In this document: positions 1 through 54,530 of the stretch, in pieces
Numbering within the stretch: the first letter of the stretch is position 1
How the letters are laid out: each line of letters opens with the position of its first letter
From: a virus
Taxonomy: Duplodnaviria; Caudoviricetes
Length of the DNA stretch: 54,530 bases
Strand: one strand, 5' to 3'
IMG/VR virus record: IMGVR_UViG_3300012943_000039
Span: 1 to 54,530 of that record
Program-made: the position numbers and the translations under genes
The notes under the pieces: generated by a model
What the model was told of the DNA's origin: nothing
What the model saw: only the letters and a program-made list of their open reading frames with translations
The model's database searches: none

Positions 1-123
1 AGTCGACTTGCTGTGTCGCCGTCGAATCGAAGTTGTTGCCGACAGCTGGCGCGCTGTTCCACGGGAGCAACGCAGCAAGAACGCCCTTCGGGGCGGACGC
101 CGGAACGCCGAGGATGTCCTCAC
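1..123. repeat. Terminal direct repeat (copy 1), circular-assembly overlap
   Basis: Bases 1-123 are identical to 54408-54530, and an ORF reads in frame across the junction. Confidence 0.95.
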
Positions 124-484
124 AGTGCCACAAGCCGGCACCCATCAGGTTCGCTGACGAGCCGATTGCTCGACATGTCAATTCGATATCGAGTATCCAG
201 CCGACGTTCGTGTGAGCGGCGACAGAATCGAGCAGAACGGCAAGCCCGTCAAATACGACGGTCGCACCGAAGCGCACGTCAAAGCGCGCAGTACCTGGCG
301 TCGTGATGACAGACGAGATTCGTCCCGCGGCCTTGATTTGCAGCTTTCTGCCTACCTGAAAGTAGTTCGCAGGCAGCGTGTATTTCGCAGCTGCCGGCAG
401 CATCGACGTCGCTGACGCAGCTGTGATCGCTCCGCCGTCGACCTGCGCGGTGATGAGTGTTTCCTGCCAAGTCTGAAGACTCAT
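1..484 (-). CDS. Virion/tail-associated protein, N-terminal part (184 aa, continues across the junction to 54337)
   Basis: ATG at 484 with AAGGAG RBS; MSLQTWQETLITAQVDGG...; frame stays open through base 1 into 54407-54337 (555 nt in total); lies directly after the tape measure gene. Confidence 0.8.
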   Translation of the reverse strand, partial: MSLQTWQETLITAQVDGGAITAASATSMLPAAAKYTLPANYFQVGRKLQIKAAGRISSVITTPGTARFDVRFGATVVFDGLAVLLDSVAAHTNVGWILDIELTCRAIGSSANLMGAGLWHCEDILGVPASAPKGVLAALLPWNSAPAVGNNFDSTATQQVD

Positions 485-494
485 GACTGACTCC

Positions 495-2855
495 TTAGGC
501 CGCGCCGAACTGACGAGCCTGCTTCAACTGTCTCATGATGATTTCGCTCACCTGCTGAGCGACTTGAGCACCTGTGCCGTTAACGTGCCAGGTGTTGTGA
601 ACCTCTACGGTCCCGCCCGCCGCACCGCGCGTGATCGGCATCATGCCTGTCGGGTAGACTGTCGAGCCGATCGGCACTCTGACGATCTCCGGACCCTGCT
701 CGCCAACCATGACAGTGCCGCCCTCAGCAAACCCTTTCGGGTATTTCTTCGACTGAGAGATCAGCAGATTGTAAGAGTCGCGAAGCGAGTTGTACCGTGC
801 TAACGCGGCGAAGTAATCGTTCTGATCCTTCGCATCACGGATCGTCTTTTTCTTCTCTTCAAGCGTGCCGCCAAGCGTTCTAAGCTCCTCAAGCAGTGCG
901 TCAGCGCCTCCAGGTGTCTTGTCGATCTCATACTGGTCGACAGCGCCGACCGTGTAGGAGAATCCCTGCTGTTGTCGTTTCTGCGCCTCAGCAAGCGAGA
1001 TGACTTCGCCTGATAGCGTCTTGACCATGACGGTCGTTTTGTTCAAAGTCTCAGCGGCGATATCGGCGTCAGTAACCCACGCGTGATCGAGCAGCTGAAT
1101 CGAGTTCGCAGCGTCCGTCACGGTATCTGTGACGCTCTTACCGTAGTTGCGAACCTGGTCTTGAAGATCCTGGTACTTCTTGTATTGCTCGTCGAGCGCG
1201 CCACGGCTAAATCCCAAGCTACTTGTCAGCATGGCGTTATACGTCGCCAATGCCTTATCGGCCATTTCCTGCAGACCGGTCGTGGACTTGTCTTTGACGC
1301 TATCCCAATCGATCTCGACAGCGCCTAGACTCTCATGCGCGATCTTCTGGTACGTGTCGTATTTCTGCTTGTAAAGTGGGTCGAGCTTGTCAAGCGCGTC
1401 GACCTGCTTCTGGAATGTCGCATTGATGTCAGCGATCTGCGCATCGCGCGACGTGCCCGAGTTCCGGACGACCATCGCGTGATACTCAGCCTGGATATCG
1501 TTAAGCTCTTTCGTGCTCTTCTCAAGAGCTTTCGTGACAGCTGCGCCGTCGATGAACTTCTTGTTCAGCAGATCTTGAGCGGCGGCCAGATCCTTTTCCG
1601 TCTTCGCAAGATCGGCGCTGACTTTGACATGATCGTCAGTCGCAGTCTGCGCGCCGATCATGCCAGCTTTGATTTTGCCTAACGTCGCGCTCAGCGAGTC
1701 AAGAACGCCGTCAAGTTCAGTGTGCTCGACGACGCTTCGCGCAGCCTCAGCAGTCTGATCCTCGAACGACTTGCGCATTCCTTCGATGTTGATTCGCAGG
1801 TCCTCAACACCTTGCGCAGTCTCCGGCGATATGATTTTGAGCTTCGCAGCTGCGTCAGCGACAGACCCGATTGCGGTAACGACTTCTTCAAGAACTTTGA
1901 CAATCGCACCCTCGACGCCAAGCACAGCAGTCTTGATGACATACCACGTGCTTTCGACGAGCTTGAGCGCAGGCACAACAGCCTGAACGAATCCGATAGC
2001 GGTAATCGCACCTTGCTCAACAGCTTTGGTGACAGCGTTGATCGAGTCTTGCTGCTTCTCACCGAACGCGTTTGATACGGCGGCCTCGACGCCTTTGAAC
2101 CCTTCTTCTAAGACTTTTGACGACGCGATTGAACTACCAAGATCGTCAACCCAATTCGATATCTTGACGCCAGCGGCTTCGACGTAGTTGCCGAAAGACT
2201 TCTCCGCTTCGCCTGCGTCTGTGACAGCAGTCTTCAGCAGCCGCATGACTTCGATGCGGTGCGCCTCTGCCTTACCTGACTCGCTCAGCTGATCGGCGCT
2301 GATACCGAGCTTCTTCGCGAACTGCTCTTCAGCGTCAGCGTTTTCGATGACGCCGAGCTTCATGGCCAGGGCACGTGTGCGCCCTGTAACCAACGCGTCA
2401 GAGACAAGATCCAGGTTCTCTTTGGTGCTACCAAGACCGCGGTTGTTCAGCACAACAGCGGCTTCACCGAGAAGCCCGAATTGATCAGCTGTCAGCTTGA
2501 CGCCAGCACTCAGCAGGTGAGCGGCGTTCTCAGCGAGATTGAAGTTAGTAACTGTGCCAAGCGTCCCTTTCTGCAAGGACGCCATGATGTTGTTCGCTTG
2601 GTCAACACCGCCCGCGAACTCTTCGATTGTGCTACGCAGGTCGTTGACATCAGACCCACGCTTGCCAAGTTCGATGACTGCGTAAGCTGTTGCGCCTAAC
2701 GCAGCGGTCAGGATGCCAGCAACGCCGGCAACGGCAGTCAGACTCTCTTGGTTCTTTTTGGAGAACTGAGCAAGCGCCGCCTCAGCGAGCCCAAGACGAC
2801 TCGTGAAGTCGTCTTGAAGCTCGATGAGTCCTTTGATCGGTGCGATGTCAGCCAT
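495..2855 (-). CDS. Tail tape measure protein
   Basis: 786 aa, Ala-rich and helical; C-terminal FAEGG..VGEQGPE motif; follows the tail assembly chaperones. Confidence 0.9.
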   Translation of the reverse strand: MADIAPIKGLIELQDDFTSRLGLAEAALAQFSKKNQESLTAVAGVAGILTAALGATAYAVIELGKRGSDVNDLRSTIEEFAGGVDQANNIMASLQKGTLGTVTNFNLAENAAHLLSAGVKLTADQFGLLGEAAVVLNNRGLGSTKENLDLVSDALVTGRTRALAMKLGVIENADAEEQFAKKLGISADQLSESGKAEAHRIEVMRLLKTAVTDAGEAEKSFGNYVEAAGVKISNWVDDLGSSIASSKVLEEGFKGVEAAVSNAFGEKQQDSINAVTKAVEQGAITAIGFVQAVVPALKLVESTWYVIKTAVLGVEGAIVKVLEEVVTAIGSVADAAAKLKIISPETAQGVEDLRINIEGMRKSFEDQTAEAARSVVEHTELDGVLDSLSATLGKIKAGMIGAQTATDDHVKVSADLAKTEKDLAAAQDLLNKKFIDGAAVTKALEKSTKELNDIQAEYHAMVVRNSGTSRDAQIADINATFQKQVDALDKLDPLYKQKYDTYQKIAHESLGAVEIDWDSVKDKSTTGLQEMADKALATYNAMLTSSLGFSRGALDEQYKKYQDLQDQVRNYGKSVTDTVTDAANSIQLLDHAWVTDADIAAETLNKTTVMVKTLSGEVISLAEAQKRQQQGFSYTVGAVDQYEIDKTPGGADALLEELRTLGGTLEEKKKTIRDAKDQNDYFAALARYNSLRDSYNLLISQSKKYPKGFAEGGTVMVGEQGPEIVRVPIGSTVYPTGMMPITRGAAGGTVEVHNTWHVNGTGAQVAQQVSEIIMRQLKQARQFGAA

Positions 2856-2857
2856 TG

Positions 2858-3160
2858 TTACAGCTTCGGATCGACGTTCAGCCCACGTGCCATGCGTTCC
2901 CGCGCTCGCGCGTTACTACCACTGATCCACGCGTCAATCGCCATCTCTTGCGTTTTCAGGCTCTGCTTGAGAGGCACTGACGCCGGCGCGTCACCAAAGG
3001 GCAGTATGAAATCCCTCAGCAACTTGCCATCACGCATGATGACCTGGACGATATGCGCAAGGCCCCAATCCAGACGATACGACAAGTCAGGATCGAGTTC
3101 TTCGAATACCTTCCACTCTTCGAACTTCCAGGCTGGAATGGACCTCAACATAGCGTCCAC
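2858..3160 (-). CDS. Tail assembly chaperone, C-terminal (gpT-like) part reached by -1 frameshift
   Basis: The frame is open upstream to the slippery site at 3226-3232; lambda G/GT-like position before the tape measure gene. Confidence 0.8.
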   Translation of the reverse strand: MDAMLRSIPAWKFEEWKVFEELDPDLSYRLDWGLAHIVQVIMRDGKLLRDFILPFGDAPASVPLKQSLKTQEMAIDAWISGSNARARERMARGLNVDPKL

Positions 3161-3183
3161 GTCCAGCCATCCGATTCTGCGAG

Positions 3184-3561
3184 CTAGGGCGTAGGCGAGG
3201 CGGCGGTCACTGCCTCGCTCAAGTCCTTTTTTAGGGCCTCTCTTCCCGCAACGCCCATCTTGTTCAGACGAAGCGCGACCAGCTGCAGCCGGTTCAGGAC
3301 GTCGATGTTCTTTTTCTTGAGCGCAGGAAGGTCCTCAATCGTGAAGAGTAGATTACCCTCTGTGTCTCGCGCCGAGTGAATCGTCATCAGATACATGCCG
3401 CAGTCCGGATGTTCCGCCAGTGCTTTCGTAAAGGCGGTGGACTCTTCGGCGTTCATCTGCTGAATCCGCACGGGGCCGCCCCACTCGGGGCAATCTACGT
3501 CTTCATGATCTAGGTCGACAGCTTCAAGAATCTGCGACCTAGAAAGCAATGTCTGGGTCAT
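3184..3561 (-). CDS. Tail assembly chaperone (gpG-like)
   Basis: LSRSQIL..V.CPEWGGPVRI motif typical of this family; lies between tail tube and tape measure genes. Confidence 0.85.
   Translation of the reverse strand: MTQTLLSRSQILEAVDLDHEDVDCPEWGGPVRIQQMNAEESTAFTKALAEHPDCGMYLMTIHSARDTEGNLLFTIEDLPALKKKNIDVLNRLQLVALRLNKMGVAGREALKKDLSEAVTAASPTP
3226..3232 (-). other. Programmed -1 ribosomal frameshift heptamer A AAA AAG
   Basis: mRNA reads CTA AAA AAG GAC; the -1 frame reads GLERGSDRRLAYALARRIGWLDVDAML into the 2858-3160 ORF without a stop. Confidence 0.85.
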
Positions 3562-3612
3562 TGTTTTCTAAGCTCCTATGCTGAACGAATGAACGAGCGT
3601 GCTACGTGATGT

Positions 3613-4026
3613 TTACGACTCCGTGACGATGGACGCCCACGTGATCGCGCAGGACGCACCCTGCTTCGCATCGACGGGGGCAACGTCGAAATCGAACATC
3701 TGCAGATACGCTGCGCCGTACCGGCTACGGCCGGACGGGAACAGGATCTGCCAGTAGTTCTTGACGTTGTTGTCGATGTCGTTGTTCAGGTCAATGTGCG
3801 TCGCATCGCCTGCCACGTAATTGATCTTGAACGTCGGATCCTTCTGACGCAGGATCCCGAGCAGGTGACTTTCGGACCCGTCGTTGTGCGTTGACGTCTC
3901 GATCTTGTTCCGGCTCTTGCCGCCGGGGCCGACTTCGGTGATCTCACCGATGGTGACCAAAGCCAATGGGGTAGCGAAAGGCGCCCGCTTGACCAAGATC
4001 CCCGTTGCTGTGACTGCGTTCGACAT
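3613..4026 (-). CDS. Major tail tube protein
   Basis: IGEITEVGPGG.S...IETSTH...GI pattern of lambda-like tail tube proteins; synteny; strong RBS. Confidence 0.8.
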   Translation of the reverse strand: MSNAVTATGILVKRAPFATPLALVTIGEITEVGPGGKSRNKIETSTHNDGSESHLLGILRQKDPTFKINYVAGDATHIDLNNDIDNNVKNYWQILFPSGRSRYGAAYLQMFDFDVAPVDAKQGASCAITWASIVTES

Positions 4027-4076
4027 GAGTTTCTCCTCAGAAAATTGCGAAAGGATCTCTGACTACGCGCCTGCCT

Positions 4077-4619
4077 CTACGCGCTCGCTCCGATGATGTA
4101 GACGTCAGCGGTGACGCTCGTCGTCGCGTCTTCGTCGCCGTTCGCGATCTGGAGCTTGTCGGCCGTCGTCGCAGTGACGACGTATGCCGTTGCAGCGGGA
4201 GCCACGAGCACGAGCAACCCGCCCGGTCGAACCTTCATCGCGGGCTGAGCAAGCGCCGTCGCTGCGTAGTCGAAGAAGATCGTCGAGATCGCTGATGCGG
4301 GGTCACCGCCGCCGACGACAACGGAGTTCACGTTCGTTGACGCAGCCGAGATGATGATCGCCTTGATGCGCGCCATCGTGATGGTCTGCCCGAGTGGGTC
4401 CGTCACTGTCCCGGCGAGATCGATGTCACCGGCCGGCGAGCCGTGCGTCCGCGTGATCTGCGTCGTATAGAGCTTGTCCGCCTGGTTGGCGCCGGTGCCA
4501 GTCAGCAGCGGAAAGAGGAAGCTCACGTCGACCTTACCATCAGCTGCGGCAACGCCGACGGTGTTCTGGAGCAGTGAATTGAGAAGAACAGTGATCTTCG
4601 ATGTCAGCGTTGCGGCCAT
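4077..4619 (-). CDS. Hypothetical virion protein
   Basis: 180 aa, beta/Thr/Ala-rich, GGAG RBS, inside the morphogenesis cluster. Confidence 0.6.
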   Translation of the reverse strand: MAATLTSKITVLLNSLLQNTVGVAAADGKVDVSFLFPLLTGTGANQADKLYTTQITRTHGSPAGDIDLAGTVTDPLGQTITMARIKAIIISAASTNVNSVVVGGGDPASAISTIFFDYAATALAQPAMKVRPGGLLVLVAPAATAYVVTATTADKLQIANGDEDATTSVTADVYIIGASA

Positions 4620-4630
4620 TTACGTTTCTC

Positions 4631-5059
4631 CTAGCTAGAGGCTGGTGAAGGACGTTTCACACAGTCGATGTTGAACGCGATTCTTGGTCTGCCCTTTTCA
4701 TCTGGCGGTAGGTCGAAAGGCTCTGAACGCACGTTCAACTCCCTCCACCAGGTTCCATTGATGAACTGATTCGCGACTGGCCACAGCAGATCGTAAAGAC
4801 GCTGGGCCATCGATTCAGCTACATCATAATCCTGCGCCCTGACGACAATCTGTGCCGTCGGACGCTCGTATGCTGGCTCGTCTGCGGAGTTATGGGTGTC
4901 TTCAGACCCAAGTCCTCCTGTGCGAATCAGCGAAACGTAAGGCCCCTTGCCGTCCGGTATGACGGCTTTCGGCCCCTTGAACAAGTTCGTCCCATACTGC
5001 AGCGCCAGCGGCGACGTCTCTAAGAACGAGATGAGATCCGGGAAGAATGTCGACGGCAT
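4631..5059 (-). CDS. Tail terminator / tail completion protein
   Basis: Size, position after the gp10-like gene, and P.AQIVVRA...D.KGRP.IAFN pattern. Confidence 0.7.
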   Translation of the reverse strand: MPSTFFPDLISFLETSPLALQYGTNLFKGPKAVIPDGKGPYVSLIRTGGLGSEDTHNSADEPAYERPTAQIVVRAQDYDVAESMAQRLYDLLWPVANQFINGTWWRELNVRSEPFDLPPDEKGRPRIAFNIDCVKRPSPASS

Positions 5060-5060
5060 C

Positions 5061-5432
5061 TCACAACGCCTTGTTCAATTCGATCCGAGCAGCGATACGG
5101 TCTGCCATATGCGGCGCACTCTCAGTAAGCGGCTGCTCGATATACTTCGCTTGCCCGTGCGGATGGTACGCTTCCAGATCTTCATGGACGTAAAACGCGT
5201 AATCCATACTGGCTGAAACCACTACGAAAATTCTGCGTCCCTCCCGTTGCGGCTCAGTAATCGCGATGCTCGCTCGCAGCGCGCCAGTCTTGAACGGGGT
5301 AACCGCCTTGATCTCTTTCAGTTCAACCAAGGCTTCCTGGTACAGTGCTCGCGCGAACTCGTCAGGCGCGAACAACTTCAACTTCTTGAGATCTCTCAGC
5401 GCGTTATTCGCGCCTGCGAAGATGCTCGGCAT
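5061..5432 (-). CDS. HK97 gp10-like neck/tail completion protein
   Basis: TPFKTGALRAS...YAFYVHE...GQAKYIEQP motifs. Confidence 0.8.
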   Translation of the reverse strand: MPSIFAGANNALRDLKKLKLFAPDEFARALYQEALVELKEIKAVTPFKTGALRASIAITEPQREGRRIFVVVSASMDYAFYVHEDLEAYHPHGQAKYIEQPLTESAPHMADRIAARIELNKAL

Positions 5433-5439
5433 TGCTATC

Positions 5440-5835
5440 TCAAACGCGCAGATCGCCTAGATAGATCTCAGTCAGTACCACGCCGTTACTTGCGTCAACG
5501 AATCCGTCAGTCCCAAGAATCGGCTGAGCGGAGTCTCGTGCTTCTTCGCTGCCGTCGAGCGTGCCGCCCACTGGCGTCACGATCCGGTCAAACTCGTTGA
5601 TCACAGCCGGCGTCAGAAACGTGACTTGAGCATTGCTGACAGCCATCTCGCCGCTGAACGTGCGAACTTGCTTCATCTTGCGCACATAGATCGCCTTACG
5701 CGCGACAGCTGGCGCGTAAGATCTCTTTCCCGCGCCGTCCTGACTCAGAAAGGCGTAGTAAAGAACGTCAGCTTGTAACCCGAAATTCTGGGTCAAGCTG
5801 TCAGCGAGCGCGACGAGATTGCCAAGCAGACTCAT
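5440..5835 (-). CDS. Head closure / head-tail joining protein
   Basis: Synteny, size and DGAGKRSY...KQVRTFSGEMAVS pattern. Confidence 0.6.
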   Translation of the reverse strand: MSLLGNLVALADSLTQNFGLQADVLYYAFLSQDGAGKRSYAPAVARKAIYVRKMKQVRTFSGEMAVSNAQVTFLTPAVINEFDRIVTPVGGTLDGSEEARDSAQPILGTDGFVDASNGVVLTEIYLGDLRV

Positions 5836-6267
5836 TTACTGCTCGTCGACTACCACGTTGACGTCGACAACGCCGTTCGCTGCGAGATTCCACAGAACGA
5901 CAGTCGTTGCCGGCGGGATGTAAAGCCCAGGCGCGATGAACTCCCACTTGACGTTGGACGAGATCGTCGCAGGGAACCCGACGCGTCGAAAGAAGTCTGC
6001 CGGCACTGTCGGTCCGGTACCCCACGCAATCGCCGTCTTGACGAGCGGCGGTACATCGCTCGCACCTTCGTTCAAGTTCGTGACAGGCGTTGTCGGCGTG
6101 ATGCCCTTCGCAGCTGGCCGGCCGAGTCCGTAAGTGCTCGCAGTCGCAGCGGCAAGAATGACTTGCACTTCACGCAAGAACGCGCCCTTCGTGCCGGCGA
6201 TGATTTCGAGTGCTGCAGCACCTGTCGTGCCGTCAGAAGTTCTCCGAGCGATTGAAGTTCTGATCAT
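5836..6267 (-). CDS. Hypothetical virion protein
   Basis: 143-aa beta-rich ORF, translationally coupled to both neighbours. Confidence 0.6.
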   Translation of the reverse strand: MIRTSIARRTSDGTTGAAALEIIAGTKGAFLREVQVILAAATASTYGLGRPAAKGITPTTPVTNLNEGASDVPPLVKTAIAWGTGPTVPADFFRRVGFPATISSNVKWEFIAPGLYIPPATTVVLWNLAANGVVDVNVVVDEQ

Positions 6268-6794
6268 TATGCCCTCTGCAGCTGACGGACGCCACGATTA
6301 CGACTCCGCGGGTATCCCCACGCACACGGAATCAAGTTCACTACGATGTCAGGGACGGGCTTTGCATACACCGCGTCCTTGAACGTGAAAGCAACTGGAC
6401 CGGCCCTCAAGGAGGTAACTCCGAAGGTCTCGATATCCGAATTGCCCGTTAGATCGCTGGCGAGCAGCTGACGAGCGTATTCAGCTGTCGCACGTTGAAG
6501 CTCGACGGGTATCGTGTGAAGGTCGACGAGTTCCCACCCGTTGAGCTTGACCATTCCCTGACGCGGCCACAGCAGTGCTTGAATCGAGTCTGTGGCGAAT
6601 CCGTTCCATTCCCACAGAGCATCCATGAGCTTCGTCGCCCACAGAATGCTCTGATTTTTCTGATCGGTTGACGCCGCGGTCCATGTCGTCCCTACCGCTG
6701 GCCGGTCAAGCTGATACTGTTCAGCAAACGCGAGATCGCAATACGCATTTGCGTTAGCAGCGCCGGCCGTCGTGACCAGGGTAGAGACAGGCAT
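6267..6794 (-). CDS. Head-tail adaptor (family often annotated as DnaT-like)
   Basis: ANANAYCDLAFAEQY...QALLWPR...IP.ELQRATAEYA motifs; downstream of the capsid gene. Confidence 0.75.
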   Translation of the reverse strand: MPVSTLVTTAGAANANAYCDLAFAEQYQLDRPAVGTTWTAASTDQKNQSILWATKLMDALWEWNGFATDSIQALLWPRQGMVKLNGWELVDLHTIPVELQRATAEYARQLLASDLTGNSDIETFGVTSLRAGPVAFTFKDAVYAKPVPDIVVNLIPCAWGYPRSRNRGVRQLQRA

Positions 6795-6812
6795 GATGAG
6801 TGTTCCTCTTCC

Positions 6813-7337
6813 TTACGGCTCGATTGCGTAAGTGAAGTTGATGTCGACGTGCGTTGCGGTCGTGCCGGTCGCGCCGGTCTTGCCGACGGTAATGGCAGTG
6901 CTGACGTCGTTCGCAACGTAGCTGACGCCGCCGGCGAGAATCGCCGCACCAGAACCGCCCGACTTCAACTCTGCGTTCTGCAGGAGTGACGCCTGCGCGA
7001 ACGCAACGAGCTTGACACCTGACGCGCTCTGCGTCCCGAGGATGTCAACCGTGTCGAGTGCGCCGACCGCGCCGCCGATTGCGATGGCAGACGCAGTGAT
7101 CATGCGGTACTTGAAGCCCGTCAGAGCAGCAAGCAGCGTGACGCCGGCGTTGACTTCAGCGATTGTGCAACGTCGACGAATGTTACGGACCGTGCCTGGC
7201 ACGACAAGCCCGCCGGTGACGTTGGGGTCGATGCGGTAAAGCTCGTTGCCTGAAGCGTCGTAAATGACGAGTGCGCCTGCGGAATTGTAGCGGGTTTTTA
7301 CGCCGCCACGGCCTTGCGGATACAGTCTGTCGTCCAT
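6813..7337 (-). CDS. Putative capsid decoration / head fibre protein
   Basis: Gly/Ala/Thr-rich 174 aa directly after the major capsid gene; GAGGAG RBS. Confidence 0.5.
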   Translation of the reverse strand: MDDRLYPQGRGGVKTRYNSAGALVIYDASGNELYRIDPNVTGGLVVPGTVRNIRRRCTIAEVNAGVTLLAALTGFKYRMITASAIAIGGAVGALDTVDILGTQSASGVKLVAFAQASLLQNAELKSGGSGAAILAGGVSYVANDVSTAITVGKTGATGTTATHVDINFTYAIEP

Positions 7338-7384
7338 TGCACTTCTCCTCTGAAACTGCTGTTGGGATTTCCAATCAAGCGTTT

Positions 7385-7412
7385 CAAAGGGGAGGACCCG
7401 AAGGTCCTCCCC
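7385..7412 (-). terminator. Rho-independent terminator after the major capsid gene
   Basis: mRNA GGGGAGGACC-UUCG-GGUCCUCCCC followed by UUU. Confidence 0.8.
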
Positions 7413-7430
7413 GATGAGCGCAAGAGACGT

Positions 7431-8579
7431 CTAGCCAGCGATCCAGACGCCGGCGTTGTCGCGCACAACAGACCCGCCGAAGAGCGCGTCATACGCCCAC
7501 ATGGTCTGCTTGTATTGACGCGACACTTCAAGGCGCAGCGAAAGCCCGCTGACCTCGTCGATGGCGATTGCCTGCAGCGTGGCACCAGGAATCTGCTGAG
7601 TGTCGAGCAGCGGGGCCATAGCGAACGCGAGCGCGTCACGCTGAATCAAGATGTTCTGAGCGTGCGTGGCAGCTGCGCTCGACTTCTTGACGATGGCTTC
7701 ACCGCCCGCGGTCGCAGCGAAGAGACCAGGCGTGATCGTGACGCTCGACGGCGTAGAACCGCCGACGCTCGAAACGACGTTGTATGTGTAGTTGCCGATT
7801 CCGATGATGTCCCCGGCGATCATCGTGCCGGTTGCACCGCCAGACAGCGCAATCGTCGTCGCGCCAACAGCGTTGACGCCCGTCACGGTCGTGCCGGTCG
7901 TATACGTGCCGCTCGTGCGGGTTGGCACGCGCTGCGACATGAGCCACAGTGCGCCGAGCTTGCGCCCGATCTGACCGTTCAGAATGACGCCATCGCCGCC
8001 ACCGAAGGACGCGTCCTGGAATGCGCGAAGACCGAGCGCGTTCGCTTCAGCGTCCGTGTTCAGGACGACGTAGCGCGGCTCCATGTCCATCAGCTGGTTG
8101 TTCGCGACCTTGCGCGCGTCGAGATACGCCGTCAAGTCAGTTGCGAACGGCGTCACGCCAGCAGTGCCGGCCCAGCCGTAGATCTTCGCAGTGAGCTTCG
8201 TCCACAGGAAGTCTTCGATGTAATTCGCAAGGCCCTTGACGGCCTCGTTCGCTTGCATCGGGAGAATCCCGCGGTCGACCTGTGCAAGGCCCTTGTCGTC
8301 CATCGCGAAGGGCGCTTCACGCCAGGTGTCGAGCGTGACGGGAACCGACGTCGGCGTGACAGCAGTAACGGACGGCGGCACGACGTCCGGCGTCACTGCG
8401 CGAGTCGCGACAGCTGCCGGTACGGCGACGTTCACCGTGGCGAACTTCTTCGCCGCAGTGATTTCCTGCTCGTAATCCTTGTTGGCAATGTGAACGAGTG
8501 CGAGACGTTCGCGCAGGGTCGCCAGACCCATTGCGACTGTCGTCCCGAGGAGTGCGGTTGTGACGAGTGCTCCGGCCAT
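7431..8579 (-). CDS. Major capsid protein, P22 coat-like (382 aa)
   Basis: KFATVNVAVP, VTLD, GQIGRKLG..WLMSQ, LRLEV..QYKQTMWAYDALFG; insertion domain; start set at ATG 8579 (GGGAG RBS); follows the scaffold gene. Confidence 0.9.
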   Translation of the reverse strand: MAGALVTTALLGTTVAMGLATLRERLALVHIANKDYEQEITAAKKFATVNVAVPAAVATRAVTPDVVPPSVTAVTPTSVPVTLDTWREAPFAMDDKGLAQVDRGILPMQANEAVKGLANYIEDFLWTKLTAKIYGWAGTAGVTPFATDLTAYLDARKVANNQLMDMEPRYVVLNTDAEANALGLRAFQDASFGGGDGVILNGQIGRKLGALWLMSQRVPTRTSGTYTTGTTVTGVNAVGATTIALSGGATGTMIAGDIIGIGNYTYNVVSSVGGSTPSSVTITPGLFAATAGGEAIVKKSSAAATHAQNILIQRDALAFAMAPLLDTQQIPGATLQAIAIDEVSGLSLRLEVSRQYKQTMWAYDALFGGSVVRDNAGVWIAG

Positions 8580-8775
8580 TTGGAAGTCTCCCTTGGAAAC
8601 AGAAAAGCTGTTGTCACCAAGCGACTTCACCGAAGCCGGGCCGCATCCTCTCCGAGGTGGGCCAGAACAGTCACCCTCCGGGAAACTGTTCTCTACGATA
8701 GAACGAGACTGCGACTATCTCACCGAGATGCGCGAGCACGCCCGCCGGACGTGCTCGCGCTTGAGTCGCAACGAT
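8580..8775 (-). promoter_or_regulatory. Highly structured 5' leader of the capsid gene (candidate cis-regulatory RNA)
   Basis: Five hairpins with C-GGN-G loops, a three-way junction, and GUCUC/GAGAC pairing that overlaps the RBS. Confidence 0.6.
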
Positions 8776-9597
8776 CTACCGTGTTGCTGCCGCCTGATCG
8801 GCGGAGTATTCAACCTTCACCTTGCCTGCCAGGATGTCTTTCGACGCTTCTCCCAGCTGCGCAGGTGTCGGGTCCTTCAAGATCGTGACGCCCGCACGAG
8901 TCGGCGTCTTGTCGCCGGGCTTGCCGTTGCCAAGCCCGCCGCCGCCACCAGACGGCTTGAACGCGAAAGACGATTCACGCGTCTGACGCGTCATCCACTC
9001 TTCGATGGTCAACGGCTCGCCAGGACGGTCGGCGCTGTATTGACCGGCGGCTGCCTTGACAGTGCCGTTCTCGACGACGAACACGCCCGCAGTCTTGCTG
9101 ACGATGTAGTCGAGTGCGTCAGACTGCCCGCCTGCCTTGGCGAACACGTCGCTGATCGTACCGCGCAGCGTGAGCGTCTCCGCGCGCTTGCGCTCCTGTT
9201 CGGCGGTTGACGTGATGGTGGACAGCTGCGACTGAAGAGGCTTGACTGCCGCTTCGACAGCAGCGGTGACAAGCGCCTGGACGTCTTTCGGGTCCTTCAC
9301 GCCGCCGGCCGCAAGCTCGGTCACCTTCGCAAGCGCAGCTTTCGCCGCGTCAGGGTCGATGCCCTCAAACTTCTTCGCGATGGGCTCAAGCTCGCTGACC
9401 TTCTTGTTCAGATTGACGTTCGTGTCCCTGAACTCGATTACCTTGGCGTTCGCCGCGTTCAACTCAGCGGCAGGCACGAAGCCAGCGGGCGCAGCTGAGA
9501 GATCGACATGGAATTTGCCGTCGCGCTGCGTGTAGAACTGACGCGCGGCTTCTGGAACGTCTTCGATTTTGTCAACGACCGGGACAAGTGCGGGCAT
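8776..9597 (-). CDS. Capsid scaffolding protein
   Basis: KIEDVPEAARQFYTQRDGKFHVD N-terminus, coiled coil, FKPSGGGG C-terminal motif; upstream of the capsid gene. Confidence 0.85.
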   Translation of the reverse strand: MPALVPVVDKIEDVPEAARQFYTQRDGKFHVDLSAAPAGFVPAAELNAANAKVIEFRDTNVNLNKKVSELEPIAKKFEGIDPDAAKAALAKVTELAAGGVKDPKDVQALVTAAVEAAVKPLQSQLSTITSTAEQERKRAETLTLRGTISDVFAKAGGQSDALDYIVSKTAGVFVVENGTVKAAAGQYSADRPGEPLTIEEWMTRQTRESSFAFKPSGGGGGLGNGKPGDKTPTRAGVTILKDPTPAQLGEASKDILAGKVKVEYSADQAAATR

Positions 9598-9614
9598 GGG
9601 AAGCTCCTGAGAGT

Positions 9615-9821
9615 CTAGACGGGTTGCTGGGATTGTGTATTTTTTCTAGAGAAAAACTCTAAGTCCTTCAGACGCAAGCGGATGTAAGTGCTCACTGACT
9701 GACGTCGCTTGCGCGCTTCTGTGTAGACGAATGCGGCATCATGCTCTGTGACGGCAAACGTCAGCAGCGCACTGAGCTTATCGACGTCGTTCTTTTTCGG
9801 TGCTCCTTTTCTGCGGCTCAT
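9615..9821 (-). CDS. Small ribbon-helix-helix-like DNA-binding protein (68 aa)
   Basis: MSRRKGAPKK...LTFAVT...EARKRRQSVSTYIRLRL; ATGA overlap with the upstream gene. Confidence 0.55.
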   Translation of the reverse strand: MSRRKGAPKKNDVDKLSALLTFAVTEHDAAFVYTEARKRRQSVSTYIRLRLKDLEFFSRKNTQSQQPV

Positions 9822-10393
9822 GGTCGACTGATTACGATGGTGCATCCGCAATGAGGGTGAAACGGCGGACCTTCTTCGCTGAAGTCTTCTCCGATCGGTA
9901 CCGCGCCGCTGTCGTTCGCAATGCCGACGCACACTTCACACGCGTTCGGCGTCAGCAAGATTTCTTTCGTCGCGTCTTCTGACAACAGGCCCTGTTCTTG
10001 CGCCTGCAGCCATGAGGCATCTTGACCGTCGTTCAACGCGTCAAGAATCTCAGTGCGCGCGATACTCTCGCCTCGCGCGCTCAGCAGCTTGTCTGCGTAT
10101 TTCTCAACAAGCTCGTCGACTCGACTGGGGACAAGCCCAGACTCTTCTAGCTCGTCTCGGTACGAGCTTACCGCTTGCCCCTGAGCACTCGTCAGCCCGA
10201 CGAGTGGGATGATCTCTTTGGCGACGTCAGACGGCGCAGCGCCGTCCCTGACCGCTTTAACGATGAGGTTGCGAACGTTCTTCTTCGTCTCTTTCGAGAC
10301 TTCGACAATACGCTTCGCAGCTGTGCGCTGCGCCTCTTTCTGCGCGGCTTCAGCCTCGCTGTCGAATCGAAACTGAATGGGACGTTTAGCCAC
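9818..10393 (-). CDS. Phage Mu F / SPP1 gp7-like minor head protein
   Basis: RGESIARTE, ACEVC and PPFHPHCGC motifs; GTG start at 10393 after GGGAG. Confidence 0.85.
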   Translation of the reverse strand: MAKRPIQFRFDSEAEAAQKEAQRTAAKRIVEVSKETKKNVRNLIVKAVRDGAAPSDVAKEIIPLVGLTSAQGQAVSSYRDELEESGLVPSRVDELVEKYADKLLSARGESIARTEILDALNDGQDASWLQAQEQGLLSEDATKEILLTPNACEVCVGIANDSGAVPIGEDFSEEGPPFHPHCGCTIVISRP

Positions 10394-10667
10394 GCACAAT
10401 CTCCCGCACGTGTTCTGCGCCGATCTCGCCGCCGCTCATATACGCGCGAACGAAGATGTCAGCAAGAGGCGCAAGCGCCGCGTCGAGTTCAGCGGTGATG
10501 ACTTGCTCTGCGAGCTTCCGGTTACTCATCGCAGCTGCAACGCGTTCGCGGCTCAGACGTCGCTGAAAGTCTTTCATCGCACGCACGAAGCGAGCGCGGA
10601 AGAGACGTTCGTAATGGTCTGACGTTCGGCGGATTCGCGCCAGTTCTTTCGGCGTTCTAGGCATCAC
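10386..10667 (-). CDS. Hypothetical protein (possibly a detached N-terminal MuF segment)
   Basis: Helical 93 aa overlapping the start of the MuF gene. Confidence 0.55.
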   Translation of the reverse strand: MMPRTPKELARIRRTSDHYERLFRARFVRAMKDFQRRLSRERVAAAMSNRKLAEQVITAELDAALAPLADIFVRAYMSGGEIGAEHVREIVRG

Positions 10668-11139
10668 GCTCCTTCGTCACTCGCAGTGAGCGCGGCACAA
10701 GCGACTGAAACCACTGACGCAGCTTCGACACGACAGGCGGTAACTCGACAGCTGACGTCGCTTGCGGCTGCGTCGACAGATTGTCTGCGATGTCAAGCTC
10801 AGCGGTGACTGTGCTTCGCTCTTCGAACTTCTGAATGATCGTCAGCATACACGCGGTCCAAGGCTCACCGGTCGCCTTGGACATCGCAATGCCGGCACAA
10901 ATCAGGTGCAATGCGGAGAACTCGGGATTCGGTTCGTCGAGACACAGACGAATCACCTTGTCGCCTACAGAAATCACCTGAACGTCTTTCGAGTCGATGA
11001 TTGGGCGCGCCAGCTGTCGCATGTTGCGCAGCTGACGAGCTTCGCTCTGCGGTCGTCCCGTGTAGTTGCGGACGAGTCGCTTACTTGACGAGCCGTCATG
11101 CTGTTCGAACGACGGGAAGAATTTGCCCTTGACTCTCAT
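10657..11139 (-). CDS. Hypothetical protein
   Basis: 160-aa ORF coupled to its neighbours. Confidence 0.6.
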   Translation of the reverse strand: MRVKGKFFPSFEQHDGSSSKRLVRNYTGRPQSEARQLRNMRQLARPIIDSKDVQVISVGDKVIRLCLDEPNPEFSALHLICAGIAMSKATGEPWTACMLTIIQKFEERSTVTAELDIADNLSTQPQATSAVELPPVVSKLRQWFQSLVPRSLRVTKERDA

Positions 11140-11285
11140 CCAAATATCCTCATCAAGACGCCGGCGAGAATGCTGCCGATACCGAGCCCGACGCTACCGA
11201 TGAAGCGACACGACGGGCAGAGCGGTACAACGCGCTTGCGCTCAAGCTCGTCGTCACACAGCGGATTACGGCAGACGTAGCGCAC
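11136..11285 (-). CDS. Small Zn-finger plus transmembrane protein (49 aa)
   Basis: MRYVCRNPLC...LCPSCRFIGSVGLGIGSILAGVLMRIFG; fills the gap with stop/start overlaps at both ends. Confidence 0.55.
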   Translation of the reverse strand: MRYVCRNPLCDDELERKRVVPLCPSCRFIGSVGLGIGSILAGVLMRIFG

Positions 11286-11482
11286 TAGTTCACCGGGCGC
11301 AGGTGCGTACCTGGAGGCAGTTCGTGGATGAGCTTCTTCGCCGTGTTGCGGTGCTCAAGGACGGCGACTTTCGCCATCTCAAGAATGCCGACACACAGCA
11401 TCGTTTCATCAATCGGCCCCTGAATCCCGATTGTTTTGTCGTCGTTCATGATGATTCGTAACTCAGCAACTACGTTTGGCAC
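11285..11482 (-). CDS. Hypothetical protein
   Basis: 65 aa with AAGGAG RBS. Confidence 0.6.
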   Translation of the reverse strand: MPNVVAELRIIMNDDKTIGIQGPIDETMLCVGILEMAKVAVLEHRNTAKKLIHELPPGTHLRPVN

Positions 11483-11494
11483 TGGGATGCTCCT

Positions 11495-11914
11495 TTACAA
11501 GTTCAGAACACTACGGACTAACCACTGTAAGTAATACGCCATCGGCTCATCTGCGCCGTTGCGCCACGTCGTCACACCTGAATCAAGCGTTGCGCCGCGC
11601 TCTTGGAAAACCCAGAAAGCAGCGTGCCAGATCTCGTGAGTCACGACAGAGACATCAGCACCTGGACGCAACCAAATGATGATGACGTGTAGCTTCGGGC
11701 TAATCGCGAGTCGCCAGCAACGACCGTTACAGCCGTCGACTGGCGACATAGCGACGTTGCGCACGATGCTAGGTGCGAGCTTCGCAATCTTCGACGTTCG
11801 CTTAATCAACTTCAACAGCGTCGGATGAAAATCCTGTTCCCGACTGCAGACGACGAAGTAATCAACGCGATACAGACGATCAGCGAACGAGCGCGCGAAC
11901 GGCTTCAATCTCAT
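11495..11914 (-). CDS. HExxH-motif protein (putative metallopeptidase fold)
   Basis: VVTHEIWH...DEPMAYY motif. Confidence 0.6.
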   Translation of the reverse strand: MRLKPFARSFADRLYRVDYFVVCSREQDFHPTLLKLIKRTSKIAKLAPSIVRNVAMSPVDGCNGRCWRLAISPKLHVIIIWLRPGADVSVVTHEIWHAAFWVFQERGATLDSGVTTWRNGADEPMAYYLQWLVRSVLNL

Positions 11915-13338
11915 TCGGTCAACGGTGGCGGGTCTTCAGTGCCCGCGGGCTTGCGCGTATCGATGTCTTTGCGCTCTTGCTCAGCGTTGACTCCTTCTCG
12001 CGCCCATCCGCCGGTGACGAGCAGGTTGTACCAAGTCTCGAATGACATTTCGCCAGACTGCAGCGCCGTCAACGCGACTTGAATTTCCTGCGGTGTCGCA
12101 CGAACGTTCAGGTACTCCTTGTTGAGCGCGACACTGACCTTTGCTTCGTTCGGTCTTGTGTCAGTGCCCTGCCACCAGACGCAAATCTGGAGCACGTCTG
12201 TAAACGCCTGTTCAAGACTCTGCGCAATCGTCTTCAACGACGCGACTTCGCCGCCGTGACGCATCTTCGCGCTCGTCGCCGTCTCGTCAATCGTAGGCGC
12301 ATCTTCAAGCAGACGGGCCCCGAGAGTCGCCATCTGCTTTTTCTTCTCGCTCATCGCTTCGACGAGCGCCTTGAGTCCTTCGCCGCTGAACTCAAGCATC
12401 CCGGCGCTACCCTGCAAGTCGAGTTCCCAGACGACAGACGGGCCGATCTTCATCGGCGCCGAGTCTGCGCCGCCTTTCGAGCCTGAAACCCACGGCGTTG
12501 GCAGCGCGACGAGATGCAACCCGTATTCATGGTCGACTGAGTTACGCCAGTGCGCCAGATTGACGTCAGCGAGATCGATCAGCGGCGGGTTTTCAAGGTC
12601 AGGCGTCGGCGCGACAGCGCCAATGAAGATGAACGGCACGAAGTCAAGCGGCTCGCCTCGACGCTGAAGAATGACTTCATCGCCGTTCATGACGTATTCA
12701 GTTGAGCCCTTCGACTTCGGCTTATACAGCTGACGAACGCAGACACCGCCCTTGAGGAACATCACGCGGTAATGTGTTTCTTTTTCGACGACGAACATGT
12801 CCGCCGGATTGTCGATCTCGACTTGCTCTTCAAGAACGACCATGCTCAAGATCTCGTCGCCGCCTCGTCGCTCAGTGCGCCAGTTGATAATGTTCTCTGC
12901 GCAGTAGCCTACGCAGTAAGGGCGCATGTCGACGTCCGTTCGCGGTGCTTCGCCAGGCGGCTGAATCGGCATGTCAACGAGCACGCCGTATCGCGCCGTG
13001 ATGAAGACTTCTTTTCCTACTTCAGTCGCGAACGATTCGAACGAGACGTTCGTCAGCGTCAGGTCGTCGAGCAGCGCCTTGAACGTCTCGCCAATGTCGA
13101 CCTTCGGCGCTGTCTGAAAGATTGACCCGTTCATGCCGTTGATCGTGCGTGACACGGCATTGTAGAAATTGCCGCGCTGACGATACTCGTTGTTGCCAGC
13201 TGTGTCAGTGCCCGGCAAGTCCGGCACGTATTTATTGCCAGCTTTGAGCACAGCATCACGACCATTCGAACAGTCGCGAACGCGCTTCCACTTGACGAGC
13301 ATCGCCTCAAAATCGCTGCGCGGTGTTTGAACAGGCAT
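11911..13338 (-). CDS. Portal protein (DUF4055-type)
   Basis: 475 aa; YRQRGNFYN, IINWR, PPLIDLADVNLAHWRNS, ETATS motifs; between terminase and head genes. Confidence 0.9.
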   Translation of the reverse strand: MPVQTPRSDFEAMLVKWKRVRDCSNGRDAVLKAGNKYVPDLPGTDTAGNNEYRQRGNFYNAVSRTINGMNGSIFQTAPKVDIGETFKALLDDLTLTNVSFESFATEVGKEVFITARYGVLVDMPIQPPGEAPRTDVDMRPYCVGYCAENIINWRTERRGGDEILSMVVLEEQVEIDNPADMFVVEKETHYRVMFLKGGVCVRQLYKPKSKGSTEYVMNGDEVILQRRGEPLDFVPFIFIGAVAPTPDLENPPLIDLADVNLAHWRNSVDHEYGLHLVALPTPWVSGSKGGADSAPMKIGPSVVWELDLQGSAGMLEFSGEGLKALVEAMSEKKKQMATLGARLLEDAPTIDETATSAKMRHGGEVASLKTIAQSLEQAFTDVLQICVWWQGTDTRPNEAKVSVALNKEYLNVRATPQEIQVALTALQSGEMSFETWYNLLVTGGWAREGVNAEQERKDIDTRKPAGTEDPPPLTE

Positions 13339-13397
13339 TTAGTTTGGCTCCATCCCAATCCAGTCCGGTGGGGCGGACCATGAAAGCGTGACGACGT

Positions 13398-13790
13398 TCA
13401 ACCCAGTTTCCCTATGAATCGAAGAACTGCGAGCGTGCCGACCACGCTACCGATAATCAGCGTGATAATCCACTTCGCATCAATGCGCGACAGATATTGA
13501 TTGTCGCCTGTGGCAGCTGCCGGCAACTTGCCGACATACACCTGAATCTGATCTTGAATGACACGCGTCATACGATTCGACAGCGCGTGATACCGCTCGC
13601 CTACTTGCTCGATACGACGTTCAAGACGGCTCAGGATGCCGTCATGTGTAGAAATCCGACCGTGAGCTTTCGCCACGGAGTTGTCCATGTTCTCGATTCG
13701 ACGAACAAGATCACTATGACGGAGTGCGTCGTGACGTTCTCTGTCATCGAACCTCCGATCTAAGTGATCTAGGACTTCCCTGATGTCCAC
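13398..13790 (-). CDS. Coiled-coil protein with C-terminal transmembrane helix
   Basis: GTG start at 13790; ends KWIITLIIGSVVGTLAVLRFIGKLG. Confidence 0.55.
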   Translation of the reverse strand: MDIREVLDHLDRRFDDRERHDALRHSDLVRRIENMDNSVAKAHGRISTHDGILSRLERRIEQVGERYHALSNRMTRVIQDQIQVYVGKLPAAATGDNQYLSRIDAKWIITLIIGSVVGTLAVLRFIGKLG

Positions 13791-13823
13791 GGCAGCCCCA
13801 CGTAATGTAAAGCCCATCCCAAG

Positions 13824-13857
13824 TGTGGCGCTGATACCCTCAGGCATCAGCGCCACA
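13824..13857 (-). terminator. Hairpin, possible terminator or mRNA stabiliser after the Ig-like gene
   Basis: Perfect 12-bp inverted repeat TGTGGCGCTGAT/ATCAGCGCCACA; the U-tract is weak. Confidence 0.45.
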
Positions 13858-13881
13858 ACGCGATTCACAACGACGACGCGA

Positions 13882-14196
13882 CTAGCTCTGCTCGCTGACG
13901 GCGCCCGTGTCGATGACAGCGGAGACCGCGTCACCCGGGAGAACCGTGATGTCGAGCGAAGCGGCAACGACCGACTCGCCTTCGCCAACGATGCCGTCCG
14001 CGGTGAACGACAGCTGACCGGAGCCCGGTGCGCCGGCCTTGAACGTGCCCGCGGCGGGATTCGTCGGGTCGACTTCGAACGTGCCGAGATTCGGATCGCT
14101 GACAGCGAACACGGGATTTTCGAACGGCGCAACGTTGCCCTTCGAATCGCGACCGGTCACACTGACCGGAAACTGCTGCGTGTCTTTCAGTTGCAT
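13882..14196 (-). CDS. Small Ig-like beta-sandwich protein (104 aa)
   Basis: All-beta pattern VSVTGRDSKGN...VSDP...GSGQLSFTAD...LDITV; GAGG RBS. Confidence 0.65.
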   Translation of the reverse strand: MQLKDTQQFPVSVTGRDSKGNVAPFENPVFAVSDPNLGTFEVDPTNPAAGTFKAGAPGSGQLSFTADGIVGEGESVVAASLDITVLPGDAVSAVIDTGAVSEQS

Positions 14197-14198
14197 GG

Positions 14199-14345
14199 CT
14201 ACCTCTGCTGCGTAATGGGCCCAACAATCATGGTCACTACCTGCGGGGCCGCGTTCGCAGGCGGTGGGGCTGGACGTCGAAAGCGGCTATACAAACAGCC
14301 TAAGACGAATCCCAAAGAGAGGAAGACGAATGACGAGAGGTACAT
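14199..14345 (-). CDS. Small membrane protein with Pro linker and C-terminal VVTMIVGP motif (48 aa)
   Basis: MYLSSFVFLSLGFVLGCLYSRFRRPAPPPANAAPQVVTMIVGPITQQR. Confidence 0.65.
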   Translation of the reverse strand: MYLSSFVFLSLGFVLGCLYSRFRRPAPPPANAAPQVVTMIVGPITQQR

Positions 14346-14349
14346 CGTC

Positions 14350-14526
14350 TTAAAGTTTCTGCTCGACGACAGGGCCGACAATCATCGTGACGACGCGGAC
14401 CTGTTTCGGGTGCGGCTGCTCGACGTGACCGAGTGCTTTCATCACGCGATACGCGTCTGAGCCTGCTGCCGTGACTTGCACCGTCAGGCCTTTCGGCGCG
14501 ATTTCGACTTCAATGCTTCCCTTCAT
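14350..14526 (-). CDS. Small protein with C-terminal VVTMIVGP motif (58 aa; absent from the ORF track)
   Basis: AAGGAG RBS; MKGSIEVEIAPKGLTVQV...QVRVVTMIVGPVVEQKL. Confidence 0.7.
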   Translation of the reverse strand: MKGSIEVEIAPKGLTVQVTAAGSDAYRVMKALGHVEQPHPKQVRVVTMIVGPVVEQKL

Positions 14527-14537
14527 CTTGTGTCTCC

Positions 14538-15107
14538 TTACCGAATCTTCGACGTCAACAGACCGGCGCCGGCGCCGACAAGTGTGTCAGTCAACCAATG
14601 CTTACCGGCCATCACGCGCAGCCCGCCAGTCCCGATTGACAACGGCAGCACGAACGCGAGTCGCGGACCGCCGACTGTCGTAAAGGCGAGCGCGGTATGC
14701 GCGCTGTAGAACGAGAAGTTCGGATTGTCTGAGCCGCAATCAGGCGCGCATGGACGCTGACGGTGAATGAGCTTCTTGACAGCGAAAACAACGCCATACG
14801 TGACGCCGACGCGTGCGCCTTGAGCGACGAAGCAGCGAGCGCGATCAGCGCACTCCCACGAGTGCCGAGCGTCGAGCGCGACGACTGTAAGCACGGTGCC
14901 CCAGCTGGCGACGTCGGCAGCGTGACGCTGCGCCTCTGTCGGCAGCGCAAGACGCGGCTCTTGTGCGTGCGCAGCTGTCGTCAGCATGAGCGCGAAGATC
15001 ATCCCGCCTGCGACTCTGAAGATGAACCGCCAGACGTAATAGCAGAACGCGCCGCACATGAGCAGCGAGAAGACGACAACCCAGTCAACGCGTCGAAGTA
15101 ATCTCAT
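14538..15107 (-). CDS. PAP2-family membrane phosphatase
   Basis: All three PAP2 motifs: KKLIHRQRP (KxxxxxxRP), SFYSAHT (PSGH-like), RVMAGKHWLTD (SRxxxxxHxxxD-like). Confidence 0.85.
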   Translation of the reverse strand: MRLLRRVDWVVVFSLLMCGAFCYYVWRFIFRVAGGMIFALMLTTAAHAQEPRLALPTEAQRHAADVASWGTVLTVVALDARHSWECADRARCFVAQGARVGVTYGVVFAVKKLIHRQRPCAPDCGSDNPNFSFYSAHTALAFTTVGGPRLAFVLPLSIGTGGLRVMAGKHWLTDTLVGAGAGLLTSKIR

Positions 15108-15208
15108 CGGTCTTCAGGCGTATTAACCGCCTGCCAGTATCCAATAACCGCGATGGTTAGTACCGTAGTAAGCACACCCGCAGCGAAAGCAGCTAGTAAG
15201 GGGAGCAC
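15104..15208 (-). CDS. Small membrane peptide (34 aa)
   Basis: GAGG RBS, GTG start, MLPLLAAFAAGVLTTVLTIAVIGYW; ATGA overlap with the PAP2 gene. Confidence 0.5.
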   Translation of the reverse strand: MLPLLAAFAAGVLTTVLTIAVIGYWQAVNTPEDR

Positions 15209-15224
15209 ATTACCTCGCAGTCTT

Positions 15225-16553
15225 TTACGCCCAGACGGCTTTACGTTGTCTAATCGCGTGCCTTACTCGTTCAGTCGCATACCTCAGCGGGTCGATAATG
15301 TGGTTCTTCTTGTCTTCAAGCACATTACTAATCACTTGAGTATGCGGGTCGACCTTGTATTTGTAGCCTGAGAACTCGTCAATCGTGTGCTTGCAGCGCG
15401 GATGAATGATGATGTCAAACCCTTGCAGGAAGATGACACCTTCTTTGACGCTGTTCGCACCTTTCTTCGCAGCTTCCATGCCGCCGTAGCCGTGACGACG
15501 CATGTATGAAATCGTCTCAGGTCGCGCGCTGTCAGCTGTGATCTGCGCGCTACGTGCCCAGCCGTGATTCGCTTGATCGCGGCACGGATGAGGAGACGGC
15601 GAGCCGTCTTCTTGCATCTCGCAACCGCACACGAGACCGTCGAAGAATGTCGGCAGATGGTCGATCTCAACGCCGACGCGGTACAAGTCACGGTCGATGT
15701 AGAGACGACGACGCGCCCAAGGCTCGCCGGTTTCAGGGTTGCGCTCACTGATGAACGCACGCACGAGCGACGAAGGGTCAACGCTGTATCCCCAGTCACC
15801 GCCAACGATGAAGATCGTACCTGGAGGCGCTTCAAAGTCTTGGACGCTGAAGTTCTTGAAGACACGTGCGCTGCTCTTGCGGTTGTAGCCGCCGGCCCAG
15901 ACATGCTGATACTTGTCAGGGTCTGTCTGTCGCGCCCACTCCATCTCTTTGCGCAAGACGCCAGGGAACCACGGGTTATCTTGCCAGTTAACCTCGACGC
16001 AGACAGATCGCGGATCTCTGTTGGGACCTCTGAACAACTGGTCAACAGGATCGTTTGGGTCATCAGGGTTCCAGCTGAACCACAGTTCAGATTCCCATAT
16101 GACGTTACCTGCGGCGTCTTTCTCTTCATAGCGAATCGTGGGCGTTAGTATCTCTAGTGAGTGCTGGCTTAGTGTCTGCGCCTCTTCAACCCAGCAACGT
16201 CGAAGGCCTTCAAGCGATTTGAGACTGTGCGCCGTATGATTACGCAAACCCTCAAACAGAATGACGCCATCGCCCGGTGTCTTAATCTGATTGTCTCGGA
16301 TGATGAACCCGTGTTCCTTCAATCCGAACTTGTGAATCTTGTCTTCTAGTAATTTCTTGCTCGACTCATCAAGCGTGCGCTGAAACTCACGAGCGCAGAG
16401 CGAACGCTCACCAGGATTCAAGTGAGCAATGATCATGCGCTCGGCAAAGAAGTGCGACTTCATCCCGCCGCGCCCGCCATACAGCCCCTTGTTTCTGACG
16501 TTCGCAAGAAGCGGCGCGAGCTTGCGCGGTACTTCGACCTGTAGCACTCCCAT
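15225..16553 (-). CDS. terL: Terminase large subunit (PBSX/SPP1-like)
   Basis: YGGRGGMKS Walker A, WVEEA Walker B, FSWNP, DWGY and NHIIDPLRYA nuclease motifs. Confidence 0.95.
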   Translation of the reverse strand: MGVLQVEVPRKLAPLLANVRNKGLYGGRGGMKSHFFAERMIIAHLNPGERSLCAREFQRTLDESSKKLLEDKIHKFGLKEHGFIIRDNQIKTPGDGVILFEGLRNHTAHSLKSLEGLRRCWVEEAQTLSQHSLEILTPTIRYEEKDAAGNVIWESELWFSWNPDDPNDPVDQLFRGPNRDPRSVCVEVNWQDNPWFPGVLRKEMEWARQTDPDKYQHVWAGGYNRKSSARVFKNFSVQDFEAPPGTIFIVGGDWGYSVDPSSLVRAFISERNPETGEPWARRRLYIDRDLYRVGVEIDHLPTFFDGLVCGCEMQEDGSPSPHPCRDQANHGWARSAQITADSARPETISYMRRHGYGGMEAAKKGANSVKEGVIFLQGFDIIIHPRCKHTIDEFSGYKYKVDPHTQVISNVLEDKKNHIIDPLRYATERVRHAIRQRKAVWA

Positions 16554-16715
16554 TCAATTCTCTACGTCTGCTGAGCCCTCACGCTTCCACTGGGCCTCGT
16601 TGCGATCTGCTTCGTTGCGCTTGCATAGACAGCAAACGCCGTCGACTTTCTCCTTGAGTGTGAGCACTTCACCACACTTCGGACAACGTTCGAAGTCGTC
16701 CTTCTTGCGCGCCAT
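16554..16715 (-). CDS. Small Zn-finger protein (53 aa)
   Basis: MARKKDDFERCPKCGE...VCCLC; abuts both neighbours. Confidence 0.55.
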   Translation of the reverse strand: MARKKDDFERCPKCGEVLTLKEKVDGVCCLCKRNEADRNEAQWKREGSADVEN

Positions 16716-16966
16716 CACGACTTGACAGTAACGCGCATGTTCTTCTCTTTGACCTTGACTTCTTTCGTCTGGCCGCCGGCATACAGGTTCTTTGCGCTGA
16801 ACCCTTTGACGACGAATGACGGCGTTGCCGGTAATCTCTCCATGACTGGCACGTTAAGTGACCGATGATTCAAGCATTCGACCTGCTCGTCAGCGTTACG
16901 TACCAGCACGTCTTTACGCACTGCGCCGCATTCAGGGTCAGGGCACTTGTAATCAAACAGTGGCAT
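16715..16966 (-). CDS. FmdB-family zinc-ribbon protein
   Basis: MPLFDYKCPDPECG...C...MERL...FVVKGF. Confidence 0.75.
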   Translation of the reverse strand: MPLFDYKCPDPECGAVRKDVLVRNADEQVECLNHRSLNVPVMERLPATPSFVVKGFSAKNLYAGGQTKEVKVKEKNMRVTVKS

Positions 16967-17153
16967 GGTCGTACCGTTCTCTCGATACTTCAGTCATGTC
17001 GAGGTCAACGAGCGTCGGCGTCGTGTCGCTGATCTTCGTGCTGACACGACTACACTTGCCGTGACAGTGGAGACGCGGTCTCGTGTTCTCATCAGGCACA
17101 TTGATGAGATCGCGGAAGCCACAACGCGGGCAGATGAAGAAGTGAACCGCCAT
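16953..17153 (-). CDS. Small Zn-finger protein
   Basis: CPRC...CHGKC. Confidence 0.55.
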   Translation of the reverse strand: MAVHFFICPRCGFRDLINVPDENTRPRLHCHGKCSRVSTKISDTTPTLVDLDMTEVSRERYDHATV

Positions 17154-17677
17154 TAGTAATCGAGCAGCTTACACAGCTGCGAAAAGTCGCAGTCAGCAGC
17201 GGGACACAACACGCTTGGACTGACGTTACCTTCAGCGTCGATAGTGTGACGCGTATACGTGTGACCGATGACGCCCATCTCGTGACCGTTCGGGCACGTC
17301 ACGATCACGCAATCGCGCTCGACGGCCCACGTGAGCGGCGCGCCTGGCACGTCTGCTCGCTTGAGTTCAGTCACACTCGTCTTGACCTGGATAGTCCCGA
17401 CTTTCACGCTGCGACCTGTCGCGCGTCCGTCTGCGTCGAGTTCAGCACCGCAACGCACGCACCAGTTATCGCCCTTCGGGTTGAAGTGAAAGCCTCGCTG
17501 ACACGGCGTCAACTCAAATGCGTCCATCACGCGCTTGAACGCGTCTTTGTCGAATGCGATGCCGTCATGACACGAGCACGCGCAGCGACCTGAAACCAGT
17601 TGACGCAGCTGTCCGCACGCCTCGGCCATTTCGCCGGGCGCAATACAGTTGCAACCTGAACGATACTCGCCAGTCAT
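17153..17677 (-). CDS. Cys-rich hypothetical protein
   Basis: Several CxC/CxxC clusters; C-terminal HTIDAEGNVSPSVLC. Confidence 0.6.
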   Translation of the reverse strand: MTGEYRSGCNCIAPGEMAEACGQLRQLVSGRCACSCHDGIAFDKDAFKRVMDAFELTPCQRGFHFNPKGDNWCVRCGAELDADGRATGRSVKVGTIQVKTSVTELKRADVPGAPLTWAVERDCVIVTCPNGHEMGVIGHTYTRHTIDAEGNVSPSVLCPAADCDFSQLCKLLDY

Positions 17678-17985
17678 TAGCTCGGGATGGCGTAAGCGAA
17701 CGCCTCTTCATATAGGTAAATCGTGTCGCCGTCGTTGTCCTTTTCGCGAGCAGCGCAGCGCACGAAGGTACGAACTCCCCACGTGATGACTTGAGGCGGT
17801 TCGTTGAACGGAAGAATCGTCGCTTCGTGAACCAATTCACCGCTCGGTACGATCAGCTTGATTTTCATGGTGTGCCTCTGACGCAGCAAAGCAGAGATGA
17901 GCCTCAAGAATCCTGCGCGCTCAAAGATAATCTGTTCAAGCAGACGATCTCTCGACGCGCGAACTGTGGCGTAATCTTCAGACAT
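17677..17985 (-). CDS. Hypothetical protein
   Basis: 102 aa coupled to the terminase small subunit gene. Confidence 0.55.
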   Translation of the reverse strand: MSEDYATVRASRDRLLEQIIFERAGFLRLISALLRQRHTMKIKLIVPSGELVHEATILPFNEPPQVITWGVRTFVRCAAREKDNDGDTIYLYEEAFAYAIPS

Positions 17986-18625
17986 TGGGCTTTGGGTCGA
18001 TGATGACGTTCTCGACGCGCGTTACGACGTCGATAGGCTTGCCGCCAGGTCCGCTCAACTCGACCTTGTCAGGGAACAGACCAACATGACGGCCCATGAG
18101 CTTCAACGTGCCTGGCTTATCCCACAGCTGAATTTCGACTTCATACGTGATGGTGACGTTGCCGTCTTTGTCTTCACGTACCGTCTTCTTGCTCTTCTTC
18201 GACTTGATCGCCGCCATCGCGCCGTCAGGCGCGCCGTCGACAGTCTTCACGTTTCCATCGTCGTCGATGAAGTAATGATCAATGCGAGCGTTCGCAAGCA
18301 GACTCATTTCGTGAAGAACGGCGTCTTGCTGAACGTTGACACGCGCTGCGCGCTGCTCTTTCGCACGCTCGACAGCGGCGGCGATATTGACTTGAGTTAA
18401 CAAACGAGACGCGATAGCAGCTGCGCTGTTAGGCGAGTAGCCCGCTCGAATCGCTGCTTTGGCACCGTTGAAATCGACGATGTATTCAGCGACGAACGCA
18501 GCTTGACGCGTGTTCAGCGCGTCGTCTTCACGGCAGGCGTCGTCTGTCTGGGGAGTTTCAGACACGGCGTAAATAGATAACACGCGTCGAGTTACGACGC
18601 AAGAACAGACCGCGATGTCTGGCAC
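17978..18625 (-). CDS. terS: Terminase small subunit (true start possibly GTG 18565)
   Basis: LNTRQAAFVAEYIVDFNGAKAAIRAGYS...ASRLL and LWDK..LKLMGRHVGLF...ELSGPGGKPI. Confidence 0.9.
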   Translation of the reverse strand: MPDIAVCSCVVTRRVLSIYAVSETPQTDDACREDDALNTRQAAFVAEYIVDFNGAKAAIRAGYSPNSAAAIASRLLTQVNIAAAVERAKEQRAARVNVQQDAVLHEMSLLANARIDHYFIDDDGNVKTVDGAPDGAMAAIKSKKSKKTVREDKDGNVTITYEVEIQLWDKPGTLKLMGRHVGLFPDKVELSGPGGKPIDVVTRVENVIIDPKPNV

Positions 18626-18955
18626 ACTTCAACGTTTCTTTCTTTCTCGGGAGTTAACTGTAACAAGTGTAACAACGTAACTAGTTACACTTGACCCGTC
18701 GAAGTGTAACAGCGAGTGTAACTGAACTCCGAGCGTGCCGGCTTGACCGAACTCTGACTAGTTACACTGTTACAGTTGTTACACTTCTCTGAGACTCTGT
18801 GAGATTGAGTAGCTGAATAGCTCCGAGGGAACTCCCTGGCGACAAGCGTAACAGCGTAACTGCTGTAACACGAGCGCGCACACTCGATAACTCGTGACGG
18901 CTCAAGCACTTCTGAGCGCGAGTGACGCCCGCCCGCGTCGAAGCCAAGTGTAACA
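18591..18955. repeat. GTAAC/GTTAC iteron cluster, probable replication origin
   Basis: About 14 GTAAC or GTTAC pentamers in alternating-orientation groups, immediately downstream of the primase/VirE gene. Confidence 0.75.
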
Positions 18956-18994
18956 CCGCACTTTTTGAAGCGGCATTCGCCATGACTCGACGTT

Positions 18995-21121
18995 TCAGAA
19001 GGGGATATCGTCAGGCGGTTCGTCGCCTGGCTGTCTCGTCGACTGTTCGCTGCCGTCGTCAAGTAATCCGTGTATCTTCGACGCGGCTTCTAGCCATCCT
19101 GCTTCGTTGCTGCAGTAACCGCGCGCAAGTCGTTCTTTCGACACGCGCACAGCTGTAGGCTTGAATCCCAGCCGTTGCATGATCTGTGAGATGCGATGTT
19201 GACCTAGCCTGTCTTGACGTTCAGGCAAGATGTTCAGCGCCATCCACAGGCGGTCTGTGACGACGCGTGTCTTGCCGTCGCTGTAGTCGTGAAACTCAGC
19301 CGTATCTTGCAGAGCGCGCACCAGCTGAGATTCCCATGGGTCGATCTCTCGACGCTTCTCTTGCTGCTCACCAGCGGCAGGCCATAGCGCCTCAGGCAGC
19401 CGTATCGCTTCGCCTTTCGCTTCTCTGACGCACGCTTCAGCCCACAGCTGATCGCGATTCTCAAGTATCCAGGCGACGTCGAATTTCTTCACCGCAATCG
19501 GCCAGAATCGACGCGCGCCTGTGCTGTCAATGAGGTAAGACGCCATCGTGTTCGTCGTACCGATGCCGATGAACTGACGCGCCCGCTCGACTGGCAGGTG
19601 TCCATACGCCATGCGAACAGGCCCGTCGACTTGACGTGACAACGTGCCCTTCAGCTGCTCGACTTGCGACTGCCTGAGGCCTGACATCTCGGAGATTTCA
19701 ATGATCCATTTGCCAAGCGTCGACTCGATTAGCTGCTGACTCTTCAGATTCAGCTGAAGGTCGTCGCTGAACCACTCAGGATTAGGACAGAGCGCACGAA
19801 GCGCGGTGCTCTTTTGCAGGCCCTGGCCGCTTTCTAGAACGAGCAGTTCGTCATACTTACAGCCCGGCTCACGGATGCGCCGCACGGCAGCGATCATCAC
19901 GATAGCTGAGACGGCGCGCACGAACGCGCTTGCCTCTGCTCCAGCTGACGTAATCAACCAGTCATCAATACGCGGCGTACCGTCCCAGGTGAGTGTCGCA
20001 AAGTAGTCTTTAACAGGGTGGAACGGGTTATCCCAGGCGACTTTCTTAACGACGCGCTCAAAGAATTGAAACGTGGGTCGGAAGCGGTAATCTTCGTCGA
20101 TGCGCAACCACAGATCGGTTAACTCCCGGTCTTCTAGCGGTCGCGAGCGATTGACGAGCATCTTGTCATTAAACTCGTTGTAGCTGAGATCGATTCCCAT
20201 CATCGTCAGCGCGCGGCGGATGTTCTCTTGATTGTCTTTGAGAATGATGCCGTCAGCATTGCGGATGAAGTCGCTATCGCGGCCGAGCCATTCATTGATG
20301 CGCTTGAGAACCGCCTTGCCTTTCTCGCCCAGCAGCTTCGCGAGCGCAGGACCGCCCTTGACTTTCTTGATGATCGCTTTGTCATGCGTGTTGAGATTCT
20401 TCGCGGTGCTGTCGAGCACGAGGCGCACGTCTGACACTTCGCGATTCTCGCAATACGTCGAGATCGCTTCGCCCATGCTCGTCATCTCGTCGAAGCTGAG
20501 CCCTGCGCGGAGCAGAAAACCCGCCCAGGCAAGTCGCGCTTCGTGTCCGAAGCCGTGCCGGCCGAAGTGTTTCGCCAACAACATGGCGATTGCTGCGAGA
20601 CAGACGCGCTGCTTGAGCGTATTCGCCTGCTCGATATGTGCGGGCTTGCCGTCGCGCACGAACGCGAGCGGTTCTGTCTTGAGATCTTTGCTCCAGACAC
20701 TCGGCGGCGCCATGCTCTGATTGCCGAGCGTTCCATCGATCTTCGCGCCGCGCAGTTCGATGAGACACGTCTTGTCGATGTCTTCGTACCGGTACGACGT
20801 CAGCGCCTCGTTCGTCGTGTAAATACAGTGAGAGACGCGCTTACTTGGGCGACCGTATATGAAGTCAGTCGGCGGCAACATCGTCTGAGCGACGACGGAG
20901 CCCGGCGCCCAGTCAATGTCGACGTCGTGAAGAAACTTCCCTTCAGAGATCTCGTGACCAGTGATGAGACCAACGCGATATCCGTCTTTGTAATCTGCGA
21001 TGGTATAGATCTTTTCTTGCCACTTCTTCAGCTTCGGGCCCTTGTCGTCTCCGATCTGAGGCCAGGTAACTATCCGGTAACCTTCGGCAAGGTAGCGTTC
21101 TACCAACTCACGTGGTGTCAT
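18995..21121 (-). CDS. Primase-polymerase-like domain fused to VirE/VapE-family helicase
   Basis: N-terminal DVDID and ELRG...QSMAPPS; C-terminal FHPVKDY..WDGTPRID, GQGLQKST Walker A, IGTTN..YL.DSTGARRFWP. Confidence 0.9.
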   Translation of the reverse strand: MTPRELVERYLAEGYRIVTWPQIGDDKGPKLKKWQEKIYTIADYKDGYRVGLITGHEISEGKFLHDVDIDWAPGSVVAQTMLPPTDFIYGRPSKRVSHCIYTTNEALTSYRYEDIDKTCLIELRGAKIDGTLGNQSMAPPSVWSKDLKTEPLAFVRDGKPAHIEQANTLKQRVCLAAIAMLLAKHFGRHGFGHEARLAWAGFLLRAGLSFDEMTSMGEAISTYCENREVSDVRLVLDSTAKNLNTHDKAIIKKVKGGPALAKLLGEKGKAVLKRINEWLGRDSDFIRNADGIILKDNQENIRRALTMMGIDLSYNEFNDKMLVNRSRPLEDRELTDLWLRIDEDYRFRPTFQFFERVVKKVAWDNPFHPVKDYFATLTWDGTPRIDDWLITSAGAEASAFVRAVSAIVMIAAVRRIREPGCKYDELLVLESGQGLQKSTALRALCPNPEWFSDDLQLNLKSQQLIESTLGKWIIEISEMSGLRQSQVEQLKGTLSRQVDGPVRMAYGHLPVERARQFIGIGTTNTMASYLIDSTGARRFWPIAVKKFDVAWILENRDQLWAEACVREAKGEAIRLPEALWPAAGEQQEKRREIDPWESQLVRALQDTAEFHDYSDGKTRVVTDRLWMALNILPERQDRLGQHRISQIMQRLGFKPTAVRVSKERLARGYCSNEAGWLEAASKIHGLLDDGSEQSTRQPGDEPPDDIPF

Positions 21122-21309
21122 GCTGGGGTCCGTCGACTGCGCCGATACTCTGCGTGGGCACGCTTCGCGGCCGCCCTCTTGTCTGGGATGCCGTCGAAGC
21201 GCAGGAGGAAAATGTGGAGACGCTTCGCGCGGCGCGGGAAAATCTTGTCGCGCACTGCGAAGCGAGCAAAGATGCCGGTGTCGTCGTCACGCGTAACTTG
21301 ACGTGACAA
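21118..21309 (-). CDS. Small basic hypothetical protein
   Basis: 63 aa, ATGA overlap with the primase gene; start uncertain. Confidence 0.4.
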   Translation of the reverse strand: MSRQVTRDDDTGIFARFAVRDKIFPRRAKRLHIFLLRFDGIPDKRAAAKRAHAEYRRSRRTPA

Positions 21310-21445
21310 CCACTCAAAGAATGTTGGGTTGATGACGTGCCGCCTGTCTGCCTAAGTGTTGGCGTGGCAACTCGTCGCAGCTGGCAGACACGCTGGGGAG
21401 CGAGTTCTTGCGGTGCATCACAGTGACACACCACGCGCGAGCGCG

Positions 21446-21474
21446 ACTCTAGCACGCGGTCAGACGTCGTTCAA
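21446..21474 (-). promoter_or_regulatory. Leftward sigma70-type promoter
   Basis: TTGAAC-17-TAGAGT with extended -10 TG. Confidence 0.6.
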
Positions 21475-21617
21475 GGGCTAAGTGTGCGGTTCTGAACACT
21501 GAGCGACTAGTCCAAGTCGAGTGCTCTTGTCAAGCATTATTTTGGGGACGCTTGTAGCGTCTTTGCTGCGCTGTAAGCGCGTGATTCTCGTTCATTGAAC
21601 GAGAACGCATGTCGCTG

Positions 21618-21642
21618 TAAGTCGTTGATTCTGAACGACTTA
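21618..21642. promoter_or_regulatory. 25-bp palindrome TAAGTCGTT-GATTCTG-AACGACTTA
   Basis: Perfect 9-bp arms; related copy at 40190-40214. Confidence 0.65.
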
Positions 21643-21661
21643 AAGACGCTAAAAGTTCCCC

Positions 21662-21690
21662 TTGTATTCTGTTTTGCGCCACCATAAGAT
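21662..21690 (+). promoter_or_regulatory. Rightward early sigma70-type promoter
   Basis: TTGTAT-17-TAAGAT upstream of the first plus-strand gene. Confidence 0.65.
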
Positions 21691-21735
21691 TTGACATGTC
21701 GCTGAGCAACGAGACTCACGACAAGGAGACGTCAC

Positions 21736-22143
21736 ATGTTGAGCTTCATTTACGACGGTAGCAAGTTGACAGCAGTCACGAGCGATTACGCGCCTCACGG
21801 CATCAATCGTAACGACTTCGCGAACATCGACGACGCTCAGCGCATTGCGAACGACGCAACGACGCTGACAGGTGTCGTCTACATCCCGACTGACGCAGGC
21901 GCGCACGTGTCGCCGCGGTACGACGTCATCGAAGCGCCGCGCGTTGGCGAAGAAGTCAGCAGAGCGTTCAACGGCGATTACTACCCCGCCGGCAAGATCG
22001 TGAAAGTCTCAGCGTCGATGCGTCGTGTCGAGACCGTTCAAGGAATCGTGTTCTACCGTCGCGGCAACTCTGCTCAGTGGCTCAACAACGGAACCTGGAC
22101 GATGGTCTCCGGCGTTGTCGACAAGCGCAACCATTCGTTCTGA
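21736..22143 (+). CDS. Early hypothetical protein
   Basis: 135 aa with AAGGAG RBS. Confidence 0.75.
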   Translation: MLSFIYDGSKLTAVTSDYAPHGINRNDFANIDDAQRIANDATTLTGVVYIPTDAGAHVSPRYDVIEAPRVGEEVSRAFNGDYYPAGKIVKVSASMRRVETVQGIVFYRRGNSAQWLNNGTWTMVSGVVDKRNHSF

Positions 22144-22153
22144 GGACACTTCA

Positions 22154-22369
22154 ATGACATTCAACACACGTCGTTACGAAGCGTCCCACGACAAATCCCC
22201 GCGCGGCTTCGGCGCGTGGGGATTCTGCGACGAGCAGCATTACGACAAGCCCGACTACCTCGACCACGTCATGTGGTCGACCGGCACGTTCGCTGACGCG
22301 AAACGCGCAGCGCGTGAGCACTTCAAGAACGTTCCGAACTTCTCCGGCGTCGTGGTGGTGTGCTCATGA
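22154..22369 (+). CDS. Early hypothetical protein
   Basis: GAGGA RBS; MTFNTRRYEASHDKSPRGFGAWGF. Confidence 0.65.
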   Translation: MTFNTRRYEASHDKSPRGFGAWGFCDEQHYDKPDYLDHVMWSTGTFADAKRAAREHFKNVPNFSGVVVVCS

Positions 22370-22620
22370 ACGCGTTCAAGAAGCTCACTGCAAAGCAGCA
22401 CGTCGCCGCACTGCGCAGCACAGCAGATCGCTACATGCGCGGCATGATGGCGTTCAGCACCTTCAATCGGCACATGCGCTATCTGTGGGCACGTGTCGAG
22501 CAGTCTCCAGCGATGAAGCGGCGCGTTTGCGCGCTGCTTCGTCAGACACAGTTCGTCGAGTCGTCAACGACCGCTCCTGCCGTTGAGAAGCGTCTCATCT
22601 TGATTGGAGGCGCGCGTTGA
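22366..22620 (+). CDS. Early hypothetical protein
   Basis: ATGA overlap; 84 aa. Confidence 0.55.
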   Translation: MNAFKKLTAKQHVAALRSTADRYMRGMMAFSTFNRHMRYLWARVEQSPAMKRRVCALLRQTQFVESSTTAPAVEKRLILIGGAR

Positions 22621-23768
22621 TTCCCAACCTTCATCCTGACGACTTGCTCTTCTTCAACGAAGTCGTTGCCGCTATGCGCGCTGTCGCGAAGAGGTATCAG
22701 CTTCCGTTGCGCAACATCACTGCGGCGCACATGCCAGAAAAAGGCATGAACGACTTCCTAGGTCGCTGCTTCGTCTCAGGCGACATAGAGCTTGTCATGC
22801 GCGCGACTGTCGACGGTCAATTCTGCGAAGCGCCACGGTCCCCAGAACGCGTCTGGCAGACAGCTGCTCATGAGCTTGCGCATCTCAAGCACATGAACCA
22901 CGGTCCCGCGTTTCATGAGTTCTTCGCGGAACTGACAGTTGCGCTCGACAACCACCGCAAGCCCGACCACAAAGCACGCATCATCGACAAACTCGTCAAG
23001 CTGCAGAAAGCGCGTCAAGGCGAGGCAGATCTCGGCAACACAGAAGCGGCGGAAGCGTTCGCAGCTGCAATCAATCGCATGTTGATTGAGAACGAACTCA
23101 AGCCCAGCGATCTCGACTACGCGCGAGGCGCTGACGACGATCCGATTATCGAGATGCCGGTTGACTTGTCGAAGTATGCTATCGACACGAAGAAGTGCCG
23201 TGTTGCGTGGCAAGAGTCGCTGGCGCGCATCGTCGCAAAAGCGCACCTGTGCTCGTTCTTGCTGCGTCCTGGCAGTAACAAGATCTGGTTCGTCGGCACG
23301 CGCAGTCATGCGCTCGTCGCTGAATACGTCTATGGGACGATTGTCCCAGCTGCGAACAAGATGAGCATCAAGGAGAAGTACCGGTACGGTGCCGAGTGTT
23401 TCAAGCGCGACGGTCATTGGAAGGGCGTCAACGGATTTCGCGAAGCGTGGCTTGACTCGTTTACGCGTCGTATCGCAGAGCGTTTCGACGAAGCACGCGC
23501 CGCCGCTGTCAAGCTCGTCGATGAGACGTTGCCTGTCGGCAGCGAGTCGACAGCGATGATTCGACTCGACGGCGCGCTGACGCGCGTAACTGCCTACATC
23601 GATGAGAAGTTCAGGCATCGTCGCGGATCAGCGTCACCACTGCGCAACGGTCGTAGCACGAACAGCGCAGGTCACGAGCGCGGACGCGCTGCCGCAAACG
23701 CGATGACGTTGGGACGTCGAGCGATGACAGCTGCCGCGTCACGCGGCGCACTGGGGCCCAAGTCGTGA
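22617..23768 (+). CDS. HExxH metallopeptidase-like domain fused to a DUF2786-like domain
   Basis: AHELAHLKHMNHGPAF, then IIDKLVKL...EAEAFAAAINRMLIEN and C-terminal GHERGRAAA. Confidence 0.7.
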   Translation: MIPNLHPDDLLFFNEVVAAMRAVAKRYQLPLRNITAAHMPEKGMNDFLGRCFVSGDIELVMRATVDGQFCEAPRSPERVWQTAAHELAHLKHMNHGPAFHEFFAELTVALDNHRKPDHKARIIDKLVKLQKARQGEADLGNTEAAEAFAAAINRMLIENELKPSDLDYARGADDDPIIEMPVDLSKYAIDTKKCRVAWQESLARIVAKAHLCSFLLRPGSNKIWFVGTRSHALVAEYVYGTIVPAANKMSIKEKYRYGAECFKRDGHWKGVNGFREAWLDSFTRRIAERFDEARAAAVKLVDETLPVGSESTAMIRLDGALTRVTAYIDEKFRHRRGSASPLRNGRSTNSAGHERGRAAANAMTLGRRAMTAAASRGALGPKS

Positions 23769-23857
23769 AACCTCATCCGCTTCTCATCGTCGTCTCTTGG
23801 ATCTGCGCGGCGTCGTTCGCTTGCGTCGTGTTTCATTTCATTCAGAAATACTGGTAA
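23765..23857 (+). CDS. Small membrane peptide (30 aa)
   Basis: GTGA overlap; hydrophobic LLIVVSWICAASFACVVFHF. Confidence 0.4.
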   Translation: MKPHPLLIVVSWICAASFACVVFHFIQKYW

Positions 23858-23862
23858 AAGAC

Positions 23863-24060
23863 ATGATCTCAAGAGACTTCGTGCGTCGTCGTATCATGGA
23901 ACAGCGTGCCGATCTGCCGGTCGAAGTCGTTGACCGTCTCATCGACGACGCTGTTCGTCTACTCTCAAACCTGATTCACTACAACAACGGACGTTCTCAT
24001 GTCGATGATGACGTGGCGACAGCTGCGCTCATGATTGGTCAGAACATTAACGGAGATTGA
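23863..24060 (+). CDS. Hypothetical protein
   Basis: MISRDFVRRRIMEQ..., 65 aa. Confidence 0.5.
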   Translation: MISRDFVRRRIMEQRADLPVEVVDRLIDDAVRLLSNLIHYNNGRSHVDDDVATAALMIGQNINGD

Positions 24061-24171
24061 ACATCATGACGAAGCGTAAAGAGCCCGCCATCGGTCGAAC
24101 TGCTCCCGTCGCGAAGATGCTGAACAGCGGCAAAGCGAGAAAGAACGCGGAGAAACGCGCGAAGAAAGTTG

Positions 24172-24201
24172 TTGACACGCCCGCAACTGCTGACGTATCG
24201 T
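24172..24201 (+). promoter_or_regulatory. Sigma70-type promoter
   Basis: TTGACA-18-TATCGT with an A-rich upstream segment. Confidence 0.5.
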
Positions 24202-24287
24202 CAGCAGCGTCGATGGAAACATCAGTGACGCTTGACAGTTCGTCGAGCGTCGAGACTTCAACCCAGACAGCAAAGGACACAACGACA

Positions 24288-24599
24288 ATGGTCATCTCCC
24301 TCACGCGCGACAACAAGGCCCGCAAGTCGAACGCAGTCACCTACACGGCGGCCGGCTACAACGGCTCCGTCCGGTTCAGCAAGTCGTTTTTCGCTGACAA
24401 GACGGGCCCGGAGTCGCTCACGCTCGACAGCGAGACGTTCGCCGCGGCGCGTCAGCCGCGCGCCAAGATGACGCCCGAAGAGCGCAAGGCAGCGCGCGCC
24501 GCGGCGCCGAAGCTCACGCCCGCGGAGAAGCTCGCGAAGATCGAAGAGCGCGCCGCGAAGCTGCGCGCGAAGATCGCTGCGTCCGCTCCCGCGTCGTAG
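24288..24599 (+). CDS. Basic Ala/Lys-rich protein (103 aa; frame is open from 24057)
   Basis: AAGGA RBS; codon usage becomes strongly C/G-ending from MVISL; KMTPEERK/KLTPAEK repeat. Confidence 0.7.
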   Translation: MVISLTRDNKARKSNAVTYTAAGYNGSVRFSKSFFADKTGPESLTLDSETFAAARQPRAKMTPEERKAARAAAPKLTPAEKLAKIEERAAKLRAKIAASAPAS

Positions 24600-24619
24600 C
24601 ACTTCACGTCAGCACATTG

Positions 24620-24662
24620 CAACGAGCACGCGTCATCGTGGCGCGTGCTCGTTGTCGTCTCT
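24620..24662 (+). terminator. Hairpin terminator candidate
   Basis: 13-bp inverted repeat CAACGAGCACGCG/CGCGTGCTCGTTG followed by TCGTCTCT. Confidence 0.5.
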
Positions 24663-24677
24663 ACCGGAGTAACGCTC

Positions 24678-25124
24678 ATGCCTTGCTCAATCTCAATCAT
24701 CGGCGCAGTCGTCACAGTTCTTGGATGCTCTGCGCCACCATCTCCCAACGAAGCTGCAGCGATACTCGCGCGCTCGTTGCCACCGCCTATGGTGAGCGTC
24801 AGACAGGCGCCACCGCCGCCCCGAGTCGTCACACGAACAGTCGTCGTTGAACGGAGAACGTATGCGCCCGTACCGTCGACAGTCGTCATCGTTCAGCCAG
24901 CGTCAACAGGATTTATCGACTATTACAACGCGACACGAAGGGCGACCCGACCGTCTGTATATCGAGCGCCGTATCCTACGCGGGGAGTATCCGCGCGAGA
25001 TAGCGCGCGACCTGTGGTACTGGCTGCGCCGAACACTGAAGGACCTACGGTACCAGTGCGACGAGGAACGAGCAGCGCAGCTGTCACGGCAGCTGGCATA
25101 TCTCTGCAGCAATTACGACACTGA
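24678..25124 (+). CDS. Pro-rich putative exported protein or lipoprotein
   Basis: GGAG RBS; hydrophobic N-terminus ending VLGC. Confidence 0.45.
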   Translation: MPCSISIIGAVVTVLGCSAPPSPNEAAAILARSLPPPMVSVRQAPPPPRVVTRTVVVERRTYAPVPSTVVIVQPASTGFIDYYNATRRATRPSVYRAPYPTRGVSARDSARPVVLAAPNTEGPTVPVRRGTSSAAVTAAGISLQQLRH

Positions 25125-25273
25125 CACGCGCAACGACGCTGCTCAGGGTTTGCATGTCTCGTAAGCGTCCGCGTCGTCGTTGGTTGACGCTCGTCGCGTT
25201 AGCGTGCGAGATCGGCGCACTCGCTTACATGTCGGTTGTGTTCTACTTCATCACTCAATAGGGAGTCCCAGCT

Positions 25274-25456
25274 ATGAAGCTCAAGTTCAACGTCACGTTC
25301 AAGAACGGTCTGAAGACAGTCGCGACAGTCGAAGGCGTCAAGGAAGTCGACACGAAGGACGTCACTGTCAACGATCTCGGTGAAGCGGTGCACCAGGTCG
25401 AGCAGCACCTGGAGAAGCTCACCGGTCTGCGCGTCCACGTCGAGCAGGTCAGCTAG
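25274..25456 (+). CDS. Hypothetical protein
   Basis: GGGAG RBS, biased codon usage, 60 aa. Confidence 0.7.
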   Translation: MKLKFNVTFKNGLKTVATVEGVKEVDTKDVTVNDLGEAVHQVEQHLEKLTGLRVHVEQVS

Positions 25457-25496
25457 TCGTCGGCACTTCGCTTCGTTCCCAGCGACGGAGGGTCCG

Positions 25497-25748
25497 ATGA
25501 TTCAAATGACAACAGCGCAGCTTGACGACGCATTCAGCCATATGGGCTATGACGTTCAGGCGCGCTCACGCATGATCGAAACGCTGCAGCGGTGGCAAGC
25601 GGTCTACGACATTCCCAACAAGCCGCAGACGTCGAGCGTCCCGCCTGGTTGGACGAACGGCACACAGTCGAAGTGGGAGTTCGGCACCGGCGCCGTTCAT
25701 CGTGGTAGCGTGCCGAAAGAGACACGCGGGCGAGGTAAGCGCCGATGA
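25497..25748 (+). CDS. Hypothetical protein
   Basis: GGAGG RBS, 83 aa. Confidence 0.55.
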   Translation: MIQMTTAQLDDAFSHMGYDVQARSRMIETLQRWQAVYDIPNKPQTSSVPPGWTNGTQSKWEFGTGAVHRGSVPKETRGRGKRR

Positions 25749-26440
25749 CACGCGAACTCTACGAAGCGTGTTGCGCGCTGCTCGACGCGCCTCATCCTGA
25801 TCACTTTGCCACCCGCCTGGGTGACGCAGAGAACGACGCGCTGAATCGAATCAAGGTCGCTGTCGCGGCGATCAAGCTGTCGAAGCTCGATACGAAGTGC
25901 GACGGCAATCATGGCGGTCCGCCATGCGGTGACCGCGAATGCTGGGCGAGAGAAGCGCCAAGCGTTGAAACGGTCAGCTATCCTGCAGCTGCGCTGCTAA
26001 GACAGGTCGCCAACGATCTCACGATTCAAGAGATCATCGCAGCGAACATGAGTCGCGTCGAGCGTTGGCACTCGCTCGCAGACTGGTCGCCGCTTGAATG
26101 GTCAGGCGCCATGGGCGGCGAAGTCGGAGAACTCAGTAGCGAAGTGCTGGCGTATATCGCGCTGCGCATCGGCAAAGCAGCTGGCGAAGCGGCGAACTAC
26201 TCCAAGAAGTTCAAGCGCATCGAAACTGAGATCGCGAACAACGACAAGCGCATGTTCGGACTCGACGTGCCGAAAGAACAGCTTCTTGAGACGTACCGCG
26301 AAGGTATCGGCATGGAGACAGCTGACGTCTTTATCTACGGCGTCCTGCTCTGCGCTCGTGTCAACGTCGACCTCGTGAAGTGCATCCGCAAAGCGTTCAA
26401 TCTGAAGTCAATCGAATACGGCTTCCCGGAGCGTCTGTGA
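25745..26440 (+). CDS. MazG-like nucleotide pyrophosphohydrolase
   Basis: WSPLEWSGAMGGEVGE...GEAAN..KK...ETADVFIY..LL...VDL...IRKAFN.KS. Confidence 0.75.
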   Translation: MTRELYEACCALLDAPHPDHFATRLGDAENDALNRIKVAVAAIKLSKLDTKCDGNHGGPPCGDRECWAREAPSVETVSYPAAALLRQVANDLTIQEIIAANMSRVERWHSLADWSPLEWSGAMGGEVGELSSEVLAYIALRIGKAAGEAANYSKKFKRIETEIANNDKRMFGLDVPKEQLLETYREGIGMETADVFIYGVLLCARVNVDLVKCIRKAFNLKSIEYGFPERL

Positions 26441-26727
26441 TGTCAGTCGATAGAAACAACGCAACGTCCGTCGCTTACGGATACCTTCGCGCTGCTGAGA
26501 AGCTGAAAGAAGAACAGCGGCGCGAAGCTGACGCACATCAAGCACAACAGAACGCGCGCCGAGAAATGGAAGATCTCGGCGCGCTGCTCGTCAGGTTGTC
26601 GCCAGGAAGCCAGCGAACGCTCTTCACTTTTGACGAACGTGCTGTTGAAGTAGCTGCCGGCAGTATCGAAATCGTCAACGTCCGTAACGGCGCGAATATG
26701 TTGCCGAAAGCGCAGCGTGCGGAATGA
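26440..26727 (+). CDS. Hypothetical protein
   Basis: TGATG coupling; 95 aa. Confidence 0.55.
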   Translation: MSVDRNNATSVAYGYLRAAEKLKEEQRREADAHQAQQNARREMEDLGALLVRLSPGSQRTLFTFDERAVEVAAGSIEIVNVRNGANMLPKAQRAE

Positions 26728-27026
26728 ACGTCAACAAGATTCGACTGACGCATTACGTTCAGCAGCGCGGCGACGGTCAATACGGCGCGATCAAGACGGA
26801 AGTCAACGGCGTCGAGATGGTGCAGGTCCGTGAGGTTAGTCTCCGCTGCCATGTCGACGATCTGCCAGTGCTCAAGCTGACGCAGTTAGTTGACGCGCCG
26901 CTCGACGTCGAGCTTCACGGCATGGTCGATCCGATCTGTCTCATGACGGATAACGGCTTCGATCTGCTCGTGGACCATCCAACGCCGCACTCGACACGCT
27001 ACAGAGCAGTGAAAAGGGAAACGTAA
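26724..27026 (+). CDS. Hypothetical protein
   Basis: ATGA coupling; 100 aa. Confidence 0.6.
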   Translation: MNVNKIRLTHYVQQRGDGQYGAIKTEVNGVEMVQVREVSLRCHVDDLPVLKLTQLVDAPLDVELHGMVDPICLMTDNGFDLLVDHPTPHSTRYRAVKRET

Positions 27027-27038
27027 CTAGGAGGCCTC

Positions 27039-27224
27039 ATGTCCGCATCAAAGCTGCGTCAGAAGCTCGGTGAAGAACTCGACGACGTTGACCGGGCGCT
27101 ATTGCACCTGGCTGCCAAGTCACTGCGCGACGTCCACGATGAGAACGCGTCGAAGGACACGCGTAACGTGCTAGGCACGCTCGCTGACGAGATCGACGAG
27201 ATCGCCATCGTCAAAGGTGAATAA
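27039..27224 (+). CDS. Hypothetical protein
   Basis: GGAGG RBS; 61 aa. Confidence 0.6.
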   Translation: MSASKLRQKLGEELDDVDRALLHLAAKSLRDVHDENASKDTRNVLGTLADEIDEIAIVKGE

Positions 27225-27226
27225 GC

Positions 27227-27523
27227 GTGTTTCACTGCGCCGTCTGCGCGAAGAGCGTAGACAACTGCTCGTGTCCTGACATCGACGAGAAGCTAAAAGC
27301 CGCTTCAAACAGTCGACACGTCGCGGTTAAATGGTGCCGCTTTTGCGACAAGCATTACGCGCGTTGCAAGTGCGCTGAACCAGATTTCTACGTGCGTTCA
27401 GGCGGCGAAGAATTGCCCATGCCGCCTGGCGGGTTCAAGATGCTCGACGGCAGCACGTTCGTTGTAGAGACGAAACATCACAAGGACCCTGATGCTCCCC
27501 GCTCCCGTGATCGAACACATTGA
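27227..27523 (+). CDS. Cys-rich (double Zn-finger) protein
   Basis: CAVC...CSC...CRFC..H..CKC. Confidence 0.6.
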   Translation: MFHCAVCAKSVDNCSCPDIDEKLKAASNSRHVAVKWCRFCDKHYARCKCAEPDFYVRSGGEELPMPPGGFKMLDGSTFVVETKHHKDPDAPRSRDRTH

Positions 27524-28181
27524 AGGACTATACGTCGTCCGCGACGACTTGATCTCAGGCGGTACGAAGCGACGTGCGATACCGGTATTCTTCGACGAGC
27601 ATGAAGAATACGTCTACGCAAGTCCTGTCTTCGGCGCCGCTCAGATCGCGTTGGGCCATACTGCGCGCGAACACGGCAAGCGCGCCACGATCTTCTGTGC
27701 GAAGCGTAGCGTATGGGCGCCGATGACTCGCGCTGCAGCTGACGCCGGCGCGAAGATTATTGAAGTCGATTTCGGCATGTTGAGCAACGTCACGGCTCGC
27801 GCTCGCGACTACTGCGCGCAGAGCGGCGCGAAGCTCCTGCCGTTCGGGCTCGACGCTGAAGAGTTCATCGAAGCACTCGCGAACGTCGCGCGAGCGATGG
27901 AGATCGAGCCTGAAGAAGTCTGGAGCATCACGAGTAGCGGTACGCTGACTCGCGCGCTGCAGCGAGCCTGGCCGTCCGCGCGCTTTCATGGCGTCGTCGT
28001 CGGTCATCATCCTGGCGCAGGTGCGGGCACTGCTGAACTCCATTTTGCTCCAGAAAAGTTTGACAAGGCGGCGCGTTTCCCGCCGCCGTTCCCGTCGATG
28101 CCTCAGTTCGATGCCAAGGCATGGCAGTTCGTGAAAGAACACGCGACACCTGGTGCGCTGTTCTGGAATGTGAGTGCGTGA
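27492..28181 (+). CDS. PLP-dependent enzyme, fold type II (ACC deaminase / D-cysteine desulfhydrase-like)
   Basis: VVRDDLISGGTKRR (Schiff-base Lys), SITSSGT phosphate-binding loop, FDAKAW and LFWNV motifs. Confidence 0.8.
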   Translation: MLPAPVIEHIEGLYVVRDDLISGGTKRRAIPVFFDEHEEYVYASPVFGAAQIALGHTAREHGKRATIFCAKRSVWAPMTRAAADAGAKIIEVDFGMLSNVTARARDYCAQSGAKLLPFGLDAEEFIEALANVARAMEIEPEEVWSITSSGTLTRALQRAWPSARFHGVVVGHHPGAGAGTAELHFAPEKFDKAARFPPPFPSMPQFDAKAWQFVKEHATPGALFWNVSA

Positions 28182-29116
28182 TGTCCAATCAAATCGGGTG
28201 CGTCTATTTCATCGGTAGCCCGTGCGGAGGATTCATCAAGATTGGTTATTCTGATGATAACGTGCCGCAGTCGCGCTATAAGTCGCATCGCAAAAAGGGT
28301 GACGCTAATGGCGCGATACACGTTCAGCTGACGACGGCTCTTTGCCACGTCGCTGGAATCTTCAAAGAGGAGCAATCGATACATCGGTACTTCGATCATC
28401 TCAGAGTGCCTGAGTTGAAAGAGACGTTCCGCGCCGATCCTGAATTACTCCGTTACATCGTGTGGCTCAGATCACAATGGCACGCTCGACGAGATCAGGC
28501 CGGCACAGATGTCCCTGACGTCGAGCGTTTTGAGAAGTGGGGACCGACTCCAGATCGCTGCAGTCATGAGTATTTCATTGATCGCGATCTGTTGAGTGAT
28601 GACGTATGGGGACTGCCTACCCCTACGAAACGACCGGCGAAAGAAGGATGGATTCCTCCTGCGCAATATATCGAAGTCGCAACGAAGACTTTCGGAGTAA
28701 TCGATCTTGACCCAGACTCGTTCGCTGCTCGTAATCGAGAGATCGCAGCAACGAACTATTACGATTGCGGATTGCGCTGTCTGCAGATGCCTTGGTACGG
28801 CAAAGTCTGGATGTATCCAACGTCGAACCACGAGCAGATGCTAGATCACGCTGTCTTGCAACTTGACAGCAACGTCAAAGAATTGATCGTTCTCCTCGAC
28901 GTCGATAAGTTCAACGCTCAATACATGTACCGCATTATGCGTAGAGTAGACCGCATGTGCGTCATATGGGCGAAGGTTGAATGGCCAGGTCGTCCTGAAA
29001 ACAAAAAGGACGGCGTGAGCCCGCGTCACGGATATTTCTTGCTGTATTTCGGCGCTAACGCTGAACTGTTTGACAGACATGCGTCAGTCATCGGTACGGT
29101 ATGGAAACCGTCATGA
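28181..29116 (+). CDS. GIY-YIG (T5orf172-like) domain fused to a degenerate phage Dam-like methyltransferase domain
   Basis: N-terminal GCVYFI...IKIGYS...E.SIHRYF..LRV...ETF; C-terminal WIPP...IDLDPDS...PWYGKVWMYPTS (NPPY replaced)...LLYFG. Confidence 0.65.
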   Translation: MSNQIGCVYFIGSPCGGFIKIGYSDDNVPQSRYKSHRKKGDANGAIHVQLTTALCHVAGIFKEEQSIHRYFDHLRVPELKETFRADPELLRYIVWLRSQWHARRDQAGTDVPDVERFEKWGPTPDRCSHEYFIDRDLLSDDVWGLPTPTKRPAKEGWIPPAQYIEVATKTFGVIDLDPDSFAARNREIAATNYYDCGLRCLQMPWYGKVWMYPTSNHEQMLDHAVLQLDSNVKELIVLLDVDKFNAQYMYRIMRRVDRMCVIWAKVEWPGRPENKKDGVSPRHGYFLLYFGANAELFDRHASVIGTVWKPS

Positions 29117-29385
29117 CCTGCCCTGAATGCAACGGCCGCGGCATCTCGTATGTCGACGAGCGCACAGGCGAACACGACCATATGAACGCGCACTTGTGCG
29201 GTAAGTGTTCAGGCACAGGACGCGTGCCGAGCTTGCTGCTCGACTCAGACCCGGTCGTCTGCAATCGCTGTCACGTCATCGTCAATCCGAATGGCGACAA
29301 GCGTAGTCACGAACTCGCAGAGACGACGACGCACAACGACGCGAAGAGAACCTTTCTCGTCATCAAATGCCCGCAGGACAAATAA
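29113..29385 (+). CDS. Small Zn-finger protein (CxxCxGxG repeats)
   Basis: CPECNGRG...CGKCSGTG...CNRC. Confidence 0.6.
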   Translation: MTCPECNGRGISYVDERTGEHDHMNAHLCGKCSGTGRVPSLLLDSDPVVCNRCHVIVNPNGDKRSHELAETTTHNDAKRTFLVIKCPQDK

Positions 29386-29387
29386 CG

Positions 29388-29702
29388 ATGAATAAACGTC
29401 GGACAGAACTCTACCGCGCAGCTGCCGTGCGATTTGCGCAAGGTCAGAAAGAACAAGTCAGCGTCGAGAATCACGCCAGCGTCCATCCGATGACGGATGG
29501 CGCGTTCGTCGAGTTGACGCTATTCGTGCCGTTCCGGGAGATCTTGGGAGATCTCATCCGTCGAGCGTCACAAGACGTCATCTGCGACACGTGCAAGAAG
29601 CCTTACGGCGAACACAAGATGTTGACTGACGCCGAATACCTCAGTCACGATCAACAGCCGTACCTCCACGAACTCTGTAACGGAGATATCGTCAAGCTGT
29701 GA
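29388..29702 (+). CDS. Hypothetical protein
   Basis: RASQDVICDTCKKPYGEH...LHELCNGDIVKL; GTGA overlap with the polymerase gene. Confidence 0.6.
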   Translation: MNKRRTELYRAAAVRFAQGQKEQVSVENHASVHPMTDGAFVELTLFVPFREILGDLIRRASQDVICDTCKKPYGEHKMLTDAEYLSHDQQPYLHELCNGDIVKL

Positions 29703-32700
29703 CCGATATCATCAATCTCAACACTGACGTCAATCTGTTTGGCGACGAGATCACAGACGCGCCAAGCATCGACAGGGAGCCTCTAGCGGCCGCGCTCTAT
29801 GCGCAGCTGAAGGGCGTTTCTCTGCAAGAGTTCGTGTCTTACTTCACGAACGGCTTTGAAGCCGTCGTCGATTACGCGAACCTTGTTGCAGGCGAGAAGA
29901 CAGGACAGCGTATCTCGCTGCTGTTCAATCCGCATCGACTCGACACAGGTACGAAGCGATTCCCGATCAGCTTGTATCAGGCGTTGAAGGATGAGAAGTT
30001 CGTCCGTGGGCTTGCGCGCGTCGTGTTGCTGAACAAGAAGAAAGGCAACACGAAAGATCTCCTGTATGCGTCTGTCGGCATGGGAGTGCAAGGCACGTCA
30101 TACGTGCAAGAGTTCCCGCCGCACGTCGCACGCGATCTCGCGCTTGAATACGGACTGACGAAGAACTGCCACGTTTTGGACCCGTGCGCCGGTTGGGGCG
30201 GACGTATGCTCGGATTCAGCGCGGTCGTCAATCACTACACGTGTTGCGAGCCGAGCACTCGGACGGCTGCAGGGCTCCGCAAGATTCACGACTTCATCAG
30301 GTCATTCCGCAGTTCGTTTCACGCGACGATCAATGAAGCGCCGTTCGAAGACGTCACGCTGCCGTCAGAGGCATTCGACTTCGCGATGACCAGTCCGCCT
30401 TACTACGATACTGAGTGGTACGCGCCTGGCGAGAAGACGAGCAGCGGCAATCGCTATCCGACTTTCGAGGCGTGGTGCGAGGGCTTTTACGCGCCGCTGA
30501 TTCATCGCACGATGGCGGCGCTCAAGCCCGGCGCTGTCTTCGTAATCAACATCGGCAGTCGTCTTTACCCGTTGAATGATCGTCTGTTCGCGATCTGCAA
30601 AGACAAGTACCACGTTCAGAAACAACAAGGCAGACTGAGCGCGAGTAACGGTCTCGGCAAGACGGGCGAGGGCGAAACGTTCTATGAAGTGCGCAAGTCG
30701 GGAACCTACGTGCTCCCTGAAGAGACGAGCGAGGCGGGCCCTGCTGACATGCCGGCTGCTCAGTCGCTCGCAGCTGAAGAGCAGACAGAAGCAGTCGACT
30801 CGTCGACTGACATCGACTTCCCGCCCGTCCTAGACGAGACTGAGCCGTCAGAAGAGCCCGTCAAGGTACCGACACCGGCGGTTACAATTCCGTCAGCCAT
30901 GGACTTCGCCATGGCGCCGCGCTCGCTCGCTGAGCAGCTGAGCGAGACTGCGCCCGCACCTGTCGTCGAGGCGGCGCCTGTCGTCGAGCAGACGGCAATC
31001 AAGCTGACGCCTCATGAAGTCGTCGAGCGTCTACGCGCGACCGATCATCTGCTGTTCGATAGACGCGGCAAGCTCGTCGTCACGCACGGCAGCACACTGA
31101 CTGACGAAGAACGCGAGTTGATTAAAGAGCACAAGCCCGCGTTGCTCGTCATCGTGCCGCCGTTCCCGGAACCTGAGGCGACGCCCGCACAGTCGCTCGT
31201 TCAGTTCTTAGGCGAGCAGCGACGTCCTGAACCTGAATGGAAGCCCGAAGCACCGCCAATCCTGGATGGCATCAATGAGATTGAAATGGACTTCGAATCG
31301 GACGGCAAAGACTGGGCCGCAGGTGATCGTCCGATTGGTGTGGCGCTTCGTTGGCGCGAACCGGGCGCGCAGTTTGCGCGCACGAAGTATTTTCCCTGGG
31401 GACATATCGGGTCTCCTGACAACCTCGACGAGAATGTCATGCGTCGATGGTTCGAAGAGCAAGTCAAAGGTAAGCGCATCACAAACGCTTACACGGGTTT
31501 TGAAGTTCACATGGCGAGGGAATGGGGTGTCGATCTTGTTGAGCGTGGTAACACGTTCAGCGACGTCATGCACTACGCCGCTCTTCTCGACGATCATCGT
31601 AAGCGATTCGCGCTGAACGAACTCTGTAAGGACTTCCTCAATCGCGAGAAAGAGGGAATGGATCTCGACCCGCGACGTATGGCGCATTACACGCCGTATG
31701 AAGTCGCGATACGCGCTGAAGGTGACGTCGACTCTGTTGGCGAACTGCGCGCTGTCATGTGGCCTCAGATTGAAGCTGAAGGCCTCCAAGCTGTCAGCAG
31801 ACTTGAAGACGAGATTATTCCAGTCGTCTGCGAGATGGAGAAGAACGGCGCGCCTATCAACGAAGAACTCCTAGCGACGATGACGCGCGACTTGCAAGCG
31901 CATTACGAGTCGCTGATCCGTGAAGTCTCGCACGAAGCCGGCTTCAACTTCGATGACACGGACGCCGCTTGGCAACGACTCTTCGAACGCTTCAATCTGC
32001 CACTCGTTCGCACGAAGGGCAAGAACGGCGAGCAGGGCAAGATCTCGTTCAAGGACGCGATACTCGCACGCATCGAACATCCGACGATCAAGAAAGCGCG
32101 ATTTGCCGCGCAGCTTGACTCGTTGAACAGCAAAGTATTCAAGCCGTATCCGTCGCTCATTCGTAACGGCGTGCTTCGATTTCAGCTTCATCAGCTGCGC
32201 ATCGACGACGATCAGGGCAAACGCGGCACTGTGTCAGGGCGTTTCTCTGCGCCCTACATTCAGCAGGTGCCGAATCACTACAACCACGCTGAGATCTTCG
32301 GAGAGAAGTATTTCCCGCGCGAACTCTACATCCCGGGGTCCGGTCTGTTCCTCGCCGGCGATGCGATGCAAATCGAATACCGCATCTTTGCTGACAAGGC
32401 GAAGAATGCGCGCGTGTTAGAAGCGTATCGAAAAGATCCGGCGATGAGCTTTCACAAGTTCATGTTCGGCATCATCTCGCCATTCAAGCCTGACTTGCTC
32501 TATACCGGGATGAAGAACTTCAACTTCATGCGCATGTATGGCGGCGGACTCGTCAAGACCGCCGTGATGATGAACTTCATCACAGAAGAAGAGGGCGACG
32601 AGATCACGGCAGCTGAGTCGCAGCGCACAGACCCGCGGCTGACGCAAGCGCGAGAGATCGACGCGATTTACGCGCGTGAGATGCCCGAAGTCAAGCCGCT

Positions 32701-33103
32701 GCTCAAGCGTGCCATGCACATTGGGCACCCGCCCGAGTGCGACAAGTTCTGCCGACTTGGCGACGAGTTGCACCAGAAATACAAACATCGCGGATACGTC
32801 AAGACTGCGCTCGGACGTCGCAGCCGTTTCCCGACGACATTCAAACTTCACAAGGCGTTGAACACGGTCATTCAAGGTACGGCAGCTGACATCATGAAAT
32901 CGAAATTAGTCGACCTTTACAAGCAGCGTAAAGAAGTCGGCTTCACGATGCGAATGACCATCCACGATGAAATCTGCGGCGACGTCCCCGACAAAGACGC
33001 AGCTGAGCGCGTCAGTAAGCTGCTGAACGAGCAGACGTCAGGACTTGAAGTGCCGATCTTGTGGGAAGTCGGCACAGGCGCGAACTGGGCTGAGGCAAAG
33101 TAA
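29699..33103 (+). CDS. DNA amino-methyltransferase / family A DNA polymerase fusion (1134 aa)
   Basis: MTase motifs LDPCAGWGGR and TSPPYY; acidic Pro-rich linker; exonuclease DFESD; polymerase GTVSGRFS, DAMQIEYR (A), KNFNFMRMYG (B), NTVIQGTAAD, TIHDE (C). Confidence 0.9.
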   Translation: MTDIINLNTDVNLFGDEITDAPSIDREPLAAALYAQLKGVSLQEFVSYFTNGFEAVVDYANLVAGEKTGQRISLLFNPHRLDTGTKRFPISLYQALKDEKFVRGLARVVLLNKKKGNTKDLLYASVGMGVQGTSYVQEFPPHVARDLALEYGLTKNCHVLDPCAGWGGRMLGFSAVVNHYTCCEPSTRTAAGLRKIHDFIRSFRSSFHATINEAPFEDVTLPSEAFDFAMTSPPYYDTEWYAPGEKTSSGNRYPTFEAWCEGFYAPLIHRTMAALKPGAVFVINIGSRLYPLNDRLFAICKDKYHVQKQQGRLSASNGLGKTGEGETFYEVRKSGTYVLPEETSEAGPADMPAAQSLAAEEQTEAVDSSTDIDFPPVLDETEPSEEPVKVPTPAVTIPSAMDFAMAPRSLAEQLSETAPAPVVEAAPVVEQTAIKLTPHEVVERLRATDHLLFDRRGKLVVTHGSTLTDEERELIKEHKPALLVIVPPFPEPEATPAQSLVQFLGEQRRPEPEWKPEAPPILDGINEIEMDFESDGKDWAAGDRPIGVALRWREPGAQFARTKYFPWGHIGSPDNLDENVMRRWFEEQVKGKRITNAYTGFEVHMAREWGVDLVERGNTFSDVMHYAALLDDHRKRFALNELCKDFLNREKEGMDLDPRRMAHYTPYEVAIRAEGDVDSVGELRAVMWPQIEAEGLQAVSRLEDEIIPVVCEMEKNGAPINEELLATMTRDLQAHYESLIREVSHEAGFNFDDTDAAWQRLFERFNLPLVRTKGKNGEQGKISFKDAILARIEHPTIKKARFAAQLDSLNSKVFKPYPSLIRNGVLRFQLHQLRIDDDQGKRGTVSGRFSAPYIQQVPNHYNHAEIFGEKYFPRELYIPGSGLFLAGDAMQIEYRIFADKAKNARVLEAYRKDPAMSFHKFMFGIISPFKPDLLYTGMKNFNFMRMYGGGLVKTAVMMNFITEEEGDEITAAESQRTDPRLTQAREIDAIYAREMPEVKPLLKRAMHIGHPPECDKFCRLGDELHQKYKHRGYVKTALGRRSRFPTTFKLHKALNTVIQGTAADIMKSKLVDLYKQRKEVGFTMRMTIHDEICGDVPDKDAAERVSKLLNEQTSGLEVPILWEVGTGANWAEAK

Positions 33104-33189
33104 TGACACCAATTCACTACGCGTATATTGTCGGCATCGCAATCGGGTTTTTCGCCGGCTGGCTGTCACATAAGATGTTCGGGAGGTGA
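33103..33189 (+). CDS. Small membrane peptide (28 aa)
   Basis: TAATG coupling; MTPIHYAYIVGIAIGFFAGWLSHKMFGR. Confidence 0.45.
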   Translation: MTPIHYAYIVGIAIGFFAGWLSHKMFGR

Positions 33190-33193
33190 CGCG

Positions 33194-33631
33194 TTGGGAA
33201 TAACGCGGGTTCAGAAGCGTGAAGCACAGCTAAAGCTCCATCTGTTTCACGAGATCAGTCTTTACGGGAAGACGCTTGAAGTGACGTCGATTCAAGACGT
33301 GCGGAAGCCCGGTACGCCTGACTTCACGCTGAGCGGACACGGCAAGACGCACTGGTGGGAGTTGAAGCACGGTACGCCGAATTTCACGACGTATGAACTG
33401 CAAGAGATCAAGTGCTGTCGACTCGCGCGAACGAGCTTCTGTCGGTACTTGATTTACGTCGATGAACCAGGCAAGCGATACGCGCTCGTGCTTCATCCTC
33501 AGCTTGTTTTCGAGAAAGGCGGCAAGCTCGCAGACATCGACGTATCTCAAGCTGACTACCGAGTCGACGATCACAACCACGGGTTACTGGCGCATTACAT
33601 GAGGACTCTGCTCCATGAACATATCGATTAG
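33194..33631 (+). CDS. PD-(D/E)xK nuclease (VRR-NUC / Holliday junction resolvase-like)
   Basis: PGTPD...WWELK...Q motif; TTG start after GGAGG. Confidence 0.7.
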   Translation: MGITRVQKREAQLKLHLFHEISLYGKTLEVTSIQDVRKPGTPDFTLSGHGKTHWWELKHGTPNFTTYELQEIKCCRLARTSFCRYLIYVDEPGKRYALVLHPQLVFEKGGKLADIDVSQADYRVDDHNHGLLAHYMRTLLHEHID

Positions 33632-34688
33632 CGCGTCCGGTCTTGCCGCCGCGCTGCGCTCGCTTGAGAAAGTCACGCCCGCAAAAGCGGTGCTGCCGAT
33701 CTTGTCGCACGTGCTGATTGATGGCAGCGACGGTCAAGCTACGCTTTCGTGTACCGATACGGAACTGAGCTTGACTCGCACGCTGAATGCGCAGATCGAA
33801 AAGGTCGGACGTGTCGCGCTGCCTGCTAAGCCGCTGCTCGATATCGTCTCGCAGATCACTGAACCTGACGTTCATATCATCGTCGAGAAGAACGCCGCGC
33901 GCATCGCTGCAGGTCAGTTCAAGTTGCGTATGCAAGCGATGTCAGCTGACGAGTTCCCGAATATCGTCACGCACGCTGACAAGGGCGTGTTGCTGAACGG
34001 CGCGACGTTTCGCAGCCTCATTCGTCGCGTGCGTCCATGTATCAGCGCGACAGAGAAGCGGTACAACATCGCAGGCGCGCTGCTCGTCATGTCAGACAAA
34101 GTGACGGCTGTCGTCACGACTGACGGCAAGCGTCTCGCGATCTCGACTCAGCCCGCAGTCGGCGCAGTTGAGCAGTCAATCATCCTGCCAACGCGTTTGA
34201 TTGACACGCTCATTCAAGACGACGCAGAGGATTACTCGTTCTCTGTCAGCGACAACCATATCTTCTTCGCTTCGGAGCAAGCGATCTTGTCATCGCGGAT
34301 GCTCAGTGAAGACAAGTTCCCAAACTATCAGCGCATCATTCCGCAAGACAACAAGAACATCGTCACGATTCAGCGCGACTTGTTTCTTGCTGCGTTGAAG
34401 CGCGTATCGCTCGTCGCGAACGAGGGACGCGGCATCACCTACAACGTCGCCGGCACAGTCATGACGATGCAAGCGCGCAGCGTCGAGCTTGGCGAAGCGA
34501 CTGAGAATCTCGCCGTCACGTATACCGGTGAGCCGACACAGGTGACGTTGCACGCGACAGCCGTCACGGATTTTCTGGAAGCGGCTCGGAACCCGTCAAT
34601 CACCATCGCGATTGGCGGGCCTAACGCAGCTGTGCTCTTCAACGATGGCGCTGACTTCTTGACAGTCGCCATGTCGATGCGAGCATGA
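33615..34688 (+). CDS. dnaN: DNA polymerase III beta sliding clamp
   Basis: 357 aa; PILSHVLI, TDTELS, ADEFP, TTDGKRLA, FPNYQRIIP, ALKRVS motifs. Confidence 0.92.
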   Translation: MNISISASGLAAALRSLEKVTPAKAVLPILSHVLIDGSDGQATLSCTDTELSLTRTLNAQIEKVGRVALPAKPLLDIVSQITEPDVHIIVEKNAARIAAGQFKLRMQAMSADEFPNIVTHADKGVLLNGATFRSLIRRVRPCISATEKRYNIAGALLVMSDKVTAVVTTDGKRLAISTQPAVGAVEQSIILPTRLIDTLIQDDAEDYSFSVSDNHIFFASEQAILSSRMLSEDKFPNYQRIIPQDNKNIVTIQRDLFLAALKRVSLVANEGRGITYNVAGTVMTMQARSVELGEATENLAVTYTGEPTQVTLHATAVTDFLEAARNPSITIAIGGPNAAVLFNDGADFLTVAMSMRA

Positions 34689-35215
34689 GCGAGCGTTACC
34701 GAGTGATGACGGCCGATATCCCGTGGCCGTTTAGAGACGCGCTGCCTGGTGAAGGTCGAGGCGCGGTGAAGCATTACGACCTGATGACGATGCGAGACAT
34801 CAGGAGCTTCCCGCTACCGCCGATGTTCAACGACAGTATTCTGTTCTTGTGGCGTGTCGCGTCGATGCAACAAGAGGCGCTTGACGTGCTCGACGCGTGG
34901 GATTTTGAACTCAAGAGCGAGATCGTCTGGAAGAAGACGACGCGCAACGGCAAGCGCGCGTTCGGCATGGGCCGTATCGTGCGCGCTGAACATGAGACGT
35001 GTCTCATTGCGACGAGCGGCCGACCAGATATCAAGACTCATAGCGTGCGCTCGATATTCGAGGCGCCTGTGGGACGTCACTCAGAGAAGCCGGAAGAGTT
35101 TTATCGAATTGTCGAGTCGTTGAGCGCAGGACCTTACGTCGAGTTGTTCGCACGTAGACAGCGCGCCGGCTGGACATGTCTCGGGAAGGAAGCACATGGC
35201 GAAGTCCGCACGTGA
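34685..35215 (+). CDS. MT-A70 family adenine methyltransferase
   Basis: ADIPW (DPPW variant), LFLW, GMG...R..HE.CL, HSEKPEEFY, ELFAR...GW. Confidence 0.88.
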   Translation: MSERYRVMTADIPWPFRDALPGEGRGAVKHYDLMTMRDIRSFPLPPMFNDSILFLWRVASMQQEALDVLDAWDFELKSEIVWKKTTRNGKRAFGMGRIVRAEHETCLIATSGRPDIKTHSVRSIFEAPVGRHSEKPEEFYRIVESLSAGPYVELFARRQRAGWTCLGKEAHGEVRT

Positions 35216-35495
35216 CCTGAAGATTGCGCAGCTGTATAAGACAGGCAAGACGCAAGAAGAGCTTGCCGTCATGTTCTCTGTCACACAGCAGCGCATCAAT
35301 CAGATTCTCCGGTCGCAGGGTGTCTCGTTTCACGACAGCCCGCACGCGCCGCGCGGCGACCGTTACGCGTTCATTGGCGCGAACGTGACGCACGATCTCA
35401 AGCGACGTGTCAACAACTACGCGAAGCGTAACAAAAAGTCGCTGTCGCTCGTTGTCGAAGAGTCGCTGGAGAAGACAGTCGCGAAGGAGAAGTAA
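35196..35495 (+). CDS. HTH plus ribbon-helix-helix transcriptional regulator
   Basis: TQEELAVMFSVTQQRINQIL (HTH) and KSLSLVVEESL (RHH). Confidence 0.75.
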   Translation: MAKSARDLKIAQLYKTGKTQEELAVMFSVTQQRINQILRSQGVSFHDSPHAPRGDRYAFIGANVTHDLKRRVNNYAKRNKKSLSLVVEESLEKTVAKEK

Positions 35496-35641
35496 TGGAT
35501 AAGATGCGTCTGACAATCGTCGTCGAGTTCCCTAACGGACTGTCTGACCGTGCTCAGCAGGACGTCAAGCAAGAGATTCAAGATCTCAAAGAGCGTCTGT
35601 ATCTCGGCACAATCGTCAAAGCCGAGCTTGTCAAGGTGTAG
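35495..35641 (+). CDS. Hypothetical protein (48 aa)
   Basis: AAGGAG RBS and TAATG coupling. Confidence 0.5.
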   Translation: MDKMRLTIVVEFPNGLSDRAQQDVKQEIQDLKERLYLGTIVKAELVKV

Positions 35642-35660
35642 TCAACGAAGGAGTATCCCA

Positions 35661-36248
35661 GTGATCTCAGAAACCATTCGTACCAATCTGCTCAACAATC
35701 TGCGCGCTGAGCGCCGAAACTACGGCACGCCGATGACGAACGCTGAATGTGTTCAGCTGTTGAACAACGCAGCTGTTCGCACCGGCAACGGCGCCGGTCT
35801 GCTGTCGAAGCCGAGCGGCAACAACGGCATCATTCCCGGGCTCGCAGGTCCCGTGTCTGTTGACTTCATCGTGTTCACTCCGAGCGGCGAGGGCTGGGAC
35901 GTGCTCGGTGACGCCGGCGGCGCGTCAACTGTCGTCGGCGCGATTGGTCCCGAGCCGTCTGAAGTCTTCTCAGCTGATCGCTGGATGGCGCCTGTCAGCG
36001 TGTCGACGCCGGTCCCTGTTCCCGAGCCTGTCCCGACTCCGACACCGGTCCCAACGCCAACGCCGGCGCCTGTCGTCGACTTGTCAGCGGTCTTGACGAG
36101 GCTTCAGGCGATTGAGAATCGTCTTGCGAATATCGAGACAGCGCAGGCGACGACGCTGCAGCATGTCGACGCGTCACGCAACGTCGACCTCGGCATCCCG
36201 TTCCTCGGCACGGCGAAGGGACGCGTCAAGTCATTCAACGAGAAGTAG
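35661..36248 (+). CDS. Protein with globular domain, (PV/PT)n linker and coiled coil
   Basis: AAGGAG RBS, GTG start; GLLSKPSGNN..VDFI..WDVL domain, PVPVPEPVPTPTP linker, LTRLQAIENRLANIE heptads. Confidence 0.7.
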   Translation: MISETIRTNLLNNLRAERRNYGTPMTNAECVQLLNNAAVRTGNGAGLLSKPSGNNGIIPGLAGPVSVDFIVFTPSGEGWDVLGDAGGASTVVGAIGPEPSEVFSADRWMAPVSVSTPVPVPEPVPTPTPVPTPTPAPVVDLSAVLTRLQAIENRLANIETAQATTLQHVDASRNVDLGIPFLGTAKGRVKSFNEK

Positions 36249-36252
36249 TCTC

Positions 36253-36600
36253 GTGAAATTCCAGATCACGGGCGGCGAGTTTCTACGACATGCGCTGAAG
36301 GAGACAGCGAAAGACATGAAGAAGCGAATCAAGAAAAACATGGAGATTCAGCTGCGTATCAACCCGCCCATCATTGACAGGCGTGAAGCTGTCAATCATC
36401 CACGACACTACGGCGGCGCTGACAATCCGTATGAAGCAATCAAGGTCATCGAAGCATGGGACCTGGGTTTTTGTCTCGGCAGCGTCGTCAAATACATCTG
36501 TCGTCACGGCAAGAAAGCCAAGAGCGCACCGATCGAAGACTTGAAGAAAGCGCGTTGGTATCTCGACCGTGAGATTCGACGTCGGGAGGGAACACTGTGA
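36253..36600 (+). CDS. DUF3310 (T7 gp1.7-like nucleotide kinase family)
   Basis: VNHPRHY..EAIKVIE...FCLGSVVKYICR.GKK...EDLKKARWYL. Confidence 0.85.
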   Translation: MKFQITGGEFLRHALKETAKDMKKRIKKNMEIQLRINPPIIDRREAVNHPRHYGGADNPYEAIKVIEAWDLGFCLGSVVKYICRHGKKAKSAPIEDLKKARWYLDREIRRREGTL

Positions 36601-37394
36601 TACCAGTTCTCGATCAAGGCCATGTTCGTCTCGTCAAGCATGACGGGAGCGAAGAAGACATCATCAGGGCGGCGCGTCAAAGCACAAGCGGCGCGTTCAA
36701 GGGCTGGGGCCCGTTCCCGTGTCCTGAATGCGTCGAGGTAGGCAAGCCGTCGAAAGAGGAGTATCAGGGTCCCGGCTCGCTGACTGCGCCTGAATACGTC
36801 AACGTCTGCAAGCGTTGTAAGGGCGAAGGGACAATCGCCGGTGATGAAGGACTCCTTCGTCGTCTCTACAAAGATCATCACATGTCGCCGTTTGAAATGC
36901 TCGACGCGACTTTTGAGATCAAGGCGCCGATCTTCGTCTTTCGTGAGTGGCATCGTCATCGGACGCAGAGCTACAACGAAATGTCCGGCCGCTATGTCGT
37001 GCTGCCGGATGAATACTACATGCCGAGCGTCGAGCGTCTGAGCATCGCGAAGCAGTCAGCGACGAACAAACAGGGCGGCGGCGAGGGTTTGACGTCTGCT
37101 GAAATCGTCGTCATTCAAAGCGCGATGAGCGCCGCTTACAAAAACTCACGTGAGTTCTACGACGGGCTGATCTCACTCGGCGTTGAACGCGGCGTTGCAC
37201 GCTCCGTGCTCCCTGTCGCGCAGTATTCGCAAATGTGGGCCAAGGCGAACTTGCGAAACTGGCTGCAGTTCTTGACGCTGCGCAACGACAGCGCGGCGCA
37301 GTGGGAGATCAGGCAATACGCTATTGCCGTCGAGAAGATTCTTGCCGACCTATTCCCAAACACAATGGCGCTTTACAAGGAAGGACGCTCGTGA
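36597..37394 (+). CDS. thyX: Flavin-dependent thymidylate synthase
   Basis: HMSPFE, PIFV.REWHRHRTQSYNEMSGRY (RHRx7S), AR.VLP, NLRNW..FL.LR...AQWEIR. Confidence 0.95.
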   Translation: MIPVLDQGHVRLVKHDGSEEDIIRAARQSTSGAFKGWGPFPCPECVEVGKPSKEEYQGPGSLTAPEYVNVCKRCKGEGTIAGDEGLLRRLYKDHHMSPFEMLDATFEIKAPIFVFREWHRHRTQSYNEMSGRYVVLPDEYYMPSVERLSIAKQSATNKQGGGEGLTSAEIVVIQSAMSAAYKNSREFYDGLISLGVERGVARSVLPVAQYSQMWAKANLRNWLQFLTLRNDSAAQWEIRQYAIAVEKILADLFPNTMALYKEGRS

Positions 37395-37765
37395 TCAAGT
37401 TCTACGTCGCTGCTCCATACGAGAAGAAAGAAGAGGCGAAGTTACTGCGCTCGTATCTGGAGCGCGAAGGCCTCAAGAACACCGCGCGATGGATTGACAA
37501 GACAGACCCGCTCGACGCGGCAGCTGCAGCGCGTGATCTCGTTGACGTGAAAGACTGTGACGTCCTGATTCTGCTGAGCTTTGAAGAGTTCAGAAACGCA
37601 GGGACAGGCGGACGACATGTCGAGACGGGATACGCGCTCGCGCTGAACATCCCGATCCTTCTTCTCGGTCCGAAGACGAACATCTTTCACGAGCTTCCGG
37701 AGGTCAGGAAGATTCTATTCCCTGACTTGCTCGGCGCTCTGTTGAAGATGAAGCCGCATGACTGA
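37391..37765 (+). CDS. Nucleoside 2-deoxyribosyltransferase / nucleotide N-glycosidase family
   Basis: FYVAAPY, DLVDVKDCDVLI, GRHVETGYALALNIPI (catalytic Glu). Confidence 0.8.
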   Translation: MIKFYVAAPYEKKEEAKLLRSYLEREGLKNTARWIDKTDPLDAAAAARDLVDVKDCDVLILLSFEEFRNAGTGGRHVETGYALALNIPILLLGPKTNIFHELPEVRKILFPDLLGALLKMKPHD

Positions 37766-38588
37766 ACTTTCTCATGACGCGCTCGCGCGTTCGCTCGCAG
37801 ACCATTTGCGCAGCGAACAGCGTATGACGTGGTGTGACATACAGCTTGGGCCGTCAGGATCTCCCCGGCCTGACGTCTACACGATTAACAAGTCGTATGT
37901 CAGTCCGATGCCGTTGGCCTATGAATGCAAGGTCTCGACGTCAGACTTTCGCGGAGACATCACGTCAGGTAAATGGCAGTCGTATCTCCGGTATGCGACC
38001 GGCGTTTACTTCGCGAGCGCGTCTGACTTGCTGTCGAAAGAACTCGTACCGGACCATTGTGGTCTCATCGTTCGGCACGAATCGGGGACGTGGCGCGTTG
38101 CGAAGCGCGCCACGTTGCGCCCTGTCACAGTCCCGCAAGAGGCGCTAATCAAGCTGCTGATTGATGGCGTCGAGCGTGAAGGACCGATATACCGCGCTCG
38201 TCGTTGGAGCGAGTCGCTTGCACTCGAAAGGTTCCGGGAGAAGTTCGGCAAGAACGCTGCGAAGGTGCTCAGCGACTTGAACGCTGCAGAATACGAGCTA
38301 GACGCAAGTCAGCGCCAAGCGACACGCATTGTTGAGGCTGCTCACGAGTCCGCGAAAGCGATTCGTTCAGAGGCCTCCGAGCAGATTACGCCGTTACGCG
38401 CTGAGCTATGCGCTATGCTAGGCTTAGAACCTGGCGCTGATCGCTACCAGATCAGCAACGCGATTGCAGAGCTACGACGTGCGCTGAAAGAACATCCGGC
38501 GATTGGTCAACACAAAACGCTGACGAACGTTCTACGACGTGCGCTAGACTCATACGGGCATAGAGAAGACGATGATCACAGAGCTTGA
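37758..38588 (+). CDS. MmcB-like PD-(D/E)xK nuclease-domain protein
   Basis: RPDV...YECKVSTSDFRGD...KWQSY...GLI, followed by a coiled coil. Confidence 0.75.
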   Translation: MTELSHDALARSLADHLRSEQRMTWCDIQLGPSGSPRPDVYTINKSYVSPMPLAYECKVSTSDFRGDITSGKWQSYLRYATGVYFASASDLLSKELVPDHCGLIVRHESGTWRVAKRATLRPVTVPQEALIKLLIDGVEREGPIYRARRWSESLALERFREKFGKNAAKVLSDLNAAEYELDASQRQATRIVEAAHESAKAIRSEASEQITPLRAELCAMLGLEPGADRYQISNAIAELRRALKEHPAIGQHKTLTNVLRRALDSYGHREDDDHRA

Positions 38589-40200
38589 TTTCTCCCTGTC
38601 GCGCATCCCGCCGTATAAACATCAGCGGGAAGACACGCTAGAAATGGTGAACCATCCATTTCTGTTCATTACGTCGGAAATGCGTACCGGGAAGACGAAG
38701 ATCGTCATCGACGCTGCTCAGTTCTTGTTCAAGCTCGGGCTCATCAATCGCGTCATCGTCGTTGGTCCTGAACCTGTTCGCGGCGTCTGGTTCGATCCGA
38801 ATACAGGTCAGCTGAAAAAGCACCTATGGCGCGAGACGTCTGCCTGGGTCACTGAGTATCATTCAGACGTGCGTCAGTGGCGTTGGGGTCCCGAGCCTGA
38901 AGGGACGAACGTCCTGAAGTTCGTCGTCACGAATTACGAGTTCTTGCGCCCTTACACTGACAAGAATCAGAACGTCATCGACGCGAATCTGAAAGGGCTG
39001 CTGCCGTATGCAACGCCTAAAACGCTGCTCGTTCTCGACGAGTCAGGCGCGATCACCAATCACAAGTCAGAGCAATACAAGTCGTGTTACAAGATTCGGA
39101 AGAAGTGCGGTCGCGTCGTGTTGCTGAATGGCACGCCGATGGATACGCCGTTGCATCTGTTCGCGCAAGGGAACATGTTGCACGAAAGCATCCTGGAATG
39201 TCCCTACATCACGCATTTCAAAGCGCGACACGCCATCATGGGCGGGTTCAAAGTCGGAGCGGTCCGCAAGAAGCACGCTGACGGCAGCGTGTCATTCGAG
39301 GGCGGGCGACCGACGCAGATTATCGGGTGGACGAACCTTGAAGATCTTCAGCGACGATTCGCGCCCTACACGATTCGACGTCTGCAGAAAAACTGTCTTG
39401 ATATCCCGCCGAAGCTGGAGCCGGTCACGATACCTGTCACGATGTCCCAGACGTCGTGGCGTGCGTATTGCGACATGCGCGATGAAATGGTTGTCATGCT
39501 TGAGGGCGGCAACGCGAGTATCGCTCAACAGCAGATTACTAAGATCATGCGACTGGCGCAGATCACGAGCGGCTTTCTCGGCGGCATCGCTGACGCCGGT
39601 CTGAGCGATGACGACGCTATCCCTGTCGCGAACGTGCGTGAGATCGGACGTGAAAAGCTCGACTTGGTGCTGTGGCTGACACGCACGCAGATTGAAAAGG
39701 ATCCGAATCTGAAGATCGTCGTCTGGGTGCGCTTCAAGCCCGAGCTTGATCGAATGCTCGCAGCTGTGCGCAAACAATTCCCACAAATGATTGTCGCCGG
39801 CATCTCCGGCGGTCAGAAGAAAGCTGAGCGCAAAGACGCGCTTGAACTGCTGAACCCTGACACGGCGCCTGAAGGTCCCGTCTTCTTCGCTGGCACGTTC
39901 GGCACAGGGAGCTTTGGACTCGACTTCAGCGCGTCACATACGAACGTCAACTGTTCGTATGACTACAGCTTGAGAAAGTTCTTGCAGGCAGGAGATCGCG
40001 TCTACGGACCGGGACAGAAGCATCCTGTCAGTTACTTCGATCTCGTCGCGCGTGGTCCGAAGGGACAGCGCACGATTGATGACATCATTCTGACTGCTCG
40101 ACGCGGCAAGGCGAACATCTCCGATTGGACGACAGCAGCTTGGGTGCGAGCACTGCGCGACGAAGACAGCCCGCTAAACCAAATTGACCTAAGTGCTTGA
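38572..40200 (+). CDS. SNF2-family helicase
   Basis: EMRTGKT, TNYE, LDES, LNGTP, GSFGLDF, QAGDRVY motifs. Confidence 0.88.
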   Translation: MITELDFSLSRIPPYKHQREDTLEMVNHPFLFITSEMRTGKTKIVIDAAQFLFKLGLINRVIVVGPEPVRGVWFDPNTGQLKKHLWRETSAWVTEYHSDVRQWRWGPEPEGTNVLKFVVTNYEFLRPYTDKNQNVIDANLKGLLPYATPKTLLVLDESGAITNHKSEQYKSCYKIRKKCGRVVLLNGTPMDTPLHLFAQGNMLHESILECPYITHFKARHAIMGGFKVGAVRKKHADGSVSFEGGRPTQIIGWTNLEDLQRRFAPYTIRRLQKNCLDIPPKLEPVTIPVTMSQTSWRAYCDMRDEMVVMLEGGNASIAQQQITKIMRLAQITSGFLGGIADAGLSDDDAIPVANVREIGREKLDLVLWLTRTQIEKDPNLKIVVWVRFKPELDRMLAAVRKQFPQMIVAGISGGQKKAERKDALELLNPDTAPEGPVFFAGTFGTGSFGLDFSASHTNVNCSYDYSLRKFLQAGDRVYGPGQKHPVSYFDLVARGPKGQRTIDDIILTARRGKANISDWTTAAWVRALRDEDSPLNQIDLSA

Positions 40201-40253
40201 TTTGCAATGACTTACGAATGTCCTTGCATCGAAAACGCTGGAAACACTATACT
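40190..40253 (+). promoter_or_regulatory. Palindrome copy 2 plus sigma70-type promoter
   Basis: TAAGTGCTTGATTTGCAATGACTTA (40190-40214), then TTGCAT-18-TATACT (40224-40253). Confidence 0.65.
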
Positions 40254-40312
40254 TTCGTGAGAGTCGAACTCGCGCAACGGTACGCGATTCGCACACTGGG
40301 AGCCACAACGAT

Positions 40313-41845
40313 ATGGCGACTGTCGAAACGTCCTTCACTGAACGCGTCTGGTCTGATTTTCAAGAAGCAATCTTCGTCGAGTATGTGACGGGAAGTCGTC
40401 ACATCATCGTCCGCGCTCGCGCCGGCACCGGCAAGACGACAACCATCGTCGAAGCTGTCAAGCGACTCCTCAAGGCGCATCCCAACCGCGTCGTCATCGT
40501 CTGCGCGTTCAACAAGAACATTGCCGAAGAACTCAACAAGCGGTTCAGCGGCTTCAACGTCGTCGTCAAGACGCTCCACGCTATCGGACTGAACTGCGTC
40601 AAGCGTTTCTGGGAAGACATCAAGGTCAGCTTCGGACCTGAACGCGCTGACGATCTCGCGCAGCGCGCCTGCGGCATCACTGCTCCTGACGCAATCAAGA
40701 AGCTCGTCGCGAAGTTGCACACGAAGGGACGCGAGATCGCGCCTCACGCGCGCACTGGCGCTGAACTGATGGACATCGCGGTTCGTTTCGAGTGTGAACC
40801 CGAAGAATCCTGGGCTCGCGACGGATTCGGGCTCGATTACGTCTGCGACAAGGCAGCTGTCGCGATGGAGTTTGCAGCGTCAGAGAAACCCACCAAGACT
40901 GGCATCGACGGCAGCGACATGATTTTCCTGCCTGTGCGTAATCGCTGGTTGCATCCCATGTGTGATGACGTCGTGGTCGACGAAGCTCAGGACATGACGC
41001 CTGCGCAGCTTGAGATCGCGCAAGGCATCGTGAAGAGTGACGCGAACGGCGGACGCATCATGATCGTTGGCGACGACAAGCAAGCGATCTACGGCTTTCG
41101 CGGCGCTGACAGTGACTCGCTCGACCGTCTGAAAGCTGAACTGAACGCTTACGAGTTGCCGCTCAACATCACGTACCGTTGCGGACAGAGCATCGTCCGC
41201 GAAGCTCAGCGTTACGTTCCCGACTTCGCGGCGGGTCCTGCGAACGCTGAAGGTGTCGTCGAAGATCTCTTCATGTCGAAGCTCGTTGCGACTGCGGGAC
41301 CTGGTGACTTCATCCTGTCGCGCATCAATGCGCCGCTCGTGTCTGTCGCGATGTCTCTTCTTCGCAACGGCAAGCGCACGCGCATTGCCGGTCGTGACAT
41401 CGGCGCCGGGCTTGTCTCGCTGCTTCGCAAGTTCCGAGCGCGCAGCGTTCCTCAGCTGCTCGAAAAGATCGAGTCGTGGAAAGAACGCGAGATTGCGCGA
41501 CTCGACGCACGCTTCCCGCCCAACAAGCGCGATAACTCGACGTATACCGCTCGTCTCGACGGCATCCGCGACCAAGCGGAAATGCTCGTCTCGCTGACTG
41601 ACGGCGCCCCGAGCGTGACCGAAGTCGAATCGCGCATTACTGCGCTCTTCACTGACGACGGACTCGGGGCAGCTGGGATGATTACGTGCTCGTCGGTCCA
41701 CAAGTCGAAGGGGCTGGAAGCTGATCGCGTGTTCATTCTCGTCGACACGCTGCGCGATTCGAACAGCGAAGAGCGCAACATCAATTACGTTGCGATCACG
41801 CGCGCTAAGTCGCGTCTCGTCTACGTGACGAAGGACGCAGAGTAA
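40313..41845 (+). CDS. UvrD/REP-family SF1 helicase
   Basis: ARAGTGKT, VDEAQD, VGDDKQAIYGFRGA, YRC, VHKSKGLE, YVAITRA. Confidence 0.92.
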   Translation: MATVETSFTERVWSDFQEAIFVEYVTGSRHIIVRARAGTGKTTTIVEAVKRLLKAHPNRVVIVCAFNKNIAEELNKRFSGFNVVVKTLHAIGLNCVKRFWEDIKVSFGPERADDLAQRACGITAPDAIKKLVAKLHTKGREIAPHARTGAELMDIAVRFECEPEESWARDGFGLDYVCDKAAVAMEFAASEKPTKTGIDGSDMIFLPVRNRWLHPMCDDVVVDEAQDMTPAQLEIAQGIVKSDANGGRIMIVGDDKQAIYGFRGADSDSLDRLKAELNAYELPLNITYRCGQSIVREAQRYVPDFAAGPANAEGVVEDLFMSKLVATAGPGDFILSRINAPLVSVAMSLLRNGKRTRIAGRDIGAGLVSLLRKFRARSVPQLLEKIESWKEREIARLDARFPPNKRDNSTYTARLDGIRDQAEMLVSLTDGAPSVTEVESRITALFTDDGLGAAGMITCSSVHKSKGLEADRVFILVDTLRDSNSEERNINYVAITRAKSRLVYVTKDAE

Positions 41846-42150
41846 TGACCAAAGAACTTGCGCTTCATCACGCTCTGACGACGCTCGTCAATCAAGTCCG
41901 CACACTCGACGCGGCGACAGTTGAAAGACTGTCGCCCGTCCTGCGCACGTGTGACGCGTTGCTTGCACCTGAAGTCGTCGTTCAGCCCAAGAGCAAACCG
42001 TTTACCGCGGCGCAACATTACGAATGGGAAGCCGGTCGCTGGGGACAGAACGCGATCACTTACATACGCGATGGCAACGAAGAACTGGCATACGAGTGCG
42101 CTAAGCTCGCATTCGACTACGCTGAACAAGCGTTGACGCTACGTCGATGA
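41845..42150 (+). CDS. Hypothetical protein
   Basis: TAATG coupling; 101 aa. Confidence 0.6.
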   Translation: MTKELALHHALTTLVNQVRTLDAATVERLSPVLRTCDALLAPEVVVQPKSKPFTAAQHYEWEAGRWGQNAITYIRDGNEELAYECAKLAFDYAEQALTLRR

Positions 42151-42410
42151 CGTCACTACACGCGCGCCGCGGCAAGATTATCGAGCGTATCATCGCCGCT
42201 CGAAAGCTCGCGCTGTCGTTAGGCACTGTGCCTAATCGCATGAAGATGCCGACAGGTGACTTTCTGGAGTTGACGTTCTGGATCGCGGAGAATCTTGAGA
42301 ACGATCCGATCCTGGGCTTTCAGCCATTCGGAGATGTCATCTTCGGCATGAAGTTCTCAGAAGACGCAACACTGACAGATCTTGTCTTGACGACGGAGGA
42401 CCCGCTATGA
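42147..42410 (+). CDS. Hypothetical protein (paralog of 45931-46158)
   Basis: Shared PNxxK...ENDPxLGFxPFGxxIFGM. Confidence 0.65.
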   Translation: MTSLHARRGKIIERIIAARKLALSLGTVPNRMKMPTGDFLELTFWIAENLENDPILGFQPFGDVIFGMKFSEDATLTDLVLTTEDPL

Positions 42411-42565
42411 CTGTGAAGGAGTTGATCGCGCAGCTGAAAGACAAACCTGAAGACGCAACCGTATACATCTCGCGCAATGACGGCGACGATGTTCATGAGA
42501 TTTTCGACGTCTCGCTGAGCGAAGATGCTCCAGACTCGGAAGTCTACATCGACTGCAACGAGTAG
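42407..42565 (+). CDS. Small acidic protein (52 aa)
   Basis: GGAGG RBS; MTVKELIAQLKDKPEDATVYI is a common phage N-terminus. Confidence 0.65.
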   Translation: MTVKELIAQLKDKPEDATVYISRNDGDDVHEIFDVSLSEDAPDSEVYIDCNE

Positions 42566-42572
42566 GGACAAC

Positions 42573-43151
42573 ATGGCGAAAAAGCAACCAGGGAAGTATG
42601 ACGGGCATCTTCACAAACTGACGCGAATCGTCAGCACTGAACCGCCCGCATATCAAGAGCGCGTCGAGCTTCGCAAGTCTGAGCTTCGCGAAGAGTTCAA
42701 CGGACAGCCGCCGGCAGCGATGGCAAATCGCTATCGCACGACACGCGCTGAAATCGACGAGCTTGAAGCGCAGGTCAGCAAGAAGAATCTTGAGCTTGAG
42801 GCAGTCTCTCAGCTGCTCGTCGAGTCACAAGAGCAAGGCGCCGAGGGATGGGGACAATACGGCGCGTCGGAGACGACGCTGCGACTCATCGACGGCGATT
42901 CGCTGCGCGTTCAGCCCGAGCCGTATACCGCGACAGAAGATCGCGACGTGTTGCGCGCTCACTTCTTGAATCACGCGGACTTGATTCGTCATCTCGCGCC
43001 GCCATGGGCGACGATCAACGCGCTCAACAAGGAGCGTCTCCTGAACGGCGAAACTGAGCTTCCAGGAACGAAGCTCTACGTCAAGACCAAGATCGTTTAC
43101 ACGGCGAACAAGCCCACGAAACGCAAGGACGATTTGGCGGGTGACCTGTGA
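42573..43151 (+). CDS. Coiled-coil protein of the recombination/replication cluster
   Basis: Coiled coil followed by W.TINAL.KERL.NGE.ELPG. Confidence 0.6.
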   Translation: MAKKQPGKYDGHLHKLTRIVSTEPPAYQERVELRKSELREEFNGQPPAAMANRYRTTRAEIDELEAQVSKKNLELEAVSQLLVESQEQGAEGWGQYGASETTLRLIDGDSLRVQPEPYTATEDRDVLRAHFLNHADLIRHLAPPWATINALNKERLLNGETELPGTKLYVKTKIVYTANKPTKRKDDLAGDL

Positions 43152-43477
43152 GCGTCAACATCGAACGTATCAGCATGACGCTTGCGCAGCTGGATCAAGC
43201 GTTGCAAGACGTGCCGGCAGACGAAAGCGCATTGCCGTTCAGTCTGCCAACAATCAACGACGAGGACAAGATCCGTCTCGTCGTTGAAGAAGCGATGCCG
43301 AAGGAAATCGACGAGGACGTTAAGGACAAACTCGTCGAAGCCCTGATGACGCACTTCAACGACGTTGCCGAGAAGTGCGACGACATTCTTGAAGAAGGGC
43401 GCATCACGCGCAAAGAGATCGTCGACATGTTGACGCTATGGCAGTCCGTCAACAACAGCCTTGAGGGGAAATCATGA
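43148..43477 (+). CDS. Acidic hypothetical protein
   Basis: GTGA coupling; 109 aa. Confidence 0.6.
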   Translation: MSVNIERISMTLAQLDQALQDVPADESALPFSLPTINDEDKIRLVVEEAMPKEIDEDVKDKLVEALMTHFNDVAEKCDDILEEGRITRKEIVDMLTLWQSVNNSLEGKS

Positions 43478-44871
43478 GTCTTCGTGTCGTCTCACTGGAA
43501 GCACAGAACGTGCTCCGTCTGTCAGCTGTCGAGATCAAATGGGACGCCGATCAGTCTGTGCTGACGGTCGGCGGCGCGAACGGCGCCGGTAAGTCGAGTG
43601 CGCTGAACTGCGTTGCCATGGCGCTCGGTGGCGCTGCGCTCTGTCCCGCTGAACCGCTCAAGCGCGGTGAACTCAAAGGACACGTCAGTCTTGATCTCGG
43701 AGACTTGCGTATCCGTCGCGAGTTCTCACGCGAGAAACTGCCTTGTTCTTGCGGTGTCGTCGCAGACAACGGCGCGACGGTCATCGAAGATCACAAAGAG
43801 ACATGCGCGCTGAGAACTGGAGCACTCAGCGAGACCAAGTCTCGGCTCGTCGTCAAGAACGCTGATGACATCACGCAAGGTACCCCGCAAGCGATTCTTG
43901 ACAAGCTGGTCGGGCGTATGACGTTTGACCCGATGGCGTTCGTCAACGAAGAACCGGCGCGTCAGGAAGAGATTCTTCGCAAAATCGTCAACATCGACGT
44001 CAGCAAGTTCGAAATCGACCGCAAGACGGCATACGAACGGCGCACTGTGTTCAATCGTCAGCACAAGGACGCGCTCGTTCAGATCGAAGCAATGCCGCAC
44101 TTCGACGATGCGCCGACCGAAGAACTATCCATGGACGAAGTGTCTGACATCATGCGTCGACACGACGAGTTGCGCGCAGCTGCCACAGTCGCGGCAACGA
44201 ACTTCGCGAGTTGTCGCAAAGAGCACGATAACTGGATGCGTGCTGAGCAGACATGGAAAGACAAGGTCGAGCAGCTGGAAAACGAGCTTGCAGGCGCACG
44301 TGCCGCGCTGAGCAATCTGCAAGCTGAGGGAGTCGGCATCAAGACTGCGCTCGACAACGCTCAGAAAGCGGAAGTTGCGGCGAACGTGGCGCTGCCTGAC
44401 TCGTCTGAAGTTCGCGAGCGTATCGCACAGATCGAGGCGACGAACACGCGCGTTCGTGCCAATCGTGCGTACCTCAAGGCAGTCGACGCAGCGACCGAGA
44501 TTGCCAAGAAGATTGGCGACGAGACGCTGACGATTCAAACGGCTGAGAATGCGAAGCGCGATGCGTTGCGCGCTGTCGTCTTCCCTGTCGCCGGGCTCGG
44601 TCTGTCTGATGACGTCGGCGTGACGTTCAACGACATTCCATTCAAGCAAGCGAGCACGGCACAACAGCTGCGAGTCAGCACCGCAATCGGATTCGCACTC
44701 CATCCGAAGCTCAAGTTGTTGCTGGTGCGCAACGGCAACGCGCTCGACGACGACAGCTTGAAGATCATCGCTGACGAAGCGCGCGCCGCTGGCGGTCAGA
44801 TTCTCATGGAATACGTGACGAAGAACGCGTCAGACGTGTCAGTCTTCATTGAAGACGGTCACAACGCGTGA
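43474..44871 (+). CDS. SMC/Rad50-like ATPase
   Basis: GANGAGKSS Walker A, long coiled coil, ASTAQQ signature, LLVRNGNALD degenerate Walker B/D-loop. Confidence 0.85.
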   Translation: MSLRVVSLEAQNVLRLSAVEIKWDADQSVLTVGGANGAGKSSALNCVAMALGGAALCPAEPLKRGELKGHVSLDLGDLRIRREFSREKLPCSCGVVADNGATVIEDHKETCALRTGALSETKSRLVVKNADDITQGTPQAILDKLVGRMTFDPMAFVNEEPARQEEILRKIVNIDVSKFEIDRKTAYERRTVFNRQHKDALVQIEAMPHFDDAPTEELSMDEVSDIMRRHDELRAAATVAATNFASCRKEHDNWMRAEQTWKDKVEQLENELAGARAALSNLQAEGVGIKTALDNAQKAEVAANVALPDSSEVRERIAQIEATNTRVRANRAYLKAVDAATEIAKKIGDETLTIQTAENAKRDALRAVVFPVAGLGLSDDVGVTFNDIPFKQASTAQQLRVSTAIGFALHPKLKLLLVRNGNALDDDSLKIIADEARAAGGQILMEYVTKNASDVSVFIEDGHNA

Positions 44872-44877
44872 TAGAGT
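44849..44877 (+). promoter_or_regulatory. Sigma70-type promoter
   Basis: TTGAAG-17-TAGAGT with extended TG; shares CGCGTGnTAGAGTC with the promoter at 21446-21474. Confidence 0.65.
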
Positions 44878-44973
44878 CTCTAGATTGAGATAGGCACGGA
44901 TTGTGTCGTCTCAGTGTCGCGACTGGTACGGGCTCATTCGCGACGTCGTTAACGCCCGAGGAAAACAACAAAC

Positions 44974-45825
44974 ATGACTGAGAAGAACGTTACTCCAGGC
45001 GCTCCGCAGACAACGGCAATCGCTCATCCCACGTCAGCTGTCCCGGCGGTTCCGGCGCCTGCGACTGGCGGCACGCTCGCGAACATCCCGAAGGATCTTG
45101 CTCGTGACGCAGGTCGCGGTACCGAGAACATCGGTGCCGGAGAAGTTCGTCCACCGCGCGTGAAGATCTGTCAGAGCGGCAGTCCGCAGCGCAAGGAAGG
45201 CAACGAGAAGCAGATCGCGGGACTGCAGGAACTCGACCTGTTCAACGATCTGTCCGGCGATATCTACGGACGCAAGCTGACGTTCGCCGTCATTGCGGTC
45301 CTGCCGTCGAAAGGCATTCAGTTCGCAGCTGACATGTCGGTCGTCGACTTCGACGTGCCGCTGAACGATCCGCGGATGCAATTCACCGCGGGTGCGGACG
45401 GCAAGCGCGTCAAGCCCGTCGCCTCGCTCTTCCACAATTTCCTGTGCTGGCTCCCTGACTCGTCAGAAGTCGTCGTCTTGTCGATGAGCAGCACCTTGAT
45501 CCCGACGGCGATCAAGCTCAAGGGAATGTTGAAGCTGCCGTTGAAGCTCGACGGCAGCATCCTGCCGAATCCGCCAGCGTGGGCGCGCCTCTACGAAGTC
45601 GAAACGAAGATGAAGAACGAGGGACAGTATGCGTGGGGGATTCTGAACCTCAAGCAGCTGGGCGTAACGCCGCCTGACGTGCGCGAAGTCTGCTCGACAC
45701 TCGCAGCGTCGTTCGAAGGTCGCACCATCGCAATCGACTACGACGCTCCGGCGGACCCGGAAGCGGCAGCGAACGCAGCTGCCATCGACACGACGGCCGT
45801 CAAGGAAGAACCGAGCGACATGTAA
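44974..45825 (+). CDS. Putative single-stranded DNA-binding protein
   Basis: GTENI...PRVKICQSGSPQ family motif, acidic C-terminal tail, own promoter and terminator, position in the replication cluster. Confidence 0.65.
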   Translation: MTEKNVTPGAPQTTAIAHPTSAVPAVPAPATGGTLANIPKDLARDAGRGTENIGAGEVRPPRVKICQSGSPQRKEGNEKQIAGLQELDLFNDLSGDIYGRKLTFAVIAVLPSKGIQFAADMSVVDFDVPLNDPRMQFTAGADGKRVKPVASLFHNFLCWLPDSSEVVVLSMSSTLIPTAIKLKGMLKLPLKLDGSILPNPPAWARLYEVETKMKNEGQYAWGILNLKQLGVTPPDVREVCSTLAASFEGRTIAIDYDAPADPEAAANAAAIDTTAVKEEPSDM

Positions 45826-45873
45826 GAGCTTCGCTGAACGCCGCAAGGTGTGTCACGGCGTTCAATCGAGGGC

Positions 45874-45912
45874 GGGCGGTTCGTCGGGAGGGGCGGACCG
45901 CCCGTAGCTTTC
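45874..45912 (+). terminator. Hairpin terminator candidate after the putative SSB gene
   Basis: GGGCGGTTCGTC...GGCGGACCGCCC stem followed by GTAGCTTT. Confidence 0.5.
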
Positions 45913-45930
45913 AAGAAGTGAGTTTGTCAC

Positions 45931-46158
45931 ATGATGGATCGTATCGTCGAGCTTCGACGAGTCTACGCACTGACAAAACATCGCATTCCAAACAAGCTGA
46001 AATTTTCTCCGCTTGAGGCTGCGAAGTTCTGTGAGTGGTTGAACTCGCTTGGTGAGAACGATCCATTTCTTGGCTTCTCGCCGTTCGGCAAGCAGATCTT
46101 TGGAATGACTATCGAAGAGTCACACGACGTTGAAGGTATCGTCGTGTGTCACGAGTGA
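45931..46158 (+). CDS. Hypothetical protein (paralog of 42147-42410)
   Basis: ENDPFLGFSPFGKQIFGM. Confidence 0.6.
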   Translation: MMDRIVELRRVYALTKHRIPNKLKFSPLEAAKFCEWLNSLGENDPFLGFSPFGKQIFGMTIEESHDVEGIVVCHE

Positions 46159-46162
46159 ACCT

Positions 46163-46429
46163 ATGGACTACACAGCTGAGCAACTTGACGCAGTAGTCGG
46201 AACGTATCTGCTCGACGGCGCGATCAAGATTCTGTCGCGTCCGAAGCGTTACGATCTGCTCGACGGATTCACCTGTCTAGCGAACGTCAACGGCGCACTC
46301 TGCGTCATCCTCGTTCGCTTGCGACCGTTGCAAGAGTCGTCGAGTGTGACGCATGTCGAGGGGCCGGGACGCTCAGAACACGCTGCCGAGGATAACTCAG
46401 GCGAAGAGAACCGATGGCAGCTAGACTAG
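46163..46429 (+). CDS. Hypothetical protein
   Basis: 88 aa from ATG 46163. Confidence 0.45.
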   Translation: MDYTAEQLDAVVGTYLLDGAIKILSRPKRYDLLDGFTCLANVNGALCVILVRLRPLQESSSVTHVEGPGRSEHAAEDNSGEENRWQLD

Positions 46430-46559
46430 CTGGATGGGGCGGATTCTGCTCACGCCCTGCGGGCGCCTGAGCCGTCCTAGAGCATTTCGTTAGATTTGCT
46501 AGAGATTTGAGCGATTCTGCTTTATTACATTTTCGTTAGAACAAGCTGAGGTACGAAAG

Positions 46560-46853
46560 ATGTCAGAAATACCCGCCGTCACGACGTTCAACAGCATCGA
46601 CAAAGACGCGACATGTCAGGAAGCGTCTCCGATGTCTGGCAATCGCTACATCGCGTGCGCTGAGCCCGCTCGTGCAATCGTCGCGTCAGACGGACGCGCG
46701 TATCTCATGTGCGCTGCGTGCGCAGTTCATAACCTGCGGAACCGTGGCGCGGCGCTCATCTTCGCAACGGATGTCAGATTGAAGCGCATGATTGCGAACA
46801 AAGAAGTCAAGGTCGTCAAGGCGCCTGACGGTCGCGACTATTCGGCGCTCTGA
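46560..46853 (+). CDS. Hypothetical Zn-binding protein
   Basis: GAGG RBS; C...C..PA...MCAAC..HN..NRG. Confidence 0.6.
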   Translation: MSEIPAVTTFNSIDKDATCQEASPMSGNRYIACAEPARAIVASDGRAYLMCAACAVHNLRNRGAALIFATDVRLKRMIANKEVKVVKAPDGRDYSAL

Positions 46854-46936
46854 TTACAAGGTCGTCACTCGACCTGCGAAAAGCGAGCGTCGACAGGTGA
46901 CGCCCGTGAGGATTTGCTAAGGATTCTGAGGTTTCC

Positions 46937-47122
46937 ATGCTGAGCATGAAACTTGCACTAGACGTCAGCATGGCTAACGACGCAAAGACGATGACTGCTG
47001 ACGAACTCGACATGTGGCACGCGAAATTTCATGCTGCGTCGATGGAGCGGATGATGCGCTCGTTGTTGCCACGTGACGAGCGCGAACTGCCGCGTCAAGC
47101 GGCGAAGAAAGAAGCTGCGTAA
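46937..47122 (+). CDS. Hypothetical protein
   Basis: GAGG RBS; 61 aa. Confidence 0.5.
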   Translation: MLSMKLALDVSMANDAKTMTADELDMWHAKFHAASMERMMRSLLPRDERELPRQAAKKEAA

Positions 47123-47322
47123 TGTATTGCATCACGCGCGCTCAGTGGGACCTGATCGATCCGATTTGCAAGATTGAAACCAAGGACGGACAGCTGTTCT
47201 TTCGTGAGACGACAGACGACGGCGAACAAATCGCTGTCCCTGTTACGCTGTCTGAAAACCCGCCCCCTGTCGACGTCCCCAGCTACTACCGCGACATGTG
47301 GCCGCTTGATCCGCGCGACTGA
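47122..47322 (+). CDS. Hypothetical protein
   Basis: TAATG coupling; 66 aa. Confidence 0.55.
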   Translation: MYCITRAQWDLIDPICKIETKDGQLFFRETTDDGEQIAVPVTLSENPPPVDVPSYYRDMWPLDPRD

Positions 47323-47341
47323 GCGCGAGTCAGGAGGTACC

Positions 47342-47680
47342 GTGTTCCGTTGGTTCAGAAGACTGCTCAGCGGTCTTGAGACGTCAGACGTGTATCTGCC
47401 TCAAAAAGGCGAGTCGCTGCCGTCCTTGATGCGCAAGACGCTACAGGCGCCGTTGCTCGTCAAGCTCGACGACAAGCGTCAACCCGTCTACCGCGTACCG
47501 GCGCCGCGTGTCATTTACGCGACAGCTGACGCGACGAAGGTCAAGATTCAGACAGCTGCTCAGACGGTCGGTGAGACGCTACAAGAAGAGCGCGTCAGAG
47601 TCGACGCTACTGACGAGACGCGACACAGAACGCGGCGCAGCGAACGGCAGCGACTCAGACTAGCTCGTCCTGCCAGATAG
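47342..47680 (+). CDS. Hypothetical protein
   Basis: AGGAGG RBS, GTG start; 112 aa. Confidence 0.55.
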   Translation: MFRWFRRLLSGLETSDVYLPQKGESLPSLMRKTLQAPLLVKLDDKRQPVYRVPAPRVIYATADATKVKIQTAAQTVGETLQEERVRVDATDETRHRTRRSERQRLRLARPAR

Positions 47681-47729
47681 ACGGACAGCGGCGAACGCTG
47701 CTCCCAGCAAACAACGTCCGCCACTGCCC

Positions 47730-47764
47730 AGGGGCCGGCCTAACGGCCGGCCCTTTTCGTTTCT
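47730..47764 (+). terminator. Rho-independent terminator where the two transcription arms converge
   Basis: GGGCCGGCC-TAAC-GGCCGGCCC followed by TTTTCGTTT. Confidence 0.8.
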
Positions 47765-47925
47765 CGCTGAAGTAGACGTCTCACGCTCAGTTGCAGCGCG
47801 AAGACGGCCAGGAACGGCGAAGCGAGAATCATTGCGGCCAGCATTGCGAGTCGAGCACTCACGATATCCTCCGGCGTGCGCTCGCTGTCGTCAATGAAGC
47901 ATGGCGCGATCTCGTCGTGGTTCAT
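47740..47925 (-). CDS. Small membrane protein at the end of the lysis cassette
   Basis: One hydrophobic segment; ATGA overlap. Confidence 0.5.
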   Translation of the reverse strand: MNHDEIAPCFIDDSERTPEDIVSARLAMLAAMILASPFLAVFALQLSVRRLLQRETKRAGR

Positions 47926-48290
47926 GACTTCAGGCTGTCGTCGTCAAGCGAGTTCATGACGTCGGCATAGCCGCTCATGCACTTCTCGACGCCTGCCATG
48001 AACAACGCCGGGTCCTTGACCTTGTGGCCCTTGAGCGCGTCAGACGCCAGGAAGACTTGCGCTGCGAGCGGTACGGCCGCCTTCAGCTTGTCGACGCCCG
48101 AGAGATTCAGGACCTGGCCCATGACTTCGACTTGCGTTGCGATGCCGGACAGCTTCGTCGTCGTGTCAACGGCCTTGTCGATAGCGCGGTCCACGTTGTC
48201 AGGTGTGAACTGCTTGACGATAGGCGCGCCGATCTGAAGGCCTGTTGATGCTTGCAAGAGAATCTGTCCGAGACGTGTGAGAAACTTCAC
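47922..48290 (-). CDS. Lysis-cassette hypothetical protein
   Basis: GGAGG RBS; 122 aa downstream of the endolysin and holin candidates. Confidence 0.65.
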   Translation of the reverse strand: MKFLTRLGQILLQASTGLQIGAPIVKQFTPDNVDRAIDKAVDTTTKLSGIATQVEVMGQVLNLSGVDKLKAAVPLAAQVFLASDALKGHKVKDPALFMAGVEKCMSGYADVMNSLDDDSLKS

Positions 48291-48302
48291 TGGGGAAACC
48301 TC

Positions 48303-48770
48303 CTAAGACTCCTTCAACACCTTTTTCAGCGCCCTCGCCATGGAGTCTGCCTGGACAGAGGGAAGCTGTTCATAGAAATACTGCTGAGCGGCGAACGAGA
48401 CGAGGCACGCAACAATCCACTCTTCAAAAGACGAGTGCTTGGAGCCGAATGCGAACGACCAGCCGTCCGGGTGCGCTGCGTCAGCTGAGTGATACGCCCA
48501 CGTCAAGCCTGAGCCCTGAAGGACAGAGACGCTGACAGCGAACCAGCGATTGGCTTTCGCGGCGCCGTCTTTAATCCAAGGGAACTTCTCCAGCTTCTTC
48601 AGCCATTCGAGAAAGCGAGGCATGAAGAACGACAGCAGCCCTGATGCCATGCTCTGCTGACCGAGCGCGACAGCTGTGGGAGTCGCGTCAGGATTGACAG
48701 CTTGCGCGTAGAGCACGGGGCCAAAGCCCACAGCACAGAGAATGATGAAGAGCTTCGTATAGCTTCGCAT
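48303..48770 (-). CDS. Putative holin / membrane lysis protein
   Basis: Several hydrophobic segments; immediately after the endolysin gene. Confidence 0.55.
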   Translation of the reverse strand: MRSYTKLFIILCAVGFGPVLYAQAVNPDATPTAVALGQQSMASGLLSFFMPRFLEWLKKLEKFPWIKDGAAKANRWFAVSVSVLQGSGLTWAYHSADAAHPDGWSFAFGSKHSSFEEWIVACLVSFAAQQYFYEQLPSVQADSMARALKKVLKES

Positions 48771-49265
48771 TTACGCCTCGTTGGTTGAGACCGGCTGTCC
48801 GTCACCAGCGAGGATGACAGGGCCAGAAGTGGGGAGCATCTTCTCCGACGGCCAACGAATCGCCGTCAGTCTGTCTTTCGAAATCCACGACGCCTTGACT
48901 GAGTTGTCTTGATTGCCGCCGAACACACGAAGCGTCCCGTCGATCTTCTGACCGAGGTAGAAACCCACGTGTCCGCCGCCCTTGCGCGAGAAGACGAGCA
49001 CGGCGCCGAGTGATGGCACGTCGAGCGGCTGGCCCCACGTCTCGTAAGAACGAGCAGACATGCTGCCGGTACTCTTCAACCCGTCTTCAATCAAGCAGCT
49101 GCCGACGAAGAGCGCACACCACGGGATATCGTCGTCTTTGAAGAACGACTTCACCCAGCCGCCGAAACGAGCGGCCATGGCGAGAATCTTTGGATTGCTG
49201 CCTGGCCCCGGCACTTCAGCGGTGCCGGTGTATTTCTTCGCGATTGTCAGCCAGCTAGGTTCCAT
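48771..49265 (-). CDS. Endolysin, TIGR02594 / NlpC-P60-like peptidase
   Basis: PWCALFV, ARSY..WG, GGGHVGF, GGNQ motifs. Confidence 0.9.
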   Translation of the reverse strand: MEPSWLTIAKKYTGTAEVPGPGSNPKILAMAARFGGWVKSFFKDDDIPWCALFVGSCLIEDGLKSTGSMSARSYETWGQPLDVPSLGAVLVFSRKGGGHVGFYLGQKIDGTLRVFGGNQDNSVKASWISKDRLTAIRWPSEKMLPTSGPVILAGDGQPVSTNEA

Positions 49266-49268
49266 CAG

Positions 49269-52200
49269 TTAACTCCGGCTGAGGCTGAAGCGCCTCCAGC
49301 TGAAACGTTTCTGAGTCGCACCCTTGTTCACGACGCCGACCATCATCACAAGCCCGACTTGGTTGATGTCATTCGGAGATGGCATGTTCCATGACGGCGT
49401 TGCGCTCGTCGCTGTCTGAATCATGCTGACAGTCTCCCAGCCGTGATTGTCGACTTGGAATGCGACAGTCAGGTTGTCCCAAGTCGGGCCGCCGCCTGTC
49501 CTGATTCTCATCAGGTATTCAGTGTTTGGCATGACTTGAGACAGAGCGCGTGTCACATACTGCGTATGACCCACGCCGATTTCTTGAAGCACGCCGACCC
49601 AACCGCCGTCGCCATCACGTGGCGCGAATCTGAACGTCAAGAATTTCACGTTCGTGCCGCTCTTCGTCGTCGGCAGGCTGAGTCCTGTCGTCTGGAATCC
49701 GCACCACAGAATCAAGTCGTTGACGACGTTACCGGTACGGACGTTCCATGACGCTTCGAAGTTGTCTTCAACGAAGACCCAATCTTGACCGAGAATACCG
49801 CTCGTGTTGTCGACAGCTGCGCCTGTCTTCATCGTCACCCATTGATGATCAGGCGTCGTCACAGGCTTACCGATATTCGGGATATCGCCAGTCGAGTCGT
49901 AGATTGGCGCAGCGCCGCCAGGGTCCTTGTCGCAGCCAGTCAGACCTGCTTGCGTGTATTGCACAAGCCCGCCTGTAACTGGCGTGTGGTTGTACCAGCC
50001 GACACGTTTCGTCAACGGGTCGAGTGCTGACGCGCTCGCGCCAGCGGTCCCGAGCAGCCCGCGGGCGCTTGAGCCGCCCATGCCGGCACTCGGATTCTGG
50101 TCGATGATCTTCAGCAACAAGTCGTTCAGGTCGAACTTGATAGACGACGCGCGCACGTTATAGCGCGGCGACACATCGTCAGACTCGTCGTGAATCTGAT
50201 CGATGGTGACATCCTGAATCAGAAAGTCGCCAACGCATGGCGGGTCTGTTAAGTCGACTTCAACGATACGCCCAGATCGTGTGTTCGGGTCCCTGGTCGA
50301 ATACGAGATCGACGTCACCGGAAACGCGAATAGTTCAAGCTCAGCAGCGCCGCGCATGTAGCACTCAAGCGGCGATTGAAGCGACGTGTCAACGATGGTG
50401 AACTCGTGGATACCGTCTGTCTGGTTGCCGTCTTTGTCGAGAATAAGACGTCCCATGATTTCTTGAGACGATTCGCTATCGACTTGACAGAACAGATTGA
50501 CGACGTTTCCAGCGACGAGATCACGAGCGATGCCATCAACCATGATGAGCACGCCAGGACCCTCAGGCGCGCTCACGCCAGCGTAGGTCATGACTTGCCC
50601 GTCGATGTAAACTTTACCGCCGCCTGTCGAGAAGAACGCAAGTTCAGCTACCGTCAGCTGAGTTGCGCCAGCTGGCGCGTCTTCAGTCAGCTGCGTTCCA
50701 ACGCCTCTGACATAGATTCGATTACGCACCTGCGAGAGATCGCTAGACGATCTGAACGGAGGATCTCTCAGGAGATACGTGTTGTCAGCGTCGATGCGAA
50801 CCGGCGTCGGCAACGTGTCTTCAAGATTCGGGCCGTCAGTGTTAGGCCATTGAACGCCGCCGCTCGGGCCTTTCGGAGTGATGACAGGCGCCGTCGTCGG
50901 CGGCTTGCCGCCAAGACCGAAATCAGTGTCATACGCGAGCGACGTATTGTCAGGAATCAGGTCCCAGCCGATTGGCTGCGCGGTGTCGACGAGATACTGA
51001 ATCGCGTCAACGTTGCTCGACTGTCCGAGAAACTTCGTGTAGACACGACGCGCGATGACAGGTACGCCGTTCAAATCTGGGCCGATTGGCAGGTTGTTAA
51101 GCCTGACTTCGTGCTGACCGTCTGAGTAGAACGGTGCGCTGAATACACCAGGCAGCGATTCCGTCATATCCGCGTAGATATACGAGATCGCGTAAGAGTA
51201 GTATCCGGGCGTCCACGTGTGCGACGTGAAACCGCCATTGAAATACGGCCAGCCTGACAGCGTGCTCGTTGTCGTCGCAGTGACAGGCAGCGTCGGGCCG
51301 ACAGGCGGCGCGACATACGGCGTCAGCGGCGCCTTTGGAACCGGGTTAGGACGTATCGTACCGCTGACAAAGCCGGCAGTCTGAAGTGTCGTCGTGACGT
51401 TATCGCGAACTTCGCTGAACAGGAACTTGTTGTATGGCGGTCTCCAATTGTTTGATGCAATCGTTATGTAGATACGACGCATCGTGACATTCAGCGAGCC
51501 GGCCGGTAGACCGATCGGGATGTTGCTAAAGTTCCAGATCTTGGTCTGATCGATCAGAACAGGCGCAGTCGCAGGTCCATATGCCGACTCTGCGCCGTTG
51601 TCGTAAACGTATGTGACTTGAAAGAACGCATACGTATCAGGACCGGCTGACCAAATGACGTTTGATTGATACGGGCCAAGCGAGAACGTCAGAGCGCCGC
51701 CTAGAGGGCCCGCGCCTCCCGAGCCGATAGGACCAGGCGTGACGACAGATTCAGGGAAGTCAGGCAGCTGAATCGCAGGCGGTGTCTGATGAAAGAAGTG
51801 GACGTCCTGGTCGTAATCGACGTACCAATGACCGCCGCCAATCGCCTCAGCAACGCGATTCAAGCACGTGTTGAAGTCTTGCGTACCGTCGAAGAGTATC
51901 GAGATGGGCGCCAGGTCTGACTGAACATACGCTGTCGTAAAGCCCTGAGCGAAGCGCGCAACGAGATCTTTGACAATCTCGCTCGCAGACACGCCGTTAT
52001 ACGTGCCGTATGGACGGCGACGATTCAGCAGCCAAGTAAAGTCAATGCACGTGACGTCCCACGCCAGTTGAGACGTGATCTCTTCATAGATCTGATCGAC
52101 GCTGAGAATCAGACCGGCGAACAGCAGACGGTCGCCATCCTGCGCGTCGATGATGTTGATCTTCTCACCGCCGACAGGCAAGTTGCTCTTGCCGTCTACT

Positions 52201-52328
52201 CGAAACGTGCATGTATTCGGAACGTTGTTCAATACGTCACGAATGACGATACCCGGCATACGCCGGATATCCTCTCCTCTGACAAGGAGAGTGTATTGAA
52301 ACCCGTTCCTAAGCGTGATGTCGCTCAT
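49269..52328 (-). CDS. Large tail tip/hub protein with C-terminal receptor-binding-like domain
   Basis: About 1019 aa; WYVDYDQDVHFF and SQVRNRIYVRG hub motifs; two internal repeats; start at ATG 52328 (TAATG coupling). Confidence 0.75.
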   Translation of the reverse strand: MSDITLRNGFQYTLLVRGEDIRRMPGIVIRDVLNNVPNTCTFRVDGKSNLPVGGEKINIIDAQDGDRLLFAGLILSVDQIYEEITSQLAWDVTCIDFTWLLNRRRPYGTYNGVSASEIVKDLVARFAQGFTTAYVQSDLAPISILFDGTQDFNTCLNRVAEAIGGGHWYVDYDQDVHFFHQTPPAIQLPDFPESVVTPGPIGSGGAGPLGGALTFSLGPYQSNVIWSAGPDTYAFFQVTYVYDNGAESAYGPATAPVLIDQTKIWNFSNIPIGLPAGSLNVTMRRIYITIASNNWRPPYNKFLFSEVRDNVTTTLQTAGFVSGTIRPNPVPKAPLTPYVAPPVGPTLPVTATTTSTLSGWPYFNGGFTSHTWTPGYYSYAISYIYADMTESLPGVFSAPFYSDGQHEVRLNNLPIGPDLNGVPVIARRVYTKFLGQSSNVDAIQYLVDTAQPIGWDLIPDNTSLAYDTDFGLGGKPPTTAPVITPKGPSGGVQWPNTDGPNLEDTLPTPVRIDADNTYLLRDPPFRSSSDLSQVRNRIYVRGVGTQLTEDAPAGATQLTVAELAFFSTGGGKVYIDGQVMTYAGVSAPEGPGVLIMVDGIARDLVAGNVVNLFCQVDSESSQEIMGRLILDKDGNQTDGIHEFTIVDTSLQSPLECYMRGAAELELFAFPVTSISYSTRDPNTRSGRIVEVDLTDPPCVGDFLIQDVTIDQIHDESDDVSPRYNVRASSIKFDLNDLLLKIIDQNPSAGMGGSSARGLLGTAGASASALDPLTKRVGWYNHTPVTGGLVQYTQAGLTGCDKDPGGAAPIYDSTGDIPNIGKPVTTPDHQWVTMKTGAAVDNTSGILGQDWVFVEDNFEASWNVRTGNVVNDLILWCGFQTTGLSLPTTKSGTNVKFLTFRFAPRDGDGGWVGVLQEIGVGHTQYVTRALSQVMPNTEYLMRIRTGGGPTWDNLTVAFQVDNHGWETVSMIQTATSATPSWNMPSPNDINQVGLVMMVGVVNKGATQKRFSWRRFSLSRS

Positions 52329-53389
52329 TACACCTGGGCGCCCAGCAAGAAGTCCATCGACTGCCACTGAACAGGACGCGCGACGTTTCCGCGCGGCTCG
52401 ACAGTGAAGTAAGGCGCCTGAGTGCCGCCTGTTGACGGGATACCAGACGTCAACGACTGTTCAGTACCGTCGTTGACAGAGAAGTAAGCCGTCGGCGTAC
52501 CTGTGCGAATGAAACGAATACGCAGGCGATAGATCGTATTCGCCGTCACGGTCCCGAGCGACGTCGTTGCAGACGTCACCGGGCCCGTCGAGTTGCGCAC
52601 GTATCCCACCCAACCGGCGTCTGGAACTTCAGTCGAATAGCGGATGCCGATAGCGTTGCCGCCGTTCGCGTCAGAAGCGGTTGGCGCGGTCGAGAAGATA
52701 CCGGCCCAGTACCGGGCTGTCGTGACGTCGGTAACAGGTCGAATCTTGAACACGATATCGAAGTCGTTATCAACCCAACCGACGATACCCTGACTGCCAC
52801 GAATGCCGGAGACGGTACCTGTCGTGTTCGCTGACTTAAATTCGATGAACCAGCCATCAGCGTTTGAGACGTTGATACGACTGATCGTGCCGGGGCTGCC
52901 TTGCGTGTTCCAGCCAAGCCCTGAACTCGACATGACACCGAAGCGCGTAAACTGCCCGGTGTTCGCGAAGAGCGAGCCGGTGTCGCTGTCGATGCCTGCA
53001 GTCACGCCGTAATACTGCGGGCCGTATCCAGTCCCCATGCCGATGCCGCGCTCGTAATACCAGCCGTAAGCTGTCGAGCCGCCACCGTATTTTCTGAACA
53101 GATAGCCGGTATTCGTGTCGCGGTACAACGTCCCTACAGGCGCGGAGAGCACGCCCTGAGGATGTCCCGTACCTGTCGACACGCCACCGCCGCCCTGTGA
53201 AACCCAGGTCGATCCTGCGTTCGTGTTGACCCAAAACGTACCGTCCGAGATGTTGCGATACGTCGAGCCACGCGGCGCAGTGACAACGCCGTCAGGAGAT
53301 CCTGAGCCGTAAAGATCGCGCGGTCCGGTGAAGATATCGCCGTAAACGACTCGATTAACGAGCGCGTCTCCTGCTGTTGGATCGCTCAT
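52328..53389 (-). CDS. Tail fibre / receptor-binding protein
   Basis: Two G.G.P.GV..AP.G..YR repeats and a beta-sandwich C-terminal domain. Confidence 0.7.
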   Translation of the reverse strand: MSDPTAGDALVNRVVYGDIFTGPRDLYGSGSPDGVVTAPRGSTYRNISDGTFWVNTNAGSTWVSQGGGGVSTGTGHPQGVLSAPVGTLYRDTNTGYLFRKYGGGSTAYGWYYERGIGMGTGYGPQYYGVTAGIDSDTGSLFANTGQFTRFGVMSSSGLGWNTQGSPGTISRINVSNADGWFIEFKSANTTGTVSGIRGSQGIVGWVDNDFDIVFKIRPVTDVTTARYWAGIFSTAPTASDANGGNAIGIRYSTEVPDAGWVGYVRNSTGPVTSATTSLGTVTANTIYRLRIRFIRTGTPTAYFSVNDGTEQSLTSGIPSTGGTQAPYFTVEPRGNVARPVQWQSMDFLLGAQV

Positions 53390-54336
53390 GGGAGCACCGT
53401 CCTTACAATGCCGAGAAACGACACGTCTTTGGCAGCTGCGCCAGTGACTACCGCTTGAAGTCGATAATTACGGTCGAGCAGCGGTGACGTCAAGACGAAC
53501 GTGTGAAGGTCGAAAGACGTACCGGTGAACGGAGTCGGGTCCGTAAACGCGACAGCGAGATTGTCAACGTCATACAGACGCAACGTCATCGACGCACCTG
53601 ACGGGACCTTGCCGTAAAGGCGAGCAGTGACGACAGCAGCATCCGGCAGAGACGCCCACGGGACGCGACGATCTCTGAACTCGTATGCGTCAACCGTCTG
53701 CGGGTCTGTCGTGATCGGCACTGCGTTGTACCAAGATCCGCCCAGATCGATGTCCATGATCTCTTCTCCAAGGTCGTAAACGGGCTCTGTCATCACCACG
53801 TCAACCCACCCGAGTGCGTGGGGCGGCGCGGTACATGAGTAGTGCTGACGATCAATAAATTGAACGTTCGTCGCAGCTACACCGCCAAAGGTGATCGTGC
53901 AACCGGGAACGAAATTGAACCCGGAAATGATGACGTCAGTACCTCCGCCAAACGGCCCATGAGACGGAACGACTTCTTTGATCGTCGCGCTGTAATACGT
54001 GAAGATCTTTTCAGCGATACCCGACTGAGATCCGCAAATGACTGTGATGTCAGTTACGCCTACCTCGTCGACTGTGACTTCAGGCACGACACAAGTAATC
54101 GTCGTCGAATTAACGACGACGACGACACCTGTTGCGGGCGTTTCACCGAATAGAACAGTCGGAAGACCGCCGTTCGTCTCCGCTCGAAAGTTCTTGCCTG
54201 TGATCGTGACCGTGATCCCGCCCGATATCCGAGACGCGTTAGGAGTAACGAACGAGATGACAGGCGTCGTGTCGACGCCTGTCAGCGACCTGAAATACCG
54301 TCGCGGACCACGGGCAGAAACCGGAGCAGAGCGCAT
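53386..54336 (-). CDS. IPT/TIG (Ig-like) domain virion protein
   Basis: Two IPT/TIG repeats: P...GG..VTITGKNF...ITCVVP and P.HGPFGGGTDVIISGFNF...SCTAP. Confidence 0.8.
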   Translation of the reverse strand: MRSAPVSARGPRRYFRSLTGVDTTPVISFVTPNASRISGGITVTITGKNFRAETNGGLPTVLFGETPATGVVVVVNSTTITCVVPEVTVDEVGVTDITVICGSQSGIAEKIFTYYSATIKEVVPSHGPFGGGTDVIISGFNFVPGCTITFGGVAATNVQFIDRQHYSCTAPPHALGWVDVVMTEPVYDLGEEIMDIDLGGSWYNAVPITTDPQTVDAYEFRDRRVPWASLPDAAVVTARLYGKVPSGASMTLRLYDVDNLAVAFTDPTPFTGTSFDLHTFVLTSPLLDRNYRLQAVVTGAAAKDVSFLGIVRTVLP

Positions 54337-54530
54337 TTAGTTCTTGGCGATCAGTTCGAACTGATGAAGTGTCACGCTGCCGGTTGCGACAGTCTGCGTG
54401 AAGAACAAGTCGACTTGCTGTGTCGCCGTCGAATCGAAGTTGTTGCCGACAGCTGGCGCGCTGTTCCACGGGAGCAACGCAGCAAGAACGCCCTTCGGGG
54501 CGGACGCCGGAACGCCGAGGATGTCCTCAC
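54337..54530 (-). CDS. C-terminal part of the junction-spanning gene that starts at 484
   Basis: ...QQVDLFFTQTVATGSVTLHQFELIAKN; stop TAA at 54339-54337 abuts the ATG of the IPT/TIG gene. Confidence 0.8.
   Translation of the reverse strand, partial: EDILGVPASAPKGVLAALLPWNSAPAVGNNFDSTATQQVDLFFTQTVATGSVTLHQFELIAKN
54408..54530. repeat. Terminal direct repeat (copy 2)
   Basis: Identical to bases 1-123. Confidence 0.95.

Follow-up and report, generated by a model that had tools for sequence, protein, structure and literature searches.

A C-terminal peptide common to three adjacent phage genes flanks a family of Ig-like domains: a candidate donor strand

Why would three neighbouring genes of a tailed phage, with products of 58, 48 and 104 amino acids (aa), all close with one common C-terminal peptide? 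The question arises in a viral record (IMGVR_UViG_3300012943_000039) of 54,530 nucleotides, the whole of which is referred to here as the window, where the three small genes lie on the minus strand with gaps of 4 and 2 nt between them. An initial annotation of this DNA gave their coordinates and translations, which hold on rechecking, and saw in them a possible fibre of Ig-like subunits built by strand donation and fitted with a membrane anchor, or else a shared docking or processing signal.

The peptide, which I will call the connector, deserves attention before its function does. As had been noticed, the 58-aa and 48-aa proteins have VVTMIVGP in common, with all eight residues the same and six of the eight third codon positions different (one gene reads gtc gtc acg atg att gtc ggc cct, its neighbour gta gtg acc atg att gtt ggg ccc), and because so many third positions have changed with no amino-acid change, the connector is, on the evidence of these codons, under protein-level selection. 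Triplet shuffles of the window (n=20) gave 0-5 identical 8-mers per shuffle over all non-overlapping ORF pairs, and it follows that an 8-mer match in neighbour genes, at an equal distance from the C-terminus, is not chance. The 104-aa protein also ends in a copy, a weaker one (G-A-V-S-E-Q), whose identity to the 58-aa tail (4 of 14 aligned residues: G, V, E and Q) would be weak alone and is backed by a pattern count and by conservation in both families. The pattern G[PA][VI].[EQD][QS].{0,3}$ matches 3 of the 1104 stop-to-stop ORFs of at least 30 aa in all six frames of the window, precisely the three adjacent genes, in what is a post hoc test since the pattern was built from those genes themselves. 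Each of the 10 homologues of the Ig protein keeps the peptide, as do the 8 members of the 58-aa family and a gene pair at a second locus described below; its consensus is h-x-h-x-h-G-[PAT]-[VP]-x-[ED]-Q, often with P-x-[DE]-A-V in front.

What, then, does each gene attach to this peptide? The 58-aa protein (14350..14526, minus strand), whose ORF is preceded by a strong SD (AAGGAG), is a putative soluble adaptor or 'initiator' in which a small beta-hairpin and a helix (the LKALG helix) lead into the connector (V43-Q56; 14359..14400, minus strand: VRVVTMIVGPVVEQ), the C-terminal end being QVRVVTMIVGPVVEQKL. All eight family members have M.VGPV.[ED]Q, the most conserved stretch of the family, with M48, V50, G51, P52, V53 and Q56 invariant. 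Its casting as an alternative adaptor appears apt; it looks soluble, and it is colinear with the N-terminal part (residues 7-65) of P0023, a natural fusion of a 58-aa-like module with an Ig core (hhalign, 55 columns, E 1.4e-4, probability 53%); an Atlas search with the 58-aa query gave a top score of 0.80, which is noise level.

The 48-aa protein (14199..14345, minus strand) begins with a transmembrane (TM) helix (residues 3-20), followed by RFRR, a proline-rich linker (PAPPPANAAP) and then QVVTMIVGPITQQR, with the connector at Q35-Q47 (14205..14243, minus strand: QVVTMIVGPITQQ). As there are 0 K/R before the helix and 3 after it, the tail would be cytoplasmic by the positive-inside rule, and from helix and charge pattern the protein does look like the membrane tether that had been suspected. 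The ATG, 4 nt past the stop codon of the 58-aa gene, lacks a clear SD, an arrangement that suggests coupled translation of the two genes, and GC by codon position (0.53/0.49/0.67, against 0.62/0.42/0.70 in the portal gene) is highest at the third position and coding-like. Searches for homologues of the 48-aa protein found none. In a possible reading as an o-spanin-like lipoprotein, its VLGC matches the lipobox pattern, but the ATG start leaves no K/R ahead of the helix; an alternative TTG start (14381), inside the 58-aa gene and without an SD, would add R and K, and a Cys of this kind is absent from TM-fused relatives. A programmed frameshift from the 48-aa ORF into the Ig ORF was considered as well and rejected, since the Ig frame is +1 and open for 30 codons upstream but offers no recognisable slippery site or other sign of a shift.

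The third product, the 104-aa protein (13882-14196, minus strand), consists of a Big_2-like Ig core with seven predicted strands (residues 1-86; 13939..14196, minus strand) and a connector tail (P87-Q103; 13888..13938, minus strand: PGDAVSAVIDTGAVSEQ), and its C-terminal end reads LPGDAVSAVIDTGAVSEQS. The Ig-like fold is confirmed by the AF2 model and by Foldseek, BFVD and VIA comparisons, the last made with the homologous core of P0023. In the AF2 monomer mean pLDDT is 82-93 per block over residues 1-80 (about 90 over 1-86), and 54 and 49 per block in the tail, which has no secondary structure. Foldseek matched the core to SbsC (E 1e-3), Rib and the lambda gpV C-domain (2l04, E 5e-3) in the PDB, the BFVD matches are BIG2 proteins and Atlas structural rows also name Big_2, while VIA aligned the P0023 core with a phage SU10 virion protein (Z 11.1), with lambda gpV 170-246 (7t4f; Z 10.2, rmsd 2.2, 77 aligned) and with Big_2-CBM56 (7r3t; Z 9.7); the closest solved folds are virion-displayed Ig domains (SU10, lambda gpV-C, the Douge capsid protein and phi29 gp8). 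The core thus belongs with Big_2 by structure, in that it superposes on solved Big_2 domains, and falls below the Pfam gathering score by sequence: the 104-aa protein has no Big_2 (PF02368) match at E<=1, of 50 relatives 4 have one at E<=0.01 (the best at 7.1e-6), the protein falls outside every Pfam and PHROG family, and a PDB sequence search with the Ig profile reached a best E of 0.16. Within 11 close sequences K4 and T6 are invariant in the core and P87, G88 and V100 in the tail, with L86, D89, A90, V91 and G98 nearly so, and one homologue, P0008, ends VGPVTEQV, sharing 7 identical residues with the tail of the 58-aa homologue P0002.

One feature of this core bears directly on the question. 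DSSP assigns 7 strands in the models of both the 104-aa protein and P0023, as compared with the two four-stranded sheets that the excerpts of PMC8718954 give as the canonical fold of the lambda gpV C-domain, and the structural alignment of the P0023 core begins at residue 170 of gpV, whose C-domain runs from 157 to 246, which together fit an absent first strand.

The relatives of the Ig protein add an architecture to this picture. A profile of the family retrieves at least 1248 viral cluster representatives at E<=1e-3 (clusters at 50% identity), from phages of widely differing GC content and context. Among the best 150, 147 relatives shorter than 400 aa were examined, and 99 of them carry an N-terminal extension in the form of a TM helix, a coiled coil or a small alpha/beta module, which in 19 of the 99 ends in the G-P-V-x-E-Q peptide (G[PA][VIM].[EQD][QS]) in front of the Ig core; an alignment of 20 fusions puts the N-terminal connector, L.W.VGPV.EQ, in one column block. 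Of the 99 long forms 15 have a TM helix, and in 13 of the 15 the K/R count is higher behind the helix than in front of it, as in the 48-aa protein. In nature, then, the peptide is physically tied to the Ig core in single chains of the order anchor-connector-Ig-connector, and because the fused relatives carry this order in one protein, the three window genes can be read as its split form. The 104-aa tail is colinear with the N-terminal connectors of the fused relatives at scores that are not significant (<=3.9 bits, profile level). At the far end of the size range, the giant protein P0024 contains repeats that recur in tandem every 104 aa, and in these the stretch past the last strand opens the following repeat.

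The long forms seem to hold a short form within them. A Met at the core start is kept in 87 of the 99, and an SD-like 4-mer stands 4-16 nt upstream of the core start at 13 of 13 loci, or about 8 independent lineages, as against 268 of 2093 control codons (12.8%). Because the SD-like site and the Met coincide at the core start, the long genes appear to give nested products, long (anchor plus core) and short (core only), with both starts, to judge from the sequence, presumably in use. In-frame dual-start genes are familiar in phages, from the lambda S107/S105 holin-antiholin pair to nested scaffold genes, and the likeness to S107/S105 would be that a single frame yields two interacting products of unequal length, the shorter from an internal start that is conserved and has an SD of its own; S107 and S105 differ by two residues, whereas the two forms here would be set apart by an entire anchor module and a connector.

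Close relatives of the window locus itself are few. Searches with blastn and tblastn (the latter with a window protein and two family members as queries) gave no match in 50,697 GenBank phage genomes, single-protein searches of viral contigs for close relatives found none, and searches of genome contigs and metagenomes with family alignments were likewise empty save for one alignment, which returned a single contig, L002, once more (as L019) together with a chance match antisense to a portal-like ORF (L020); a DNA pattern for M-I-V-G-P-V-x-E-Q found, in viral contigs, the L002 contig only. Here a 67-aa homologue ending VMIVGPVTEQKL lies directly upstream of an Ig-like gene ending INAGAVEEQA, and the pair adjoins a major-tail-like gene, a genomic context different from that of the window. 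The initial annotation had proposed to check whether homologous loci keep an upstream TM protein with this tail; the TM-tail gene is absent from L002, the sole other split locus read. Both known split loci sit within structural-gene modules (TerL-portal in the window, beside the major-tail-like gene in L002).

The reading that I favour, at a probability somewhat short of even, is that the connector supplies, in trans, the first strand that the Ig core lacks, with anchors starting and Ig units extending a chain at the cytoplasmic face of the membrane. The connector would correspond to the first (A) strand of an Ig repeat, and the 104-aa protein would begin after this strand and bear a copy of it at the C-terminus, so that what is encoded is one repeat unit cut in a shifted register. 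By beta-strand complementation the connector would be donated to the seven-stranded core of another subunit. Subunits that are donors only would serve as chain initiators, the 58-aa protein as a soluble module and the 48-aa protein as a TM tether with its tail in the cytoplasm, and the Ig protein, as both acceptor and donor, would extend the chain head to tail. Ig domains would in this way be strung non-covalently into short chains, with a tether holding them to the inner face of the cytoplasmic membrane, and the relatives would follow the same logic from one gene with two starts (anchor plus core, and core only). I infer the binding of peptide to core, the polymerisation of the Ig protein and the topology from the features described above, and such strings could serve some late process of the phage at the membrane, as scaffold or as tether.

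Complex prediction supports this proposal weakly. A run akin to the check that the initial annotation had suggested gave the pair of Ig and 58-aa proteins an ipSAE of 0.34 (runs 0.32, 0.38 and 0.34; best control 0.00), which passes a mark that 58 of the 80 solved complexes tried and 2 of the 110 mismatched pairs also clear, and yet lies in the weak range of <=0.60, where 7 of the 80 solved complexes and both passing mismatches fall and passes are more often wrong than right. Contacts agreed between runs to at least 90% and partner pLDDT was at least 48, with no interface reported. In the AF2 model of P0023 (30-row alignment) the N-terminal connector is unstructured, at pLDDT about 51-53, and the C-terminal tail has no strand, though its pLDDT is 74-81; completion of the fold in cis by the N-terminal connector of fusions was rejected, as no docking was predicted. 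The long forms also count against strand donation in having two connectors for one presumed acceptor site, and in fused forms the distance from connector to core (10-25 residues) exceeds a normal A-to-A' link. A donor-strand fibre with a membrane anchor keeps in its favour the selection on the peptide, its conservation, its linkage to the Ig core and the seven-strand count, and is weakened by AF2 models of the 104-aa protein and of P0023 that leave the connector unstructured.

Polymers of this type are well known from bacteria. In chaperone-usher pili and capsular polymers (Fim, Pap, Caf1), Ig-like subunits that lack one strand assemble by donor-strand complementation and exchange, the alternating-hydrophobic peptide of the next subunit completing each fold to give head-to-tail, non-covalent polymers with special start and end subunits. 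The likeness of the phage proteins would lie in an Ig-like subunit that may lack a strand, an alternating-hydrophobic peptide and special starter subunits, with binding as the proposed element. They differ in that the absent strand appears to be the first (A) and not, as in pilins, the last (G), that the donor peptide is C-terminal where that of pilins is N-terminal, and that the proteins are phage-encoded, have no signal peptides and are predicted to work at the cytoplasmic membrane face; no chaperone or usher family came up for the 36 window proteins compared with PHROGs. The excerpt of PMC3708895 refers to the Caf1/F1 polymer, and full-text searches of the literature yielded no paper on this Ig family or on phage donor-strand systems. 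A second point of comparison is the engineered SpyTag/SpyCatcher pair, a split Ig-like domain and peptide from the CnaB2 domain joined by an isopeptide bond. It shares with the present proposal a strand peptide that complements an Ig-like domain without that strand; a covalent link of this kind is unsupported here because no Lys is conserved across 30 wider relatives, whose only invariant residues are Q81, A128, G132, D156 and Q177 (P0023 numbering).

A more general claim, that many uncultured tailed phages build non-covalent Ig strings by donor-strand exchange at the cytoplasmic membrane face, seems to me unlikely at present, albeit worth stating. A donor-only initiator ending in a connector strand, possibly a TM helix, an amphipathic or coiled-coil helix or a small soluble module, would prime the chain, and units of core plus connector, arising either at a nested internal start or from a gene of their own, would extend it. 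If true, a donor-strand polymer would for the first time be seen outside periplasmic pilus systems, and for the first time a C-terminal donor would take the place of an A strand; the strings would also form a new class of intracellular scaffold made by phages.

The strongest competitor, unlikely in my estimate, is that the peptide is a docking motif for a common third partner, for example a virion protein (capsid, tail tube or connector) or a conserved host protein located at the membrane, which would bring the three proteins and the bivalent long forms to one site and display the Ig core in the manner of decoration proteins. No Ig-like decoration protein of the Hoc, pb10 or N4 type is known to be TM-anchored. 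The predicted disorder of the connector in both split and fused forms is typical of linear motifs that fold on binding, two copies per long form would suit avidity, both known split loci are inside structural-gene modules, and the nearest solved folds are Ig domains displayed on virions. Among such Big_2 domains are the lambda gpV C-domain, T5 pb6, the capsid-fused Ig of mycobacteriophage Douge and phi29 gp8 (excerpts of PMC8718954; PDB matches), which have the same fold as the phage core (VIA Z 8-11, rmsd 1.3-4.2 A, 73-81 residues) and are likewise phage-encoded in or beside structural modules; they are complete and covalently fused to the C-terminus of a structural protein, whereas the Ig domains of the window and its relatives are free-standing or carried on TM or coiled-coil anchors, flanked by connectors and probably made from a nested start. 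The capsid decoration proteins T4 Hoc, T5 pb10 and that of N4 (abstracts of PMC10385173, PMC5292684 and PMC11768535) are similar as small phage proteins that combine Ig-like modules with a separate attachment element, the C-terminal part in Hoc, and in them attachment is by a folded capsid-binding domain, in contrast to a 14-residue peptide common to neighbour genes. Against docking stand the constant company of peptide and Ig core, with no other window protein ending in the peptide, the poor fit of TM-anchored forms with a cytoplasmic tail to virion decoration, the near-universality that a host partner would need given the varied GC content and context of the family, and the complex score with the Ig core, weak in range but absent with unrelated proteins.

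Could the connectors instead bind each other? Their strand-like stretches (VVTMIV, AVSAVI) would then form an intermolecular beta-sheet and hold together a defined hetero-oligomer, with the Ig fold uncompleted and no open-ended polymer, an arrangement I regard as improbable. All partners do bear the same strand-like element with alternating hydrophobic residues, AF2 does not dock the peptide on the core in cis, nor with confidence in trans, and two-connector long forms could self-close or pair; AF2 nevertheless left the two connectors of P0023 unpaired, the G-P-x-x-E-Q end and P-x-D/E-A-V start resemble the domain boundary of an Ig repeat and not a zipper, and the start of the short form precisely past the first strand would go unexplained.

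A processing, targeting or turnover signal recognised by one shared enzyme (a protease site after [ED]-Q, a degron or an export tag) is very unlikely. The peptide does lie 0-3 residues from the C-terminus in most free-standing proteins, its tail Q is invariant in 30 aligned sequences, and in fusions it stands between anchor and core, where cutting would free the Ig domain, yet the conserved internal start already supplies a free core, and removal of 1-3 terminal residues would have no evident purpose. Several relatives (P0020, P0027, P0028 and P0029) run 20-60 residues beyond the motif, the loci read hold no linked protease or export gene, and the PHROG matches in the window favour a scaffolding protein, a head maturation protease being named in a weaker one. 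Finally, the absence of present function, as a relic of partial duplication with a chance likeness in the Ig tail or a 48-aa ORF that is not a gene, is scarcely credible, for the missing homologue and SD of that ORF and the low identity of the Ig tail are outweighed by the six synonymous differences, the tight gene spacing, the coding-like GC3 and a motif conserved in two families and in fused relatives.

Whichever of these holds, the locus exposes a large, unannotated family of phage Ig-like proteins in which membrane and soluble anchors are interchangeable and both the flanking peptide and the internal start are conserved. If the connector is a detachable Ig strand, phages would have reached the assembly principle of bacterial pili independently and put it to use inside the cell, which would offer a way into what late infection by tailed phages sets up at the inner membrane and would provide protein engineers with a natural, compact peptide-domain pair; if its role is to bind a third partner, that partner could be sought with a short motif and a ready set of baits.

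The immediate neighbours of the three genes have features of their own. On one side a PAP2-family phosphatase (14538-15107, minus strand; Pfam PAP2 E 1.2e-7, 32 bits against a cut-off of 27.2) and a 34-aa TM ORF called from sequence (15104-15208, minus strand) may or may not belong to the same module (14538..15208). On the other, downstream, is a coiled-coil protein with a C-terminal TM helix (13398..13877, minus strand; start uncertain, likely the ATG near 13847), which matches phrog_1193 'hemolysin' at E 1.7e-5 and in which the connector motif is absent. The main lysis cassette was considered for this region and rejected, a lysozyme-like gene and its small neighbours being found at 47922-49265. 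Elsewhere, some relatives of the Ig protein adjoin an endolysin gene (L007).

The peptide (hereafter the connector) shared at the C-termini of three minus-strand neighbours, the 58-aa (14350-14526), 48-aa (14199-14345) and 104-aa Ig-like (13882-14196) proteins, holds up as real and under selection, and it belongs to a large viral family of distinctive design that carries no annotation. The translations and coordinates of all three genes in the initial annotation match, and the two VVTMIVGP copies do differ at six of eight third codon positions with zero amino-acid differences. The 104-aa tail has G, V, E and Q alone in common with the 58-aa tail (4/14), and the C-terminal pattern G[PA][VI].[EQD][QS] plus 0-3 residues, derived from the same three genes and so post hoc, is found in 3 of the 1104 six-frame window ORFs of at least 30 aa, exactly the three neighbours. 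Across all ORF pairs, triplet-shuffled versions of the window yield 0-5 8-mers in common, so a peptide match of adjacent genes at equal distance from the end is not chance, and the codon differences, pattern count and shuffle control together confirm the three-way sharing first proposed. The 48-aa ORF has the GC pattern by codon position of the phage's genes and its ATG lies 4 nt past the 58-aa stop with no clear Shine-Dalgarno (SD) sequence, while AAGGAG precedes the 58-aa gene and GAGG the Ig gene.

The expectation that the motif is kept in homologous loci is borne out by ten homologues of the 104-aa protein (52-88% identity), all ending V.h.h..G[AP]V.[ED][QS], by the eight-member 58-aa family, whose best-kept parts are the LKALG helix and the terminal M.VGPV.[ED]Q, and by a gene pair on L002, a 4.2-kb IMG/VR contig and the one further split locus examined; one 104-aa homologue (P0008) ends VGPVTEQV, with seven residues identical to a 58-aa homologue's tail. 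On L002, the Ig gene, whose product ends INAGAVEEQA, is immediately preceded by the gene for a 67-aa homologue with the ending VMIVGPVTEQKL, in a setting unlike that of the window (head-tail genes and a methyltransferase-like gene, with a major-tail-like gene downstream). No TM-tail gene stands between this adaptor homologue and the Ig gene; the upstream TM protein with this tail, whose retention was to be checked, is absent from this contig. The retained pair, different context and absent TM-tail gene mark the adaptor-Ig pair as a probable mobile two-gene unit, with the TM tether a likely addition in the window's lineage.

The Ig-family profile finds 1248 cluster representatives at E<=1e-3 (187 at E<=1e-10), and architectures were counted in those of the 150 best among these 1248 that are shorter than 400 aa, 147 in all: 48/147 are core-only like the window protein and 99/147 are extended at the N-terminus by more than 12 residues. 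Among these 99 extended forms of the best 150, 19 have G[PA][VIM].[EQD][QS] ahead of the core and 15 have a TM helix, with K/R commoner after the helix than before it in 13 of the 15; others begin with amphipathic W/L/R-rich helices or long coiled coils. When 20 such fusions are aligned, their N-terminal connectors (L.W.VGPV.EQ) fall into one block; after it come 10-25 variable residues, usually a Met, and then the core (LQLTDTQQ...), whose end is again AV.L.h..G.P.EQ. P0023, a natural single-chain form, joins a 58-aa-like module colinearly to the Ig core (hhalign, 55 columns, E 1.4e-4, probability 53%), and its N-terminal connector PAVSLKITVGAITEQ resembles the window Ig tail DAVSAVIDTGAVSEQ, with a profile score that is not significant (3.9 bits). 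Judged from these fused sequences, the window genes are thus a split form of anchor-connector-Ig-connector, with two alternative anchors encoded separately.

A Met occupies the first core position in 87/99 long forms (best 150 of 1248), and the core-start ATG or GTG has an SD-like 4-mer at -16 to -4 in 13/13 loci having DNA, against 268/2093 (12.8%) in-frame control codons; one actinophage clade supplies 9/15 loci of the set, so about 8 of the 13 scored are independent. From the conserved Met and SD-like site, the family appears to make long (anchored) and short (core plus tail) products from one frame, and the window appears to make their equivalents from separate genes. On L002 (2305-2376), the Ig reading frame stays open from a GTG through the 24 codons that lead up to the SD-preceded ATG, and this W/R/L-rich extension, TTIRRWLRRWFFAVWPRFRRRQH, has the look of an amphipathic helix that binds membranes, like those of the relatives P0022, P0050 and P0153.

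AF2, with an 11-row alignment, models residues 1-86 of the 104-aa protein as a confident beta-sandwich (pLDDT blocks 82-93) with an unstructured, low-confidence tail (54 and 49). Pfam leaves this protein unrecognised and finds Big_2 at E<=0.01 in 4/50 relatives, and the Atlas lists numerous viral clusters near 105 aa in length that have no family assignment. Foldseek matches the core to S-layer SbsC Ig domains, Rib domains, the lambda gpV C-terminal Ig domain and, in BFVD, BIG2 proteins; VIA-align places the P0023 core against a phage SU10 virion protein (Z 11.1), SbsC (10.7), gpV residues 170-246 (10.2), the capsid-fused Ig of mycobacteriophage Douge (9.2) and phi29 gp8 (8.0).

In the giant protein P0024 (5362 aa), 39 stretches match the profile, mostly in tandem repeats whose 104-aa period equals the window protein in length; residues about 1300-4700 contain Ig repeats in tandem, more than 30 of them, near-identical and each exactly 104 aa, that are weak singly against the family profile (about 9-10 bits each) and strong in sum (E 3e-21). 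In these repeats, what follows the last strand of one domain (...TYTAGDVDLGHGNTTLNVSPSS) already opens the next, a register by which the window protein begins just past a first strand and ends with one. Because of this register, the 7 strands in the core models of the window protein and P0023 against the two four-stranded sheets that PMC8718954 describes for the gpV C-domain (157-246), and a structural alignment of the P0023 core that starts only at gpV residue 170, we take the connector to be a detached A strand. Since the chain leaves its last strand at the domain's far end, its terminus could fill another subunit's site and hardly its own. Anchors would then be donors only (initiators), the Ig protein both acceptor and donor (extender), and the TM helices, N-out and C-in, would set the assembly at the cytoplasmic face of the membrane. 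The best reading so far is that anchors and Ig units join in this donor-strand manner, at a little under an even chance, and an open-ended fibre formed in this way is about half as probable; the window system falls outside the chaperone-usher pilin family, but may work like its members. A docking motif for a third partner is a doubtful alternative, connector-to-connector zippering an unlikely one, and a processing signal highly improbable.

The initially proposed mechanism is partly supported, by the A-strand register and the fused relatives. In the AF2 model of P0023 the N-module is a beta-hairpin plus helix (pLDDT 59-79) and the core scores 86-98, but the N-terminal connector is unstructured (about 51-53) and the C-terminal tail without a strand (74-81), so docking in cis is not predicted and docking in trans is what we infer. 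Complex prediction of the Ig family with the 58-aa family gave ipSAE 0.34 (runs 0.32, 0.38, 0.34; best control 0.00), contacts agreeing by at least 90%, partner pLDDT of at least 48 and no interface reported, which weakly supports predicted binding on a mark passed by 58/80 solved complexes and 2/110 mismatched pairs, where passes at 0.60 or under comprise only 7/80 solved complexes plus both mismatches. In A6, an alignment of 30 members, the Gln of the tail E-Q and the first Gln of the core T-Q-Q (Q81, P0023 numbering) are both invariant, a strict retention unaccounted for by the donor-strand model.

The window is a viral record that is complete at 54,530 bp; its two ends (1-123 and 54408-54530) form an exact direct terminal repeat of 123 bp, in agreement with the record's DTR label. 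By its PHROG matches it is a siphovirus-type phage; these include small and large terminase subunits, portal, scaffold, major head protein, head-tail adaptor, major tail protein, tail assembly chaperone, DNA polymerase and helicases; 495-2855 is likely the tape measure by size and position only, its sole PHROG match, a weak one, being to a function-unknown family. Between large terminase (15225-16553) and portal (11911-13338) the minus strand carries, in transcription order, a 34-aa TM ORF, a PAP2-family phosphatase (Pfam E 1.2e-7), the 58-aa, 48-aa and 104-aa genes (gaps of 4 and 2 nt) and a coiled-coil protein with a C-terminal TM helix (13398-13877; phrog_1193 'hemolysin', E 1.7e-5), a family we take to be XhlA-like. 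L002 has, just upstream of its adaptor gene, a protein of different build, with an N-terminal TM helix and coiled coil. The phosphatase (189 aa, several hydrophobic segments) and the overlapping 34-aa ORF occupy 14538-15208 (minus strand), flanked by the large terminase and 58-aa genes. To meet a lipid-phosphatase-type enzyme within a head-gene module is unusual, and it may be a moron acting on envelope lipids.

Relatives lie at module borders in varied contexts, after an endolysin and TM protein (L007), upstream of terminase genes (L008), after RusA (L006) or among small membrane proteins (L004), and membrane association, putatively on the cytoplasmic side, is the one recurring theme. The connector locus is not the main lysis cassette, because a lysozyme-like gene lies elsewhere, at 48771-49265; the probable lysis region (47922-49265, minus strand) begins with this lysozyme-like protein (phrog_1259/phrog_21357), followed by a 155-aa protein with a signal-peptide-like N-terminus and a 122-aa protein. 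In the head-tail connector region, a 143-aa protein (5836-6267, minus strand) ends GVVDVNVVVDEQ, a hydrophobic strand then D-E-Q at the extreme C-terminus, a faint connector look-alike without G-P that may be chance. Three short ORFs lying between the two terminase genes (54, 83 and 66 aa; 16554-17153, minus strand) carry zinc-ribbon-like CxxC...CxxC patterns.

Follow-up and report, generated by a model that had tools for sequence, protein, structure and literature searches.

P0001 is a minimal PLP enzyme from a phage-restricted family that is encoded beside genes for [S/C]PPY amino-methyltransferase-like proteins across phages, and in the genome described here its partner candidate is the N-terminal domain of the DNA polymerase. 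As read from sequence, the pair probably adds a larger-than-methyl, positively charged group to DNA bases during copying. The window, which is the whole stretch of DNA analysed, is a complete 54,530-bp phage genome with direct terminal repeats.

The PLP enzyme and its relation to M6 gp52

P0001 (27492..28181, plus strand) is a minimal fold-II PLP enzyme of 229 aa and belongs to the M6 gp52 family, PHROG 7093, which it matches at 2.3e-33 over aa 12-228. A Pfam search of P0001 itself returned nothing at E<=0.01; PF00291 was found in many of its relatives. The AF2 model has a pLDDT of 94, and its best Foldseek matches are D-cysteine desulfhydrase and threonine deaminase, with the ACC-deaminase homologue 1j0a reaching a TMq of 0.84. 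The family match, the model and the fold-II neighbours together bear out the preliminary description, which had proposed a PLP-dependent fold-II enzyme. K26 (codon 27567-27569), within the motif VVRDDLxxGGTKRR, is predicted to be the Schiff-base lysine. It is unchanged in 28/28 aligned relatives, and 49 further columns are invariant among relatives that are 56-74% identical to P0001. K26 lines up with E. coli DcyD K51 and with the lysine in the SFSK stretch of M6 gp52; we take the latter for the K36 that PMC8989533 names. The family is phage-restricted. Among 185,579 species genomes it had 13 matches only, all of them MAG records, and the closest clusters in the ESM Atlas are 65-100% viral.

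M6 gp52 is the archetype of the family, matching PHROG 7093 at 2.2e-159, and hhalign of our alignment A1 against it gave a Prob of 90.4 and an E of 1.4e-6 over 209 columns. P0001 resembles M6 gp52 and ViI gp226 in being phage-encoded, in its PHROG, in the fold-II scaffold closest to 1j0a, and in the aligned lysine; the P0001 family and these two proteins also share the C-terminal signature PFP[SC]..YD.KAW...FWN. Their differences are an identity of only ~25-27% between P0001 and M6 gp52, which we counted against transfer of an aminopropyl group, and a length that is ~50 residues shorter in P0001. According to Lee et al. (NAR 2021, PMC8989533), purified gp52 of Pseudomonas phage M6 and gp226 of Salmonella phage ViI are PLP-binding proteins that remove the carboxyl group from C-alpha-glycinyl-thymine and O-serinyl-thymine in DNA, and in M6 and ViI such enzymes act following amino-acid attachment.

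The gene partners differ as well. In M6 and ViI they are a dUMP hydroxymethylase, a 5-hmdU DNA kinase, the amino-acid:DNA transferase ADDT and a radical-SAM isomerase. The window has none of these, and the P0001 family is instead accompanied by [S/C]PPY methyltransferase-like proteins to which it is often fused or in which it is inserted. PF00303, PF18723 (HMUDK_hel) and PF18724 (ADDT) each had 0 matches in the whole window, while the PF18723 and PF18724 models do match phage M6, used as the positive control. Likewise, tblastn of M6 gp51, gp53, gp54 and gp58 against the window gave 0 matches. These searches agree with the earlier statement that an hmdU synthase, an hmU-DNA kinase and an amino acid:DNA transferase are missing.

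The methyltransferase-polymerase fusion and its gene cluster

The ORFs across 27492-35215 lie on the plus strand and are as closely packed as had been described, with overlaps of 4-61 nt and a single 24-nt gap. The cluster is a plus-strand replication module, and its genes are real. At its centre is a single ORF (29699-33103) for a protein of 1134 aa that combines an N-terminal class-I methyltransferase fold with DNA_pol_A, just as the preliminary description had it. The N-terminal helical subdomain (aa 1-135, 29699..30103, plus strand) carries a SLLFNPHRL motif. This subdomain is conserved in 25/25 aligned relatives with P78 and R80 invariant, is helical in the AF2 model, and may serve in DNA or target recognition. 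It is followed by a class-I SAM-dependent amino-methyltransferase-like core (aa 136-345, 30104..30733, plus strand) with motif I DPCAGWGGR (aa 161-169, nt 30179-30205, plus strand) and motif IV TSPPYY (aa 231-236, nt 30389-30406, plus strand). The methyltransferase-like domain was modelled at a pLDDT of 89, and both motifs are invariant in alignment A3. PF01555 matches the core weakly (E 0.012, 16 bits vs the 26.7 cut-off), and the profile matches the N4-cytosine methyltransferase 8s9n at E 0.001. Foldseek ranks type I R-M M subunits, Trm11 and further class-I methyltransferases highest for the domain; the aminopropyltransferase BpsA comes only further down, at ranks 14 and 17, and has a poor rmsd. 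That these neighbours are ordinary methyltransferases was likewise counted against aminopropyl transfer.

An acidic Pro/Ala-rich linker, as read from the sequence, spans aa 346-520 (30734..31258, plus strand), and the pLDDT falls as the modelled domain ends. The linker is 44-47% identical in close relatives vs 64-70% for the polymerase part. The family A DNA polymerase (aa 521-1134, 31259..33103, plus strand) matches PF00476 at 6.1e-33 over aa 724-1132 and PHROG 17 at 6.4e-57 over aa 522-1133. The N-terminal 345 residues would form a module on the replicative PolA, attached by a flexible linker of ~175 residues, and from this tether we infer a physical coupling by which the modification enzyme travels with the replisome. 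No further [S/C]PPY, ParB or PAPS-reductase gene was found in the window, and the PolA N-terminal domain, of the type usual for partners of the PLP family, is the sole [S/C]PPY partner candidate for P0001 in the genome.

Several neighbours identified earlier were recovered. The DnaN-type sliding clamp (33615..34688, plus strand) has PF00712, PF02767 and PF02768, each above cut-off; the MT-A70 family methyltransferase (34685..35215, plus strand) is of the ordinary m6A type and matches PF05063 at 7.8e-22; and the ordinary ThyX lies at 36597-37394 with a match at 7.9e-45. Two other assignments were weaker than first described. The gene at 28121..29116 (plus strand), a variable intervening gene described as a GIY-YIG/Dam-like fusion, has both Pfam matches, MUG113 at the GIY-YIG-like N-terminus (22.2 bits vs a cut-off of 22.3) and Dam at the degenerate C-terminus (25.1 vs 28.1), but both are sub-threshold, and YPTS occupies the position of the Dam-family catalytic tetrapeptide, which we take to be NPPY. 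The putative nuclease (33128-33631, plus strand) shows a PD..ExK-like pattern by eye, but its product had no match in Pfam, PHROGs or NCBIfam. The wider locus that had been proposed around the PLP gene did not hold, as none of these four genes (GIY-YIG/Dam-like, nuclease, clamp, MT-A70) is conserved with it. Among 80 PLP loci, homologues of the GIY-YIG/Dam-like gene were found in none, the MT-A70 homologue in one, and the clamp in three, all from the polymerase-fusion lineage. The PLP family has no link to MT-A70, and the clamp is a member of the replication module outside the conserved PLP-methyltransferase pair.

Linkage of decarboxylase-type and methyltransferase genes across phages

The PLP family has 351 confirmed matches in IMG/VR, and neighbourhoods were compared for 81 loci, the 80 best ones and that of the window. 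In 70/81 loci an [S/C]PPY amino-methyltransferase-like protein is fused (9), adjacent (45) or within 4 genes (16), and 11 loci have none. PF01555 is matched by 54 of the 71 neighbour or fusion proteins, and CPPY.DLE.YS or TSPPY..E.Y is present in 60. The family includes 49 longer fusion proteins, 37 of them with PF01555. In 32/49 the PLP domain is inserted between methyltransferase motif I/II and motif III/IV, and tandem fusions exist in both orders. The window and loci L004, L005, L007 and L016 have one conserved order in common: PLP gene, 0-3 small genes, methyltransferase::PolA. Their polymerases are 49-70% identical while the methyltransferase type differs, SPPY vs CPPY, and the PLP proteins of these loci form one clade (SH-aLRT 99). 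Recurrent non-methyltransferase neighbours in the 81 loci are terminase, portal, helicase and SbcC-like genes and a weak HD-like protein; enzymes other than methyltransferases do not recur as neighbours across these loci. The pair is widespread, yet unstudied: our literature search found no paper on it, and none combining 'CPPY' and 'methyltransferase'.

The co-occurrence predicted in the preliminary description holds from the PLP gene to DPxxGxG/[S/C]PPY enzymes, but is weak in reverse. A PLP gene lies within 10 kb in 3-5/80 TSPPY-type and 23/75 CPPY-type loci, leaving 75-77/80 and 52/75 with none; that these methyltransferase families mostly occur without it was also counted against an aminopropyl product. 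When 60 CPPY cores accompanied by a PLP gene were compared with 25 that lack one, 0/239 columns discriminated the two sets (maximum JS 0.39). On the CPPY tree, PLP presence or absence is almost random, with 18 changes vs a shuffled mean of 22. The likeness of the cores indicates the same methyltransferase chemistry in both groups, by default methyl transfer.

A second decarboxylase was found beside the same methyltransferases. In Croceibacter phage P2559S, gp66 (CPPY methyltransferase) overlaps gp67 (AdoMet_dc, PF02675, 2e-19). Among 80 IMG/VR loci chosen by decarboxylase likeness, a CPPY methyltransferase is immediately upstream of AdoMet_dc in 73, in 68 of them at -34 to +53 nt, and none of the 80 has a PLP gene. 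The pyruvoyl AdoMet decarboxylase is unrelated to the PLP enzyme and reads as its non-homologous replacement next to one and the same family of methyltransferases. Those linked to AdoMetDC fall into one clade, so the link may be one evolutionary event. AdoMetDC is also known as a stand-alone auxiliary gene of cyanophages, and 142 phage records were matched, mostly from Synechococcus or Prochlorococcus phages.

Proposed chemistry and comparison with known systems

We tentatively favour the reading that P0001 and the methyltransferase use AdoMet to mark an exocyclic amine of a base with 3-aminopropyl (or aminocarboxypropyl) at the fork. P0001 would be the dedicated partner of the [S/C]PPY 'amino-methyltransferase' module. 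What the PLP family and the pyruvoyl enzyme could have in common is that they decarboxylate AdoMet at its amino-acid end; we infer which substrate is used, which group is transferred to which base, and in what order the steps follow. The likeliest product would be 3-aminopropyl on N6-A, N4-C or N2-G. AdoMet may be converted to dcAdoMet, whose aminopropyl the methyltransferase-fold domain then moves in the manner of spermidine synthase; or 3-amino-3-carboxypropyl may be placed on the base and decarboxylated on DNA, as M6 gp52 does with glycinyl-thymine. Decarboxylation of an AdoMet-derived moiety (+57 aminopropyl), one option of the preliminary description, is favoured by the M6 gp52 homology and the AdoMetDC replacement, but the methyltransferase core is the same with or without the PLP gene. 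The other option, deamination by the PLP enzyme, has no specific support.

A serious rival, possible but on balance rather doubtful, is plain co-replicative methylation, with m4C or m6A as the product of the [S/C]PPY domain, and with decarboxylases that act on free AdoMet/AdoHcy for another purpose: depleting AdoMet against AdoMet-dependent host restriction or BREX, clearing a product inhibitor, or supplying dcAdoMet to serve as a private cofactor or to feed the synthesis of DNA-condensing polyamines. The SPPY/CPPY motif and the fold are indeed those of amino-methyltransferases, the accessory gene is freely gained and lost beside an unaltered core, most family members have no decarboxylase nearby, and the cyanophage AdoMetDC stands alone. 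However, depleting AdoMet beside or inside one's own AdoMet-dependent enzyme would be self-defeating, the PLP domain sits within the methyltransferase fold in most fusions, and the PLP family is tied to one methyltransferase superfamily rather than to the MT-A70 or Dam-type genes that these genomes also carry. Moreover, the proven relative M6 gp52 works on DNA and not on free metabolites (PMC8989533).

Another amino-acid hypermodification is unlikely. The methyltransferase-like domain would then only flip or mark the base (e.g. by a methylation elaborated later), and the PLP enzyme would decarboxylate, or use in beta-replacement, a free amino acid attached by an unrecognised step, with extra enzymes (oxygenase, GNAT) in other phages. 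Beta-replacements are classic reactions of fold-II enzymes. The gp52-type enzymes of M6 and ViI act once the amino acid is attached (PMC8989533). Yet only methyltransferases recur as enzymes near the PLP gene in the 81 loci, oxygenase, ADDT and kinase are absent from the window, and the AdoMetDC replacement would be left unexplained. It is least probable, and very much so, that the PLP protein is unrelated to DNA, as a metabolic enzyme (threonine/serine dehydratase, cysteine desulfhydrase) or an inert scaffold adjacent through shared expression timing only: among solved structures it comes closest to amino-acid deaminases and desulfhydrases, and PHROGs labels PHROG 7093 'threonine dehydratase', but that label derives from M6 gp52, actually a DNA-acting decarboxylase (PMC8989533), the family is confined to phages, K26 and 49 other columns are invariant, and there are three independent fusion architectures, one an insertion into the methyltransferase fold.

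With orphan or ParB-fused phage amino-methyltransferases (PF01555), such as Erythrobacter phage R6L gp1 with its CcrM-like annotation (PMC5463345), the PLP partners share the class-I fold, motif I DPxxGxG, motif IV [S/C]PPY, a frequent ParB N-domain, and a site between the last early genes and the terminase genes. They differ in the order I then IV, a circular permutation relative to the PF01555 profile, in the Cys/Ser that precedes PPY and the conserved acidic D.E.YS stretch after it, in the recurrent decarboxylase partner, and here in the fusion to PolA.

Polyamine synthesis pairs an AdoMet decarboxylase with an aminopropyltransferase, spermidine synthase, and thus likewise joins a decarboxylase to a class-I methyltransferase-fold enzyme, as in the AdoMet_dc-CPPY loci, where the two genes are translationally coupled in 73/80. 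The acceptor in polyamine synthesis is putrescine whereas here it would be a DNA base, and the decarboxylase there is pyruvoyl-dependent whereas that of the window is a PLP-dependent fold-II enzyme; the BpsA match is weak and at the level of fold. TYW2, a tRNA aminocarboxypropyl transferase, and the methyltransferase Trm5 share one fold. TYW2 differs in acting on tRNA and in having no subsequent decarboxylation, but it is a precedent for a methyltransferase fold that transfers 3-amino-3-carboxypropyl, not methyl, from AdoMet.

The PLP protein and its kinship with phage M6 gp52

P0001, the 229-aa PLP protein of the window (27492–28181, + strand), matches PHROG 7093 with an E-value of 2.3e-33, its residues 12–228 covering positions 17–278 of the 279 in the profile. 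The same profile is matched at 2.2e-159 by gp52, the Pseudomonas phage M6 decarboxylase, which scores 39.5 bits against PF00291. Aligning A1, the alignment of P0001 with its relatives, to gp52 by hhalign gave a Prob of 90.4 and an E-value of 1.4e-6 over 209 columns. The identity between P0001 and gp52 is ca. 25–27%, and tblastn with gp52 detected the PLP gene in 28 of 80 related loci. K26, the predicted Schiff-base lysine, and 49 further columns are invariant in A1 (28/28 sequences). K26 lies inside VVRDDLxxGGTKRR and aligns with K51 of E. coli DcyD and with the lysine of the SFSK stretch of gp52; the lysine that PMC8989533 names in its account of gp52 is K36. P0001 and gp52 also have in common the C-terminal signature PFP[SC]..YD.KAW...FWN.

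The AlphaFold2 model of P0001, built from A1, has a pLDDT of 94. Foldseek aligns it with fold-II PLP enzymes, namely D-cysteine desulfhydrase (E 1e-10), threonine deaminases, and the ACC-deaminase homologue 1j0a (TMq 0.84). The solved fold-II enzymes exceed P0001 in length by about 100 residues. Only the fold search succeeded, as sequence and profile searches of the PLP family against PDB sequences gave no match at E≤10. P0001 itself has zero Pfam matches at E≤0.01, PF00291 (PALP) included, and PF00291 is matched by many of its relatives as well as by gp52. According to the account of these enzymes in Lee et al. 2021 (PMC8989533), purified gp52 and its Salmonella phage ViI counterpart gp226 bind PLP, and their substrates for decarboxylation in polymeric DNA are C-alpha-glycinyl-thymine and O-serinyl-thymine; 1j0a served there as the template for a gp226 model. 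Because of the PHROG 7093 and hhalign kinship to gp52 and these activities, P0001 is classified as a distant member of a family with proven decarboxylation of DNA-attached amino acids. A role as an AdoHcy/AdoMet lyase, considered on the premise that fold-II PLP enzymes include no decarboxylases, was dropped because the proven decarboxylase gp52 belongs to PF00291/PHROG 7093.

The PLP family comprises 1,351 proteins of 125–401 aa at E≤1e-3 among 2,620 candidates, and 351 matches were confirmed in IMG/VR. The genomes of 185,579 species yielded just 13 matches, each in a MAG record, and the nearest ESM Atlas clusters are 65–100% viral. The family is essentially viral.

Methyltransferase-fold partners of two decarboxylases

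We inspected the best 80 of the 351 IMG/VR loci together with the window. In these 81 loci, the PLP gene is fused to a methyltransferase of the linked cluster in 9, adjacent to one in 45, and at most four genes away from one in 16; the remaining 11 have none. Among 71 neighbour or fusion proteins, PF01555 (N6_N4_Mtase) is found in 54 (E≤0.001), ParB_N in 8, and DNA_pol_A in 4. The partners carry two motif IV variants, the CPPY type ('CPPY.DLE.YS', 41 proteins) and the SPPY type ('TSPPY[YF][DN].E.Y', 19 proteins); the other 11 have neither, ten being without match and one spurious. No further metabolic enzyme recurs near the PLP gene in the 81 loci, where terminase, portal, helicase, and SbcC-like genes do.

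The longer PLP proteins include 49 fusions, for 37 of which PF01555 is on record. Insertion of the PLP domain inside the methyltransferase is seen in 32 of these, past motif I/II (ILDPFAGGSVRG...GVDLRPEQ) and 30–45 residues ahead of ...GDS...FSCPPYGDLEVYSD. Tandem arrangements are fewer, with the PLP domain C-terminal to a complete methyltransferase in 5–6 fusions and N-terminal in one. Cultured carriers are the Erythrobacter phages R6L (gp1) and ZS04 (gp7) with insertion fusions, Pseudanabaena phage Pam4 with an 829-aa fusion (gp70), and Microcystis phage Mae-JY30 with adjacent genes. R6L gp1 is described in the relevant part of PMC5463345 merely as a CcrM-like methylase.

Several other genes were seen at these loci. 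In 13 loci of the SPPY-partner clade (within L055–L083, e.g. L056:12297–13013), a 238-aa protein is encoded 2–3 genes from the PLP gene; it matches PHROG 5889 and, weakly, an HD domain (E 0.0025). In R6L (L001, 5389–6432) and ZS04 (L084, 1–939), a PAPS-reductase-like gene precedes the methyltransferase-PLP fusion by ca. five genes. A link to sulfur metabolism through PAPS reductase was rejected, the gene being present in R6L and ZS04 and absent from the window. Two methyltransferase(-PLP) proteins, P0124 (1129 aa) and P0219 (1560 aa), contain intein or LAGLIDADG homing-endonuclease domains (PF14528, PF03161).

The linkage was then read in the opposite direction. Of 80 loci retrieved with the window-type (TSPPYYDTE) alignment, 5 have a PLP match within 10 kb, strong in 3 and weak in 2; 23 of 75 new loci from the CPPY alignment have one. 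The co-occurrence put forward as a check in the preliminary description is thus borne out from the PLP gene to the methyltransferase, and in the reverse direction it is weak. The methyltransferase families do not depend on the PLP gene. When CPPY cores with the PLP gene (60) and without it (25) were compared, all conserved motifs were common to both, and none of 239 columns discriminated between them (maximum JS 0.39). On the CPPY core tree, presence and absence of the PLP gene require 18 changes against a shuffled mean of 22. Judged from these cores, the methyltransferase-fold enzyme is predicted to have the same activity with or without the PLP enzyme. The Cys of CPPY was rejected as the mark of a PLP-specific subtype, since such enzymes are found in loci that have the PLP gene and in loci that lack it, and their cores are indistinguishable.

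A second decarboxylase occupies the same position. Croceibacter phage P2559S was found by tblastn with a CPPY enzyme. Its gp66 has a CPPY methyltransferase core with PF01555 and an N-terminus that reads as a ParB-like candidate, not confirmed by Pfam. The gene overlaps by 38 nt with that of gp67, a small pyruvoyl-type AdoMet decarboxylase (AdoMet_dc, PF02675, 2e-19, 70 bits); the pair lies at 3365–5006 of the P2559S locus L257, with IMG/VR counterparts in L259–L338. Confirmed relatives of gp67 in IMG/VR number 94. In 80 of these 94 loci, chosen by likeness of the decarboxylase, the gene immediately upstream, on the same strand, encodes a CPPY enzyme in 73, at a spacing of -34 to +53 nt in 68 of them, and the PLP gene is found in none. 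The linkage holds down to 49% decarboxylase identity. The 44 distinct methyltransferase cores of gp67-type loci form a single pure clade (FastTree support 0.999), and the link may have arisen in a single evolutionary event. The pair of AdoMet decarboxylase and CPPY methyltransferase, translationally coupled in the 73 loci, seems to be undescribed.

The polymerase-borne domain and the replication module

Direct terminal repeats are present in the window, whose 54,530 bp make up a complete viral genome. From 27.2 to 35.5 kb on the + strand, it has a run of ORFs that overlap by 4–61 nt or are separated by gaps of ≤24 nt. Downstream of the PLP gene, which matches PHROG 7093, the run encodes the methyltransferase::PolA protein P0002 (29699–33103, +), a DnaN-type clamp (33615–34688, +), and an MT-A70 methyltransferase (34685–35215, +). 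ThyX, an MmcB-like protein, an SNF2 helicase, and a UvrD helicase are encoded farther downstream. The 7.7-kb region has zero blastn matches in cultured phages, and NCBIfam returned nothing for P0001, the methyltransferase domain, the Dam-like protein, the putative nuclease, and MT-A70.

The fusion recognized in the preliminary description is confirmed as a single protein of 1134 aa, with a class-I methyltransferase fold at the N-terminus followed by DNA_pol_A (residues 724–1132, 6e-33). The polymerase part belongs to family A (PF00476, 114.7 bits versus a cut-off of 34.3). Residues 1–345 are modelled as a helical subdomain and a class-I methyltransferase core (pLDDT 89), for which Foldseek returns type I M subunits, Trm11, and other methyltransferases; the aminopropyltransferase BpsA appears only at ranks 14 and 17, with an rmsd of >18 Å. 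The profile of this part weakly matches an N4-cytosine methyltransferase with permuted motif order. DPCAGWGGR (motif I) and TSPPYY (motif IV) are invariant in 25/25 relatives. The domain stays below the PF01555 gathering score (16 bits against 26.7, E 0.012), and a six-frame PF01555 search of the window genome gave no match at E≤0.1. As the window has no other PF01555, ParB, or PAPS-reductase gene, the polymerase-borne domain is the sole family-typical partner of P0001 in this genome.

The domain family has 3,951 representatives at E≤1e-3, mostly stand-alone proteins of ca. 320–345 aa or C-terminal domains of ca. 480-aa proteins. N-terminal fusions to PolA are limited to P0171 and P0172 among the best 150. 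P0189 (971 aa) matches a family-B polymerase weakly, below threshold, and has a relative of the domain at its C-terminus (residues 626–948); it may represent a second type of fusion between polymerase and methyltransferase. The gene order of the window, in which the PLP gene is followed by 0–3 small variable genes and then by methyltransferase::PolA, recurs with the SPPY type in L004, L005, and L008, where the L008 arrangement is cut by the contig end, and with the CPPY type in L007 and L016. The polymerases of L007 and L016 share 49% identity with that of the window across 614 residues; the methyltransferase domains can barely be aligned. In a quick maximum-likelihood tree of 70 PLP proteins (IQ-TREE), those of the window and these five loci form one clade (SH-aLRT 99). 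At its deepest split (97), the tree divides into one clade with exclusively SPPY partners and another with mostly CPPY partners.

The preliminary description had grouped further genes of the run with the PLP gene into one locus. Homologues of these genes are found in just 0–4 of 80 loci, and the grouping does not stand. The 331-aa product of 28121–29116, taken for a GIY-YIG/Dam-like fusion, does match MUG113 (GIY-YIG-like) at the N-terminus and a Dam-like family at the C-terminus, but each match is sub-threshold, and YPTS occupies the position of the Dam-family catalytic tetrapeptide. The protein probably has a methyltransferase fold that is inactive or has been repurposed, and has zero homologues across the 80 related loci. 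The supposed nuclease (33128–33631) has zero family matches in Pfam, PHROGs, and NCBIfam. Between the PLP gene and the polymerase, the product of 29101–29385 is 94 aa long, shows a zinc-finger pattern of the DnaJ type (CXXCXGXG; 28.4 bits versus a cut-off of 32.7), and is not conserved in relatives. The gene at 22617–23768 opens the + strand early region just past the strand switch near 21.7 kb, and its 383-aa product has DUF7168 and weak WLM/YgjP-like metallopeptidase matches.

Possible products and comparison with known systems

Two non-homologous decarboxylases are coupled to one methyltransferase-fold family, so a decarboxylated AdoMet-derived group is their simplest common denominator. 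Pyruvoyl AdoMet decarboxylase acts on AdoMet, the gp52 family on alpha-amino acids attached to DNA, and the methionine moiety of AdoMet is the only alpha-amino acid in methyltransferase-fold chemistry. It could well be, at a little less than an even chance, that the partners of the PLP enzyme and of AdoMet decarboxylase place a 3-aminopropyl group on a base amine, via decarboxylated AdoMet (dcAdoMet) or an aminocarboxypropyl intermediate. We hold more tentatively the broader proposal that phage 'methyltransferases' with [S/C]PPY..E.Y are DNA aminopropyl or aminocarboxypropyl transferases served by two unrelated decarboxylases. The gp52-like PLP enzyme or the pyruvoyl decarboxylase would feed or finish the transferase reaction. 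If it supplies dcAdoMet, the decarboxylase would be optional, as many hosts presumably make their own dcAdoMet. In the lineage of the window, the methyltransferase-fold enzyme is welded to the replicative polymerase, and the mark would be written at the fork for that reason.

Plain methylation, with the decarboxylases serving another end, is less likely in our estimate; it agrees with the PF01555 matches and the uniform CPPY cores. Another amino-acid-derived adduct is improbable. That the PLP gene and the methyltransferase are functionally unlinked is made very improbable by the insertion fusions.

If the broader proposal is correct, a cationic N-(3-aminopropyl) purine or cytosine, so far undescribed, would be present in thousands of environmental phages; the PLP proteins number more than 1,351, and each methyltransferase type is found in more than 550 viral loci. 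'DNA methylase' labels in phage genomes would need rereading, restriction resistance of the carrier phages would be explained, new enzymes for site-directed DNA aminoalkylation would become available, and the polymerase fusion would rank among the few replicases to which an enzyme of base modification is physically attached. The cultured phages R6L, ZS04, Mae-JY30, Pam4, and P2559S are available for testing the question. Literature searches within the available library found no paper on the methyltransferase-PLP pair or the CPPY motif, on aminopropyl or aminocarboxypropyl phage DNA, or on product data for any [S/C]PPY..E.Y member; a search for Mae-JY30 found none either. New here are the gp52 homology, the insertion architecture, the two-way counts, the polymerase-tethered lineage, and the replacement by AdoMet decarboxylase.

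As to known systems, the one pointer to a spermidine-synthase-type aminopropyltransferase is that the sister CPPY family is genetically coupled to AdoMet_dc. Known phage thymidine hypermodifications have cationic amine side chains as a recurring theme (PMC8989533, PMC13458397). The preliminary description had noted an ordinary ThyX and no hmdU synthase, hmU-DNA kinase, or amino acid:DNA transferase; accordingly, PF02511 is present in the window, and PF00303, PF18723, and PF18724 all give 0 matches. As a positive control, phage M6 is matched by PF18723 (HMUDK_hel, 1.4e-57) and PF18724 (ADDT, 2.3e-48); both profiles give 0 matches in the complete genomes of the PLP-gene carriers R6L and Mae-JY30. 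By tblastn, M6 gp51, gp53, gp54, and gp58 have zero counterparts in the 80 related loci (931 kb) and the window. To our knowledge, all known amino-acid-derived phage DNA hypermodifications begin at 5-hydroxymethyl-pyrimidines. Hypermodification of thymidine in M6, ViI, and PaMx11 uses a dUMP hydroxymethylase, a 5-hmdU kinase, and ADDT (aGPT-Pplase2), whereas the window is without all three; a start from AdoMet on a methyltransferase fold, if true, would be a second, independent entry to DNA hypermodification that targets exocyclic amines.
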